Sequence record: NZ_CP029448.1
From: a plasmid
Length of the DNA stretch: 64,000 nucleotides
Reading direction: 5' to 3' (one strand)
Positions within the stretch are counted from its first letter, which is position 1. Each line of letters begins with the position of its first letter. The position numbers and the translations under genes are program-made. This document shows, one piece after another, positions 1-64,000 of the stretch. Under the pieces are notes generated by a model. The model had not been told where the DNA came from, did not search any database, and saw only the letters and a program-made list of their open reading frames with translations.

Positions 1-188
1 TCCAGTGGCTTCTGTTTCTATCAGCTGTCCCTCCCGTTCAGCTACTGACGGGGTTGTGCGTAACGGCAAAAGCACTGCCGGACATCAGCGCTATCTCTGC
101 TCTCACTGCCGTAAAACATGGCAACTGCAGTTCACTTACACCGCTTCTCAACCCGGTACGCACCAGAAAATCATTGATATGGCCATGA
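1..188 (+). mobile_element. IS1 fragment (about IS1 nt 51-238); left part lies off-window, right side truncated and fused to an IS110-family fragment
   Basis: Window begins with CCAGTGGCTTCTGTTTCTATCAGCTGTCCC, the canonical IS1 left-end sequence. Translation gives the InsA N-terminus, [62 protein letters not shown], then diverges. Confidence 0.85.
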
Positions 189-208
189 ACGAACCGTTAC
201 CGACTTAA
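5..208 (+). pseudogene. insA: IS1 insA, truncated (GTG start; first ~60 aa InsA-like, C-terminus replaced by junction sequence)
   Basis: ORF track 67 aa. The match to IS1 InsA ends after DMAMN, where the IS110-family frame begins. Confidence 0.8.
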
Positions 209-430
209 TCGTGGTGGAGATCGTGCTGCAAATAGTGCACTTCACATCATCGCCATCGGACGCTTACGAACTGACGCAAAAACAAAGGAATATGTCGCCA
301 GGCGTGTAGCCGAAGGACATACAAAAATGGACGCGATACGCTGTCTAAAGCGATATATCTCCCGCGAAGTTTACACGTTACTGCGCAATCAAAACAGGCG
401 GATCAACAGTATCCCGATAACAGCTTGACT
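189..430 (+). pseudogene. IS110-family transposase, C-terminal fragment only
   Basis: Frame translation ...[76 protein letters not shown]. This is the conserved C-terminal block of IS110-family transposases (stop at 426-428); no N-terminal part is present. Confidence 0.65.
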
Positions 431-773
<343 letters not shown>

Positions 774-774
774 C

Positions 775-1950
775 ATGATGGAGAGCATTAATAATCAAGT
801 GCAGTCGGTACGCCAGTTGCTGGCCATTCCCCAACTGGCCATCCCAAGCTATCAGCGACCTTACCGCTGGGGCTCCAAGAATATCTCGGATCTCTTTACC
901 GATTTGGCAACCCATCAGGACAAGAGCGCCTACCGGCTGGGCTCGGTGGTGTTTCATCAGCACACCGATAGTGAGCAGGGCGAGATGCTTGATATCGTCG
1001 ATGGTCAGCAACGCACCCTGACCCTGATGTTGACCGTCAAGGCGCTGATCGAGGTGCTGGATAACGAAAATCGCAGTGGCAAAGAGAAGAGTATCCGGTT
1101 TCAACGTCAGGATCTGCGTGAGCAATTGCAGGTCTTGCGTGGACCTATCGATGCGTTTATGCAGCGCCAGCGCTTCCCCAGCCGGGATTCGGAGTTCAAC
1201 CTCAGACGCAACTATCTGGAGTTGCGTCGGCTGGTGGCCCGCCCTGAGTTTGACGAGCAGCAAATTGACTTTCTGCTCAACCGCTGTCAGGTGGTCTGCT
1301 TTGTGCTGCAGGATATCTCGGAGGCGTTCCAGTTCTTCGATTCGCAAAATGCCCGGGGGCGCGATCTGGCTCCTCACGATCTGCTCAAGGCATTTCACCT
1401 GCGCGAGTTTGCCGGTCATGAGGCCAATCTCAAGGCCGAGGCGGTCGCCCATTGGGAGCGCCTGCCAAGCGACGAGCTGGCCAATCTGTTCGCCCTCTAT
1501 CTCTATCGGGTACGCCAGTGGGCCGAGGGCAAGTCGGCCCGCTACTTTGGCAAGGGGGAGGTGGATCTCTTCAAGGGGGTCAACCTAGATCGGGTAGGGC
1601 ATTATCCTTACGTGGAGTCGCTGCGCATCGCCCACCACTTTGTCGATGAGTACAACAGCCAGTACCAGCGCAAGATTGACGGCCAGTACATGACGTTTCC
1701 CTTTCATCTCGACCAGATGATCATCAATGGTCGGCGCTTTTTCGAGATGGCCGAGTACTACCAGACGCGGGTGGCCGCCATCGTGGCCGAGGAGTCTGAT
1801 TCCGGCAAGGCGCAATCTGCCACCCTGCTCGGCGAAACGCTGACACCGATGGCCAGCAAGGTGCTATCGACCCTGGGCAGTTACGAGCGACGCCACCGCA
1901 CCGGGGATCGTTATGTGCGGGCCATGTTCGACTGCGCCCTGATCTTCTAG
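775..1950 (+). CDS. DUF262 (ParB/Srx-like nuclease fold) family protein, stand-alone, 391 aa
   Basis: N-terminal IPSYQRPYRWG and DGQQR motifs, and downstream FDSQNARGRDLAPHDLLKAF (N..G..L...DLLK), are the two hallmark DUF262 motifs. RBS AGGAGG at 762-767 lies in the IS3-fragment end. Stop TAG at 1948-1950 overlaps the first G of the miniature element's left inverted repeat. Confidence 0.7.
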   Translation: MMESINNQVQSVRQLLAIPQLAIPSYQRPYRWGSKNISDLFTDLATHQDKSAYRLGSVVFHQHTDSEQGEMLDIVDGQQRTLTLMLTVKALIEVLDNENRSGKEKSIRFQRQDLREQLQVLRGPIDAFMQRQRFPSRDSEFNLRRNYLELRRLVARPEFDEQQIDFLLNRCQVVCFVLQDISEAFQFFDSQNARGRDLAPHDLLKAFHLREFAGHEANLKAEAVAHWERLPSDELANLFALYLYRVRQWAEGKSARYFGKGEVDLFKGVNLDRVGHYPYVESLRIAHHFVDEYNSQYQRKIDGQYMTFPFHLDQMIINGRRFFEMAEYYQTRVAAIVAEESDSGKAQSATLLGETLTPMASKVLSTLGSYERRHRTGDRYVRAMFDCALIF

Positions 1951-2235
1951 GGGTCCGCTTGGAAAACGGAAATTTTCCTACGTTAAGCGTTTTGAGCTTA
2001 ACGAGTGATTTCGTTCCATTGAGCGCGAACCCCTGACCGTAAGGGATGTACGGAACGATCTGACTGTCCGTTAACAGTTTTGCTTACTTTCGTACATGTT
2101 ATTGGCATGGTGTACGCAATCGTTCGGTTTCGGACACAGAAACGCTGTAGCCCCGCGAACCGAGTGATATCCAATAGCCGATTGGTTAAAAAGTAGTCTT
2201 AGCGTAGGTTATTTTCCCTTTTCCAAGCGGACCCC
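1950..2235. mobile_element. 286-bp Tn3-family-derived miniature inverted-repeat element (TIME-like), no ORF
   Basis: Left end GGGGTCCGCTTGGAAAACGGAAATTTTCCTACGTTAAG (1950-1987). Right end 2198-2235 reverse-complements to GGGGTCCGCTTGGAAAAGGGAAAATAACCTACGCTAAG. Both have the Tn3-family 38-bp IR architecture (GGGG...ACG(T/C)TAAG). The interior is non-coding and no flanking 5-bp duplication is seen. Confidence 0.65.
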
Positions 2236-2518
2236 ACTTACGTCCATGCTAAAGCGCCTGAACCACCCGTCGCTCGTATCTTACCTCTTAAGTCTTGCCC
2301 CTGAAGGTACTCACTTTTAGTTCAGGATGGGCTACTCTCCATCTCTCTTACAAGAGGACATGGGCATCTCATTTAGTTGAAATTTGTACGCCAATACAAA
2401 TGACAATCTTAGAAAGGATCTCTTGCAAATTGAAAGTAAGTTATTGATTTGCAGGATCTGAGAGTTCTGTAGTATCCTCCGTTCCGAAGACATTTCTGAG
2501 GTGTCAGGAGAGCGATAA

Positions 2519-2797
2519 ATGTCACGTCCAGCAGATAAAACAACTTCCTCTGCGAATGCAAAACGTGCATACCGGAAAGGTAAGCCAATGTCTGCCAGTG
2601 AGAGACAGCTTGCCGCGATTGCGCGGAAACGCGAAACGCATAAAGAAGTTAAGGTTTTTGTTAAAAACCCACTAAAGGACGTGATGATAGCGGTTTGTGA
2701 AGAAGAAGGTCTGACACAAGCCCAGTTTATCGAGAGGCTCCTTGAGCGAGAGCTTACAGAACGCGGTCTTTTAGATGTAAAGACTTCACATTCTTGA
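2519..2797 (+). CDS. repA2: IncFII replication regulator CopB/RepA2
   Basis: 92 aa, MSRPADKTTSSANAKRAYRKGKPMSASERQLAAIARKRETHKEVKVFVKNPLKD... This is the CopB-type repressor in its usual position upstream of copA/tap/repA1. Confidence 0.85.
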   Translation: MSRPADKTTSSANAKRAYRKGKPMSASERQLAAIARKRETHKEVKVFVKNPLKDVMIAVCEEEGLTQAQFIERLLERELTERGLLDVKTSHS

Positions 2798-2904
2798 TCA
2801 TGTTTATATTGAGTGCTAGATTGTTGATGGTCTGAATAATTTTGGGTGTGCCACGCCGTAAGGTGGCAGGGAACTGGTTCTGATGAGGTATCTACCCGGG
2901 ACCA

Positions 2905-2995
2905 GAAAGCAAAAACCCCGATAATCTTCTTCAATCTTGGCGGAAGGAAAAGATTAACGGGGCCTTCATAAACTGCATAGAACGTGTTGCTCTAT
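2905..2995 (-). ncRNA. copA: CopA-type antisense RNA region (copy-number control), approximate bounds
   Basis: Lies between repA2 and tap. Long imperfect stem-loop at 2916-2962 (CCCCGATAATCTT...AAGATTAACGGGG) followed on the minus strand by a U-tract (plus strand GCAAAAA 2909-2915). This is typical of the CopA/CopT loop II terminator of IncFII replicons. Ends are inferred, not mapped. Confidence 0.4.
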
Positions 2996-3012
2996 GCAGG
3001 GAGTATATGTAC

Positions 3013-3090
3013 ATGCTCAGAAAACTTCAAGCTCAGTTTCTGTGTCATTCGCTCCTTCTGTGCAACATAAGCGCAGGAAGCGGTGACTGA
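3013..3090 (+). CDS. tap: repA1 leader peptide Tap (25 aa; translational coupling)
   Basis: ATG 3013 ... TGA 3088-3090 encodes [25 protein letters not shown]. It overlaps the repA1 GTG start, as in R100/R1. Confidence 0.7.
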
Positions 3091-3940
3091 TCTCCTTCAA
3101 AATCACTATTCACAGGTTAAAAACCCGAATCCGGTATTCACGCCGCGTGAAGGGAAAAAGACCCTGCCGTTCTGCCGTAAGCTGATGGCGAAAGCCGAAG
3201 GCTTCACGTCCCGTTTTGATTTTTCCATCCATGTGGCGTTTTTGCGTTCGCTGGGTAAGCGTCACCGGATGCCACCACTGTTGCGCCGGCGTGCAATTGA
3301 CGCTCTTCTGCAGGCAATGTGTTTCCACTACGATCCGCTGGCCAATCGCGTGCAGCGCTCGATTACCAATATGGCCATCGAATGTGGACTGGCCACCGAG
3401 TCCAGGAGCGGCAACCTGTCGATCACCCGAGCCACCCGGGCGCTGAAGTTCCTGGCCGAGCTGGGGCTGATCACCTATCAGACGGAATATGACCCACAGA
3501 TCGGCTGTAATATCCCGACCGATATCACCTTCACCCCGGCTCTGTTTTCCGCGCTTGACGTTTCAGAAATGGCTGTGGTGGCCGCGCGCCGCAGCCGTGT
3601 GGAATGGGAAAACCTGCAGCGCAAAAAACAGCAACTGAAACCGCTGGAGATGGACGAACTGATCGCAAAAGCGTGGCGGTTTGTGCGTGAGCGTTTTCGC
3701 AGCTACCAGGCTGAACGAAAATCTCACGGCCGGAAGCGGGATACTGCACGGCGGGATGCATCACGGCAGCGTCATGACATCGAGACGCGCGTGCGTCAGC
3801 AACTGACCCGCGAATACGCCACCGGCCGCTTCAGGGGCGATAAAGAAGCGCTGAAGCGTGAGGTTGAGCGCCGTGTGCAGGAGCGCATGCTGCTGTCGCG
3901 CGGAAACAACTACACGCGGCTGGCCACTGCCCCCCTATAA
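3083..3940 (+). CDS. repA1: IncFII RepA1 replication initiator (GTG start)
   Basis: 285 aa, [93 protein letters not shown]... This matches the characteristic RepFIIA RepA1 sequence. Confidence 0.9.
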
Positions 3941-4245
3941 CATTCCTTCTTTAAAAAATCCGGCCGGCGCCGGAGGCTTTCGCACGCCTGTTGGCCGGCT
4001 ACTACGTATTATCTTATCTTCAGGCCTGCATTCCTCACCATAATTCCGGTCTTCCTGGCGTCAACGTGGCCTTAAATGTTATCGCCGGCGTCACTTCTGA
4101 CGGCCGATTTCTGTTATCCACATATAACTGCAAGGGAGTATTTCATTAGGCTACAACCGTGATACGCACAAAGCACATGCCGTCGGACTTTCAAGGCGCG
4201 TGGTTCCTTTTAAACACCAGCTCTGTACCTCTTTTAAAGATCCTT
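3941..4245. other. oriR-like origin region of the IncFII replicon
   Basis: Immediately downstream of repA1. Contains a perfect DnaA box TTATCCACA at 4117-4125 and AT-rich stretches. Confidence 0.6.
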
Positions 4246-4439
4246 TAATAAATCCTGTAAACACATAACCTGTTCATCGCCTGCCCTGTGGACAGGCTGC
4301 GGAGAATGCCCGCCCTTGCAGCGACCTGACGGTCGCGCCGGTTCGGCAACACCAGAGAGAGCTCCCATCGCTTCGCGACGGGCCCCGACCGGAGAACCAA
4401 ATTAGTTACAGCATTCATAAGGAAGTTCATCATAAAACC

Positions 4440-5040
4440 GGCGCCGGTTTGCCAGCCAGGAGCCCCTCCCCACCACTGAAAAGCGCCGCCGCCCCCGGCC
4501 GAAGGCCGGGGAACACCATCGCTTTTAATGATGGGTGTTGTAACTACTCTTCTTCATCGCTGTAGGTGGAGCTGTGGTCAGTTGTTTAGTACACGCTCGT
4601 AAGCGGTCCTGCGGCCCGCTAACGCGGAGATACGCCCCGACTGCGGCTGTCGCCTTGTCGGGACCACTCCGACCGCGTACAGAGGCGTCTGTGATGTTTT
4701 AAGCGGGTATGGCTTATCAGGGCGGGGGAAGGGATTGGCAGAACCTGTCAAAACAGCAGCCGGCTGCGCCGGGTAACGGCGCCATTTACCCGCGGTACTC
4801 CATTCAACTTCAGCTGGCGCCTCCATGCCGCTGACGCGGCATCCGGAAGTTTCCCATGCTGTAGACTTTAACGTCTGCTTTGTGACAGGAGCGGACACAA
4901 CATGGCTGCGTTCCTTGCATCCCGTCCGCAAACCTACGACGCCTACAGTGGAGTAAGGTGCCATCCCGTTTCCCACACTTGCACCTTACGTCAAGGTCCC
5001 GCCCCGGGGTATTTCCCCTACAATACAATCCCCTCTATTT
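4440..5040. other. GC-rich non-coding segment with extensive dyad symmetry (possible structured RNA or element remnant); contains a 29-bp motif repeated at 23595
   Basis: No credible ORF. The only long frame (minus-strand, 132 aa) lacks an RBS and has odd composition. Many local hairpins are present, e.g. GAGCGGAC...GTCCGC at 4889-4929. Confidence 0.3.
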
Positions 5041-5093
5041 TAATCCCTCTTCGTAATTTGAATATCTCTCTATAAATTCAATTTTTTCATAAT

Positions 5094-5160
5094 GCTATGA
5101 TGGTGATATCAAATTGATATCTTCACCCACTTGAAGTGTTGATATCAAATTGATATATTA
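5094..5160. promoter_or_regulatory. Two copies of a near-palindromic 17-bp repeat GATATCAAATTGATATC (candidate operator / centromere-like sites) upstream of the TA pair
   Basis: GGTGATATCAAATTGATATCTTCAC at about 5096-5120 and GTTGATATCAAATTGATATATTAAC at about 5136-5160, in an AT-rich promoter region. Confidence 0.5.
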
Positions 5161-5307
5161 ACCCTGCTTCATTTCGAAGAACGTTGAGAAACGACATAAA
5201 CAAACCGGAGAAAATCTATGGAAAACAATCTAATTGCCAAATCAGGGCACATATAAGCCCGTCTTCACTAAGAGAGGTAAATCACTGCAACAACCGAGGT
5301 AAAAAAT

Positions 5308-5592
5308 ATGACAGTCCACGTCGTTAAAAAAACCGGCGATTTCGTTCTTCGCTTACGCGAGAAAGATACGCCGAACGCCATCAGCGGAATCACGCTGGAC
5401 GCGCTGATGACGGTAACAGGGATGACTAAAACTGAGTTGGCCCACTTGGCTCTTCGTAAGCTGGCTGATGCCTATCTGCCGCATTACGAAAAAGATGATG
5501 GTCCACTCACCACTGCTCAAATCCAGGCTATTCGTGAAGCCTCAACGGCAAGCGGTAAATCGGAGGAGCGATTTAATAAAACTCTTTTATAA
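5308..5592 (+). CDS. Putative antitoxin-like small protein (94 aa), family not recognised
   Basis: Lies immediately upstream of the PemK/MazF-like ORF with a 9-bp gap and has an RBS. MTVHVVKKTGDFVLRLREKDTPNAISGITLDALMTV... Confidence 0.4.
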   Translation: MTVHVVKKTGDFVLRLREKDTPNAISGITLDALMTVTGMTKTELAHLALRKLADAYLPHYEKDDGPLTTAQIQAIREASTASGKSEERFNKTLL

Positions 5593-5601
5593 GGAGAGAA
5601 G

Positions 5602-6030
5602 ATGGCAACTACCACTAAACCTTTTCCACAACTGCCTGAGCCAGGTGATTTTGTATGGTGTCGCTTTCCACGCCTGCCAGGATTCCCTGATACACCAGGG
5701 CCAAAGCTCCGTCCGGCATTAGTCATCGCGGTGTCGGATGCAGACCACGAAGTGATGGTTGTCTATGGGACGAGCCAGAAGACCGATAAAATCTATCCGA
5801 CTGAGTTTTTACTCAAAAAGACAGATGCCGGTTTCGCTGTATCTGGACTGGCTCATGATACGAAGTTCGATATGGCAGTTCGCATTGAGCTTCCCTACGA
5901 TAGTGACTGGTTTGATCTTGCTCCTATTAAAAATGGGGTGGCTACGATGTCGCCGGTAATGGGTACACTGCACACAACTTACATGGCTGCTGTGAAGCAG
6001 GCCAATGCAAAAGTGAGTCAAGCTGCATAG
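5602..6030 (+). CDS. PemK/MazF-fold toxin-like protein (142 aa)
   Basis: N-terminal GDFVWCRFP...KLRPALVIAVS resembles the MazF/PemK motif GDhhWVDF...RPAhVhS. RBS GGAGAG precedes the ATG. Confidence 0.5.
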   Translation: MATTTKPFPQLPEPGDFVWCRFPRLPGFPDTPGPKLRPALVIAVSDADHEVMVVYGTSQKTDKIYPTEFLLKKTDAGFAVSGLAHDTKFDMAVRIELPYDSDWFDLAPIKNGVATMSPVMGTLHTTYMAAVKQANAKVSQAA

Positions 6031-6049
6031 TTGCACTCAGCAACCTGTT

Positions 6050-6080
6050 AAAAAAATCCCCGCTGCTGGCGGGTTTTTTG
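6050..6080 (+). terminator. Rho-independent terminator after the toxin gene
   Basis: AAAAAAATCCCCGCTGCTGGCGGGTTTTTTGCC: GC stem CCCGC/GCGGG plus T-run. Confidence 0.6.
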
Positions 6081-6303
6081 CCTTCTATCGGATTACATTC
6101 GGATACTGAAGTCACTATTCCAGGAGTGCCTGAAGATCAGTTTGTGTCTCAGGCTCTCTGCTCTGCCTTACCTGTCGCGTATAACTCATCTCCCCGGGAA
6201 GACTGGGCTCCTTTTGCATCGCTGGTTCTGGAAGCCAGTTACGAAGCAACGTTGCTGGCAGGTGTTCTGAACTACCGGCGTACAGGCAATCCGAGAGTAT
6301 ATG
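6078..6303 (+). pseudogene. ORF fragment cut off by the mercury-transposon IR (unknown product)
   Basis: Frame MPSIGLHSDTEVTIPGVPEDQFVSQALCSALPVAYNSSPREDWAPFASLVLEASYEATLLAGVLNYRRTGNPRVYGG runs straight into the 38-bp IR at 6304. Confidence 0.25.
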
Positions 6304-6464
6304 GGGGTCGTCTCAGAATTCGGAAAATAAAGCACGCTAAGGCGTAGTCACCCCGTGACTCCCCCGCGCCGATGCAGCGAGCTTCGTTCCGTCTTGCAGT
6401 GACGCAATCAGCGGGCAGGAAACGTTCCCTTTCCGCGCATGGCAGGCGCACACCAGTTCAGACA
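6304..6464 (+). mobile_element. Remnant of a Tn21-subgroup transposon: 38-bp IRmer plus the 3' end of merR, truncated by the Tn5403-like element
   Basis: GGGGTCGTCTCAGAATTCGGAAAATAAAGCACGCTAAG (6304-6341) followed by 123 bp. The whole segment is identical to 14288-14448. Confidence 0.85.
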
Positions 6465-6497
6465 GGGGTCGGTTCCGGCTGAGGGCGAAATGACACC

Positions 6498-7103
6498 CTA
6501 AGCGTTAGCTCTGTGTCGTTGCACGATGTCAGCGACGGTATTCTTGCTGATACCGAGCTCGCGTGCGATCCAGCGATAGCTGCGTCCCTCGGCCCTCATC
6601 GCAACCACCTTAGGCAAAAGTCGGTCTGATTTTGGTCGCACTCCGGCCTGACGACCAAGCCTCTTACCACGTGCCTTCGCAACAGCAAGGCCTGACTTGA
6701 CCCGCTCGCTGATGAGATCCCGCTCAAACTCCGCAATGCCGGAAAGAAACGTCGCCAGCATTCGTCCATACGGCGACGAAAGATCGAACGCCATTCCATT
6801 CATGGCTATCACGGAAACCTTCCAGTTCTCCAGTTCACGTAGCGTATTGAGCAGATCGAGCGTCGAGCGCCCCCACCGGGAAAGCTCAGTGACCAGGATT
6901 GCATCAATTTGTCTGGACTGGGCAAGCGCCAGGACTTTCTTTCGCTCGGCCCGGTCGAGTTTAGTTCCTGAACCTGTTTCCTTAAATATTCCCACCACGT
7001 CGTAGCCGGCACGGCCGGCGAAGGCTCGCAGATCAAATTCCTGGCGTTCACAAGACTGATCCGCTGTTGAAACCCGGCAGTAAATGGCGGCACGATGTCC
7101 CAA
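6498..7103 (-). CDS. tnpR: Serine recombinase/resolvase TnpR
   Basis: 201 aa, [16 protein letters not shown]... Has the catalytic Ser motif, a C-terminal HTH, and sits divergent from tnpA. Confidence 0.85.
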
Positions 7104-7197
7104 TTGAACCCTCCTGGATTTTTGTATCGGAACGCCCTGATTTATATGGGCTGGCTGTTGTCCAAAACAGACTATACTTCAAAAGGGACGAATTTGT
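7104..7197. promoter_or_regulatory. res / divergent promoter region between tnpR and tnpA
   Basis: 94-bp intergenic region between divergent tnpR and tnpA. Position only. Confidence 0.4.
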
Positions 7198-10095
7198 ATG
7201 TCACGACGCCATATTTTCACCGAACGGCAGCGAGCAGCGCTGTTCGATCTGCCCACGGACGAACTGTCGCTACTGAAGTTCTACACGCTGGGCGATGATG
7301 ACCTGGAAAACATTAGGCAGCGCCGCAGACCGGAAAACAGGATTGGCTTTGCCCTGCAACTTTGTGCCTTACGATATCCGGGCCGTGCACTGGCTCCTGG
7401 TGAGATGATCCCGCGTGAAATCCTTTCCTTCGTCGGTGCTCAGCTTGGAGTTCCGGCTGATGCGCTTCTCACTTATGCCACACGGCGCCAAACCCGTCAG
7501 CAGCACATGGACACGCTGCGCGAAATTTACGGCTACAAGACCTTCACGGGCCGTGGTGCCCGTGATCTGCGGGAGTGGACTTTCGGCCAGGCCGAAGATG
7601 CCAGATCAAACGAGGATCTTGCTCATCGTTTTATTGTGCGGTGTCGGGAAACTTCCACCATTCTGCCCGCAGTATCGACAATCGAGCGCTTGTGCGCGGA
7701 TGCTCTGGTCGCCGCTGAGCGGCGGATTGAAACGCGGATTGTGGAAAATTTAACAGCGGATGTTCGCGATCACCTGGACAAACTTCTGAGTGAAATGCTC
7801 GCCGGCAATATCAGTCGTTTCATCTGGCTTCGCAACTTCGAGGTTGGTAACAACTCGGCTGCTGCTAACCGTTTGCTCGACAGGCTCGAATTTCTGCGTA
7901 CCCTGAATATCAATCATAGTGCTTTGGCCAGCATACCTGCCCATCGCATTGCCCGGCTGCGTCGGCAGGGTGAACGCTACTTCACCGACGGTTTGCGTGA
8001 CATCACTTCGGACCGCCGCTGGGCGATCCTTGCCGTCTGTGTTGTGGAGTGGGAAGCGGCGATTGCTGATGCCATAGTCGAAACCCATGACAGGATCGTA
8101 GGAAAAACCTGGCGGGAAGCGAAGCGCCAGCATGACGAAACAATTTCCGGCTCTAAAGCCACACTCGCGGATACGATCCGTACCTTCACCGCGCTGGGAG
8201 CTTCGTTGCTTGAGGCCCGCAGTGACGGAACCCCGCTGGAGATGGCTGTCGCCAGTTCGGTTGCATGGGACCGGCTCGCTCAACTGGTAGCGACAGGGAC
8301 TCAACTCAGCAACACGCTAGCCGATGAGCCTCTTGCATATGTCGGGCAGGGATACCATCGCTTTCGTCGTTATGCGCCCCGCATGTTGCGCTGTCTGAAG
8401 CTCGAAGCCGCGCCGGTCGCCGGACCATTGGTAGCAGCAGCTTTGTCGATCGGAGAGATGAAAGGTGTTGCATCGCCAGAAAGGCGTTTCCTGCGGCCCA
8501 GCTCCAAATGGAACCGTCATTTACGAGCTCAGGAAAAAGGAGATACCCGTCTTTGGGAAGTGGCGGTACTCTTTCACCTCCGGGATGCTTTTCGTTCCGG
8601 AGATGTCTGGCTCGCTCATTCGCGCCGCTATGGTGACCTCAAGCAGGTACTGGTGCCGATGATCGCGGCGCAGGAAAATGCAAAACTGGCCGTGCCTTCC
8701 AACCCACAGGATTGGCTGGCAGACAGAAAGGCGCGACTCACGATCGCTCTTAAGCGGCTGGCCCGGGCTGCCCGTAACGGCACTATTCCGCACGGTAGCA
8801 TAGAAGATGGAACGTTGCGGATCGACAGGTTGACAGCAGACGTGCCGGATGGTGCCGAGGCACTCATACTGGATCTGTATCGCCGAATGCCGTCCGTTCG
8901 GATTACCGACATGCTGCTTGAAGTTGATGCAGCCCTTGGTTTCACAGATGCGTTTACCCATCTGAGAACCGGGGCTCCATGTCGCGACCGGATCGGTCTG
9001 CTCAACGTCCTGCTCGCTGAAGGGCTCAATCTGGGCCTGCGTAAGATGGCGGAAGCTACAAACACGCATGATTACTGGCAGCTCTCACGCCTTGCCCGCT
9101 GGCATGTTGAAAGCGAAGCCATGAACCAGGCATTGGCAATTGTGGTGGCCGCGCAGGGTAAACTGCCGATGTCACGCGTCTGGGGGATGGGCACGTCAGC
9201 ATCGAGCGATGGTCAGTTTTTCCCGACAGCGCGGCATGGCGAAGCCATGAACATGGTCAATGCCAAATATGGTTCTGTTCCCGGCCTCAAAGCGTATACT
9301 CACGTAAGCGACCAGTTCGCGCCATTCGCTTGTCAGTCGATCCCGGCGACCGTGAGCGAGGCACCGTATATTCTCGATGGACTACTGATGAACGAGGTCG
9401 GTCGCCATGTTCGCGAACAGTATGCCGATACAGCAGGATTCACCGACCATTTGTTCGGAGCCAGTAGCCTGCTCGGCTACAATCTCGTTCTGCGAATCAG
9501 GGATCTGCCATCGAAGCGGTTGTACGTATTTAATCCCGATACGACCCCCAGGGAGTTACGCAAGTTGGTAGGTGGAAAAGCCCGGGAGGATCTTATCGTT
9601 GCGAACTGGCCTGATATTTTCCGTTGTGCCGCGACGATGACCGCTGGCAAAATCAGGCCCAGCCAACTCCTGCGCAAGCTCGCTTCTTACCCACGACAAA
9701 ACAACCTTGCAGTTGCGCTTCGTGAAGTTGGTCGTATTGAACGGACCCTTTTCATTATTGAGTGGATCCTGGATACGGACATGCAGCGGCGTGCTCAGAT
9801 CGGTCTTAACAAGGGAGAGGCCCACCATGCGCTCAAAAATGCGCTCCGTATCGGGAGGCAGGGGGAAATTCGCGATCGCACGACAGAGGGGCAGCACTAC
9901 CGAATCGCTGGGCTCAATTTATTGACTGCGGTGATCATTTACTGGAATACCGTCCATCTTGGTCATGCCGTCACGGAGCGGCGGAACGAAGGGTTGGATG
10001 TTCCCCCTGAATTTCTTCCCCACATATCCCCATTGGGCTGGGCGCACATTCTACTGACTGGCGAATATCTTTGGCCCAAGGAACCGAAAGCTTAG
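7198..10095 (+). CDS. tnpA: Tn3-family transposase TnpA (965 aa)
   Basis: MSRRHIFTERQRAALFDLPTDELSLLKFYTLGDDDLENIRQRRRPENRIGFALQLC... It ends inside the terminal IR. Confidence 0.9.
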   Translation: MSRRHIFTERQRAALFDLPTDELSLLKFYTLGDDDLENIRQRRRPENRIGFALQLCALRYPGRALAPGEMIPREILSFVGAQLGVPADALLTYATRRQTRQQHMDTLREIYGYKTFTGRGARDLREWTFGQAEDARSNEDLAHRFIVRCRETSTILPAVSTIERLCADALVAAERRIETRIVENLTADVRDHLDKLLSEMLAGNISRFIWLRNFEVGNNSAAANRLLDRLEFLRTLNINHSALASIPAHRIARLRRQGERYFTDGLRDITSDRRWAILAVCVVEWEAAIADAIVETHDRIVGKTWREAKRQHDETISGSKATLADTIRTFTALGASLLEARSDGTPLEMAVASSVAWDRLAQLVATGTQLSNTLADEPLAYVGQGYHRFRRYAPRMLRCLKLEAAPVAGPLVAAALSIGEMKGVASPERRFLRPSSKWNRHLRAQEKGDTRLWEVAVLFHLRDAFRSGDVWLAHSRRYGDLKQVLVPMIAAQENAKLAVPSNPQDWLADRKARLTIALKRLARAARNGTIPHGSIEDGTLRIDRLTADVPDGAEALILDLYRRMPSVRITDMLLEVDAALGFTDAFTHLRTGAPCRDRIGLLNVLLAEGLNLGLRKMAEATNTHDYWQLSRLARWHVESEAMNQALAIVVAAQGKLPMSRVWGMGTSASSDGQFFPTARHGEAMNMVNAKYGSVPGLKAYTHVSDQFAPFACQSIPATVSEAPYILDGLLMNEVGRHVREQYADTAGFTDHLFGASSLLGYNLVLRIRDLPSKRLYVFNPDTTPRELRKLVGGKAREDLIVANWPDIFRCAATMTAGKIRPSQLLRKLASYPRQNNLAVALREVGRIERTLFIIEWILDTDMQRRAQIGLNKGEAHHALKNALRIGRQGEIRDRTTEGQHYRIAGLNLLTAVIIYWNTVHLGHAVTERRNEGLDVPPEFLPHISPLGWAHILLTGEYLWPKEPKA

Positions 10096-10202
10096 GGTGT
10101 CATTTCGCCCTCAGCCGGAACCGACCCCAACAACACCGGGTGTCGCCAGGGCCGTAGCCTGGGTGGTGACGCCTGGTGTGAAAAAATGGTAAGGGGAGAG
10201 CG

Positions 10203-10964
10203 GTGATTCCAATAGAACGACATCAGCGTATTTTAGCCCTGGTGGAGCAGCGTGGGGCGGTAAGCATTAACGAGCTGACGGAGATCCTCGGCGTGTCCCA
10301 TATGACCATCCGTCGGGACGTCAGTAAACTGGAGGAGCAGGGGCTGCTGGTCAGCGTCTCGGGCGGCGTACGCGCCGTCAGCCGGCTGGCCGCGGAACCC
10401 AGTCATCTGGTGAAAAGCACGCTGCAGAGTGAGGAGAAACAGGCGATCGGCGCGCTGGCGGCGAGTCATATCGCTAAAAACAGTTGCATCTATCTGGATG
10501 CCGGGACTACCACCCTGGCGCTGGCGCGGGCGATCCTCGACCGGAACGATCTCCAGGTGGTCACCAATGATTTTGAGATAACCCAGCTGCTGATCGATGC
10601 CAGTCAGTGCGGCGTGATCCACACCGGCGGCACTCTGTGCCGGGAGAACCGCTCCTGCGTGGGCGAATCGGCGGCGCGTACGTTACGCCACCTGGCTATC
10701 GATACGGCCTTTATCTCCGCCAGCGGCTGGGACAGTCGCGGGATATTCACCCCTGATGAGAACAAGGTTACCGTCAAGGAGACCGTCAGCCAGGTCAGCG
10801 CGAGAAGCATCCTGCTGTGCGACAGTTCGAAATACAATCAGGTGGCCACGTTTATGGCGTTACCTTTGACCCGGTTCACCACCATCATTACCGACCGGCA
10901 TCTCTCCGATGCCGCCGCCAGTCATATCGCCCGGCACGCCTGCGAGGTGCTACGAGCCGGATAA
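10203..10964 (+). CDS. ygbI: DeoR-family transcriptional regulator (ygbI-like, usually co-mobilised with blaSHV)
   Basis: 253 aa with an N-terminal HTH, INELTEILGVSHMTIRRDVSKLEEQGLL, and a DeoR C-terminal sugar-binding-like domain. Confidence 0.7.
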   Translation: MIPIERHQRILALVEQRGAVSINELTEILGVSHMTIRRDVSKLEEQGLLVSVSGGVRAVSRLAAEPSHLVKSTLQSEEKQAIGALAASHIAKNSCIYLDAGTTTLALARAILDRNDLQVVTNDFEITQLLIDASQCGVIHTGGTLCRENRSCVGESAARTLRHLAIDTAFISASGWDSRGIFTPDENKVTVKETVSQVSARSILLCDSSKYNQVATFMALPLTRFTTIITDRHLSDAAASHIARHACEVLRAG

Positions 10965-10984
10965 CGCGCGCGGCCACCGCCGGG

Positions 10985-11845
10985 TTAGCGTTGCCAGTGC
11001 TCGATCAGCGCCGCGCCGATCCCGGCGATTTGCTGATTTCGCTCGGCCATGCTCGCCGGCGTATCCCGCAGATAAATCACCACAATCCGCTCTGCTTTGT
11101 TATTCGGGCCAAGCAGGGCGACAATCCCGCGCGCACCCCGTTCGCTAGCTCCGGTCTTATCGGCGATAAACCAGCCCGCCGGCAGCACGGAGCGGATCAA
11201 CGGTCCGGCGACCCGATCGTCCACCATCCACTGCAGCAGCTGCCGTTGCGAACGGGCGCTCAGACGCTGGCTGGTCAGCAGCTTGCGCAGGGTCGCGGCC
11301 ATGCTGGCCGGGGTAGTGGTGTCGCGGGCGTCGCCGGGAAGCGCCTCATTCAGTTCCGTTTCCCAGCGGTCAAGGCGGGTGACGTTGTCGCCGATCTGGC
11401 GCAAAAAGGCAGTCAATCCTGCGGGGCCGCCGACGGTGGCCAGCAGCAGATTGGCGGCGCTGTTATCGCTCATGGTAATGGCGGCGGCACAGAGTTCGCC
11501 GACCGTCATGCCGTCGGCAAGGTGTTTTTCGCTGACCGGCGAGTAGTCCACCAGATCCTGCTGGCGATAGTGGATCTTTCGCTCCAGCTGTTCGTCACCG
11601 GCATCCACCCGCGCCAGCACTGCGCCGCAGAGCACTACTTTAAAGGTGCTCATCATGGGAAAGCGTTCATCGGCGCGCCAGGCGGTCAGCGTGCGGCCGC
11701 TGGCCAGATCCATTTCTATCATGCCTACGCTGCCCGACAGCTGGCTTTCGCTTAGTTTAATTTGCTCAAGCGGCTGCGGGCTGGCGTGTACCGCCAGCGG
11801 CAGGGTGGCTAACAGGGAGATAATACACAGGCGAAAATAACGCAT
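10985..11845 (-). CDS. blaSHV: SHV-family class A beta-lactamase with G238S (extended-spectrum type); also I8F and R43S relative to SHV-1, E240 retained
   Basis: [47 protein letters not shown]...STFK...SDN...[15 protein letters not shown]...IEHWQR. The SHV-1 reference has ...KTGAGERG... and SGRVG. The ORF-track start at 11899 is an upstream extension; I call ATG at 11843-11845. Confidence 0.9.
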
Positions 11846-11933
11846 AACCACAATACATCCTTGAGTGAGGGCCGATAAAGGCGAGTAAAGAAGCGACAAA
11901 TAAGAATAACCCGGCGTTTTGCTGATTCACAAT

Positions 11934-12990
11934 GGCTTTGTTGAATAAATCGAACTTTTGCTGAGTTGAAGGATCAGATCACACATCTTCCCGACAACGC
12001 AGACCGTTCCGTGGCAAAGCAAAAGTTCAAAATCACCAACTGGCCCACCTACAATAAAGCCCTCATCAACCGTGGCTCCATAACTTTCTGGCTGGATGAT
12101 GAAGCTATTCAGGCCTGGTATGAGTCGGCAACGCCTTCATCACGAGGCAGACCTCAGCGCTATTCTGACCTTGCCATCACGACTGTGCTGGTCATTAAAC
12201 GCGTATTCAGGCTGACCCTGCGGGCTGCACAGGGTTTTATTGATTCCATTTTTACACTGATGAATGTTCCGTTGCGCTGCCCGGATTACACCAGTGTCAG
12301 CAAGCGCGCAAAGTCGGTTAATGTCAGTTTCAAAACGTTCACCCGGGGTGAAATCGCGCATCTGGTGATTGATTCCACCGGGCTGAAGGTCTTCGGTGAA
12401 GGCGAGTGGAAAGTCAAAAAGCATGGCCAGGAACGCCGCCGTATCTGGCGTAAGCTGCATCTGGCAGTTGACAGCAACACACATGAAATCATCTGTGCAG
12501 ACCTGTCGCTGAACAATGTGACGGACTCAGAAGCCTTCCCGGGTCTTATCCGGCAGACTCACAGAAAAATCAGGGCAGCATCGGCAGACGGCGCTTACGA
12601 CACCCGGCTCTGTCACGATGAACTGCGGCGTAAGAAAATCAGCGCGCTTATCCCTCCCCGAAAAGGTGCGGGTTACTGGCCCGGTGAATATGCAGACCGT
12701 AACCGTGCAGTGGCTAATCAGCGAATGACCGGGAGTAATGCGCGGTGGAAATGGACAACAGATTACAACCGTCGCTCGATAGCGGAAACGGCGATGTACC
12801 GGGTAAAACAGCTGTTCGGGGGTTCACTGACGCTGCGTGACTACGATGGTCAGGTTGCGGAGGCTATGGCCCTGGTACGAGCGCTGAACAAAATGACGAA
12901 AGCAGGTATGCCTGAAAGCGTGCGTATTGCCTGAAAACACAACCCGCTACGGGGGAGACTTACCCGAAATCTGATTTATTCAACAAAGCC
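11934..12990 (+). mobile_element. IS903-type (IS5 family) element, copy 1, 1057 bp, no TSD
   Basis: 18-bp IRs GGCTTTGTTGAATAAATC at both ends. Flanks ATTCACAAT / GTCTTCGTC do not match. Confidence 0.85.
11966..12934 (+). CDS. tnp: IS903 transposase
   Basis: 322 aa, MKDQITHLPDNADRSVAKQKFKITNWPTYNKALINRGS... Confidence 0.9.
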   Translation: MKDQITHLPDNADRSVAKQKFKITNWPTYNKALINRGSITFWLDDEAIQAWYESATPSSRGRPQRYSDLAITTVLVIKRVFRLTLRAAQGFIDSIFTLMNVPLRCPDYTSVSKRAKSVNVSFKTFTRGEIAHLVIDSTGLKVFGEGEWKVKKHGQERRRIWRKLHLAVDSNTHEIICADLSLNNVTDSEAFPGLIRQTHRKIRAASADGAYDTRLCHDELRRKKISALIPPRKGAGYWPGEYADRNRAVANQRMTGSNARWKWTTDYNRRSIAETAMYRVKQLFGGSLTLRDYDGQVAEAMALVRALNKMTKAGMPESVRIA

Positions 12991-13120
12991 GTCTTCGTCA
13001 TTAAAAACGGTTCCGGTCTTCAGGACGCCATAGACTGGCCCTATGAATCTCCAGACAGTTGGTATCACTTAAATTAGTGATAGTCTTAATACTAGTTTTA
13101 GACTAGTCGTTGGAGTCCGA

Positions 13121-13486
13121 ATGATTGATGTTCTAGGTCCAGAGAAGCGCAGACGGCGCAGCGTTCAGGAAAAAATCGCCATTGTTCAGCAGAGCTTTGA
13201 GCCCGGAATGACCGTGTCGCTGGTCGCCCGTCAGCATGGCGTTGCTGCCAGTCAGCTGTTCCTGTGGCGTAAGCAATATCAGGAAGGCAGTCTCACTGCG
13301 GTTGCCGCGGGTGAACAGGTTGTACCCGCGTCGGAGCTGGCATCTGCAATGAAGCAAATTAAAGAGTTACAGCGCCTGCTGGGCAAAAAAACCATGGAAA
13401 ACGAGCTGCTGAAAGAAGCCGTTGAATATGGCCGACAAAAAAAGTGGATAGCGCACGTGCCCTTGTTGCCGGAGGATGGCGAATAA
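13121..13486 (+). CDS. insC: IS2 InsC (orfA)
   Basis: 121 aa, [13 protein letters not shown]... Confidence 0.85.
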
Positions 13487-14213
13487 GCCTTGTCAGTCGT
13501 TGCCTCCGGGTCTCACGTGCGCAACTGCATGCCATGGCCCGTCGGTCGAAGGGCTGGCAGGATCGTCGGTGCAAGCGCAAGCCTGATGATACTGAAGCGC
13601 TGGCTCGTATCCATACCGTTATCGACGATCTGCCCACCTATGGTTATCGTCGTGTATGGGCACTGCTGCGCAGACAATCAGAAACTGACGACATGGCGGT
13701 GATCAATGCCAAACGCGTATACCGCATCATGCGTCAGAATGCGCTGCTGCTTGAGCGTAAACCGGCAATACCGCCCTCGAAGCGGGCGCATAGAGGGAAA
13801 GTGGCCGTTGGAGAAAGTAACCAGCGGTGGTGCTCCGACGGCTTCGAGTTCAGCTGTGATAACGGTGAAAAACTGCGGGTCACGTTCGCGCTGGACTGTT
13901 GCGATCGCGAGGCACTTCACTGGGCGGCAAGTACCGGTGGATATGACAGTGAAACCGTGCAGGACGTCATGCTGGGTGCCGTGGAGCGTCGCTTCGGTAA
14001 CAGCCTGCCGACATCCCCAGTTGAGTGGCTGACAGACAACGGTTCAGCCTACCGTTCTTATCAGACGCGTCAGTTCGCCAGAATGGTAGGACTGGAGCCT
14101 AAACATACGGCGGTACGTAGCCCGGAAAGCAACGGAATGGCGGAGAGCTTCGTGAAAACGATGAAGCGCGACTACATCAGCATCATGCCAAAACCTGACG
14201 GGTTAACAGCGGC
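13444..14213 (+). pseudogene. insD: IS2 InsD (orfB), lacking its C-terminus
   Basis: [12 protein letters not shown]...; homology ends at ...[10 protein letters not shown] and the remaining residues are read from IS1 sequence. Confidence 0.8.
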
Positions 14214-14287
14214 GGTGATGCTGCCAACTTACTGATTTAGTGTATGATGGTGTTTTTGAGGTGCTCCAGTGGCTTCTGTTTCTATCA
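14214..14287 (+). mobile_element. IS1 left-end fragment (first ~74 bp incl. IRL) abutting the mercury-transposon IR
   Basis: GGTGATGCTGCCAACTTACTGATTTAGTGTATGATGGTGTTTTTGAGGTGCTCCAGTGGCTTCTGTTTCTATCAG, then GGGGTCGTCTCAG. Confidence 0.85.
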
Positions 14288-14320
14288 GGGGTCGTCTCAG
14301 AATTCGGAAAATAAAGCACG

Positions 14321-14776
14321 CTAAGGCGTAGTCACCCCGTGACTCCCCCGCGCCGATGCAGCGAGCTTCGTTCCGTCTTGCAGTGACGCAATCAGCGGGC
14401 AGGAAACGTTCCCTTTCCGCGCATGGCAGGCGCACACCAGTTCAGACAGCACGGCCTCCATGCGTGCCAAGTCGGCCATCTTCTCGCGCACATCCTTGAG
14501 CTTGTGCTCGGCCAGGCCGCTGGCTTCCTCGCAATGGGTGCCATCCTCCAGCCGCAGTAGCTCGGCGATTTCGTCCAGGCTAAAGCCCAGCCGCTGGGCC
14601 GATTTCACGAACCGCACTCGTGTTACATCCGCCTCGCCATAGCGGCGAATGCTGCCATAGGGCTTGTCTGGCTCCGGCAGCAGGCCCTTGCGCTGGTAGA
14701 ACCGGATGGTCTCCACATTGACCCCGGCCGCCTTGGCAAAAACGCCAATGGTCAGATTCTCAAAATTAATTTGCAT
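14321..14776 (-). CDS. merR: MerR mercury-responsive regulator (variant C-terminus, reading frame extends into the IR)
   Basis: [57 protein letters not shown]...CPLIASLQ... Confidence 0.85.
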
Positions 14777-14847
14777 ATCGCTTGACTCCGTACATAACTA
14801 CGGAAGTAAGCTTAAGCTATCCAAACCAAATTTGAAAGGACAAGCGT
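14777..14847. promoter_or_regulatory. merR/merT divergent promoter-operator (merOP)
   Basis: TTGACTCCGTACATAACTACGGAAGTAAGCTTAAGCT: -35 TTGACT followed by the MerR dyad CCGTAC...TACGG with the long spacer typical of Pmer. Confidence 0.6.
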
Positions 14848-15213
14848 ATGTCTGAACCACAAAAGTCTGAACCACAAAACGGGCGCGGCGCGCTCTTCGC
14901 CGGTGGGCTGGCCGCCATTCTTGCGTCGGCCTGCTGCCTGGGGCCGCTGGTTTTGATCGCCTTGGGGTTCAGCGGGGCATGGATCGGCAACCTGACGGTG
15001 CTGGAACCCTATCGCCCGATCTTCATCGGCGCAGCGCTGGTCGCGCTGTTTTTCGCCTGGCGGCGCATCTACCGCCCGGCGCAAGCCTGCAAACCGGGTG
15101 AGGTCTGCGCGATTCCCCAAGTGCGAGCTACTTACAAGCTCATTTTCTGGATCGTGGCCGCGCTGGTCCTGGTCTCGCTCGGATTTCCCTACGTCATGCC
15201 ATTTTTCTATTAA
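14848..15213 (+). CDS. merT: MerT mercuric ion transporter
   Basis: ...PQNGRGALFAGGLAAILASACCLGPLVLIALGFSGAWIG... Confidence 0.85.
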   Translation: MSEPQKSEPQNGRGALFAGGLAAILASACCLGPLVLIALGFSGAWIGNLTVLEPYRPIFIGAALVALFFAWRRIYRPAQACKPGEVCAIPQVRATYKLIFWIVAALVLVSLGFPYVMPFFY

Positions 15214-15228
15214 TCACAGGAGTTCATC

Positions 15229-15504
15229 ATGAAAAAACTGTTTGCCGCCCTCGCCCTCGCTGCCGTTGTTGCCCCCGTGTGGGCCGCCACCCAGACCGTC
15301 ACGCTGTCCGTGCCTGGCATGACCTGCGCCTCTTGCCCGATCACTGTCAAGCACGCGCTTTCCAAGGTTGAGGGCGTGAGCAAGACCGACGTAAGTTTCG
15401 ACAAGCGCCAGGCCGTCGTCACCTTCGACGATGCCAAGACCAACGTCCAGAAGTTGACCAAGGCGACCGAGGACGCGGGCTATCCGTCCAGCCTCAAACG
15501 CTGA
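15229..15504 (+). CDS. merP: MerP periplasmic Hg-binding protein
   Basis: Signal peptide plus GMTCASCPITV heavy-metal-associated motif. Confidence 0.9.
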   Translation: MKKLFAALALAAVVAPVWAATQTVTLSVPGMTCASCPITVKHALSKVEGVSKTDVSFDKRQAVVTFDDAKTNVQKLTKATEDAGYPSSLKR

Positions 15505-15531
15505 TCCGTTAACCGAACTCGGGAGCGACAC

Positions 15532-17681
<2,150 letters not shown>

Positions 17682-17698
17682 GGAAAAGGAGGTGTTCA

Positions 17699-18064
17699 AT
17701 GAGCGCCTACACAGTGTCCCGGCTGGCCCTTGATGCCGGGGTGAGCGTGCATATCGTGCGCGACTACCTGCTGCGCGGATTGCTACGGCCGGTCGCGTAC
17801 ACCACGGGCGGCTACGGCTTGTTCGATGACACCGCGTTGCAACGGCTGCGCTTTGTACGGGCTGCCTTCGAAGCGGGTATCGGCCTGGACGCACTGGCGC
17901 GGCTGTGCCGGGCGCTGGATGCTGCGGACGGTGACGGTGCGTCTGCGCAGCTTGCCGTGTTGCGGCAACTCGTCGAGCGTCGGCGCGAGGCCCTGGCCAG
18001 CCTCGAAATGCAACTGGCCGCCATGCCAACCGAACCGGCACAGCACGCGGAGAGTCTGCCATGA
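17699..18064 (+). CDS. merD: MerD co-regulator
   Basis: [33 protein letters not shown]...; the ORF-track start at 17666 is an upstream extension overlapping the merA end. Confidence 0.8.
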
Positions 18065-18297
18065 ACAGCCCAGAGCACTTGCCGTCTGAGACGCACAAAC
18101 CGATCACCGGCTACTTGTGGGGCGCGCTGGCCGTGCTCACCTGTCCCTGCCATTTGCCGATTCTCGCCATTGTGCTAGCCGGCACGACGGCCGGCGCGTT
18201 CATCGGGGAGCACTGGGGTATTGCAGCCCTCACGCTGACCGGCTTGTTTGTCCTGTCTGTGACGCGGCTGCTGCGGGCCTTCAAGGGAAGATCATGA
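18061..18297 (+). CDS. merE: MerE
   Basis: [41 protein letters not shown]... Confidence 0.85.
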
Positions 18298-18362
18298 CCG
18301 CTTCCCAGCCAGCCGAGAGTGGGCAGCTTTGAGCTTCGCTACCAATCTGGAGGAGTACCACC

Positions 18363-18575
18363 ATGAACGCAAACGCCCCGAACACTGCCAGTTGCACCAC
18401 CTGCTGCGTATGCTGCAAAGAAATTCCGCTCGATGCCGCCTTCACCCCGGAAGGCGCGGAATACGTCGAACATTTCTGCGGGCTGGATTGCTATGAACGC
18501 TTCCAGGCACGCGCCAAGGCCGCGACAGAATCTGACATTGCGCCTGTCCCTGGCGGTTCGCAGCCGTCAGATTGA
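18363..18575 (+). CDS. Small Cys-rich ORF downstream of merE (urf2/orf-2-like position)
   Basis: 70 aa, [47 protein letters not shown]... with an RBS GGAGTACC. Confidence 0.4.
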
Positions 18576-18705
18576 GGCATACCCTAACTTGGCGTCAGAC
18601 CATCCGGCGCTAAATCGTCAGAATAGAGTTGCCTTCCGAATTGATTGACATACGCCGTCAAGGGTCATAGATTTCTTCCTGACACATTTCCCTCAGGAGG
18701 ATACC
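18576..18705. promoter_or_regulatory. res site region upstream of tnpR
   Basis: Intergenic region immediately 5' of the resolvase gene, in the position res occupies in Tn21/Tn501-type transposons. Confidence 0.45.
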
Positions 18706-19266
18706 TTGCACGGTCAGCGCATCGGTTACGTCCGCGTCAGCAGCTTCGACCAGAACCCAGAACGGCAGCTCGAACAGATCCAGGTGGATAAAGTGTTCAC
18801 CGACAAGGCGTCGGGCAAGGACACACGGCGGCCCGAACTGGAACGGCTGCTCGCCTTCGTGCGCGAAGGCGACACGGTCGTGGTGCACAGCATGGATCGT
18901 CTGGCGCGCAACCTCGACGACCTGCGCCGCCTGGTGCAGGGCCTCACCCAGCGCGGCGTACGCATCGAGTTCCTTAAGGAGCATTTGACCTTCACCGGCG
19001 AGGACTCGCCGATGGCGAACCTGATGCTGTCGGTAATGGGCGCGTTCGCCGAGTTCGAACGCGCCTTGATCCGCGAGCGGCAGCGCGAGGGCATCGCGCT
19101 CGCCAAGCAGCGCGGGGCCTACCGTGGCAGGAAGAAATCCCTGTCGTCTGAGCGTATTGCCGAACTGCGCCAACGTGTCGAGGCTGGCGAGCAAAAGACC
19201 AAGCTGGCTCGTGAATTCGGAATCAGTCGCGAAACCCTGTATCAATACTTGAGAACGGATCAGTAA
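18706..19266 (+). CDS. tnpR: Resolvase TnpR (Tn21/Tn501 type)
   Basis: [24 protein letters not shown]... 186 aa. Confidence 0.9.
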
Positions 19267-19268
19267 AT

Positions 19269-22235
19269 ATGCCACGTCGTTCAATCCTGTCCGCCGCCGA
19301 GCGCGAAAGCCTGCTGGCGTTGCCGGACACCAAGGATGAGTTGATCCGTCACTACACGTTCAGCGAAACCGACCTCTCCATCATCCGGCAGCGGCGCGGC
19401 CCGGCCAACCGGCTGGGCTTCGCCGTGCAGCTCTGTTACCTGCGCTTTCCTGGTGTCATCCTGGGCGTCGATGAGCCGCCGTTTCCGCCCTTGTTGAAAC
19501 TGGTCGCCGACCAGCTCAAGGTCAGCGTCGAAAGCTGGGACGAATACGGGCAGCGGGAGCAGACCCGGCGCGAGCACCTGGTCGAACTGCAAACGGTGTT
19601 CGGCTTCCAGCCCTTTACCATGGGCCACTACCGGCAGGCCGTCCAGTTGCTGACCGAGATGGCCTTGCAGACCGACAAGGGCATCGTGCTGGCCAGCACC
19701 TTGATCGAGCACCTGCGGCAGCAGTCGGTCATTCTGCCTGCCCTCAACGCCGTCGAGCGGGCGAGCGCCGAAGCAATCACCCGCGCCAACCGGCGCATCT
19801 ACGATGCCTTGGCCGAACCGCTGTCGGACGCGCATCGCCGCCGCCTCGACGATCTGCTCAAGCGTCGGGACAACGGCAAAACGACCTGGCTGGCCTGGCT
19901 GCGCCAATCGCCCGTCAAACCGAATTCGCGGCACATGCTGGAACACATCGAACGCCTCAAAGCGTGGCAGGCGCTCGACCTGCCTTCTGGCATCGAGCGG
20001 TCGGTGCACCAGAACCGCCTGCTCAAGATCGCCCGTGAGGGTGGCCAGATGACGCCCGCCGACCTGGCCAAGTTCGAGGCGCAGCGACGCTATGCCACCC
20101 TGGTGGCGCTTGCCATCGAGGGCATGGCCACCGTCACCGACGAAATCATCGACCTGCACGACCGCCTCCTGGGCAAGCTGTTCAACGCCGCCAAGAACAA
20201 GCATCAGCAGCAATTCCAGGCGTCCGGCAAGGCGATCAACGCCAAGGTGCGGCTGTTCGGCCGCATCGGCCAGGCGCTGATCGAGGCCAAGCAGGCGGGC
20301 CGCGATCCGTTCGCCGCCATCGAGGCCGTCATGTCCTGGGATGCCTTCGCCGAGAGCGTCACCGAAGCGCAGAAGCTTGCGCAGCCCGAGGACTTCGATT
20401 TCCTGCACCGCATCGGCGAAAGCTACGCCACGCTGCGCCGCTACGCGCCGGAATTCCTTGCCGTGCTCAAGCTGCGGGCCGCTCCCGCCGCGAAGGACGT
20501 GCTCGACGCCATCGAGGTGCTGCGCGGCATGAACAGCGACAACGCCCGCAAGGTGCCCGCCGACGCGCCGACCGAGTTCATCAAGCCGCGCTGGCAGAAG
20601 CTGGTCATGACCGACACCGGCATCGACCGGCGCTACTACGAACTGTGCGCGCTGTCGGAGATGAAGAACGCGTTGCGTTCCGGCGACATCTGGGTGCAGG
20701 GGTCGCGCCAGTTCAAGGACTTCGAGGACTACCTGGTGCCGCCCGCGAAATTCGCCAGCCTCAAGCAGGCCAGCGAATTGCCGCTGGCCGTGGCCACCGA
20801 CTGCAACCGGTACCTGAACGACCGGCTGACGCTGCTGGAAACACAGCTTGCCACCGTCAACCGTATGGCGACGGCCAACGAGCTGCCGGACGCCATCATC
20901 ACCGAGTCAGGCTTGAAGATCACGCCGCTCGACGCGGCGGTACCCGACACCGCCCAAGCGCTGATCGACCAGACGGCAATGATCCTGCCGCACGTCAAGA
21001 TCACCGAACTGCTGCTGGAGGTGGACGAATGGACGGGCTTCACTCGGCATTTCGCGCATCTGAAATCGGGCGACCCGGCCAAAGACAAGAACCTGTTGCT
21101 GACCACGATCCTCGCCGACGCGATCAACCTGGGCCTGACCAAGATGGCGGAGTCTTGCCCCGGCACGACCTACGCCAAGCTGGCTTGGCTGCAAGCCTGG
21201 CACATCCGCGACGAAACCTACGGGGCGGCGCTGGCCGATCTGGTCAACGCACAGTTCCGCCATCCCTTCGCCGAGCACTGGGGCGACGGCACCACCTCAT
21301 CGTCGGACGGCCAGAACTTCCGCACCGGCAGCAAGGCCGAGAGCACCGGCCACATCAACCCGAAATACGGGAGCAGCCCAGGGCGGACGTTCTACACCCA
21401 CATTTCTGACCAGTACGCGCCATTTCACACCAAGGTCGTGAACGTCGGCGTGCGCGATTCGACCTACGTGCTCGACGGCCTGCTGTACCACGAGTCCGAC
21501 TTGCGGATCGAGGAGCATTACACCGACACGGCGGGCTTCACCGATCACGTCTTCGCCCTGATGCACCTCCTGGGCTTCCGCTTCGCGCCGCGCATCCGCG
21601 ACCTGGGCGACACCAAGCTCTACATCCCGAAGGGCGACGCCGCCTATGACGCGCTGAAACCCATGATCGGCGGCACGCTCAACATCAAGCACGTCCGCGC
21701 CCATTGGGACGAAATCCTGCGGCTGGCCACCTCGATCAAGCAGGGCACGGTGACGGCCTCCCTGATGCTCCGAAAGCTCGGCAGCTACCCACGCCAGAAC
21801 GGCCTGGCCGTGGCGCTCCGCGAGCTGGGCCGCATCGAGCGCACGCTGTTCATCCTGGACTGGCTGCAAAGCGTGGAACTGCGCCGCCGCGTGCATGCCG
21901 GCCTGAACAAGGGCGAGGCGCGCAATGCGCTGGCCAGGGCAGTGTTTTTCAACCGCCTGGGTGAAATCCGCGACCGCAGTTTCGAGCAGCAGCGCTACCG
22001 GGCTAGCGGCCTCAATCTGGTAACGGCTGCCGTCGTGTTGTGGAACACGGTCTATCTGGAACGGGCTGCGCACGCGCTGCGTGGCAACGGCCATGCCGTT
22101 GATGACGCGCTGTTGCAGTACCTGTCGCCGCTCGGTTGGGAGCACATCAACCTCACCGGCGATTACCTCTGGCGCAGCAGCGCCAAGATCGGCGCGGGCA
22201 AGTTCAGGCCGCTACGACCGCTGCAACCGGCTTAG
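19269..22235 (+). CDS. tnpA: Transposase TnpA (Tn21/Tn501 type, 988 aa)
   Basis: [62 protein letters not shown]...; stop TAG lies within IRtnp (CTTAGC). Confidence 0.9.
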
Positions 22236-22246
22236 CGTGCTTTATT

Positions 22247-23573
22247 TAATGAGATGGTCACTCCCTCCTTCCCGGTACTATGCTGAGGACAGGCTTTCAT
22301 TCGGAGAACTATCATGGAAAACATTGCGCTCATTGGTATCGATCTGGGTAAAAACTCTTTCCATATTCATTGCCAGGATCGTCGCGGGAAGGCTGTTTAC
22401 CGTAAAAAATTTACCCGGCCAAAGTTGATCGAATTTTTGGCGACATGCCCCGCTACAACCATCGCAATGGAAGCCTGTGGCGGTTCTCACTTTATGGCAC
22501 GCAAGTTGGAAGAGTTGGGGCATTCCCCAAAGCTGATATCACCACAATTTGTCCGCCCGTTCGTTAAAAGCAATAAAAACGACTTTGTCGACGCCGAAGC
22601 TATTTGTGAAGCTGCATCGCGTCCGTCTATGCGTTTTGTGCAGCCCAGAACGGAATCTCAGCAGGCAATGCGGGCTCTGCATCGTGTCCGTGAATCCCTG
22701 GTTCAGGATAAGGTAAAAACAACCAATCAAATGCATGCTTTTCTGCTGGAATTTGGCATTAGCGTTCCCCGAGGAGCTGCCGTTATTAGCCGACTGAGTA
22801 CCATTCTTGAGGATAATAGTTTGCCTCTTTACCTCAGCCAGTTATTGCTGAAATTACAACAGCATTATCACTATCTTGTTGAGCAGATTAAAGATTTGGA
22901 ATCCCAGTTGAAACGAAAGTTGGACGAAGATGAGGTTGGACAGCGCTTGCTGAGCATTCCCTGCGTCGGAACACTGACAGCGAGTACTATTTCAACTGAG
23001 ATTGGCGACGGGAAGCAGTACGCCAGCAGCCGTGACTTTGCGGCGGCAACAGGGCTTGTACCTCGGCAGTACAGCACGGGAGGTAGGACGACATTGCTGG
23101 GAATTAGTAAGCGAGGTAATAAAAAGATCCGAACTTTGTTGGTTCAATGTGCCAGGGTATTCATACAAAAACTGGAACACCAGTCTGGCAAATTGGCCGA
23201 TTGGGTCAGGGATTTACTGTGCCGGAAAAGCAACTTTGTCGTCACTTGTGCTCTGGCAAACAAGCTGGCCAGAATAGCCTGGGCCCTAACGGCACGACAG
23301 CAAACTTATGTAGCATAACGGCAGAAATACACCGGTTTAAAGAATTACTGATCTGGTTTTGCGAATACTGATATTGATGATACTAACGGCCCACCGGCCT
23401 GTTGAGGAACCTGTAAAACGGAAAGGCTCATTGAAGCCGTATATTTTCTGGAGGTTCATCAGGCGCGGAACTCATCAAGGCGCGGGAATAAAATCCCATT
23501 CAGACGCCGGATAGATTCAAGCAAGCCAACTTGTCGTCAAAATCGGTGTTGCAAAAACGGGAGTGACCATAGA
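22247..23573 (+). mobile_element. IS4321/IS5075-type IS110-family element (1327 bp) inserted at the characteristic position inside the 38-bp IR of the mercury transposon
   Basis: Length is exactly 1327 bp between IR halves of 17 and 21 bp, with no target duplication. Confidence 0.8.
22314..23318 (+). CDS. tnp: IS110-family transposase (334 aa)
   Basis: MENIALIGIDLGKNSFHIHCQDRRGKAVYRKKFTRPKLIEFLATCPATTIAMEACGGSHFMARKL... Confidence 0.85.
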   Translation: MENIALIGIDLGKNSFHIHCQDRRGKAVYRKKFTRPKLIEFLATCPATTIAMEACGGSHFMARKLEELGHSPKLISPQFVRPFVKSNKNDFVDAEAICEAASRPSMRFVQPRTESQQAMRALHRVRESLVQDKVKTTNQMHAFLLEFGISVPRGAAVISRLSTILEDNSLPLYLSQLLLKLQQHYHYLVEQIKDLESQLKRKLDEDEVGQRLLSIPCVGTLTASTISTEIGDGKQYASSRDFAAATGLVPRQYSTGGRTTLLGISKRGNKKIRTLLVQCARVFIQKLEHQSGKLADWVRDLLCRKSNFVVTCALANKLARIAWALTARQQTYVA

Positions 23574-23978
23574 TTCCGTTTTCTGAGACGACCCCTTAAT
23601 GTCTGCTTTGTGCCATGAGCGGACGTTGCTAAACGTAGTTGGGTAATCGAGTCTCTTCCCGGCACGCATTCTTTATCAGGGCAAGCTTGCTCCCTTTAAG
23701 TATCTGCGCGTGCAGCTCCCGCTCCCAGAAACTGGCATCAACGGTGATGTTAAAATTAGGGCTGTATATTGCTTTTTCCGCCCCTGTCAGGCTCTGACTA
23801 TAGCTGGACCAATTGAACCGGTTTCTTTATTATCTACTCAAACATGAATGCAGTTGAAACATTCGGGTAAGCTTTATCAGGTATGATTTACATGGATAAA
23901 TTTGTCGCATATTTCTCCTTAAAGATGAGACAAATATGTAAGTTCGATAAAAAAGTACTATCTATATAACAGGATTTA

Positions 23979-24561
23979 ATGATGTCAATTGCTACCATCG
24001 GGCCTGCAAAATACGATTTTCAGGATTTTGTTTGTATAAAGTTTGCGCTGGATTTTTATAAATTTGAGAATGCAACTCTCATTGTTGAAGGCGAAGGGGG
24101 TGAGGATGCGGAAATTTCTGCAGACATTGACGGCACGAAGATTGTGTATGAGATTCAGGTGAAAGGTTCTGAAGAGCATTTCGGCCTCCCTCTTTTGGCA
24201 GAATGCCTCAGCCATTTTCCAGCACATGAGCCCACTCACTTTTTCCTAGAACGCCTAGTTAACGATCCAAATCGTTTTGCCGTCATGGTGATGTCGGGGC
24301 GCGCGAATGATTCTCTTCAGAAGTTTATACCAAGAGGGAACTGGCGTGGCAAAGAACATAGCACCATTTATTTCACACTTCAGGAAGCCGAACTGCTGAT
24401 TGATGCAATGCGGAGTCATGCTGAATCGTTGAAAGGATCTGATCTTAAGGCTGAAAGAAAAAAATATCTGAATGACTACTTAACGGGTATTGACAGAAAA
24501 TCCCTCACCGCAGCATTTAAACGACTCATTATCATTGATGGCATCAAAGATACAGACCTAA
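23979..24561 (+). pseudogene. N-terminal part (aa 1-194) of an unknown ~404-aa protein encoded in AT-rich DNA, interrupted by IS5
   Basis: MMSIATIGPAKYDFQDFVCIKFALDFYKFENATLIVEGEGGEDAEISADIDGTKIVYEIQVKG...; the frame continues across IS5 in-frame once a 4-bp duplication is removed. Confidence 0.55.
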
Positions 24562-25757
<1,196 letters not shown>

Positions 25758-26393
25758 TTAAGTCCTTATGCACCTATGGCGTTTGATTATGTTCTGAGGT
25801 TTTTTGAGGATAAGGAGGAATTGCTTTGTGAGGTTATCAACGTATCGGATGAATCGCGATTGCAGAAAATTTTTGACTACCTATTTTACTTTTATCAGGA
25901 TTCCAATCCCGAAAATCTTCCTCTCGTATGGGAAACGTTGTTCAGTCGAGCTACTGAAGATGTAATCTGCGATAACTGGCTGCCGTTGTTCGGTAGATAT
26001 GCCAATCGTATCTTTAAAGATTTTCTCGTTGAAGAAATGGAAAAATTCATCCCGCAACGCTATATTCATATATTTTTAAAGAAAATTCCCGATACGTTTT
26101 ATTACATGTACTCCCATAATTTTCTGAAAAGTGAATTTTGTGAACATAAAGGTAATGAAATTATAGTAAGTGAAGAGATGATGTCTGTGTTTTATAAAAA
26201 CATCAATGACCGAATGGTCAAATCACCTCCAGTACACCATAACACCTATGATCACATTATAAACACATTAAGGAAGATGCATGGTTCGGAGGAAATCATT
26301 CAGGCTTGGAATGATGCAAGGAGCAGCTTGTTTGAGTATACATCCCATGAGTCTCCTTTCCTCCCTCCTGCTTTAAATGACTGGCAGAACTAG
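25758..26393 (+). pseudogene. C-terminal part (~aa 195-404) of the IS5-interrupted unknown protein
   Basis: ...SPYAPMAFDYVLRFFEDKEELLCEVINVSDESRLQKIFDYLFYFYQDSNPENLPLVWETLF...; AT-rich, same frame as 23979..24561 after removal of the 4-bp TSD. Confidence 0.55.
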
Positions 26394-26571
26394 CAGCCTC
26401 ATAATGTCGCAGTACTCACTGCGGCATTATTCATCGAATCCGTTTCTGCTAAAATCTATCGTACTTGAAGAGGATCGGAAATAATTCACGGTCAAGCAGC
26501 TGACCTGCTCCCCGTTGATTAATACACCACGATGTTAGTAATGTCTTCATAAGCCACATGAGGACATCCCC

Positions 26572-26835
26572 ATGAAGAAGCGTTTTTCCGACGAACAGAT
26601 CATCAGTATCCTCCGCGAGGCTGAAGCCGGGGTTTCTGCCCGTGAGCTCTGCCGTAAGCACGCCATTTCCGACGCCACCTTTTACACCTGGCGTAAGAAG
26701 TATGGCGGTATGGAGGTGCCCGAGGTTAAGCGCCTGAAGTCGCTTGAGGAAGAGAACGCCAGGCTCAAGAAGCTGCTTGCCGAAGCCATGCTGGATAAGG
26801 AGGCGCTTCAGGTGGCTCTGGGGCGAAAGTACTGA
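26572..26835 (+). CDS. IS3-family OrfA (HTH)
   Basis: 87 aa, [44 protein letters not shown]... Confidence 0.8.
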
Positions 26836-26858
26836 CGACAGACCAGAAGCGGGAAGCC

Positions 26859-27692
26859 GTGATGTTGATGTGTGATGCGACCGGTCTGTCGCAACGTCGT
26901 GCCTGCAGGCTTACAGGTTTGTCCCTGTCGACCTGCCGTTATGATGCTCAGCGTCCGGCTGCTGATGCACATTTATCAGGGCGTATTACTGAGCTGGCGC
27001 TTGAACGCAGACGTTTTGGTTATCGGCGTATCTGGCAGTTGCTGCGTAGGGAGGGCCTTCACGTCAATCACAAGCGGGTATACCGTATTTACCACCTTAA
27101 TGGACTGAGCGTAAAACGCAGACGACGCCGTAAAGGGCTGGCGACCGAACGGTTTCCGCTTCTTCGCCCGGATGCGCCGAACCTTACATGGTCGATGGAT
27201 TTCGTTATGGACGCACTGGCCAACGGTCGCAGGATCAAGTGCCTGACCTGTGTGGATGATTTCACGAAGGAGTGTCTGACGATCACCGCTGCTTTCGGTA
27301 TTTCAGGCGTTCAGGTCACGCGTATTCTGGACAGCATCGCGTTGTTTCGGGGCTATCCGGCGACAATAAGAACCGATCAGGGCCCGGAATTTACCTGCCG
27401 CGCGCTCGATCAATGGGCCTTTGAGCATGGTGTGGAACTACGGCTTATCCAGCCAGGTAAGCCAACGCAGAACGGATTTATTGAGAGTTTTAACGGACGC
27501 TTTCGCGATGAGTGTCTGAACGAACACTGGTTCAGCGATATCGTTCACGCCAGGAAAACCATTAACGACTGGAGGCAGGATTATAACGAGTGTCGTCCAC
27601 ATTCGGCACTGAATTATCTGACGCCATCAGAGTTTGCAGCACGGTGGCGAAATGGAAAATGTGAAGGTAAACAAACCGACATTACTAACTGA
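26859..27692 (+). CDS. IS3-family OrfB (DDE integrase core)
   Basis: 277 aa, ...[28 protein letters not shown]...TDQGPEF...[17 protein letters not shown]... Confidence 0.8.
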
Positions 27693-28653
27693 CGGTTGTA
27701 TCTAATCCTGGGGGCAGGTCAAAAGTGATCTGGCAGTATCACCGAACAGAGGCTGGATGACACATAATAGAATTATGTATGTCTTTGTTTCCAAGATGCA
27801 TTCTAATTTGTAAATGTAGTGATTTGCATCAAAGATGTTTTCTTTTTTATTGACCCAGAACAAGGTAAAAAGGTGGGAGCACAGACGGCAGGCCATGGCA
27901 CGAAATGTAAATTTAGCTGTCTGTTTTTTTGTACTCAACCAGCTGGGTATGTAATGAACGCTCACCAGTAGCATGTAGCCAACTTTTTTATATGTGGCGG
28001 GTCTTATTTCGCTGAAAAAGCCGGAAGGGATTACATGGCCTAGTTGGCCTGTTACAGAAATGAACACAGGGTAGTCCCAATGCGCACAGCACGTCTCGCT
28101 GCGGAAAACGTCTGAATTGCTGAGCAGAATTGTTCCCACCATCGCCTAAGATCCTGACCCGGGTTTGACGCTACTAACCGTAAGTTGCTGTGCAATGTGT
28201 TGTTCGACAGAACAGGCAGTCAGTAGGTGATAGTGGAAGTTTTTGGTGCAAAAGGCGGCAACATCGCAGCACAGACAGCAACCCGGGGCCGTGGAAAATA
28301 ATGCAACCAGATACCGTGATGCCTTGGAGAAACCTCGCCCTTCAGGCCGGGGAGGAAAAGAGGCGGTTTTCCGGCAAACATGGTTTTCCGAGTAGGCTGA
28401 CGTACCAGCACTGATTATGGTTGTGCTAAAGACCTGGAGAACTCTAATCCAAGGCTCTGTCCGGACCGAAATCATCCGGCACGATGCGTGTAAACGATAC
28501 CGCAGAAGTCTACTTTTCAAACGTACATTGTAGTAAGTTGAAAAAGAATATAAAAAAAATAAAAAATAGGATAACATCAGACGTGACATAGCTCAGATAT
28601 CACTCCTTGATACCAGAATTTTTTTCGTTAGAGTTTTCTAGAGGGAATAATTT

Positions 28654-30527
28654 ATGGGTAAAACATCTATTTCGGAAATCTTATCTACTTATCATCATTT
28701 GCAATTAGAAAACGCAAATGAAGCCGCTACAAGACTAAAAGTGATAGATCGGGTCTTAAAGGAAGTCTTGATGTGGACTGATAGTGATATCAAACCAGAA
28801 GAACATGTCACTGAGGATGGTTTGACAACCTATGCTGATTATATACTAAAAACAGCCAATATTGCGCTTGTTGTGGAAGCTAAAAAGGCAGGACCTAGCT
28901 TCACTGTCACGCCAGGAAAAAGGAAGGTAAAGCTTAGTAATAGTTTTTTACAGTGTGATCTTGGTGAAGCAATAATACAAGCCAGAGACTACGCAAGAAA
29001 ATTTGGTATAGATTATGCCGTCGCTACGAATGGAAATGTCTGGGCATGCTTTCCTGCCCAGAGGCATGATAATGTGAAATTTAATGATTCAATAGCGCTT
29101 GTGTTCTGGTCACTTGAAGATTGTCTACATGAGAATTATCAAGAATTCTATGATTTGCTTAGTCGTGAAAATGTTATATCAGGAAGTCTGGAAACAGCTC
29201 TCTTGGGTCGCGTCGAAAATCAAATCGAGTTTAGAAAGTTAAAGAATTTTTATTCTCAGCAAAATAGAACTCAGACTAATAACCCGATATATCATTTAAT
29301 TGCAGATGAGTTAAGATTGGCATTTTCTGATTCCATACTTTATTTAGATGAAGATTCCTTTGAAAAATGTTATGTTTCAACGCCAGAAACTATGCGATTC
29401 GACAGTAAAATTAGGATGAATATTGGTAGGCGTTCAAATGTTCTGAATGGTGAGGTATTAAAAGGGTTAAATGATAAAGATACACAAAGAATAATCGATA
29501 AGTTCCAAGTGAAAGGAAAGAAAAAGATACACATCAAGGACAGCAAACCTCTAGCAATCTTGCTACTCGGGACTGTGGGGGCAGGTAAAACAACCTTTCT
29601 TCATTACATGAGAAAGGTTAGAATAAAAGAGATTTTTTCAAATAAAGAAGATAAATTGACGCCACATTGGCTTCATATAGATTTCCTTGATAATCCATCA
29701 GAAAGCTCAATAGTAGATTTTATCTACAAATCAATCCTCGAATACATCAATAGGCATCCAATCTTAAGTAATCAGACGTTTGTATTTGATGCATTTAGAG
29801 AAGATATTGAAGCAATTAAGTCGGGGCCTCTTTTTCTATTGAGCGAGGAGCAAAAAAACTCTCGCATCTCCGATTTTTTATATGAGCAATATAAAAACAT
29901 CAGACCTTATGTTGATAAAATAATCAGTCACATTACAAAAACAACATCTTTTTTCCTTGTTATAGATAACGTTGATCAAATTGAGCTTGATGATATTCAG
30001 TCCCGGATATTTACAGAATCATTTTCAATATCGCGGGCACTTTCATTAAACCTTGTGCTCTCATTGAGGCAGTCTACTTTTATCAAACATAAAAATTCTC
30101 CGGCTATAGATGCTTTTGATTTTGAAATTATACAAATAGATCCACCAAGAATTAGCAGTGTAATAGCAAAAAGATTTGCTCTAGTAAAATATATGACCAG
30201 TAATAAAAGTGGTAATTTCATCGCAGAAAATGGTGCTAAAGTTGCCTTAGATGATATATCACAATTAGTCGATATTATCAGTGGGTCTGTACTGGGAAGT
30301 GAGATTGGGACACGTATTGAGGTACTTGCGACGGATGATGTGCGGTTAGCATTACGAATGACTCGTGAGTTCCTAGAAAGGGGTTATACGAGCCCAGGTA
30401 AGGCAGTACAAATCTTTAGAGAACAAGGAAGATATCTTCTTCCCCGACATGAGGCATTCAGAGCCATTTTATTGGGTACTGAATTGACATATAGCGAGTC
30501 AACATCGACTATTGCTAACCCATTTGA
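28654..30527 (+). pseudogene. N-terminal 624 codons of an 834-aa protein: HsdR_N/Mrr-type PD-(D/E)xK nuclease-like domain plus STAND/NB-ARC-like P-loop NTPase; split by IS903
   Basis: NEAATRLKVIDRVLKEVLMW...YADYILKTANIALVVEAKK...DYAVATNGNVWACF matches the HsdR N-terminal/Mrr catalytic-domain signature. Walker A LLLGTVGAGKTTFLHYM and Walker B SFFLVIDNVDQ (hhhhDxVD) match the NB-ARC/NACHT pattern. RBS GGAGGG upstream of the ATG. Confidence 0.6.
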
Positions 30528-31584
30528 GGCTTTGTTGAATAAATCAGATTTCGGGTAAGTCTCCCCCGTAGCGGGTTGTGTTTTCAGGCAATACGCACGC
30601 TTTCAGGCATACCTGCTTTCGTCATTTTGTTCAGCGCTCGTACCAGGGCCATAGCCTCCGCAACCTGACCATCGTAGTCACGCAGCGTCAGTGAACCCCC
30701 GAACAGCTGTTTTACCCGGTACATCGCCGTTTCCGCTATCGAGCGACGGTTGTAATCTGTTGTCCATTTCCACCGCGCATTACTCCCGGTCATTCGCTGA
30801 TTAGCCACTGCACGGTTACGGTCTGCATATTCACCGGGCCAGTAACCCGCACCTTTTCGGGGAGGGATAAGCGCGCTGATTTTCTTACGCCGCAGTTCAT
30901 CGTGACAGAGCCGGGTGTCGTAAGCGCCGTCTGCCGATGCTGCCCTGATTTTTCTGTGAGTCTGCCGGATAAGACCCGGGAAGGCTTCTGAGTCCGTCAC
31001 ATTGTTCAGCGACAGGTCTGCACAGATGATTTCATGTGTGTTGCTGTCAACTGCCAGATGCAGCTTACGCCAGATACGGCGGCGTTCCTGGCCATGCTTT
31101 TTGACTTTCCACTCGCCTTCACCGAAGACCTTCAGCCCGGTGGAATCAATCACCAGATGCGCGATTTCACCCCGGGTGAACGTTTTGAAACTGACATTAA
31201 CCGACTTTGCGCGCTTGCTGACACTGGTGTAATCCGGGCAGCGCAACGGAACATTCATCAGTGTAAAAATGGAATCAATAAAACCCTGTGCAGCCCGCAG
31301 GGTCAGCCTGAATACGCGTTTAATGACCAGCACAGTCGTGATGGCAAGGTCAGAATAGCGCTGAGGTCTGCCTCGTGATGAAGGCGTTGCCGACTCATAC
31401 CAGGCCTGAATAGCTTCATCATCCAGCCAGAAAGTTATGGAGCCACGGTTGATGAGGGCTTTATTGTAGGTGGGCCAGTTGGTGATTTTGAACTTTTGCT
31501 TTGCCACGGAACGGTCTGCGTTGTCGGGAAGATGTGTGATCTGATCCTTCAACTCAGCAAAAGTTCGATTTATTCAACAAAGCC
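30528..31584 (-). mobile_element. IS903-type element, copy 2 (1057 bp) with perfect 9-bp TSD CCCATTTGA
   Basis: IRs GGCTTTGTTGAATAAATC at both ends. The 9-bp duplication sits at 30519-30527 and 31585-31593. Confidence 0.9.
30584..31552 (-). CDS. tnp: IS903 transposase (identical to copy 1)
   Basis: 322 aa, identical to the 11966..12934 product. Confidence 0.9.
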   Translation of the reverse strand: MKDQITHLPDNADRSVAKQKFKITNWPTYNKALINRGSITFWLDDEAIQAWYESATPSSRGRPQRYSDLAITTVLVIKRVFRLTLRAAQGFIDSIFTLMNVPLRCPDYTSVSKRAKSVNVSFKTFTRGEIAHLVIDSTGLKVFGEGEWKVKKHGQERRRIWRKLHLAVDSNTHEIICADLSLNNVTDSEAFPGLIRQTHRKIRAASADGAYDTRLCHDELRRKKISALIPPRKGAGYWPGEYADRNRAVANQRMTGSNARWKWTTDYNRRSIAETAMYRVKQLFGGSLTLRDYDGQVAEAMALVRALNKMTKAGMPESVRIA

Positions 31585-31593
31585 CCCATTTGA

Positions 31594-32224
31594 TTCGAAT
31601 TTAGCAGTGACTCAAATGCAATTATTAAGACTGTACGTTCTTAATGTTATAGTTTCGTACGCTAGCGATCCTGCATTCCGACAAATTGATGGTTCGGTAA
31701 TAACTGAAAAATTAAGAACGATTGGTGTAGGCGACTCTTTTACACATCGCGTACTTGTTGATTTATGCAATAAAAGATTTTTATTTACTGTAAATCACGG
31801 TGAGCCTACAGCTTCATCAAGTTTCATACCATCTCGGTTGGGTGGTTATATTGCAAAAGAACTTATTAGTAATTTCACATTCATAGAATGTATGCTTTAT
31901 GATACATATATAGCTGATGCTAAGACATGGGGGAAATTGAGAGATCTGAGCGGGAAAATTGAGTCTGAAAGAGATGTAATAAAAAGGATCACGATGCGTG
32001 TAAGCCGAGCGAAAAGTTTTTATTATCAAATGGAAAAGCTTATTTCTCCGCTTTGTTCTGAGGCTATTATTAGAGGATTGCCTTCACAATGGTGTTCTAA
32101 TCCTCTTCGGGAGCGTTTACCCGAGTTAAGAAAAGAGTTAGGAAGGGTCCTTCATTCTGCGAAAAAGACATATCAACCAAAACAGGATGATACGTCTAAG
32201 TATTTCCTTGATGAATCGGTATAA
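31594..32224 (+). pseudogene. C-terminal 209 codons of the IS903-split nuclease-NTPase protein (helical sensor-like region)
   Basis: ...PFDSNLAVTQMQLLRLYVLNVIVSYASDPAFRQ...; in-frame with 28654..30527 once the IS and one TSD copy are removed. Confidence 0.6.
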
Positions 32225-32226
32225 AA

Positions 32227-32252
32227 AATGGGGCTGCCATGCCCCATTTATA
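32227..32252 (+). terminator. Rho-independent terminator
   Basis: AAAAAATGGGGCTGCCATGCCCCATTTAT hairpin (GGGGC/GCCCC) in AT-rich context, directly after the stop codon. Confidence 0.6.
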
Positions 32253-32417
32253 ATTCACCACGGTGCAAAGATTTTATTTTTCATGCCAAAAAGTGCCTTC
32301 ATAATATTACAATTGCAATTATTGTTGCAACTAATTAGAACTGTAAAATAACAAATTCATTAGAAATGGCCGCTGAGTTATTATCTTCTGGAGCGGCCTC
32401 TTTGGCATAACTTTATT

Positions 32418-33205
32418 ATGCTAACCAATTCTGGTATTGGCACAGATACCGGTGATGTTCAGCTCGTTCATGGCACGGCCGAACTGAGTCTGGCCATCTC
32501 CGCCGGTGGCCTGCTTGTTGTTGATCCTGAAGACGCTGGCCTTGTCGCTGTAGAACGCCACAGGCTTACCGTAACGTTCCAGATAACCGCGGGTGGCTTC
32601 AAAATAGGTGAAAGTGGATTCAGAACTGACGTACAGAAGCTGCATCAGCCGGCTCGTCGCATCATCAACGTAAACGAGCAGTGTGCACGCCGGACCACGA
32701 TCCTCGAACCAGCGATGCTCACAGCCATCAATCTGGATGAGTTCTCCGCGTGGGCGTGGCTGATGTACACGCGGCGGCCGCAGCTTGCGGGGGGATCCAT
32801 AAACCGGCCTGTGTCATCAGCTTGCGTACCGTCTCTTTGGCCAGATACAGCCCATGAACCTCGGCGAGCTTCTCACAGGCTAAAGTGGGACCAAAATCAG
32901 CGTAGCGTTCGCGGATAATACGTAGTGCTCGTTCAGCGAGGCCCGGCATGAGTTGCCGGTTGCCAGGCTGGCCACGACGACGGTTAACAAGTGAAAGCGG
33001 CCCATGTTCACGATAGCGCTCCAGCAACCGTCGGCAGTGTCTGTCAGATATCTCAAGCCGGTTTGCTGCAAGACGTGTGGTAAGACGGCGGTCGATAACA
33101 TCCTGAAGGATCCTGAGTCGGTTTACATCGTTCATTGAGAAAAACTCCGTTCCGTATGCCGTCATGAGTCTCATCCTTTGAAAGCAGTGATCGCTGTGGT
33201 GAGAC
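32418..33205 (-). pseudogene. Frameshifted, 3'-truncated transposase gene of the same IS481-like (rve integrase-core) family as the intact gene at 37466-38812
   Basis: Two frames: MTAYGTEFFSMNDVNRLRILQDVIDRRL...ADFGPTLACEKLAEVHGLYL... and ...YLERYGKPVAFYSDKASVFRINNKQATGGDGQTQFGRAMNELNITGICA. Together they align to aa ~36-295 of the 37466 product. Homology stops abruptly at the AT-rich island boundary (32418). Confidence 0.65.
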
Positions 33206-33242
33206 TGTAGGGGTCGGTTCCGGCTGAGGGCGAAATGACACC

Positions 33243-36140
33243 CTAAGCTTTCGGTTCCTTGGGCCAAAGATATTCGCCAGTCAGTAGAATGTGCGCCCAG
33301 CCCAATGGGGATATGTGGGGAAGAAATTCAGGGGGAACATCCAACCCTTCGTTCCGCCGCTCCGTGACGGCATGACCAAGATGGACGGTATTCCAGTAAA
33401 TGATCACCGCAGTCAATAAATTGAGCCCAGCGATTCGGTAGTGCTGCCCCTCTGTCGTGCGATCGCGAATTTCCCCCTGCCTCCCGATACGGAGCGCATT
33501 TTTGAGCGCATGGTGGGCCTCTCCCTTGTTAAGACCGATCTGAGCACGCCGCTGCATGTCCGTATCCAGGATCCACTCAATAATGAAAAGGGTCCGTTCA
33601 ATACGACCAACTTCACGAAGCGCAACTGCAAGGTTGTTTTGTCGTGGGTAAGAAGCGAGCTTGCGCAGGAGTTGGCTGGGCCTGATTTTGCCAGCGGTCA
33701 TCGTCGCGGCACAACGGAAAATATCAGGCCAGTTCGCAACGATAAGATCCTCCCGGGCTTTTCCACCTACCAACTTGCGTAACTCCCTGGGGGTCGTATC
33801 GGGATTAAATACGTACAACCGCTTCGATGGCAGATCCCTGATTCGCAGAACGAGATTGTAGCCGAGCAGGCTACTGGCTCCGAACAAATGGTCGGTGAAT
33901 CCTGCTGTATCGGCATACTGTTCGCGAACATGGCGACCGACCTCGTTCATCAGTAGTCCATCGAGAATATACGGTGCCTCGCTCACGGTCGCCGGGATCG
34001 ACTGACAAGCGAATGGCGCGAACTGGTCGCTTACGTGAGTATACGCTTTGAGGCCGGGAACAGAACCATATTTGGCATTGACCATGTTCATGGCTTCGCC
34101 ATGCCGCGCTGTCGGGAAAAACTGACCATCGCTCGATGCTGACGTGCCCATCCCCCAGACGCGTGACATCGGCAGTTTACCCTGCGCGGCCACCACAATT
34201 GCCAATGCCTGGTTCATGGCTTCGCTTTCAACATGCCAGCGGGCAAGGCGTGAGAGCTGCCAGTAATCATGCGTGTTTGTAGCTTCCGCCATCTTACGCA
34301 GGCCCAGATTGAGCCCTTCAGCGAGCAGGACGTTGAGCAGACCGATCCGGTCGCGACATGGAGCCCCGGTTCTCAGATGGGTAAACGCATCTGTGAAACC
34401 AAGGGCTGCATCAACTTCAAGCAGCATGTCGGTAATCCGAACGGACGGCATTCGGCGATACAGATCCAGTATGAGTGCCTCGGCACCATCCGGCACGTCT
34501 GCTGTCAACCTGTCGATCCGCAACGTTCCATCTTCTATGCTACCGTGCGGAATAGTGCCGTTACGGGCAGCCCGGGCCAGCCGCTTAAGAGCGATCGTGA
34601 GTCGCGCCTTTCTGTCTGCCAGCCAATCCTGTGGGTTGGAAGGCACGGCCAGTTTTGCATTTTCCTGCGCCGCGATCATCGGCACCAGTACCTGCTTGAG
34701 GTCACCATAGCGGCGCGAATGAGCGAGCCAGACATCTCCGGAACGAAAAGCATCCCGGAGGTGAAAGAGTACCGCCACTTCCCAAAGACGGGTATCTCCT
34801 TTTTCCTGAGCTCGTAAATGACGGTTCCATTTGGAGCTGGGCCGCAGGAAACGCCTTTCTGGCGATGCAACACCTTTCATCTCTCCGATCGACAAAGCTG
34901 CTGCTACCAATGGTCCGGCGACCGGCGCGGCTTCGAGCTTCAGACAGCGCAACATGCGGGGCGCATAACGACGAAAGCGATGGTATCCCTGCCCGACATA
35001 TGCAAGAGGCTCATCGGCTAGCGTGTTGCTGAGTTGAGTCCCTGTCGCTACCAGTTGAGCGAGCCGGTCCCATGCAACCGAACTGGCGACAGCCATCTCC
35101 AGCGGGGTTCCGTCACTGCGGGCCTCAAGCAACGAAGCTCCCAGCGCGGTGAAGGTACGGATCGTATCCGCGAGTGTGGCTTTAGAGCCGGAAATTGTTT
35201 CGTCATGCTGGCGCTTCGCTTCCCGCCAGGTTTTTCCTACGATCCTGTCATGGGTTTCGACTATGGCATCAGCAATCGCCGCTTCCCACTCCACAACACA
35301 GACGGCAAGGATCGCCCAGCGGCGGTCCGAAGTGATGTCACGCAAACCGTCGGTGAAGTAGCGTTCACCCTGCCGACGCAGCCGGGCAATGCGATGGGCA
35401 GGTATGCTGGCCAAAGCACTATGATTGATATTCAGGGTACGCAGAAATTCGAGCCTGTCGAGCAAACGGTTAGCAGCAGCCGAGTTGTTACCAACCTCGA
35501 AGTTGCGAAGCCAGATGAAACGACTGATATTGCCGGCGAGCATTTCACTCAGAAGTTTGTCCAGGTGATCGCGAACATCCGCTGTTAAATTTTCCACAAT
35601 CCGCGTTTCAATCCGCCGCTCAGCGGCGACCAGAGCATCCGCGCACAAGCGCTCGATTGTCGATACTGCGGGCAGAATGGTGGAAGTTTCCCGACACCGC
35701 ACAATAAAACGATGAGCAAGATCCTCGTTTGATCTGGCATCTTCGGCCTGGCCGAAAGTCCACTCCCGCAGATCACGGGCACCACGGCCCGTGAAGGTCT
35801 TGTAGCCGTAAATTTCGCGCAGCGTGTCCATGTGCTGCTGACGGGTTTGGCGCCGTGTGGCATAAGTGAGAAGCGCATCAGCCGGAACTCCAAGCTGAGC
35901 ACCGACGAAGGAAAGGATTTCACGCGGGATCATCTCACCAGGAGCCAGTGCACGGCCCGGATATCGTAAGGCACAAAGTTGCAGGGCAAAGCCAATCCTG
36001 TTTTCCGGTCTGCGGCGCTGCCTAATGTTTTCCAGGTCATCATCGCCCAGCGTGTAGAACTTCAGTAGCGACAGTTCGTCCGTGGGCAGATCGAACAGCG
36101 CTGCTCGCTGCCGTTCGGTGAAAATATGGCGTCGTGACAT
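33243..36140 (-). CDS. tnpA: Tn3-family transposase TnpA (identical to copy A)
   Basis: 965 aa, identical translation to the 7198..10095 product. Confidence 0.9.
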   Translation of the reverse strand: MSRRHIFTERQRAALFDLPTDELSLLKFYTLGDDDLENIRQRRRPENRIGFALQLCALRYPGRALAPGEMIPREILSFVGAQLGVPADALLTYATRRQTRQQHMDTLREIYGYKTFTGRGARDLREWTFGQAEDARSNEDLAHRFIVRCRETSTILPAVSTIERLCADALVAAERRIETRIVENLTADVRDHLDKLLSEMLAGNISRFIWLRNFEVGNNSAAANRLLDRLEFLRTLNINHSALASIPAHRIARLRRQGERYFTDGLRDITSDRRWAILAVCVVEWEAAIADAIVETHDRIVGKTWREAKRQHDETISGSKATLADTIRTFTALGASLLEARSDGTPLEMAVASSVAWDRLAQLVATGTQLSNTLADEPLAYVGQGYHRFRRYAPRMLRCLKLEAAPVAGPLVAAALSIGEMKGVASPERRFLRPSSKWNRHLRAQEKGDTRLWEVAVLFHLRDAFRSGDVWLAHSRRYGDLKQVLVPMIAAQENAKLAVPSNPQDWLADRKARLTIALKRLARAARNGTIPHGSIEDGTLRIDRLTADVPDGAEALILDLYRRMPSVRITDMLLEVDAALGFTDAFTHLRTGAPCRDRIGLLNVLLAEGLNLGLRKMAEATNTHDYWQLSRLARWHVESEAMNQALAIVVAAQGKLPMSRVWGMGTSASSDGQFFPTARHGEAMNMVNAKYGSVPGLKAYTHVSDQFAPFACQSIPATVSEAPYILDGLLMNEVGRHVREQYADTAGFTDHLFGASSLLGYNLVLRIRDLPSKRLYVFNPDTTPRELRKLVGGKAREDLIVANWPDIFRCAATMTAGKIRPSQLLRKLASYPRQNNLAVALREVGRIERTLFIIEWILDTDMQRRAQIGLNKGEAHHALKNALRIGRQGEIRDRTTEGQHYRIAGLNLLTAVIIYWNTVHLGHAVTERRNEGLDVPPEFLPHISPLGWAHILLTGEYLWPKEPKA

Positions 36141-36234
36141 ACAAATTCGTCCCTTTTGAAGTATAGTCTGTTTTGGACAACAGCCAGCCCATATAAATCA
36201 GGGCGTTCCGATACAAAAATCCAGGAGGGTTCAA

Positions 36235-36840
36235 TTGGGACATCGTGCCGCCATTTACTGCCGGGTTTCAACAGCGGATCAGTCTTGTGAACGCCAGGAA
36301 TTTGATCTGCGAGCCTTCGCCGGCCGTGCCGGCTACGACGTGGTGGGAATATTTAAGGAAACAGGTTCAGGAACTAAACTCGACCGGGCCGAGCGAAAGA
36401 AAGTCCTGGCGCTTGCCCAGTCCAGACAAATTGATGCAATCCTGGTCACTGAGCTTTCCCGGTGGGGGCGCTCGACGCTCGATCTGCTCAATACGCTACG
36501 TGAACTGGAGAACTGGAAGGTTTCCGTGATAGCCATGAATGGAATGGCGTTCGATCTTTCGTCGCCGTATGGACGAATGCTGGCGACGTTTCTTTCCGGC
36601 ATTGCGGAGTTTGAGCGGGATCTCATCAGCGAGCGGGTCAAGTCAGGCCTTGCTGTTGCGAAGGCACGTGGTAAGAGGCTTGGTCGTCAGGCCGGAGTGC
36701 GACCAAAATCAGACCGACTTTTGCCTAAGGTGGTTGCGATGAGGGCCGAGGGACGCAGCTATCGCTGGATCGCACGCGAGCTCGGTATCAGCAAGAATAC
36801 CGTCGCTGACATCGTGCAACGACACAGAGCTAACGCTTAG
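36235..36840 (+). CDS. tnpR: Resolvase TnpR (identical to copy A)
   Basis: 201 aa, identical translation to the 6498..7103 product. Confidence 0.85.
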   Translation: MGHRAAIYCRVSTADQSCERQEFDLRAFAGRAGYDVVGIFKETGSGTKLDRAERKKVLALAQSRQIDAILVTELSRWGRSTLDLLNTLRELENWKVSVIAMNGMAFDLSSPYGRMLATFLSGIAEFERDLISERVKSGLAVAKARGKRLGRQAGVRPKSDRLLPKVVAMRAEGRSYRWIARELGISKNTVADIVQRHRANA

Positions 36841-37021
36841 GGTGTCATTTCGCCCTCAGCCGGAACCGACCCCCTGTAGCGCGGACATGTCTATTTGGTC
36901 AGAGACGGACATCTCAAATTAGCTACTACAACGATGTCTAGCCAATGTTGAAATGTCGTGCTGAAAACAAAGCTGACCTGACGTCAGTGGAGAGTCTGGA
37001 CAATGCCTTTTTAAGGTTGAG

Positions 37022-37450
37022 TCAGGCTTTGGAGGAAGAACGTGGTTGCCAGGTTTTCTCGGCTATCATCAGTTTACGTACGGTCTCTTTTGAAATCCGG
37101 ACACCGTATTCTGTGGTCAGAATTCGCCAGATGGCTGACGGATTCATACCCCGGCCGCGTGAGCGAATAAGCTGCAGTGCCTGATCTCTGATGGTGGTGT
37201 TTAACTGATGATTGCCGGGCTTTCCACGGCGCCGGCTGACCAGACCGGCTGGCCCCAGCTCGCGATAGCGCTTAATCAGGCGGGAGCACTGACGACGGGT
37301 GAGCTCCATGGACTCTGCCACTTCTGCCAGCGTGATTTCCCGCGCCATATAGGCTTCAATCAAATCCAGGCGTAGCGCTTCGTGAAGTGTCAGGAGCACT
37401 GGTTTGTTGTCGTCCATTTTTCTCTCATCTGTCGGCCATATCAGATCCAC
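37022..37450 (-). pseudogene. N-terminal HTH-domain fragment of an IS481-like transposase (tandem, truncated)
   Basis: 142 aa, ...LIKRYRELGPAGLVSRRRGKPGNHQL...QALQLIRSRGRGMNPSAIWRILTTEYGVRISKETVRKLM; parallels the N-terminal HTH region of the neighbouring transposase. No integrase core follows. Confidence 0.5.
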
Positions 37451-37465
37451 AGGTGAGGGAAGGGC

Positions 37466-38812
37466 TCATCGCTTCAGGCTGGGGATAAAATCCTGCGGAC
37501 TGGCCAGCACCGGGTTGATCGCCCTGAGCTCTTCCAGTGCACGCTCCTGAGCGCGCCTGCGGGGCATTTTTGTACTGCGCATTCGCTTTCCTTCAGCCTC
37601 CAGCTCGTCCTGTTTCTGCTGTGCCAGCCTCAGAACGGCACCCAGTCGTTTGTTATCAACAACCGCCCCCTGATCAACGCAGGTCAGTTTATCGAAAATC
37701 TTATAACCCAGTGGCCGGTGCTGATGCCGGAAAGTAATGCTTCCGTCAGGGTAATCATAAACGGTAATTTTTTCACCTGCTATGCGCGTATTTTGTTCGG
37801 TGGGTTCAATGATATACATGACTTTATCATACTGAAAAGTCAGTGCTTTCGATAAGGTCCGCAGCTCCTGCCAGGCGAAGATATCATTCAGCTCCAGTGG
37901 ACTCTGTGTGACCGCACGGTGCAGATCTTTAGGGTATTTTGCCGGCCGGGAGAAACGACGGTTAAAATCAGACATGAAATGTTCAATCCACTGATTGGCT
38001 TCAGCAACCGAGCTGATGTTCTGCAGGCGCATCTCTTTAATCAGTCGATCCTGGAGCGTTTTATTTACCCGTTCCACGCGACCTTTTGCCTGGCTGCTGT
38101 TGGCACAAATCAATTCGATCGCCAGTTCCCGGAGAGCCCGTCCGAACTGGGTTGTGCCGGTACGTCGGCTCTCGGGTCCGCTGACCCTGAACACCGCATG
38201 CTTGTCGCTGTAAAATGCGACAGGTTTACCATGTTTATCAATGTATTGCCGGGTAGCCATCATGTAGTCAAACGCGTTTTCTGAATCACAGAATCGCAGG
38301 TGCATCAGGCGACCTGTGGCGTCATCCATGAAGACCAGAAGACAGCATTTTGGGGCTCTTCCTTCGAACCAGTCATGGTGAGAGCCATCGATCTGAACCA
38401 GTTCGCCGAAACAGTCGCGACGATAGCGCGGCTGGTAAACCCGGGTTCGCCGGCGGGAATGAGGACGCCAGAGACCGTCGGCTGTCATCCAGTTACGGAT
38501 GGTTTCAACGGAGAGATATATATGATGGCGTTCAGCCAGTTTTTCGGTTGCGAGCGTTGGGCCAAAATCTGAATAGTGGCACCGGATCAAATCCAGGGCT
38601 TTACAGCGTGTTTCTTCATCGATCCGGTTGTTTGCAGGACGTCCACGGCGGGAAGATGCAAATGCGGTTGCGCCATCTGTCCGGTACAGACGCACAAGAC
38701 GCTGCACCTGACGAACACTGAGCTTAAGTATGTCTGCTGCGTCGCGCTGAAGCAAAGCCCGGTCAAATACTCGCTGAATGATGCCAAGCCGGTAAAGTTC
38801 TTTGTCTGTCAT
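37466..38812 (-). CDS. IS481-like / ISNCY-like transposase with rve integrase core (449 aa from the MTDKELY start)
   Basis: HTH N-terminus, then ...DGSHHDWFEGRAPKCCLLVFMDDATGRLM...YSDKHAVFRV... (DDE integrase core). The ORF-track upstream extension (MSAQ...) lacks an RBS; I call the start at 38810-38812. Confidence 0.6.
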   Translation of the reverse strand: MTDKELYRLGIIQRVFDRALLQRDAADILKLSVRQVQRLVRLYRTDGATAFASSRRGRPANNRIDEETRCKALDLIRCHYSDFGPTLATEKLAERHHIYLSVETIRNWMTADGLWRPHSRRRTRVYQPRYRRDCFGELVQIDGSHHDWFEGRAPKCCLLVFMDDATGRLMHLRFCDSENAFDYMMATRQYIDKHGKPVAFYSDKHAVFRVSGPESRRTGTTQFGRALRELAIELICANSSQAKGRVERVNKTLQDRLIKEMRLQNISSVAEANQWIEHFMSDFNRRFSRPAKYPKDLHRAVTQSPLELNDIFAWQELRTLSKALTFQYDKVMYIIEPTEQNTRIAGEKITVYDYPDGSITFRHQHRPLGYKIFDKLTCVDQGAVVDNKRLGAVLRLAQQKQDELEAEGKRMRSTKMPRRRAQERALEELRAINPVLASPQDFIPSLKR

Positions 38813-39020
38813 AGTCACCAACATAAGATCGCGGTCCTGTGCTGAGCAAAATGAAGGCTTAGCGTACACGACGCGTGTGAATTGTGCTGAGACGACAATA
38901 ACGCTTTGTGCTGACAACGCAACTTCGCTTAATGCGTTTTATGTTAAATATCAACAACTTAGCGTCAAATTACAGCTGTTCTTCTGCAATGGCCTGCTCA
39001 CTATCACTGCCAGCACGGCT

Positions 39021-39293
39021 TCAGTCGGGATAGATGGATTCTTTTCTGGCATTAATGCCATAAAGACAAACACGTTTTTTTTCAGGCAAATGGATACCCA
39101 TCAGGCGAAGAATAAAGCCGCGCCACCCCCGGTTAACCTGACGGTTATAGTCATACAGGTCTGCATTTTCTTTTTTAAGCTTTGACCATTCATGCATGAG
39201 TGTTAGTGCATCGAGCTCGGTGATGTGCTTCACTTCATCACCGATACGTACTGTGTTAATGCCTCTTCCCGTCATGATGATCCCCTCCGGCAA
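39021..39293 (-). CDS. Hypothetical small protein
   Basis: 90-aa ORF; possible internal start MTGRGINTVRIGDEVKHITELDALTLMHEW... Confidence 0.3.
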   Translation of the reverse strand: MPEGIIMTGRGINTVRIGDEVKHITELDALTLMHEWSKLKKENADLYDYNRQVNRGWRGFILRLMGIHLPEKKRVCLYGINARKESIYPD

Positions 39294-39350
39294 TATCAGT
39301 TTCAGATTAACGCTGTTGTGATGATGATTTAACTACACACTAAAGGCAAT

Positions 39351-39608
39351 CTAACGTTTAATCATACCCCTGATAATAAAGAACATCATGGTTAATGAAA
39401 ACACAATCAGAAGCCAGCCAAAGGGTTTGGCATCAAAAACAGTAGTGATGCAATCATTAGTACAGGTAACCACCTTCGGGGTGACAATAGAAATTCCCCA
39501 TCCAAGAATAACTACCATAGTGCCTGCTACTGCGGCTAAGAAAAAAGTGGTGAAGAATGCGCATCCGACTACCAGTAACAATCCAATCAGTTCAAATATC
39601 ATATTCAT
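39351..39608 (-). CDS. Small membrane protein (two TM helices)
   Basis: 85 aa, hydrophobic: MNMIFELIGLLLVVGCAFFTTFFLAAVAGTMVVILGWGISIV... Confidence 0.4.
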   Translation of the reverse strand: MNMIFELIGLLLVVGCAFFTTFFLAAVAGTMVVILGWGISIVTPKVVTCTNDCITTVFDAKPFGWLLIVFSLTMMFFIIRGMIKR

Positions 39609-39656
39609 GATTGCGCTCCAGGTGAGATAACTGCGAACAGACTGATGCTGGCTGTA

Positions 39657-39860
39657 TTATTTAACATATTTCCAGACGCCTGCAGGTATTTTATCATAAA
39701 ACTTCCCCATTGCCATTTCCGCCAGCCGGTGATCCACTGCGGCATTAAAGTGCTCAAGTTCGTCATCCGTCAGGGAATATTTATTTTTTTCTATTATCCT
39801 TTCCAGAGTTTCCTGTGATGTACAGCGGCGTAGTCGTAAAATCCATTCCTGTTTCGTCAT
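39657..39860 (-). CDS. hha: Hha/YmoA-family nucleoid-associated modulator
   Basis: MTKQEWILRLRRCTSQETLERIIEKNKYSLTDDELEHFNAAVDHRLAEMAMGKFYDKIPAGVWKYVK; closely parallels Hha (…RLRRC…TLERVIEKNKYELSD…ADHRLAEL…YDKIP…VW…). Confidence 0.8.
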   Translation of the reverse strand: MTKQEWILRLRRCTSQETLERIIEKNKYSLTDDELEHFNAAVDHRLAEMAMGKFYDKIPAGVWKYVK

Positions 39861-39893
39861 TAGTTTTATATATCCTGAGGTGTCCCGGTAATA

Positions 39894-40265
39894 TCATTCT
39901 GGAAGATGCTTTTCTTTCAGTCGGTTATGAGTGAACCATTTTGCATATGTAATGTAAACCACAAAAGTTAAGAGTGCGGACAGACTATATATCCAGAGAA
40001 CAGGCACTACGTGATGAAAACGTATCATCTGACCGGATTCATCTGCCATACTCATTAATGCATTGCTGTATGTTTCAGTCTGAATAAACTCGTAGTAAGG
40101 TACCATCACAACATGAAGAAAAAATAAATTAAGCAGATACGTCAGAGAAAACGCGTGTTCCTGCCCGTTATAGGGCGCATACTGCGCAAAGGCGAACATC
40201 CATCCTGTGAAAAGCAGAAAACACATCGCGAAATACACCACCACCCATACCGCTGTTTTCATCAC
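39894..40265 (-). CDS. Membrane protein (3-4 TM), unknown function, immediately upstream of hha
   Basis: 123 aa, MMKTAVWVVVYFAMCFLLFTGWMFAFAQYAPYNG... Confidence 0.45.
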   Translation of the reverse strand: MMKTAVWVVVYFAMCFLLFTGWMFAFAQYAPYNGQEHAFSLTYLLNLFFLHVVMVPYYEFIQTETYSNALMSMADESGQMIRFHHVVPVLWIYSLSALLTFVVYITYAKWFTHNRLKEKHLPE

Positions 40266-40305
40266 TGCCCTCAGTTATATAATTTGTCTGTAACGAAAAT
40301 GGCAT

Positions 40306-40800
40306 TCAGGCGTTCAGGTCCGTGCCGTTCTGCTTCAGATAATCACTGATGCTCAGGCCGGACAAGCGAATGTTATCCGAAATCTCCCTGAACTGCTCCT
40401 CCCAGCCGTCCTGCAACTCCCTGATTGCCGCGATCTGGAAAGCAACACTGAAAGGCGTTCTGCCCAGTTTCTCGGACAGCCAGAAAAGATGCCTGCCAAT
40501 CTCTTCGTCCGGTACCGAATCGAGCGCATCACTCAGAAAGGTTTTTTCGTCTTCCTGCCAGGGATGACCGGCTCGCGGGAACCGCGGATCAGACTGGCGG
40601 TCTTTTTTCTCCCTTTTTTCCCGTCTGGCAACGGTCGGCGCATCGCCTTTTTTCAAGCCGACGCGCGCTTTCATGGCGCCGATAGCGGCGACGGCCAGTA
40701 CCAGCGTTTCACGCTCCTGGCGCGTGAGCAGGCTGTCCTCGCAAATCAGGGTGTTCAGGTTATCGATCAGCTTATTCAGCCCGGGTTCAGTGACTTTCAT
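40306..40800 (-). CDS. Hypothetical protein (164 aa), third gene of an unknown three-gene operon
   Basis: MKVTEPGLNKLIDNLNTLICEDSLLTRQERETLVLAVAAIGAMKARVGLKKGD... Lies 30 bp downstream of the 188-aa ORF. Confidence 0.45.
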   Translation of the reverse strand: MKVTEPGLNKLIDNLNTLICEDSLLTRQERETLVLAVAAIGAMKARVGLKKGDAPTVARREKREKKDRQSDPRFPRAGHPWQEDEKTFLSDALDSVPDEEIGRHLFWLSEKLGRTPFSVAFQIAAIRELQDGWEEQFREISDNIRLSGLSISDYLKQNGTDLNA

Positions 40801-40830
40801 TTTATGCTCCTGTTCCTTGTGTGGTGGCGA

Positions 40831-41397
40831 TCAGTCCCGGCTCTCATTCACCTGGACGGTGACCGGCAGGCCTGCATCAAAACAGGCCTGATACCAGCTG
40901 GCCACCTGCAGGGGATCGCCCTCTTTTATCCGGCGTATGCCGCCGGCATCCGTCAGCTGCAGGCAGGTGGTACCGTCCAGACGGATCACGTAGGCCGCTT
41001 CCCTGATGGTGTAATGGCCGTCATCCAGCTGCAGCTCCACCGCGTCACCGGCAGCCGTCTGGCGTAACGGCAGACGCCGGACGTCTGTCAGTCGTTTTCG
41101 TGCCGTTTCAGCCTCGCGTTCTGCCTGGAAGAGCGGTTCTGCAATGCAGCGACCGTCCTGCGTCAGCTCGACGGCCAGCTGCAGGTTCGGGGCGCGCAGG
41201 GTGCGCAGCCAGCCCGCGGCTTCCATGCGCCGGCAGGAGGCGCGCAGGTTCGGCCCGTACACCGGGGCGTCCCCGCCCTGCTCCAGCACCCGCTCGATAT
41301 CCCGCGTCGCCACCGGGCCCGGCCGTTTCGCATCGAGGGCGGCCAGCACAATCAGCACCCGCCGCTGCAGCGGCGATGGTCGGCGCGCCTGAGTCAT
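40831..41397 (-). CDS. Hypothetical protein (188 aa) with a predicted N-terminal winged-helix-like region
   Basis: MTQARRPSPLQRRVLIVLAALDAKRPGPVATRDIERVLEQ...; start overlaps the upstream gene's stop (ATGA). Confidence 0.45.
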   Translation of the reverse strand: MTQARRPSPLQRRVLIVLAALDAKRPGPVATRDIERVLEQGGDAPVYGPNLRASCRRMEAAGWLRTLRAPNLQLAVELTQDGRCIAEPLFQAEREAETARKRLTDVRRLPLRQTAAGDAVELQLDDGHYTIREAAYVIRLDGTTCLQLTDAGGIRRIKEGDPLQVASWYQACFDAGLPVTVQVNESRD

Positions 41398-41657
41398 TGC
41401 TTGTCCGCCTCCGGCCAGATGAGTTTTCTGAGGCGCAGGTGATCGGCGTCTATGAGCTCTTGCCTCTTTATGGCATTCACTGAGGCATAGCCATTTATGG
41501 CCAGTTCATACCAATAGCTCAGCACGGCACCGGCCTTGGCTGACTCGCTGATGTAAATCGCGCCCTGGCTGTCCAGATTGCACTCACGGATACGCTCTTC
41601 CGCTATCCGGGTCAGCTGCTCATAGCTGAGTGAAAAATTCACTTCTTTCTCATCCAT
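41394..41657 (-). CDS. Hypothetical small protein (88 aa from MDEKEV...; the ORF-track N-terminal extension is not supported)
   Basis: RBS AGGA before the ATG at 41655-41657; AT-rich promoter-like region upstream (41660-41800). Confidence 0.4.
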   Translation of the reverse strand: MDEKEVNFSLSYEQLTRIAEERIRECNLDSQGAIYISESAKAGAVLSYWYELAINGYASVNAIKRQELIDADHLRLRKLIWPEADKQ

Positions 41658-41970
41658 CCTGCACGCTCCGTCTGATAATGTCCGGTTAGGTAAAAAATCA
41701 TACCTCGAATGATTTATATCGCATTGAGCAAACATCATATCAGATATTATATTGTGATTTATGATAAATATCACATTAAGAATGACTTTATGTGTTTAGG
41801 ACGATTATCATATCAATGGCAGGTTTCCCGCCGTGCAGATCCGAAAAGATGCTAAGTCGGATCTCCATACTACTGCAGTGTTGTTTTGGCTAAAATTCGG
41901 GAGATGGAAGCGGGGGAGTAAGCTGATATAATGATGTAAGAACTAATCTTACATAAGAAGCGGAGGGGTT

Positions 41971-42231
41971 ATGGCCCGTACGATGACGGTGGACGTGGGT
42001 GATGAGCTGCGTGAATTTATCGATTCCCTGGTTAAGGCCGGTGATTACCGTACCCAGAGCGAGGTCATGCGTGACGCGCTGCGTCTACTGCGCGAGAAGC
42101 AGGCTGAATCACGCCTTCAGGAACTCCGCGATCTGCTGGCCGAAGGAATCAGCAGCGGCGAGGCGAAACCATGGAACAAGGATGCATTCCTGAAGAATGT
42201 CAGGGCCAGGGTGGCAAATGAAAGAGATTGA
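41971..42231 (+). CDS. parD: ParD-type RHH antitoxin
   Basis: MARTMTVDVGDELREFIDSLVKAGDYRTQSEVMRDALRLLREKQAESRLQELRDLLAEG... Confidence 0.8.
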   Translation: MARTMTVDVGDELREFIDSLVKAGDYRTQSEVMRDALRLLREKQAESRLQELRDLLAEGISSGEAKPWNKDAFLKNVRARVANERD

Positions 42232-42514
42232 GCTGACACCAAAAGCAGAAGAGGATCTGGAGGCCATCTGGGACTACAGCTTCAGAGAGTTCGGGGTTGT
42301 TCAGGCGGATGCATACATCGGCCGTATAGCTGCAGTGTTTGATGTGCTGGCCATGCATGATATCGGCACGCATCGTGCAGAGCTGGGAGACGATATCTGC
42401 ACACTGCCGGTGGAACAGCACATGATCTATTTTGTATCATCACATTCTATGGTTACGGTCATTCGTATTCTCAGCCAGTCTCAGGATACGGCGCGGCATG
42501 AACCCTGGAGATGA
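42218..42514 (+). CDS. parE: ParE/RelE-family toxin
   Basis: MKEIELTPKAEEDLEAIWDYSFREFGVVQADAYIGRIAAVFDVLA...; overlaps the parD end. Confidence 0.8.
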   Translation: MKEIELTPKAEEDLEAIWDYSFREFGVVQADAYIGRIAAVFDVLAMHDIGTHRAELGDDICTLPVEQHMIYFVSSHSMVTVIRILSQSQDTARHEPWR

Positions 42515-42693
42515 CTGGGGAACAGGATTCTCAAACAACATAAGTTAATTGTAAGGTCGGCATGACCAAAAAAGACATTGTGTATGGACTCTTTCATTAT
42601 TATTCATTTCGCTTATAAAAAAAACGCTCCCGGACGGGAGCGTAAGCCAGTGACTTCGGCGTCAAATCAGGGTCTGACAAGTGGAGCTGCGGG

Positions 42694-43128
42694 TTAATTC
42701 TGGGTGATCTGGCTGCGATGCTTTTCCGCCTGTTGCTGATGAATAACGGAAGACTGACCATTATTCGCCTTCTCATGCACAACAGCGGCTTTCTCATGCT
42801 CGCTCATTTCGGAAAATGGCTTAGCATTTTTTTGGGTGTTCTCAGGTTTGGCTTTCATCATTTTTTTATGCATTTCAGCCATGTCCTGATGGGCAGCAGA
42901 ATTGCCGTTTTGCATCATTTCATGGGACATTGCGGCCTGATCGTGACCGCTCATATCCATCATTTTCATGCTCTCCCCCTGAACTGCACTTTTTTCAGCG
43001 GATGATTGCATCTGATGGGCAGGCGCCTGGGCATTATTTACCTGGTCATGCATGTTCATTGTCTCTGCAGCCCAGGCAGATGAAGCGACAGCCATCATGG
43101 CAATAAAGGATACAAGGATCTTTTTCAT
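42694..43128 (-). CDS. pcoE: PcoE periplasmic metal-binding protein
   Basis: MKKILVSFIAMMAVASSAWAAETMNMHDQVNNAQAPAHQMQ...; rich in Met/His HxxM repeats. Confidence 0.85.
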   Translation of the reverse strand: MKKILVSFIAMMAVASSAWAAETMNMHDQVNNAQAPAHQMQSSAEKSAVQGESMKMMDMSGHDQAAMSHEMMQNGNSAAHQDMAEMHKKMMKAKPENTQKNAKPFSEMSEHEKAAVVHEKANNGQSSVIHQQQAEKHRSQITQN

Positions 43129-43284
43129 GGTTGGGTCTCCGGTGTTTTCATACCCGAACAATCAATGCTTATAACAGAGAAAGCATTTGATCTCAGGGCT
43201 GGTTGATCATCACGCCAGGAACCGGGCGATTGAATTATCACGCTGTCCTGATTTATGGCTGATTATAAAAAACCGCCTCTGTTT

Positions 43285-43298
43285 ATCGCGTGACTGAA
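43285..43298. promoter_or_regulatory. CusR/PcoR-type copper box upstream of pcoE
   Basis: TGACATTTTTGTCA palindrome. Confidence 0.5.
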
Positions 43299-43343
43299 CG
43301 ATGACATTTTTGTCACCTTCCGGGTTTCTCCTGAATAACGGTA

Positions 43344-44744
43344 TTAATCCATTAACAGACGCACACTGAACACAATTTCCCGCCCCTGCTGTTCTGCTGA
43401 CAGCTCGCCGCCGTGAGCATGAATGATCGACCTTGTAATTGATAATCCCAGCCCCGCGCCTTCCGTGTTGTAGAACCTTGATGAGTCTGCGCGATAGAAC
43501 CGGTCAAACAAACGTTCCAGATTAGCGGGAACCTGGCCGGACATCGTATTCGTAATCATCACGTTCACACAGTCACTGTCACGCTCAAGGTGTATCGCTG
43601 TACAGGTGTTATCGGGAGAATACTTGATTGCATTGGAAAGCAGGTTACTGAAAGCACGTCGGAGCATATCGCTGTCTCCGGCAACAACGCCCTCTCCTTC
43701 AACCGTGATTGTCTTTCCTGTTTCGTCTGCCAGGGGCTCGAACAACTCACGTAATTCATTCAGTTCGGCTGCCAGATCCACATCATGTTTATCCAGCCGC
43801 AGCAGACCATGCTCTGAACGTGCCAGAAAAAGCATGTCACTGGTCATTCGTGACAACCTTTTCAGTTCTTCCAGGTTAGCGAATAAAATTTCGCGGTAAT
43901 GCGAAACATCCCTTTCCTTAGCCAGTGCAAACTGCGTCTGCATCATCAGATTACTGACTGGTGTGCGCAGCTCATGCGCGATGTCAGACGAGAAATCTGA
44001 CAGTTTCCGGAATGCCCCCTCCAGGCGATCAAACATATTATTGAACTCCTGCATGGTCTCAGAGATTTCCGGCGGAGCCAGATCGGGATTTAGACGCTGA
44101 TCCAGGCTGTGTACGGTCATGGAGGAAGCCAGACTGGTCATTTCCCGTAGCGGTTTCAGACCAATACGTGTGGTCAGCCAGCCCAGAAAAACAGAAATAA
44201 AGACCAGACCGATATTGAACCAGAACAGCCAGGTACTGAGTTTGTCCATAAACAGGGTGTGATACCCAGTATCCGTGGCAACCGTAATGATGACATGTTT
44301 GCTTTTACCCTGTTCCGGCGTCACGGCAACCCGCCGCGAGATACTGCGGTACACGGTGTTATTTTCTTCCGTCTGGATCATATAGTCGAGAATATCACCC
44401 GACTTATTAAGCAGGACCGCTGGAACAACAGAATTTTTGGCATAGAGTTCAACAATTTTTTCATTTTCCATGTTTTTTATAGAAATGAATAAGCCATTGT
44501 GCCCCACCATCGCATCGTTTATTTTTTCTGATAATGACTTAATATCCGTTTTGTTCCTGAACGTCTCTGTTTTAAGAAACTCTTCGGTGAGCTGAAGTTT
44601 ACCTGTCAGAAAATCGCGGTCCTGATTATCGAAATAGCCATTCAGGGTGCTAATCAGGATAAAACTTGATAACCACCATACCGTAAGCATCACCGCAGAA
44701 AAAATCAGGCTCAGGCGTGTGGTCAGGGAAATTTTGAACCTCAC
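43344..44744 (-). CDS. pcoS: PcoS sensor histidine kinase
   Basis: 466 aa with two TM segments, H-box [10 protein letters not shown], and an ATPase domain. Confidence 0.85.
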
Positions 44745-45427
44745 TCTTCTCTGATCTCCAGGACATATCCGGCACCGCGAACGGTATGGATCAGTTTTGG
44801 CTCAAAGTCATCATCAATTTTACTTCTCAGACGTCTCACGGCGACATCAATCACATTCGTATCACTGTCAAAATTCATGTTCCAGACCAGGGACGAGATA
44901 AGACTCCTGGGTAACACTTCTCCGGTGCGTTGCAGCAGCAACTCAAGCAGAACGTATTCTTTACCGGTGAGATGGATCTTCTTCCCCGAACGGATCACGG
45001 TCCGGCGCACCATATCAACGGTCATATCGGCGATGGTGCAGACTGTTGCGGCCTGCGAGCGTGCCCGGCGCAGTAGGGTTCTTACACGTGCAACCAGCTC
45101 CGTAAAATCAAAGGGCTTAATCAGGTAGTCATCTGCGCCAAGCTCCAGTCCTTTCACTTTGTCCCGCACGTTGTCCTTTGCGGTTAAAAACAGGACCGGT
45201 TCTTCGTGCCCGGACTCCCTCAGTGCGCTGATGATTTGCCACCCGTCGAGGAAAGGCAGCATCACGTCCAGTATTATCAAATCATACTGTCCCTTCGACG
45301 CGGCCCCGAGACCATCGCGGCCATTATTAAAGAGATCGGCCTGATAGCCTTCCTCAACCAGTCCCTGCTGCAGGTAACGACCTGTTTTTTGTTCGTCTTC
45401 AACGATTAAAATACGCTGCATGGTCAA
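44741..45427 (-). CDS. pcoR: PcoR OmpR-family response regulator
   Basis: [23 protein letters not shown]... Confidence 0.85.
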
Positions 45428-45475
45428 CTCGCTGATATGAAAGTAAAAATCTCACGCATGAGCTTTGGCTGTCCC

Positions 45476-46405
45476 CTAGCTGATCTGAGACGGAGCAAGC
45501 ATTCCAAGCCACGCTACGGCGCCCAGAATGATAATCGCAACAACGAATTCTGTCAGGATGCTGTTTCGCATCAGGGCAACGCTGCGATCATAATTCCCTT
45601 CCCTGACCATAACTTCAAGCCGGGGACCCAGGTGAAACCGGTTTGCTGCAGCCAGAAGAAGCATCAGAACAAACAGAGCCGTCTTGGCAAGCAATATCCT
45701 CCCCCAGGAACTGTTGAATAAGGGAGTTAAGTTACCCTCAGCAATATACAGATAGTTGACCAGCGCACTCAGGATCAGGGCTACAACAATCACCGTTCCT
45801 GCCGTGGCAAATTTTGCCAGGGAGTCAGATATCACAATGACGCTCTGTGCATTATGCTCGTTTCTGCGCATCAGCAGGATAGCAAATGCAACCAGAGCAC
45901 CTGTCCAGGCACCTGCAGCGCCGAGATGGGTCAGATCGCTCAGTAAATGGAGATAGTAATGCAGACCGTCATGCATAACGGCGTGTCCTCCCCAGGCAAG
46001 TGTAGCCAGCGCCACGCCCCCACTCATCGTCATCAGCAGGCAGGACAATACTCTCTTATTAGTGTAAAGGAACAAAGCACCGAGTGTGGTAAACAGGGCA
46101 CAGAGCCTGACAATCCAGCTAATACCCACATCAGTTTCTTCTATCACCATCTCGATAACATGGATGGATAATTCTCTGAGGTCAGTTACTCCACTCATGG
46201 CATTAGATACCAGGAGCATATTAATGCCAGTAAGAATGATGCCTGTAACAACAGCAAAGGTTATAAACGACCTGAAATTAGTCAGGTTATAGGTTTCATG
46301 TCTGACACCGCTTATTCCATATATCTGAAAAAATGGCAATCCAAATATTACCATCAAATCCAGATAAAGAAGAAAACGAATAACAATCATAATCAGGTCG
46401 TTCAT
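45476..46405 (-). CDS. pcoD: PcoD/CopD inner-membrane copper protein
   Basis: 309 aa, polytopic membrane protein. Confidence 0.8.
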
Positions 46406-46409
46406 AATA

Positions 46410-46790
46410 TTACTTCACTGTAAAGGTGTAATTACCGGTAATAGGGTGCGTATCTGAAGAAACCGCGCGCCAGTCAACACGATAAGTGCCAGCGGGTAAA
46501 GGCTCTCGCGGAATAATGACCATCGATTTAGGGTCAGCGCCTGGCGCCACTTTTGCCGCGACCGGCATCGGAGAATGTGATGACATGCCTTTCATACCCG
46601 TCATCGTTAATTTTGCACCTGAGAATTTCACGGTCAGATTTTCCGAGAAATTAAGCTGAATCTTTTCCGGGGCCGCTACGGCTGAATCAGCCTGTGGCAC
46701 AGAGCTTTTTAATTCCGGATGGGCCATAGCAGAGAAAGCAACGCCCATAACGAGGCCACCTGTAAGAATGGCTTTATTTAAAATCGACAT
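46410..46790 (-). CDS. pcoC: PcoC/CopC periplasmic copper chaperone
   Basis: 126 aa with signal peptide; ...[15 protein letters not shown]... Confidence 0.85.
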
Positions 46791-46829
46791 TTTATTTACC
46801 TGTTTAGTTGAGTGTTTTATATCAGTGCG

Positions 46830-47729
46830 TTAAAACCAGATTCTGGCTCCCGCCAGGAATACTACCTGATGGTCTTTCTCACCTTCTCTTTTCGCCATAT
46901 CGGATGTTTTCCCGTAAAGTTGATTCCAGGAAACGCCTATATAGGGTGCAAACTCACGGCGTATTTCATAGCGCAGCCGGAGCCCCAGCTCTGTGTCAGT
47001 CAGTCCCCTGCCGCGACCCCGCGATTCATCATCCTGACTGTAGAAATTCACCTCATAGGATGGCTGGAGTATGAGCCGGTTAGTCAGTAAAACGTCGTAT
47101 TCTCCTCCCAGACGAAGGGCTGCTTTTCCGCCATTACTGACAAAACCCGTAATTTCAGACTCAAAATTATAGAGTGCCAGCCCCTGAAAACCGACAGCAG
47201 CCCAGGTCCGGGCAGAAGCAGGTCTGAAATCCTGCCTGACACCCGCAACCAAATCCCACCATGGGCCAACCGCATGTCCCCAGAGTAACTGCGCTTCAGC
47301 CGCCTCCGTTTCCCCATTGCTTCGTTCACCTTCACTCTTTAGCCAAATCCGATCTGTGTCGCCTCCAATCCAGCTGTTAACACTCCAGCTGAAATTGTTG
47401 GTGTTATCCGACCGTTGCCATTCCAGTTGATCCAGCAGAACCAGATAATTAATCGCACTGTCGTGAATCGCATGCCCCTGTAAATTGCCGAATGCAGCCT
47501 TCCGGTCGGCATCGGTAACAGGCGGAATTGGCGTTCTGCTCTCAGTTACAATGGGCTCCATTGACGTCATCTCAGTGAAATTCTCATCTGCTGGCATCTG
47601 CATGGCAGACATGTCGTGCCCGGCGTGGGGATCTGCAGAGACGGAGCCCGCCGCAATAGAAAGCTGTGAGGTAAACAAACCGGCGACCAGAACAGGTATG
47701 GCCTTCAAATTTCTCTTCATTCGCATCAT
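46830..47729 (-). CDS. pcoB: PcoB/CopB outer-membrane protein
   Basis: 299 aa, signal peptide, Met-rich N-terminus. Confidence 0.8.
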
Positions 47730-49549
47730 TCCTCCACCCGGACTTCACGAAACATTCCCATTTCCATGTGATAGAGCAAATGGCAGTGATACGCCCAGCG
47801 GCCAAGCGCATCTGCTGTCACTCTGTAACTGCGTTTTGTACCAGGGGGAACATCTATTGTGTGTTTACGAACCATGAAATTACCGTTTTCATCTTCCAGA
47901 TCGCTCCACATACCATGCAGGTGAATGGGGTGAGTCATCATGGTATCGTTGATCAGCGTGATCCTGAGCCGCTCACCGTATTTCAGCAGCACCGGTGCGG
48001 CATCTGAAAACTTGATTCCGTTAAATGACCAGGCAAACTTTTCCATGTGGCCGGTTAAATGCAGTTCTATGGTACGGCCAGGTTCACGTCCGTCAGGATC
48101 CTCAAAGCGGCTTTTCAAATCCGCGTACGTGAGAACCTTTCTTCCGTTATTTCGAAGACCAATACCCGGATCATTTAATTTCGGAGAGACGCTCATCGCC
48201 TGCATATCAACCAGTGGGTTATCCGTTTCTGACGCAGGATGACTTTGCATACCCGGCATTCCGGCCATCCGGGAATGATCCATACCGGCCATGCTGCTGT
48301 GATCCATGGGCGCGGAGGATGTCCCGCTATCCGGAAGGTCAGCACCGTCCATAGACATCATCTCTCCGCTGTTATCCATGCCTCCCATCTGGCTGTGGTC
48401 CATTCCTGCCATATCATGTCCCATTCCCCCCATACCCATATCTTCCATGGTCAACAGAGGACGGGGATCGAGGGGGGGAACGGCAGCACTTAACCCCTCT
48501 CTCGTGGCCAGTGTCCCTCGAGCGTAACCGGTCCTGTCCATGGATTGTGCGAAGATGGTATAGGCCTCACCCTGAGGCTCCACAATGACATCATAGGTTT
48601 CGGCAACGGCAATCCTGAATTCGTCAACGGTAACCGGGTTTACATACTGGCCATCTGCAGCCACGACCGTCATTTTCAGCCCGGGGATACGGATATCGAA
48701 ATAGGTCATTGCCGAGCCGTTGATAAACCGTAAGCGTATCTTTTCACCGGGACGGAACAGTCCGGTCCAGTTTTTCAGCGGGGCCTGCCCGTTCATGAGA
48801 TAGGTGTAGGTGTAGCCACTGACATCCGCGAGGTCAGTCGGATTCATTTTCATTTCAGCCCACATTTTCCGATCGGCAATGGTGGCTGACAGCCCCCTGG
48901 TATTCACGTCGCGGAAAAAAGAGCCAACGGTTGGTTTATTGAAATTGTAGTAATCCGACTGTTTTTTTAATTTTTTCAGCAGGCTGTGAGGATTTTCATC
49001 GGTCCAGTCAGACAACATGACCACATGCTCACGATCGTAAGCAAACGGTTCTGGCTCCCTGGCATCGATGATAATGGCACCGTATACCCCCTCCTGTTCC
49101 TGCAGACCGGAATGGCTGTGGTACCAGTAAGTCCCGTTCTGCTTAACCTTAAAGGTGTAAACGTAGGTATCATCAGGCTCTATGCCCATAAAACTCAGCC
49201 CCGGAACACCATCCATATTGGCCGGAAGAATAATGCCGTGCCAGTGAATGGACGTCTGTTCATTAAGACGGTTTTTGACCTTCAGGGTAATGGTGTCACC
49301 TTCTTTCCAGCGAAGAACGGGCCCCGGCAGGCCTCCATTGATTGTTTTGGCCTGACGCTCACTGCCCGTGATATTGACGGCCGTTTCACCAATGGTCAGG
49401 TCAAACTGAGTACCCTGCAGGGATGCGGCAACTGGCAGGCTCAGACTGGAACGCGCATTGAAACTCCATACGCCAAGACTTCCGGCTACGCCAGAGAGGG
49501 TTAACCCCTTCAGGAAAGTTCGTCGAGACGTTTTCAACAGCATGCGCAT
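47726..49549 (-). CDS. pcoA: PcoA multicopper oxidase
   Basis: Tat signal [12 protein letters not shown]; HWHG, HSH and [12 protein letters not shown] copper-site motifs; Met-rich insert. Confidence 0.9.
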
Positions 49550-49659
49550 TCCCTTATTTAAAGTATGGTTACTGACAGAATTCGAGAACCGATTTAAATT
49601 AAATTACTGGTTCATCCACTTACAATGAAATGAATCTAGCACACCTTAAGAAACAAATT

Positions 49660-49675
49660 CATTACAATCGTGTAA
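49660..49675. promoter_or_regulatory. Copper box (ATTACAnnnnTGTAAT) in the pcoA / pcoE-like divergent promoter
   Basis: ATTACAATCGTGTAAT, with a second half-site-like TGTATTACAT downstream. Confidence 0.55.
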
Positions 49676-49777
49676 TGTACATAGCTGTATTACATTTACG
49701 TCATCTTCCCCACAGGTTGATTATTTTTATATATGATCATAAGGACATCTTTTATGTACCTCAGAAGGTAATTACAC

Positions 49778-50227
49778 ATGAATATATTAATCACGACCAC
49801 TGCGTTTACAGCTTTATTTTGTGGGGCAGCTTTTGCTCAGTCCAGTGATATTGCCCATGAAGCACATCGATTTGTTAATAATGCCTCAGCCGTCAGTCAT
49901 GTGAACTCCTCGACGCATGAAAACTTACCGGACAGGGTTAATAAAAACAACACGCCCTCATTCTCTGAAATGAATGAACATGAAAGGGCCATTGTTGCTC
50001 ATTCATTTATGAACAACAGCGCGTCCTATGCGCATCAGAAAATGATTGAGGAACATAAAAAAATGCTGTCCGGCAGTGATGCAAATTCAAAGACCTCGTC
50101 TTCTTCTTTTAACGAACTGAATGCCGGAGAAAAAGCCGCTCTCGTGCATGAGCAGGTCAATAATGCCGGTGCGGAAGCACATCAGACGCAGGCAAGAAAG
50201 CTTCGCGGGCTGTATTCGACCAGGTAA
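49778..50227 (+). CDS. PcoE/SilE-family paralogue (periplasmic His/Met-rich protein) between pcoA and pcoG
   Basis: 149 aa, signal peptide, repeated H..M/NEHE motifs (SFSEMNEHERAIVAHSFMNN...). Confidence 0.7.
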   Translation: MNILITTTAFTALFCGAAFAQSSDIAHEAHRFVNNASAVSHVNSSTHENLPDRVNKNNTPSFSEMNEHERAIVAHSFMNNSASYAHQKMIEEHKKMLSGSDANSKTSSSSFNELNAGEKAALVHEQVNNAGAEAHQTQARKLRGLYSTR

Positions 50228-50515
50228 CTGCAGGCGGGTTAGTGCTTAGCGTCAGGTGCGCAGCAGGGCTTTACTGACGGGTTACGTAGCAGGACATGAG
50301 CCCCATATTGCTCTGCCGTAACCTGTTTCAGTCCCGTTAATCATCACCGTCGGGCTGGTCATACAGTTCCCAGAGCTTCAGGAGCAAACGGGAAACAAGA
50401 TATGTTACAAAAATGACGACCATCAACGGTGCTCCCGATTAACTGACAGATGACACGCCTCCTGAAAACCCCTAGCATACGCCGCAGTGTTCATGCTAAC
50501 GGCGAATTCCAGTAA

Positions 50516-51253
50516 ATGTATTCTACCGATGTCGTAAAAGAAAATGCCTACCTTTCAGCCACCCGCTCGGGGCTGGAATCGAACGAGATCGCTACTCTTC
50601 AGCGCTCCTTGCCTTCCCGGTTTAATCTGCGGCATTTGAAAAAAAATGAATCATTAAAACTCGTACTGCAAAAGAAAGCGGGAAAATCACGTGTCGTGGC
50701 CTATAAATTTACGTCCGGTTCATTTAATTACACGGCGTATCGTATATCAGATAAAAAGTTCTATAACCTTTCCGATACTTCCGGGAAAGGCAGTCTCGAT
50801 TATCCGTTACCGGCCACAGCAAGACTCAGTTCGCCTTTCAATCCTGCAAGACTTAACCCGGTATCGGGAAAAGTGAGTCCCCATAATGGCATTGATTATT
50901 CCATGCCCATGAACACGAAAATAGTCAGCGTCATCGACGGAAAAATCACCCGGGCCGAATACAACAGTACCATGGGATATTTTGTTGAAGTAACGGGAAA
51001 AGCCGGTGTTAAAACTCGCTATCTCCACCTCAATAAAATACTCGTTACTAAAGGGGCCAGGGTTACCCGGGGAGACGCTATTGCGTTATCCGGTAACAGC
51101 GGACGTTCATCCGGTCCTCATCTGCATTACGAGCTGGTCATCAATAACAATCCTGTTAACTCACTGGCGTTCCGGGCAGCGGCACCCGCTGATAACAAAC
51201 TTGAACAGCATGCCTTTGCGCATGCCAGAGACTACGAACGATACCTGGACTGA
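50516..51253 (+). CDS. pcoG: M23-family metallopeptidase (PcoG-like)
   Basis: HNGIDY and ...SGNSGRSSGPHLHYE M23 (LytM) motifs. Confidence 0.75.
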   Translation: MYSTDVVKENAYLSATRSGLESNEIATLQRSLPSRFNLRHLKKNESLKLVLQKKAGKSRVVAYKFTSGSFNYTAYRISDKKFYNLSDTSGKGSLDYPLPATARLSSPFNPARLNPVSGKVSPHNGIDYSMPMNTKIVSVIDGKITRAEYNSTMGYFVEVTGKAGVKTRYLHLNKILVTKGARVTRGDAIALSGNSGRSSGPHLHYELVINNNPVNSLAFRAAAPADNKLEQHAFAHARDYERYLD

Positions 51254-51286
51254 TAACGGGGCCGCGACGCGGCCCCGTCTGCCGGA

Positions 51287-51484
51287 TTAATTTTTTTTAT
51301 CGTTTTCACTTCCTTGATGTTGATGATCTCCATGCCCTCCGTGGCCGTGGAAAAGATGCATGAGCGGGCAGACCAGCAATAACAGATATGGCCAGTAACC
51401 TGCCACATGTGACCAGTGTTCGCGCAGGAGGGCAAATGCCGCGATCGCGGCGACAGCAATAAGCGCATAGGTGGTACTTTTCAT
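51287..51484 (-). CDS. Small His-rich membrane protein upstream of silP
   Basis: 65 aa, TM helix plus HLFHGHGGHGDHQHQG tail. Confidence 0.5.
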   Translation of the reverse strand: MKSTTYALIAVAAIAAFALLREHWSHVAGYWPYLLLLVCPLMHLFHGHGGHGDHQHQGSENDKKN

Positions 51485-51524
51485 ACTGGACTCCTTCTGT
51501 TCGTAACAGCCCCTTCACTCAGTG

Positions 51525-53996
51525 TTATTTCCCGAGCCTGACACTTTTCAGACGCAACGCATTCACAATGACGCTGACGGAGGAAAGAGCCATGGCCGCC
51601 GCCGCAATAACTGGCGACAGCAGTATTCCATACACAGGATAAAGCAGACCTGCAGCCACAGGCACGCCAAGTGCGTTGTAGATAAATGCAAAAAACAGAT
51701 TCTGTCGGATATTTTTCATGGTGATTTCTGACAGATGACGGGCCCTGTTCAGTATCATCAAGTCGCCTTTGAGAAGGGTGACTCCGGCACTTTCAATTGC
51801 CACATCTGTACCCGTTCCCATGGCTATACCCACGTCAGCCGCTGCCAGCGCCGGGGCATCATTCACACCGTCTCCGGCCATCGCAACCACATGGCCAGAC
51901 GCTTTCAGTCGGGTTATCACTGCTTTTTTGCCATCCGGCAGAATCCCGGCTTCAACCTCATCTATTCCCAGTTTCCGTGCGACTGCTTCAGCGGTAAGCT
52001 GGTTATCCCCGGTGAGCATAACGATGCGGATCCCCGCCTGACGCAAAGCTTTAAGCGCATCCGGCGTGGTTGCTTTCACGGGATCCGAGATAGCTATCAG
52101 GCCTGCAAGGTGCCCGTCTGTGGCCACATAGATAACGGTAGCACCTTCCATCCGCAACGTATCCGCAACGGCCTTTTGATTATCAATAACGATACTGTTT
52201 TCCTGCATAGCCAGTTCATTACCAATAACAACCCGTTGACCTTCGACATCGCCTGAGACACCTTTACCCGACGGCGCATTGAAATGAGTGACTGCGGGTA
52301 TTGCGATCCCCTTTTCCTGTGCTGCTTTAACTACTGCCATACCCAGCGGATGCTGCGAGCCTTTTTCCACTGCGGCCGTTACACGCAAAAGAGATGTTTC
52401 CCCACCCGGATTGAGACTGATAATCCCTGTCACCGTCGGCGAACCTTCCGTGAGCGTGCCTGTTTTGTCGACAACCAGCGTGTCCACTTTTTCAAGACGC
52501 TCAAGGGCTTCGGCATTCTTAATTAACACCCCGGCCTGGGCTCCTTTGCCCACCCCCACCATTATCGACATCGGCGTGGCCAGCCCCAGCGCGCAGGGAC
52601 AGGCAATAATCAGGACCGACACAGCCGCAATGAGACCGTGCGCCATCCTGGGCTCGGGCCCCCAGACAGACCAGATCATGAAAGCAACAACCGCGATAAG
52701 TATCACCAGAGGAACAAACCAGCCTGAAACGCTGTCAGCCATTCTCTGGATGGGGGCCCGCGAACGCTGTGCATCAGCGACCATCTGAACAATTCGTGAG
52801 AGCATCGTTTCATCACCGACTTTCTCTGCACGGATGATAAGACTACCTGTCTGATTAATCGTCCCCCCAATGACGGGTTCACCCTCCGTTTTGGTAACCG
52901 GCATAGACTCCCCGGTCACCATCGATTCATCCACGGTTGTTTTGCCTTCGACCACGATACCGTCGACCGGAATACTCTCTCCAGGTCTGATGCGGAGCTT
53001 ATCGCCAGGCAGGACATCTTCCGCATTAATATCCGTTTCATGACCGTCATGATCCAGCCGCCTGGCGGTTTTGGGGGCAAGGTTCAGAAGTGCAGTAATG
53101 GCACCTGAGGTTTGTTCCCTTGCCCGCAATTCAAGGACCTGTCCCAGCAGAACAAGCACCGTAATAACAGCTGCGGCTTCAAAATAAATGGCCACCAGGC
53201 CATCCATGTTTCTGAACGATGCAGGAAACCAGGAGGGGAAGACGGTTGCAATGACGCTGTAAACCCAGGCTACGCCGGTCCCCATTGCAACAAGGGTAAA
53301 CATATTCAGGGAGCGGTTACGTAACGACATTCCGGCCCGGGCGAAGAATGGCCAGCCACACCACAAAACGACAGGAGAGGCCAGAAGTAACTGCAGCCAT
53401 GTGTTGTACTGTGGCGGTACTGTATTCCTCAAAGCGGGAAACAGATGAGAACCCATTTCGAGTATCAGAACCGGAAACGCCAGCAACAACCCCAGCCAGA
53501 AGCGTCTTGTCATGTCGCGAAGTTCATCACTCGTCCCCGTGGATGCCGTAGCTACGAGCGGCTCCAGTGCCATTCCACAGACAGGACAGCTTCCGGGACC
53601 ACTACGGCGTATCTCCGGATGCATCGGACATGTCCACACACCTTCAGAAATCTCTTTCTCCGCCTGGCGGTGAGACTGTTTTATCTTATCAGGGCTGACT
53701 TCATGGTGGTCGTGGTGATGGTGATGTTCACTGGCATCTTCGGTAAAATAATGATCGGGATGGGCTTTAAATTTGCTCTCACAGCTGGCGGAGCAGAAAT
53801 AAAGCTGATGGTCCTGGTATCGAATGCTGCTGTGCGCCTTGTCAGGCAGGATGACCATCCCGCACACGGGATCTCTCACCTTCTGCACTACGTGACTCTC
53901 GTCCGGGGATGATGTCTGCTCAGAAGCAGTCTGGTTGTTATGTTCCACTGCATTGTCATTTTTCACAGTAACTCTCCTTATGCATATCTGAAGCAT
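51525..53996 (-). CDS. silP: SilP P1B-type Ag+/Cu+ exporting ATPase
   Basis: His-rich N-terminus and CPVCGM metal-binding motifs; CPC, DKTGT, GDGVNDAP. The true start may be downstream of the ORF-track start. Confidence 0.85.
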   Translation of the reverse strand: MLQICIRRVTVKNDNAVEHNNQTASEQTSSPDESHVVQKVRDPVCGMVILPDKAHSSIRYQDHQLYFCSASCESKFKAHPDHYFTEDASEHHHHHDHHEVSPDKIKQSHRQAEKEISEGVWTCPMHPEIRRSGPGSCPVCGMALEPLVATASTGTSDELRDMTRRFWLGLLLAFPVLILEMGSHLFPALRNTVPPQYNTWLQLLLASPVVLWCGWPFFARAGMSLRNRSLNMFTLVAMGTGVAWVYSVIATVFPSWFPASFRNMDGLVAIYFEAAAVITVLVLLGQVLELRAREQTSGAITALLNLAPKTARRLDHDGHETDINAEDVLPGDKLRIRPGESIPVDGIVVEGKTTVDESMVTGESMPVTKTEGEPVIGGTINQTGSLIIRAEKVGDETMLSRIVQMVADAQRSRAPIQRMADSVSGWFVPLVILIAVVAFMIWSVWGPEPRMAHGLIAAVSVLIIACPCALGLATPMSIMVGVGKGAQAGVLIKNAEALERLEKVDTLVVDKTGTLTEGSPTVTGIISLNPGGETSLLRVTAAVEKGSQHPLGMAVVKAAQEKGIAIPAVTHFNAPSGKGVSGDVEGQRVVIGNELAMQENSIVIDNQKAVADTLRMEGATVIYVATDGHLAGLIAISDPVKATTPDALKALRQAGIRIVMLTGDNQLTAEAVARKLGIDEVEAGILPDGKKAVITRLKASGHVVAMAGDGVNDAPALAAADVGIAMGTGTDVAIESAGVTLLKGDLMILNRARHLSEITMKNIRQNLFFAFIYNALGVPVAAGLLYPVYGILLSPVIAAAAMALSSVSVIVNALRLKSVRLGK

Positions 53997-54093
53997 TTTC
54001 TGTCTTCAGGATATGTCATGGATGCGATTACCACGAATGCCGCCGGCATAAGAGTGCCTGCTGCCGGCGTCCCGTTATCAGCCGTTCCGCTGA

Positions 54094-54540
54094 CTATTCG
54101 ATTCGCTGGAAGACTTTTTTACTGCCCTCCGGTGAGAATGCGATAACATCGTAAGCCTCTTTTCGGGCCCCCATCTCCATTCCCGGACTTCCTGCTGGCA
54201 TACCGGGGGTGGCGAGACCGTATATACCCGAACCAGACTGCATGGCCTTATGTATCGTTGCCGCAGGCACATGGCCTTCAATGATCAAATTACCTACAAC
54301 CGCGGTATGACAACTTCGTAGTCCAGCAGGAACAGCATGCTTTTCTTTCAGGGCTGACAGCGCCTGATCATTCATGACGTGAGTTCGCACTTCGAACCCG
54401 TCTTTTTCCATCGCTTTGCCCCACAGGGAACAACAGCCACAGTTTTCAGATTTGTACATATCAATGACTTTTTCACTCGCCATTGCAGGCAGTGACAGGC
54501 CGAGAGCCAGGGCCACCAGGACCACTTTTTTCATACTCAC
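54094..54540 (-). CDS. DUF411/CopG-like periplasmic metal-binding protein between silA and silP
   Basis: 148 aa, signal peptide, CGCC motif. Confidence 0.65.
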   Translation of the reverse strand: MSMKKVVLVALALGLSLPAMASEKVIDMYKSENCGCCSLWGKAMEKDGFEVRTHVMNDQALSALKEKHAVPAGLRSCHTAVVGNLIIEGHVPAATIHKAMQSGSGIYGLATPGMPAGSPGMEMGARKEAYDVIAFSPEGSKKVFQRIE

Positions 54541-54620
54541 CTCTGTATATTATCGATATAAACCCTGACGTCAGGGTGAATCAGTGCAGAAGGACGCCCA
54601 CTGGGGGCGCCCTTTCAGGG

Positions 54621-57600
54621 TTATGACACGCTTTTTTTATGTCTGCGCAGCCAGATTAATTTGTAGGCGGCAGGAATAATGAACAGGGACAGCAGCGGAG
54701 CCGTGATCATCCCACCAATCATTGGCGCAGCAATACGGCTCATGACTTCTGAACCTGCGCCGGTTCCCCAGAGTATTGGCAGCAGACCCGCAATGATCAC
54801 CGCCACGGTCATGGCTTTCGGCCGGACACGCAGTACGGCACCATGATAGAGGGCTTCATCAAGACCTTCCGGTGTGAACGTCTCTTTACGGGACAATTCC
54901 GGGTGCGCTTCAATGGCATGACGCAGATACATCAGCATGACCACGCCAAACTCTGCTGCCACCCCGGCCAGGGCGATAAACCCGGTTCCGGTCGCCACTG
55001 ACATATGGAAGCCCTGCCAGTACAGGAACCATATTCCGCCAACCAGGGCGAACGGCAGGCTCATCAGGATCAGCAGGGCTTCGTCAACCCGGCGGAATGC
55101 CAGATACAACAGGATGAAAATGATCATCACCGTCATCGGCACCATCAGCTTCAGTTTCTTGTTGGCATGCTCAAGCAGTTCAAACTGTCCGGAGAATGCC
55201 ACACTGGTTCCCGGTCTCAGTTTCACTTTCTCGCTGATGGCCGTCTTAATGTCGTTAACCACCGACACCATGTCCCTGCCGCGGGCATCAACATAAATCC
55301 AGCTGGCTGGCCGGGCATTTTCGGTTTTCAGCATGGTTGGTCCAGAAACGACGTTAATATCCGCGACATCGCCCAGCGTGATCTGCTGCTTCATCGGGGT
55401 CAGGATCGGCATCTGTTTCAGCGCCTGCGGACTGTTCCGGTAATCCTGCGGGTAGCGAATGTTAATAGGGTACCGGGCCACCCCTTCAACCGTCTCACCC
55501 ACCATAGCTCCTCCGATTGCTGAAGAGACGAACAGCTGGACATCACCTACCGTCATCCCGTAGCGGGAGGCTTTCTCCCGGTTGATATCGATATCGATGT
55601 AGCGCCCGCCCTCAAGTCGCTCAGCCAGGACAGACACCACGCCAGGCACGGTTTTGGCTACCGCCTCGATACTCTGCGCCGTCGCGTCGATATCGGACAG
55701 AACAGTCCCGGACACTTTGATACCTATCGGGCTTTTGATCCCGGTTGAGAGCATATCAATACGGTTACGGATAGGCGGCACCCAGAGGTTTGCCAGACCC
55801 GGTAAACGGACTGTCCTGTCGAGTTCATCAATAATCTTGTCAATTGTCATGCCGGGACGCCACTGATCCTCAGGTTTGAGCTGGATCGTGGTTTCCACCA
55901 TTTCGAGCGGCGCGGAATCCGTTGCGGTCTCTGCTTTACCGGTCTTGCCAAATACAGAAGCCACTTCAGGAACGCTTTTGATTAACTTGTCTGTTGTCTG
56001 CAGGAGCGCTGCAGCTTCTGCCGGAGAGACGCCAGGCAAGGTCGACGGCATATACAGCAGATCGCCCTCGTTAATCTTCGGCAGAAATTCACCGCCCACC
56101 TGACTCAGTGGCCAGATAACCGTGAAAATGGACAAGGCCGCAACCAGCAGGGTTGTTTTTGGCCAGTGGAGGACCCGCAGCAGCAAAGGATGATACGCTT
56201 TGATCAGCACCCGGTTCAGGGGGTTACTTGTCTCGGCAGGAATTTTCCCCCGGATCCAGAATCCCATCAGAATAGGAATGACGATGATGGCCAGTGCGGC
56301 CGCTCCCGCCATGGAGTACGTTTTCGTGAATGCCAGCGGGCCAAACAGACGTCCTTCCTGACCTTCCAGGGTAAAGATAGGAATAAAGGACAGGGTGATG
56401 ATCAGCAGGCTGATAAACAGTGCGGGTCCCACTTCAACGGAGGCATCGGTAATCACCTTCCAGCGGGTGGCGTTGTCAATCTGCTCACCCGGATGCTGAT
56501 GATCCCACTCCTCAAGCCGCTTATGCGCATTCTCAATCATCACAATGGCGGCATCCACCATCGCACCGACGGCAATCGCTATCCCTCCCAGCGACATGAT
56601 ATTGGCGTTCAGTCCCTGGAAGTGCATGACGATAAAGGCGATACACAGACCAAGCGGCAGAGAGATAATCGCCACCAGGGCAGAACGTACGTGCCACAGG
56701 AACAGGGCACAGACGATGGCCACCACGATAAACTCTTCCAGAAGTTTGGAACTGAGGTTATCAATCGCCCGGTCGATGAGCTGGCTGCGATCGTAGGTGG
56801 TCACGATTTCAACGCCTTCCGGCAGGCTGGCCTTCAGCGTCTCAAGTTTATCCCTCACTGCCGTGATAACGTCGCGTGCATTTTTACCCGACCGCAGGAT
56901 CACCACGCCGCCAGCGACTTCGCCCTGGCCGTTCAGCTCGGCAATACCACGCCGCATTTCAGGCCCGGTCTGCACGCGGGCAACATCCCGCAGATAAACC
57001 GGCACGCCGTTCTCGCCTGTTTTCAGGACGATGTTATTAAAATCATCAATGCTCTGAAGATAACCGCTGGCACGGACCATATACTCAGCTTCGGCCATTT
57101 CAACGGATGAGCCACCGGCCTCCTGGTTAGACGATTCAAGGGCCTGTTTCACTTCGGGCAGGCTGATACCATACTGAGACAGTTTTACCGGATTGACCTG
57201 AATCTGGTACTGTTTCACCACGCCGCCAACCGAAGCGACCTCAGCCACGTTCGGGATGGTTTTCAGCTCAAATTTCAGGAACCAGTCCTGCAGAGAACGC
57301 AGTTCTGAAAGGTCGTGTTTTCCGCTGCGATCGACAAGGGCATATTCAAAAATCCAGCCCACACCCGTGGCATCCGGACCGATTTCAGAACTCACCCCGG
57401 CGGGCAGTTTTCCCTGAACCTGATTCAGATATTCCAGCACGCGGGAACGGGCCCAGTACAGATCGGTGCCGTCTTCAAAAATGACATATACATACGAATC
57501 ACCGAACTGTGAAAAACCACGCACAGTTTTTGCGCCAGGTACGGAGAGCATGGTGGTGGTAAGTGGATAGGTGACCTGGTTTTCTACAATCTGCGGGGCC

Positions 57601-57767
57601 TGGCCGGGATAGCTGGTTTTAATAATGACCTGCACATCTGACAGGTCAGGCAAGGCATCGACCGGCGTGTTAATAATCGTCCATGTACCCCAGATGCTGA
57701 GAAACAGGGCCCCCATCATGACCAGGAAACGGTTGGCGACAGAGCGCCGGATAATCCATTCAATCAT
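54621..57767 (-). CDS. silA: SilA RND efflux pump (CusA-like)
   Basis: 1048 aa, 12-TM RND architecture. Confidence 0.9.
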
Positions 57768-57777
57768 CGTCGTCTCC

Positions 57778-59070
57778 TCAGTGCCCTGAATGCATATTTA
57801 CAGGCTGGTCAGACATTGCTGGCATACTGCTTTCTGTTTTTTCAGGATGGCGCATACGTTCCAGCGCGCCCGTAATATTGGCTTCGGAGTCAATGAGGAA
57901 CAGACCACTGACCACCACGGTATCGCCTTCATTCAGGCCGGAGCCGATGCCGGACTGTTGTTGTGATTCATGCAGAACGTGGATCTGTTTCGGCACAAAC
58001 TTGCCTTCATCATCAACAGTAATCACGCGCTGTTCTTTGCCGGTATCGATAACGGCCTGGCTTGGTATCAGCAGCATCTCCTGGCTCTTGGTATTGAGTT
58101 TCAGATAGGCATTCATGCCCGGCTTGAGAAACTCATCCTTATTAGAAACCTGGAGACGGACCTGAAGCGTACGGGTTGTCTGATCCACGCTGGGAAGAAT
58201 GTTCCATTTTTCGACATGGAATGTTTTATCCGGATAAGCCGGTACCGAAATTTCAAACTGCGACGTATCTTTCAGCAGATAGGCGATAGATTCCGGCACT
58301 GCAGCGCTGATCCAGACCGGGTCCATCCCCTGAATCTGAGCCACCACCTTATCTTTCGAAATATTCATGCCGGTGCGCAGGTCAAATGCAGTAATGACAC
58401 CATCAATAGGTGCTTTAATGGTAAAACGGGTCTGGATTGTGCGGGTTGAACGCAGTCTTTGAATATCCTCTTCCGGCATACCAGCCAGACGAAGTCGCTC
58501 CAGAACCCCTTTTATCTGGGTTGGCGTACCGCCTGTACCGGATAGCAGCAGGAACTCACTTTGTGCCTCAACCCATTCAGGAATGGTGATATCGATAAGC
58601 GGAGTGCCTTTCTTCACATGATCGCCAGTAGTCAGGGGATACACTTTTTCGACGAAACCGTCAGAGCGCGCCTGCACAATGACAAACTGATACTCGTTGT
58701 AACTGACATTAGCCGGGATTGTCTGAGAATAATTCAGCATTCCTCGCGTGACATTTTGCGTTTTTAATCCCAGATTCTGAACCTGGGTTGGATCGATACG
58801 GATCCCGCCATTGCTTTTATCGCCACTTTCATCAGCATATTTTGGCACAAGGTCCATATCCATAAAGGGAGATTTTCCGGGTTTATCAAATTTGGTATCC
58901 GGTTTCATCGGGTCATACCAGAAAAGTACCTTTTTCTCCGGTGCCTTTTGTTCTGTTTGTACTGTTTTTTGTGATGAGTTTACATACTGCCAGGCAGTAA
59001 CCGATATCAGCCCTCCTGCTATGAGGCTGCTGATAATTATTGCAGCATATTTTATCTTTAAAGAAGCCAT
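57778..59070 (-). CDS. silB: SilB membrane fusion protein (CusB-like)
   Basis: 430 aa. Confidence 0.85.
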
Positions 59071-59183
59071 ACAATTTCTCGCTGAAAAATCAAAACACCT
59101 GGCATATGCGGCCGATCATTCATTCACAGTAATCCCTTAATGAATGTTCAGACGCACTGGATGTATTCGCTCCGGACAGTCAA

Positions 59184-59537
59184 TCAGGATTGCGTAACGT
59201 TAATGCTTTTGAGTAAGGAGATATTGCCCTGCTGAATAAACGAGAAATCGACATGGTTGCCGGTTTTCAGGGCATTGATAGCGTCGTCTGCATTAACAAA
59301 AGTGAAGCGCATGGTCATTGCAGGCCAGCCCACCGCAGGGATTGCTTCGTGCGAAATGGTGATCTTTTTACTATTTATATCAATTTCTTTAACGACACCG
59401 GTGCCCTTGATAACCTGCTGTACCGAAGCATCACTGGCAGTATTCATATCGCCATGCTGATGTGTTTCAGCATGAAGACCGGCAGAAAACATGACAGAGA
59501 AGGCACCAAATAAAACAGCTTTAAGTGAATTACGCAT
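59184..59537 (-). CDS. silF: SilF periplasmic Ag/Cu chaperone (CusF-like)
   Basis: 117 aa, signal peptide. Confidence 0.85.
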   Translation of the reverse strand: MRNSLKAVLFGAFSVMFSAGLHAETHQHGDMNTASDASVQQVIKGTGVVKEIDINSKKITISHEAIPAVGWPAMTMRFTFVNADDAINALKTGNHVDFSFIQQGNISLLKSINVTQS

Positions 59538-59565
59538 TTTTAATTTCCTGATTAATTAAATAAAT

Positions 59566-60951
59566 TTATTCTACCCAACCGCCACCCAGCGCAGTAAACA
59601 GATTAATTTCGTTAACCTGTCGGGAATAGGTAAGATCGAGAATGGTTTGCTGCGTAGCGAAGAGGGAACGTTCTGCATCCAGCACTTCGATGTAACTGAC
59701 AGCACCACTTGCATACAATCCTCTGGCTCGCTGGAGAGTTATCTGAAGTGAATCAAGATAACGCTGCTGTGACTCAAGTTGCTGGCTAAGGCTGTCGCGC
59801 AGCGCAAGCGTGTCGGAAACATCCTTAAAGGCTGACTGAATTTTTTGTTCGTAATTAACCACCGACTGTTGCTGGCGAATTTCAGCCAGCTTCAGATTGG
59901 CTTTATTCCTGCCAGCATTAAATATAGGAATTTCAATTTTAGGGATAAAATTCCACATTCCACTTCCTGACGTAAACAGGCTGGACAGCTCCGTACTGCT
60001 TGCGGAAAGGCCACTGGTCAGGGTAATGGACGGGAAAAAGGCCGCCCGCGCTGCGCCAATATTCGCATCAGCCGCTTTCAGCTGGTATTCCGCCTCCATA
60101 ATATCCGGTCGCTGCAGCAAAATTTGTGACGACAGGTTTGATGGCAGTTTAACTGGCGCGATCTCACCGCCTTTCATCCCTTTTTCTGGCGGCAGTGCAC
60201 GGTACGTTCCCAGCACCAGTTGCAGGGCATTGTTTGCCTGAGCCAGATCGCCTTCTCGTTTGGCTATCTCAGCGCGGGTACTTTCGATTTGTCCCCTGGC
60301 CTGTTCAAGCGCCAGCACATTCGTACTCCCGGTCACGAGCTGTTGCTCAACGAAAGCATAGGACTGTTCGTAATTTTTCAGCGTTTCCCGCGCGATACGG
60401 AGTTGTTCATACGCCAGTTGCTGGCTGAAATAGCTTTGTGAAACGCTGGAGACCAGCAGGATATGTACAGCCCGACGGGCTTCTTCGCTGGCAAAGTAGT
60501 TCTGGCGATCAGCGTCACTCATGTTCTTGAGCTTGCCGAAAAAATCGAGCTCATAGCGGAGTTCCAGACCCGCGTCGTACTCCTGTGTGGTCGGCTTGTC
60601 GCCTTTCAGACCACCGCTGTAGGTGATCCCGGATGAGGCATTCAGCTGGGGATAACGATCTGCATCCGTGACGTTGAACTGGGCCCGGGCCTCTTCAACC
60701 TTCAGGGCAGCCATTCTCAAATTACGGTTATTAGCAAGGGCTTCCCCGATCAGCCGGGTAACCTGGGGATCGACAAAAAAGTTACGCCAGCCCGTATCCT
60801 GATAACCATTCACTGCTGGCGTCAGGCTGTTTCGGGACAGTGAAAACTGCTGGGGTACCGGTGCTGCCGGGCGCTGATATTCAGGTGCCAGAGAGACACA
60901 ACCAGCCAGGATGAATATCGTGCTGATGCTGAGTAATTTTAATTTGAACAT
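59566..60951 (-). CDS. silC: SilC outer-membrane factor (CusC-like); start called at MFKLKLL
   Basis: Lipoprotein signal ...ILAGC; the ORF-track upstream extension is ignored. Confidence 0.8.
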   Translation of the reverse strand: MFKLKLLSISTIFILAGCVSLAPEYQRPAAPVPQQFSLSRNSLTPAVNGYQDTGWRNFFVDPQVTRLIGEALANNRNLRMAALKVEEARAQFNVTDADRYPQLNASSGITYSGGLKGDKPTTQEYDAGLELRYELDFFGKLKNMSDADRQNYFASEEARRAVHILLVSSVSQSYFSQQLAYEQLRIARETLKNYEQSYAFVEQQLVTGSTNVLALEQARGQIESTRAEIAKREGDLAQANNALQLVLGTYRALPPEKGMKGGEIAPVKLPSNLSSQILLQRPDIMEAEYQLKAADANIGAARAAFFPSITLTSGLSASSTELSSLFTSGSGMWNFIPKIEIPIFNAGRNKANLKLAEIRQQQSVVNYEQKIQSAFKDVSDTLALRDSLSQQLESQQRYLDSLQITLQRARGLYASGAVSYIEVLDAERSLFATQQTILDLTYSRQVNEINLFTALGGGWVE

Positions 60952-61052
60952 AACGCTTCTCGTCCAGGCAGACCTGGTAAATGGTTCAAATGAAGTCCAG
61001 AGTATTGATAGGGATACTTTACCGAACGCTCTCTGTTTGCCGGGTGACAGGA

Positions 61053-61071
61053 TAATGACAATGTTGTCATT
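61053..61071. promoter_or_regulatory. CusR/SilR box in the silC/silR divergent promoter
   Basis: AATGACAATGTTGTCATTA. Confidence 0.6.
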
Positions 61072-61140
61072 ATTGCTGTAATCCGTTGATAACGATCGTG
61101 AGCGCAATAGAATGACCGTAGCAGCCGACCGGGGAGCAAG

Positions 61141-61821
61141 ATGAAAATATTGATCGTCGAAGACGAAATTAAAACAGGTGAATATCTCAGCAAGGGACTG
61201 TCAGAGGCAGGGTTCGTGGTGGATCACGCCGATAATGGTCTTAGCGGATACCATCTCGCCATGACTGCCGAGTATGATTTAATCATTCTGGACATCATGC
61301 TGCCTGATGTGAACGGCTGGGACATCATCCGTATGCTGCGCTCGGCCGGAAAGGGGATGCCGGTCTTGCTGCTGACGGCCCTTGGCACGATTGAACACCG
61401 GGTCAAAGGACTGGAACTGGGAGCGGACGATTATCTGGTTAAACCCTTCGCGTTTGCCGAACTGCTCGCCCGGGTAAGGACCCTACTGAGGCGGGGAAAC
61501 ACGCTGATCACGGAAAGTCAGTTTAAGGTGGCTGACCTCTCGGTTGATCTCGTCTCCAGAAAAGTCAGTCGCGCCGGAAACCGCATTGTGCTCACCAGTA
61601 AAGAGTTCAGCCTGCTGGAATTTTTCATTCGCCATCAGGGTGAAGTGCTACCCCGCTCCCTGATTGCCTCTCAGGTCTGGGACATGAATTTTGACAGCGA
61701 CACTAACGCGATTGATGTCGCCGTAAAGCGACTTCGCGCGAAAATAGACAACGATTACGGGACAAAGCTGATCCAGACAGTCCGGGGCGTGGGCTACATG
61801 CTGGAGGTCCCGGATGCATAG
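61141..61821 (+). CDS. silR: SilR response regulator
   Basis: [20 protein letters not shown]... Confidence 0.9.
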
Positions 61822-63289
61822 CAAACCGTCCAGACGCCCGTTCTCGCTCGCGCTGCGGCTGACCTTTTTTATCAGCCTGTCCACGATACTGGCTTTTATC
61901 GCCTTCACCTGGTTTATGCTGCATTCGGTTGAAAATCATTTTGCCGAGCAGGATGTCAGCGATCTGCAGCAAATCAGTACCACACTGAATCGTATAATGC
62001 AGTCCCCGGCGGATCCGGATGAAAAAAAAATAAGCAAAATAAAGGAGTCGATTGCCAGCTACCGCAACGTTGCCTTTTTGCTCCTCAACCCCAGGGGGGA
62101 GGTGCTCTTCAGTTCAGCGCAGGGGGCAGCACTACGCCCGGCCGTGAATTCAGCAGATTTTAACGAGCACAGCCGCGCACGGGATGTCTTTCTCTGGACG
62201 GTGGAAGAGCCTGCGGGTCCGATGCACGCCGAATCCGGAATGAAAATGGACACCTACCGGATTATCGCCTCCTCTGGTCAGGCGATTTTTCAGGGTAAAC
62301 AGCAGAACTATGTCATGCTGACTGGCCTCTCCATAAATTTCCATCTCCACTATCTCGATGCGCTGAAAAAGAATCTGATTGCGATTGCCGTCGTGATAAG
62401 CCTGCTGATTGTTCTGATCATTCGTATCGCCGTCCGGCAGGGACATCTGCCCCTTCGTAATGTCAGCACGGCCATTAAAAACATCACTTCCGAGAATCTT
62501 GATGCGCGGCTGGAATCGACACGCGTTCCCATTGAGCTGGAGCAGCTGGTTATCTCGTTCAATCATATGATTGGAAAGATTGAGGATGTCTTTACCCGCC
62601 AGGCCAATTTCTCTGCCGATATCGCCCACGAGATCAGAACGCCCATCACCAATCTGGTGACGCAGACTGAGATCGCACTGAGTCAGGACCGGACGCAGAA
62701 GGAGCTCGAGGATGTCCTCTACTCCAGTCTTGAAGAGTATAACCGGATGACCAAAATGGTCAGCGATATGCTGTTTCTGGCCCAAGCGGACAATAACCAG
62801 CTGATACCTGACAGGGTCAGATTTGATCTCAGAGCGGAAGTCCTGAAAGTCTTCGAATTTTTCGAAGCCTGGGCCGAAGAACGCAATATCACGCTCAGGT
62901 TTAACGGGATGCCCTGTCTGGTTGAGGGCGATCCACAAATGTTCAGAAGAGCAATCAATAACCTGCTGTCCAATGCCCTGCGTTATACCCCGGAGGGACA
63001 GGCCATCACCGTCGCCATCAAAGAACAGGAAAATGTTTTTGACCTGGTGATTGAAAATCCGGGAAAACCTATCCCTGAGGAGCATTTATCAAGGCTGTTT
63101 GACCGTTTTTATCGGGTGGATCCGTCCAGGCAACGAAAAGGAGAAGGCAGCGGCATCGGTCTTGCTATCGTGAAGTCCATTGTGGAAGCACATCACGGAA
63201 GAGTAAATGTGGAATCAGACGTACGCTCCACGCGTTTTATCTTATCCGTGCCCAGACTGGAGAAAATGATCCCGGAAACCCAATGCTGA
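61814..63289 (+). CDS. silS: SilS sensor histidine kinase
   Basis: 491 aa, H-box [10 protein letters not shown]. Confidence 0.9.
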
Positions 63290-63301
63290 AAATAAAGATG
63301 T

Positions 63302-63319
63302 AAATGACAAAGATGTCAT
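63302..63319. promoter_or_regulatory. CusR/SilR box upstream of silE
   Basis: AATGACAAAGATGTCATT. Confidence 0.55.
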
Positions 63320-63539
63320 TAGCCTGTCATGCAGCAAACAGAAGCCATTCGATATAATTAGTGCAACTTATCAGGAAGGCTGGATTGCTTCATCAATACC
63401 CGGCGTCAGAGTACGCCAGGAAATGAATATCCAGCCCTCTTCCGGAGAAATAAATGCTGCCGAACTTGTTTCAGTTATGGAACTGAAAACACCGGTTGTA
63501 CTTCCCCGGACATCACTAATTCAGAAATGGAGAGTTATC

Positions 63540-63971
63540 ATGAAAAATATCGTATTAGCATCTTTGCTGGGCTTTGGTTTAATTTCATCGGCCTGGGCCA
63601 CTGAAACCGTGAATATCCATGATCGCGTCAACAATGCACAGGCTCCTGCTCACCAGATGCAGTCTGCTGCGGCTCCTGTCGGGATCCAGGGGACTGCTCC
63701 TCGTATGACCGGTATGGACCAGCATGAACAGGCCATTATTGCTCATGAAACCATGACGAACGGCTCGGCGGATGCGCACCAGAAAATGGTGGAAAGTCAT
63801 CAGAAGATGATGGGAAATAACACGGTATCCACGACCGTCCCGTCAACGTCTTACGCGGCGATGAATGAGCATGAAAGAGCAGCGGTTGCCCATGAATTCA
63901 TGAATAACGGGCAATCCGGCCCACATCAGGCCATGGCCGAAGCGCACCGCCGCATGATCAATGCAGGCTGA
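63540..63971 (+). CDS. silE: SilE periplasmic silver-binding protein
   Basis: MKNIVLASLLGFGLISSAWATETVNIHDRVNNAQAPAHQMQ... Confidence 0.9.
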   Translation: MKNIVLASLLGFGLISSAWATETVNIHDRVNNAQAPAHQMQSAAAPVGIQGTAPRMTGMDQHEQAIIAHETMTNGSADAHQKMVESHQKMMGNNTVSTTVPSTSYAAMNEHERAAVAHEFMNNGQSGPHQAMAEAHRRMINAG

Positions 63972-64000
63972 ATGCGACGGTAGTATCCGTGCTGTTACCT

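Follow-up and report, generated by a model that had tools for sequence, protein, structure and literature searches.

Probable remnant of a TgvAB-type restriction system, cut off at a Tn3-type miniature element next to an IncFII replicon

The reading frame preceding the IncFII replicon in the window (the whole 64,000-nucleotide stretch of plasmid record NZ_CP029448.1 that was analysed here) very probably represents, at a rough probability of 0.9, a decayed remnant retaining 81% of the first gene of a TgvAB-type type IV restriction system found on Klebsiella IncF plasmids. This assignment was drawn from sequence comparisons. The first gene is tgvA-like and encodes a 483-aa protein composed of DUF262 and DUF7834. 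The system itself is already known: what is seen here is a catalogued TgvAB homologue in a decayed state, an ordinary pseudogene remnant. The gene and its domains were located as follows:

778..1950, plus strand: 3'-truncated tgvA-like gene, codons 1-390 of a 483-codon gene
about 835-1398, plus strand: GmrSD_N/DUF262 domain (Pfam), with DGQQR inside
about 1432-1947, plus strand: partial DUF7834 domain (Pfam)

A first ATG opens a plus-strand frame of 391 aa at 775..1950 and a second ATG at 778 one of 390 aa; the latter is the start retained in the RefSeq annotation of the identical gene on other plasmids. The DUF262 signature motifs announced by the earlier note were all found at their places (YQRPYRWG at 850-873, DGQQR at 1000-1014 and FDSQNARGRDLAPHDLLK at 1336-1389), and Pfam assigned GmrSD_N (DUF262) to residues 21-208 with an E value of 1.5e-28. 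Its statement that no DUF1524/HNH domain is attached also held, as Pfam detected none in the 390/391-aa polypeptide, but the accompanying claim of a stand-alone DUF262 did not: DUF7834 occupied residues 220-391 (E 2e-49), aligned to positions 2-156 only of the 235 of the profile. NCBIfam yielded no match with the window protein. Apart from the truncation of its 3' end the frame displayed no other lesion, and the DUF262 NTPase module with its DGQQR motif was complete.

The PADLOC models of HEC-06, Orf5 and SspE matched residues ~3-115 of the window protein. Membership of these single-chain families was rejected, since the matches were restricted to the N-terminal ~110 residues and reflect the common DUF262 module only. 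Members of the single-chain GmrSD family (Eco94GmrSD, BrxU/HEC-05, HEC-06, SspE and DndI) share this N-terminal DUF262/GmrSD_N NTPase module with the window protein. In these enzymes, which need no partner, a single polypeptide nevertheless comprises DUF262 and the DUF1524 His-Me nuclease, whereas the window protein never had a nuclease and carries DUF7834.

The window product was identical (390/390) to the first 390 residues of WP_000443938.1 (483 aa), a protein carried by hundreds of Klebsiella IncF plasmids, e.g. pKP048 (NC_014312.1). At the DNA level, hundreds of Klebsiella IncF plasmids matched positions 1-1949 at 100% identity, every one of these matches stopping at 1949. Where the intact allele reads TTC TAT ATC GAC..., the window reads TTC TAG GGG TCC...; the stop codon TAG (1948-1950) is composed of the TA of the native TAT (Tyr391) codon and of the first G of a miniature element described below. 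The earlier note had seen this stop overlap the first base of the left inverted repeat (IR) of the element, and the G at 1950 does belong to both. Its suggestion that the native C-terminus had been replaced is now shown, the gene being cut after codon 390 of 483 at this IR.

The full-length protein covers positions 2-231 of the 235-position DUF7834 profile, against 2-156 in the window. GmrSD_N and DUF7834 were present in all of the best 120 homologues listed, which originated from many genera with identities of 58-99%; those of full length measured 465-499 aa, and a few entries that were shorter or fused represented decayed variants. According to an alignment of 29 homologues, the lost residues 391-483 (93 residues) hold 22 invariant columns of the DUF7834 domain. 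Compared with full-length homologues, the gene has lost the end of DUF7834 but no fused DUF1524; the nuclease is encoded by a separate partner gene, missing as well. Pfam found no GmrSD_C/DUF1524 in either the truncated or the full-length A protein, the partner alone having one.

The AlphaFold model of the full-length protein was of moderate confidence only (mean pLDDT 67, pTM 0.48). In this model the breakpoint fell inside a predicted helix (375-395), followed by more helices, and residues 187-320 were too weakly modelled for a domain-level fold assignment of DUF7834. The fold search returned significant matches to two chains of PDB 9JFL only, with a low TM-score; we take these chains to be DndI. 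Entry 9JFL is the phosphorothioation-sensing DndBCDE-DndI system.

The same junction was found on at least six other short contigs. Past the junction, contigs coding for the exact 390-/391-aa product carried on into the same IR and matched at 28/28 or 286/286 bases, and one contig with the exact product ended at the junction itself. Homologues of the same length and C-terminus but without an adjacent element, which the earlier note had considered as evidence against a truncation, were searched for and none was found.

Two NCBI proteins, P0050 of 449 aa and P0072 of 642 aa, matched 62-64% of the length of the tgvA-like protein at 100% identity and also carried GmrSD_C. They look like in-frame TgvA-TgvB fusions generated by internal deletions, and like other decay variants of the same locus. 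Another homologue (P0019, 476 aa) is a variant labelled DeoR and displayed an extra HTH_DeoR match.

In pKP048-type plasmids the tgvA-like gene overlaps by 8 nt a gene whose 680-aa product combines GmrSD_N with GmrSD_C (DUF1524). Both genes are located between hsdR-sprT, a type I R-M block, and the anti-phage gene hhe; they follow hsdR-sprT with IS fragments in between. A+B pairs with the same 8-nt overlap, B again having GmrSD_N and GmrSD_C, were encountered in four other genera, with A of 472-483 aa and B of 661-695 aa across these loci. Their neighbours were cas3/cse1 in Vogesella, a type I hsdR in Shewanella and an SNF2 helicase in Enterobacter hormaechei, while the pair of Vibrio parahaemolyticus was embedded in hsdM-hsdS-A-B-hsdR-sprT. 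Wherever an intact context was examined, a DUF262+DUF1524 nuclease gene followed and overlapped this gene. The description of a stand-alone DUF262 system could not be maintained, as the gene belongs to a catalogued TgvAB homologue and its "stand-alone" appearance is an artefact of the deletion. Homologues do reside in defence islands, a point that the earlier note proposed to check, with neighbours such as Cas3, type I R-M, SNF2 helicases and Hhe. Besides plasmids, chromosomes of Enterobacteriaceae carried homologues of tgvAB. As to the profile of a TgvA-type component (DUF262 with DGQQR plus DUF7834, ~470-485 aa), the ancestral allele fits it, and the window copy measures 390 aa with DUF7834 cut at position 156 of 235.

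The V. parahaemolyticus locus (L014, 1169-13225) reads hsdM-hsdS-tgvA-tgvB-hsdR-sprT/YgjP after an Mrr-type restriction gene and is a close architectural match to that of V. cholerae VPI-2. This layout indicates that sprT was part of the ancestral operon, which explains the hsdR-sprT block upstream of the pair in Klebsiella plasmids. The junction between the IS fragment and the tgvA-like gene was also observed on several E. coli chromosomes besides plasmids, so that the module has moved between replicons as a unit.

TgvAB was described from V. cholerae VPI-2 as two genes overlapping by 8 bp, TgvA carrying DUF262 only and TgvB both DUF262 and DUF1524 (PMC11411939; Gomez & Waters 2024, PMC11014532). 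It is a type IV restriction system that targets glucosylated 5hmC and so protects against T-even phages, as known from expression in E. coli; TgvA or TgvB singly gave no protection, even over-expressed (PMC11411939, PMC11014532). A complex of TgvA and TgvB was proposed (PMC11014532). The exact Klebsiella sequence (MESINNQVQSVRQLL...) is found 69 times in Table S5 of PMC11411939 as a VC1767/TgvA match of the authors' MacSyFinder model, and the same table pairs its neighbour protein as a VC1766/TgvB match. A 2026 preprint reported TgvAB on IncFIB/IncFII/rep_cluster_2183 plasmids of K. pneumoniae.

With residues 1-399 of VC1767 and of VC1766, as given in the same Table S5, representing V. cholerae, Klebsiella A displayed 25% identity to TgvA over its full length (E 1e-21) and Klebsiella B 24% identity to TgvB (E 5e-21). 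V. cholerae TgvA presented the same Pfam architecture as Klebsiella A, GmrSD_N followed by DUF7834. The intact Klebsiella locus resembles TgvAB in its two-gene layout, its 8-bp overlap, its nuclease-free A protein with DGQQR and its DUF262 + DUF1524 B protein. It differs in that its proteins are only ~25% identical to the tested V. cholerae pair, and in that the latter lies between hsdS and hsdR (hsdM-hsdS-tgvA-tgvB-hsdR) whereas the Klebsiella-plasmid pair comes after hsdR-sprT, behind IS debris. The window differs further by keeping part of A while B is absent. Embedding is not obligatory, as indicated by 1,341 tgvAB matches against 79 embedded in type I R-M (PMC11411939, Vizzarro et al. 2024). 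The target specificity of the Klebsiella pair and its need for both proteins are extrapolated from V. cholerae at ~25% identity.

These comparisons also bear on whether the window protein could be a functional stand-alone DUF262 protein of defence or regulation, acting alone or with unrelated effectors, for instance by sensing modifications or by regulating in the manner of DndB. In its favour, regulators made of DUF262 alone are known, DndB among them, the DUF262 domain and DGQQR are intact, the native ribosome-binding site (RBS) is kept and the same truncated allele occurs in several samples. This is nevertheless quite improbable: the protein is cleanly cut short relative to a 483-aa family whose members vary little in length and conserve their tail, its obligate partner has gone while TgvA alone gives no defence, and no dnd or other cognate genes are adjacent. 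In addition, window 1-1949 still matches the intact allele at 100% identity, so that the event was recent and the integrity of the ORF says nothing about selection.

The sequence that terminates this gene was delimited as follows:

1950..2235, no strand assigned: Tn3-derived miniature element (TIME-type MITE), 286 bp, non-coding, with left IR (IRL) at 1950-1987 and right IR (IRR) at 2198-2235

Its 38-bp IR arms were 87% complementary and displayed the Tn3-family form GGGG...ACGYTAAG; shuffles of the window gave no such inverted-repeat match. Stop codons break all six frames of the element, the longest ORF (58 aa) being too short for a transposase. Matches were obtained in 642 PLSDB records, 60 of them at >=99% identity, mostly from plasmids of Klebsiella, Escherichia, Citrobacter and Enterobacter and in many contexts. 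An identical copy in pSTN0717-73-3 was flanked by a perfect 5-bp duplication, AAGAA, and 5-bp repeats are those made by TIMEs (PMC13367494). The element thus displayed the ~38-bp Tn3-family IRs, the size (50-500 bp) and the lack of a transposase that define TIMEs, together with, at other sites, a 5-bp duplication and many contexts; no duplication accompanied the window copy. It resembles TIMEs by its IRs, its lack of coding capacity, its 5-bp duplication at another site and its mainly plasmid-borne distribution, and differs in not being one of four named elements and in that the window copy marks a deletion endpoint.

These four, TIME244, IS101, IMU and MITESen1, were rejected with whole-element identities of 49-57%, the closest IR being the IRR of MITESen1 (32/38). 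No transposase was found attached to the partial relatives in pRHB03-C05_2, pKpQIL-10 and pEk140_mcr-10. The window contains Tn21-type and Tn5403-type transposons, whose IRs matched the element at 25-28 of 38 positions; no parent or cognate transposon with matching IRs was found among the relatives and window transposons compared. Further copies of the element were seen at L006 (1501-1786) and L007 (3001-3286), and a Lelliottia plasmid (L008, 3001-3325) displayed an extra partial copy of the right IR directly after the element. In pKpQIL-10 (L018, 5001-5189), the interval from a ProQ/FinO-family gene to the IncFII repA contains a 189-bp relative of its right part (~83% identity); this sequence of pKpQIL-type KPC plasmids is another miniature-element remnant beside an IncFII replicon. 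The 286-bp element is unnamed in the 2026 TIME survey and may merit a name, yet it belongs to a known kind, in which it is unremarkable.

Beyond the element, the window continues with the replicon:

2236..3940, plus strand: IncFII replicon (upstream region, repA2, repA1), identical to pKP048-type plasmids from 2235/2236 on and bearing RepA annotations
2519-2797, plus strand: repA2/copB
3083-3940, plus strand: repA1

In pKP048-type plasmids the point matching 2236 is located 36 nt downstream of the pld gene, and its distance from tgvA nt 1949 was 12.2 kb in pKP048 and 13.3 kb in NZ_CP023916.1. As judged from the alignment of the two arrangements, ~12-13 kb were shown to be replaced by the 286-bp element, with loss of the tgvA 3' end, tgvB, hhe, IS elements and pld. 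Neither blastn nor tblastn recovered tgvB, the tgvA 3' end or hhe anywhere in the 64-kb window. The location next to the replicon, pointed out by the earlier note, is therefore no native arrangement but was produced by the deletion. The 5-bp flanks of the window element were unlike (TTCTA on the left, ACTTA on the right) and formed no target-site duplication; together with the AAGAA duplication at the identical copy elsewhere, this designates the window copy as a deletion endpoint and not as a simple insertion.

In the proposed course of events, a deletion of ~12-13 kb with one end at the miniature element would have removed tgvA codons 391-483, tgvB, hhe and pld, and would have joined what was left of tgvA to the sequence preceding the IncFII repA2. 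Two routes may be envisaged: the element transposed replicatively within the molecule, served in trans by a Tn3-family transposase, or two copies of it, in direct repeat, recombined with each other. Either would leave one copy with unlike 5-bp flanks. Recombination between copies was invoked for MITESen1 structures without direct repeats (Gomi & Yano). Searches of PLSDB for the window junction found none, and those for a simple-insertion precursor at either flank found neither.

Two identical Tn21-type 38-bp terminal repeats (6303-6341 and 14287-14325) were noticed on the same strand of the window, ~8 kb apart. A 76-bp stretch at 14213-14288 was identical to the sequence that precedes and enters window nt 1 in pKP048 (L001, 3949-4024). 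Both observations suggest a further transposon- or IS-mediated rearrangement of the backbone.

DUF262 belongs to the ParB/Srx superfamily and the gene adjoins the IncFII replicon in the window, two points compatible with a ParB-type plasmid partition protein. The earlier note had mentioned this alternative and saw no cognate ParA/parS. It is now effectively refuted and its probability is negligible: Pfam gave no ParBc match even at E<=1, the best matches being GmrSD_N and DUF7834, no ParA-like ORF was present within 6 kb, the adjacency to the replicon was made by the deletion and homologues lie in defence islands.

Upstream of the tgvA-like gene, the following features were distinguished, the last two by reading of translations:

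430..761, plus strand: IS3-family 3' fragment (ISEc52/IS911 type), consisting of the transposase ORF end (511-753) and the right terminal repeat; left edge approximate
769..773, plus strand: Shine-Dalgarno GGAGG of the tgvA-like gene, native, 8 nt past the IS end
5-208: IS1 InsA-like ORF
about 190-430: short C-terminal piece of an IS110-family transposase

Thousands of E. coli ISEc52/IS911-family copies matched as far as window 757-762 and no further; K-12 IS3 was rejected as the source of the fragment, which fits ISEc52/IS911-type copies. The sequence GGAGGCnTGATGG was kept upstream of the homologues from Vogesella (89-90% identical protein) and Enterobacter hormaechei, where there is no IS. 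The RBS is therefore native, since the GGAGG and start region are conserved in these IS-free loci and the IS match ends at ~757-762, and the attribution of the RBS to the end of the IS3-family fragment was wrong. Of the view that expression signals are chimeric, the part on the RBS accordingly fell, while that on the promoter is fair, as the IS end lies 13-16 nt upstream of the start codons. The same IS fragment precedes the intact gene in pKP048-type plasmids, so this proximity is equally true there. A promoter scan gave one weak match, across the IS end and the start codon, no better than chance. As the 13-16 nt gap offers no convincing promoter, transcription must come from upstream, likewise at the intact plasmid locus.

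Positions 1-761 of the window consist of stacked IS debris, and this block was 100% identical in intact pKP048-type plasmids. In this region, contigs L019 and L020 displayed a complete IS110-family transposase gene instead.

By analogy with V. cholerae, the DUF262 (ParB/Srx-fold NTPase) modules of A and B in the intact pair would both be required to sense glucosyl-5hmC phage DNA, after which the His-Me finger (DUF1524) nuclease of B would cut the hypermodified DNA. Transcription and translation of the remnant may continue, as neither its native RBS nor its reading frame is damaged. With no nuclease partner and with a conserved part of its second domain lost, it is most probably non-functional in defence. 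In the stump, the DUF262 NTPase/sensor module is complete and the native RBS still present, and the same stump was seen in several samples. That the free DUF262 module retains some activity or interferes is improbable, and nothing supports it.

The stump might otherwise work in trans with a TgvB-/GmrSD-like nuclease elsewhere in the host, or be dominant-negative on a resident type IV system, as the proposed TgvA-TgvB complex and the tgvAB homologues on Enterobacteriaceae chromosomes could allow. This is purely speculative and most unlikely: no partner was found inside the 64 kb, and DUF7834 is most conserved in the very tail that is missing, which is probably needed for folding or interaction. 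There is hardly more than a slight chance, too, that the 390-aa stump is retained as a plasmid-borne anti-restriction decoy that poisons or titrates TgvAB/GmrSD-type restriction of the host or of recipient cells, or that it pairs with a chromosomal nuclease; the intactness of the ORF, the sole support for retention, is explained by the recency of the deletion. The remnant is best regarded as the leftover of a broken restriction gene pair.

A defence-gene scan would flag this ORF as DUF262 or 'GmrSD-like', yet the system is broken, its nuclease partner and hhe having gone. Censuses counting single-domain matches can thereby overestimate functional defence content. The defence islands of Klebsiella IncF resistance plasmids erode by deletions associated with Tn3-type miniature elements, which are small and mostly left unannotated.
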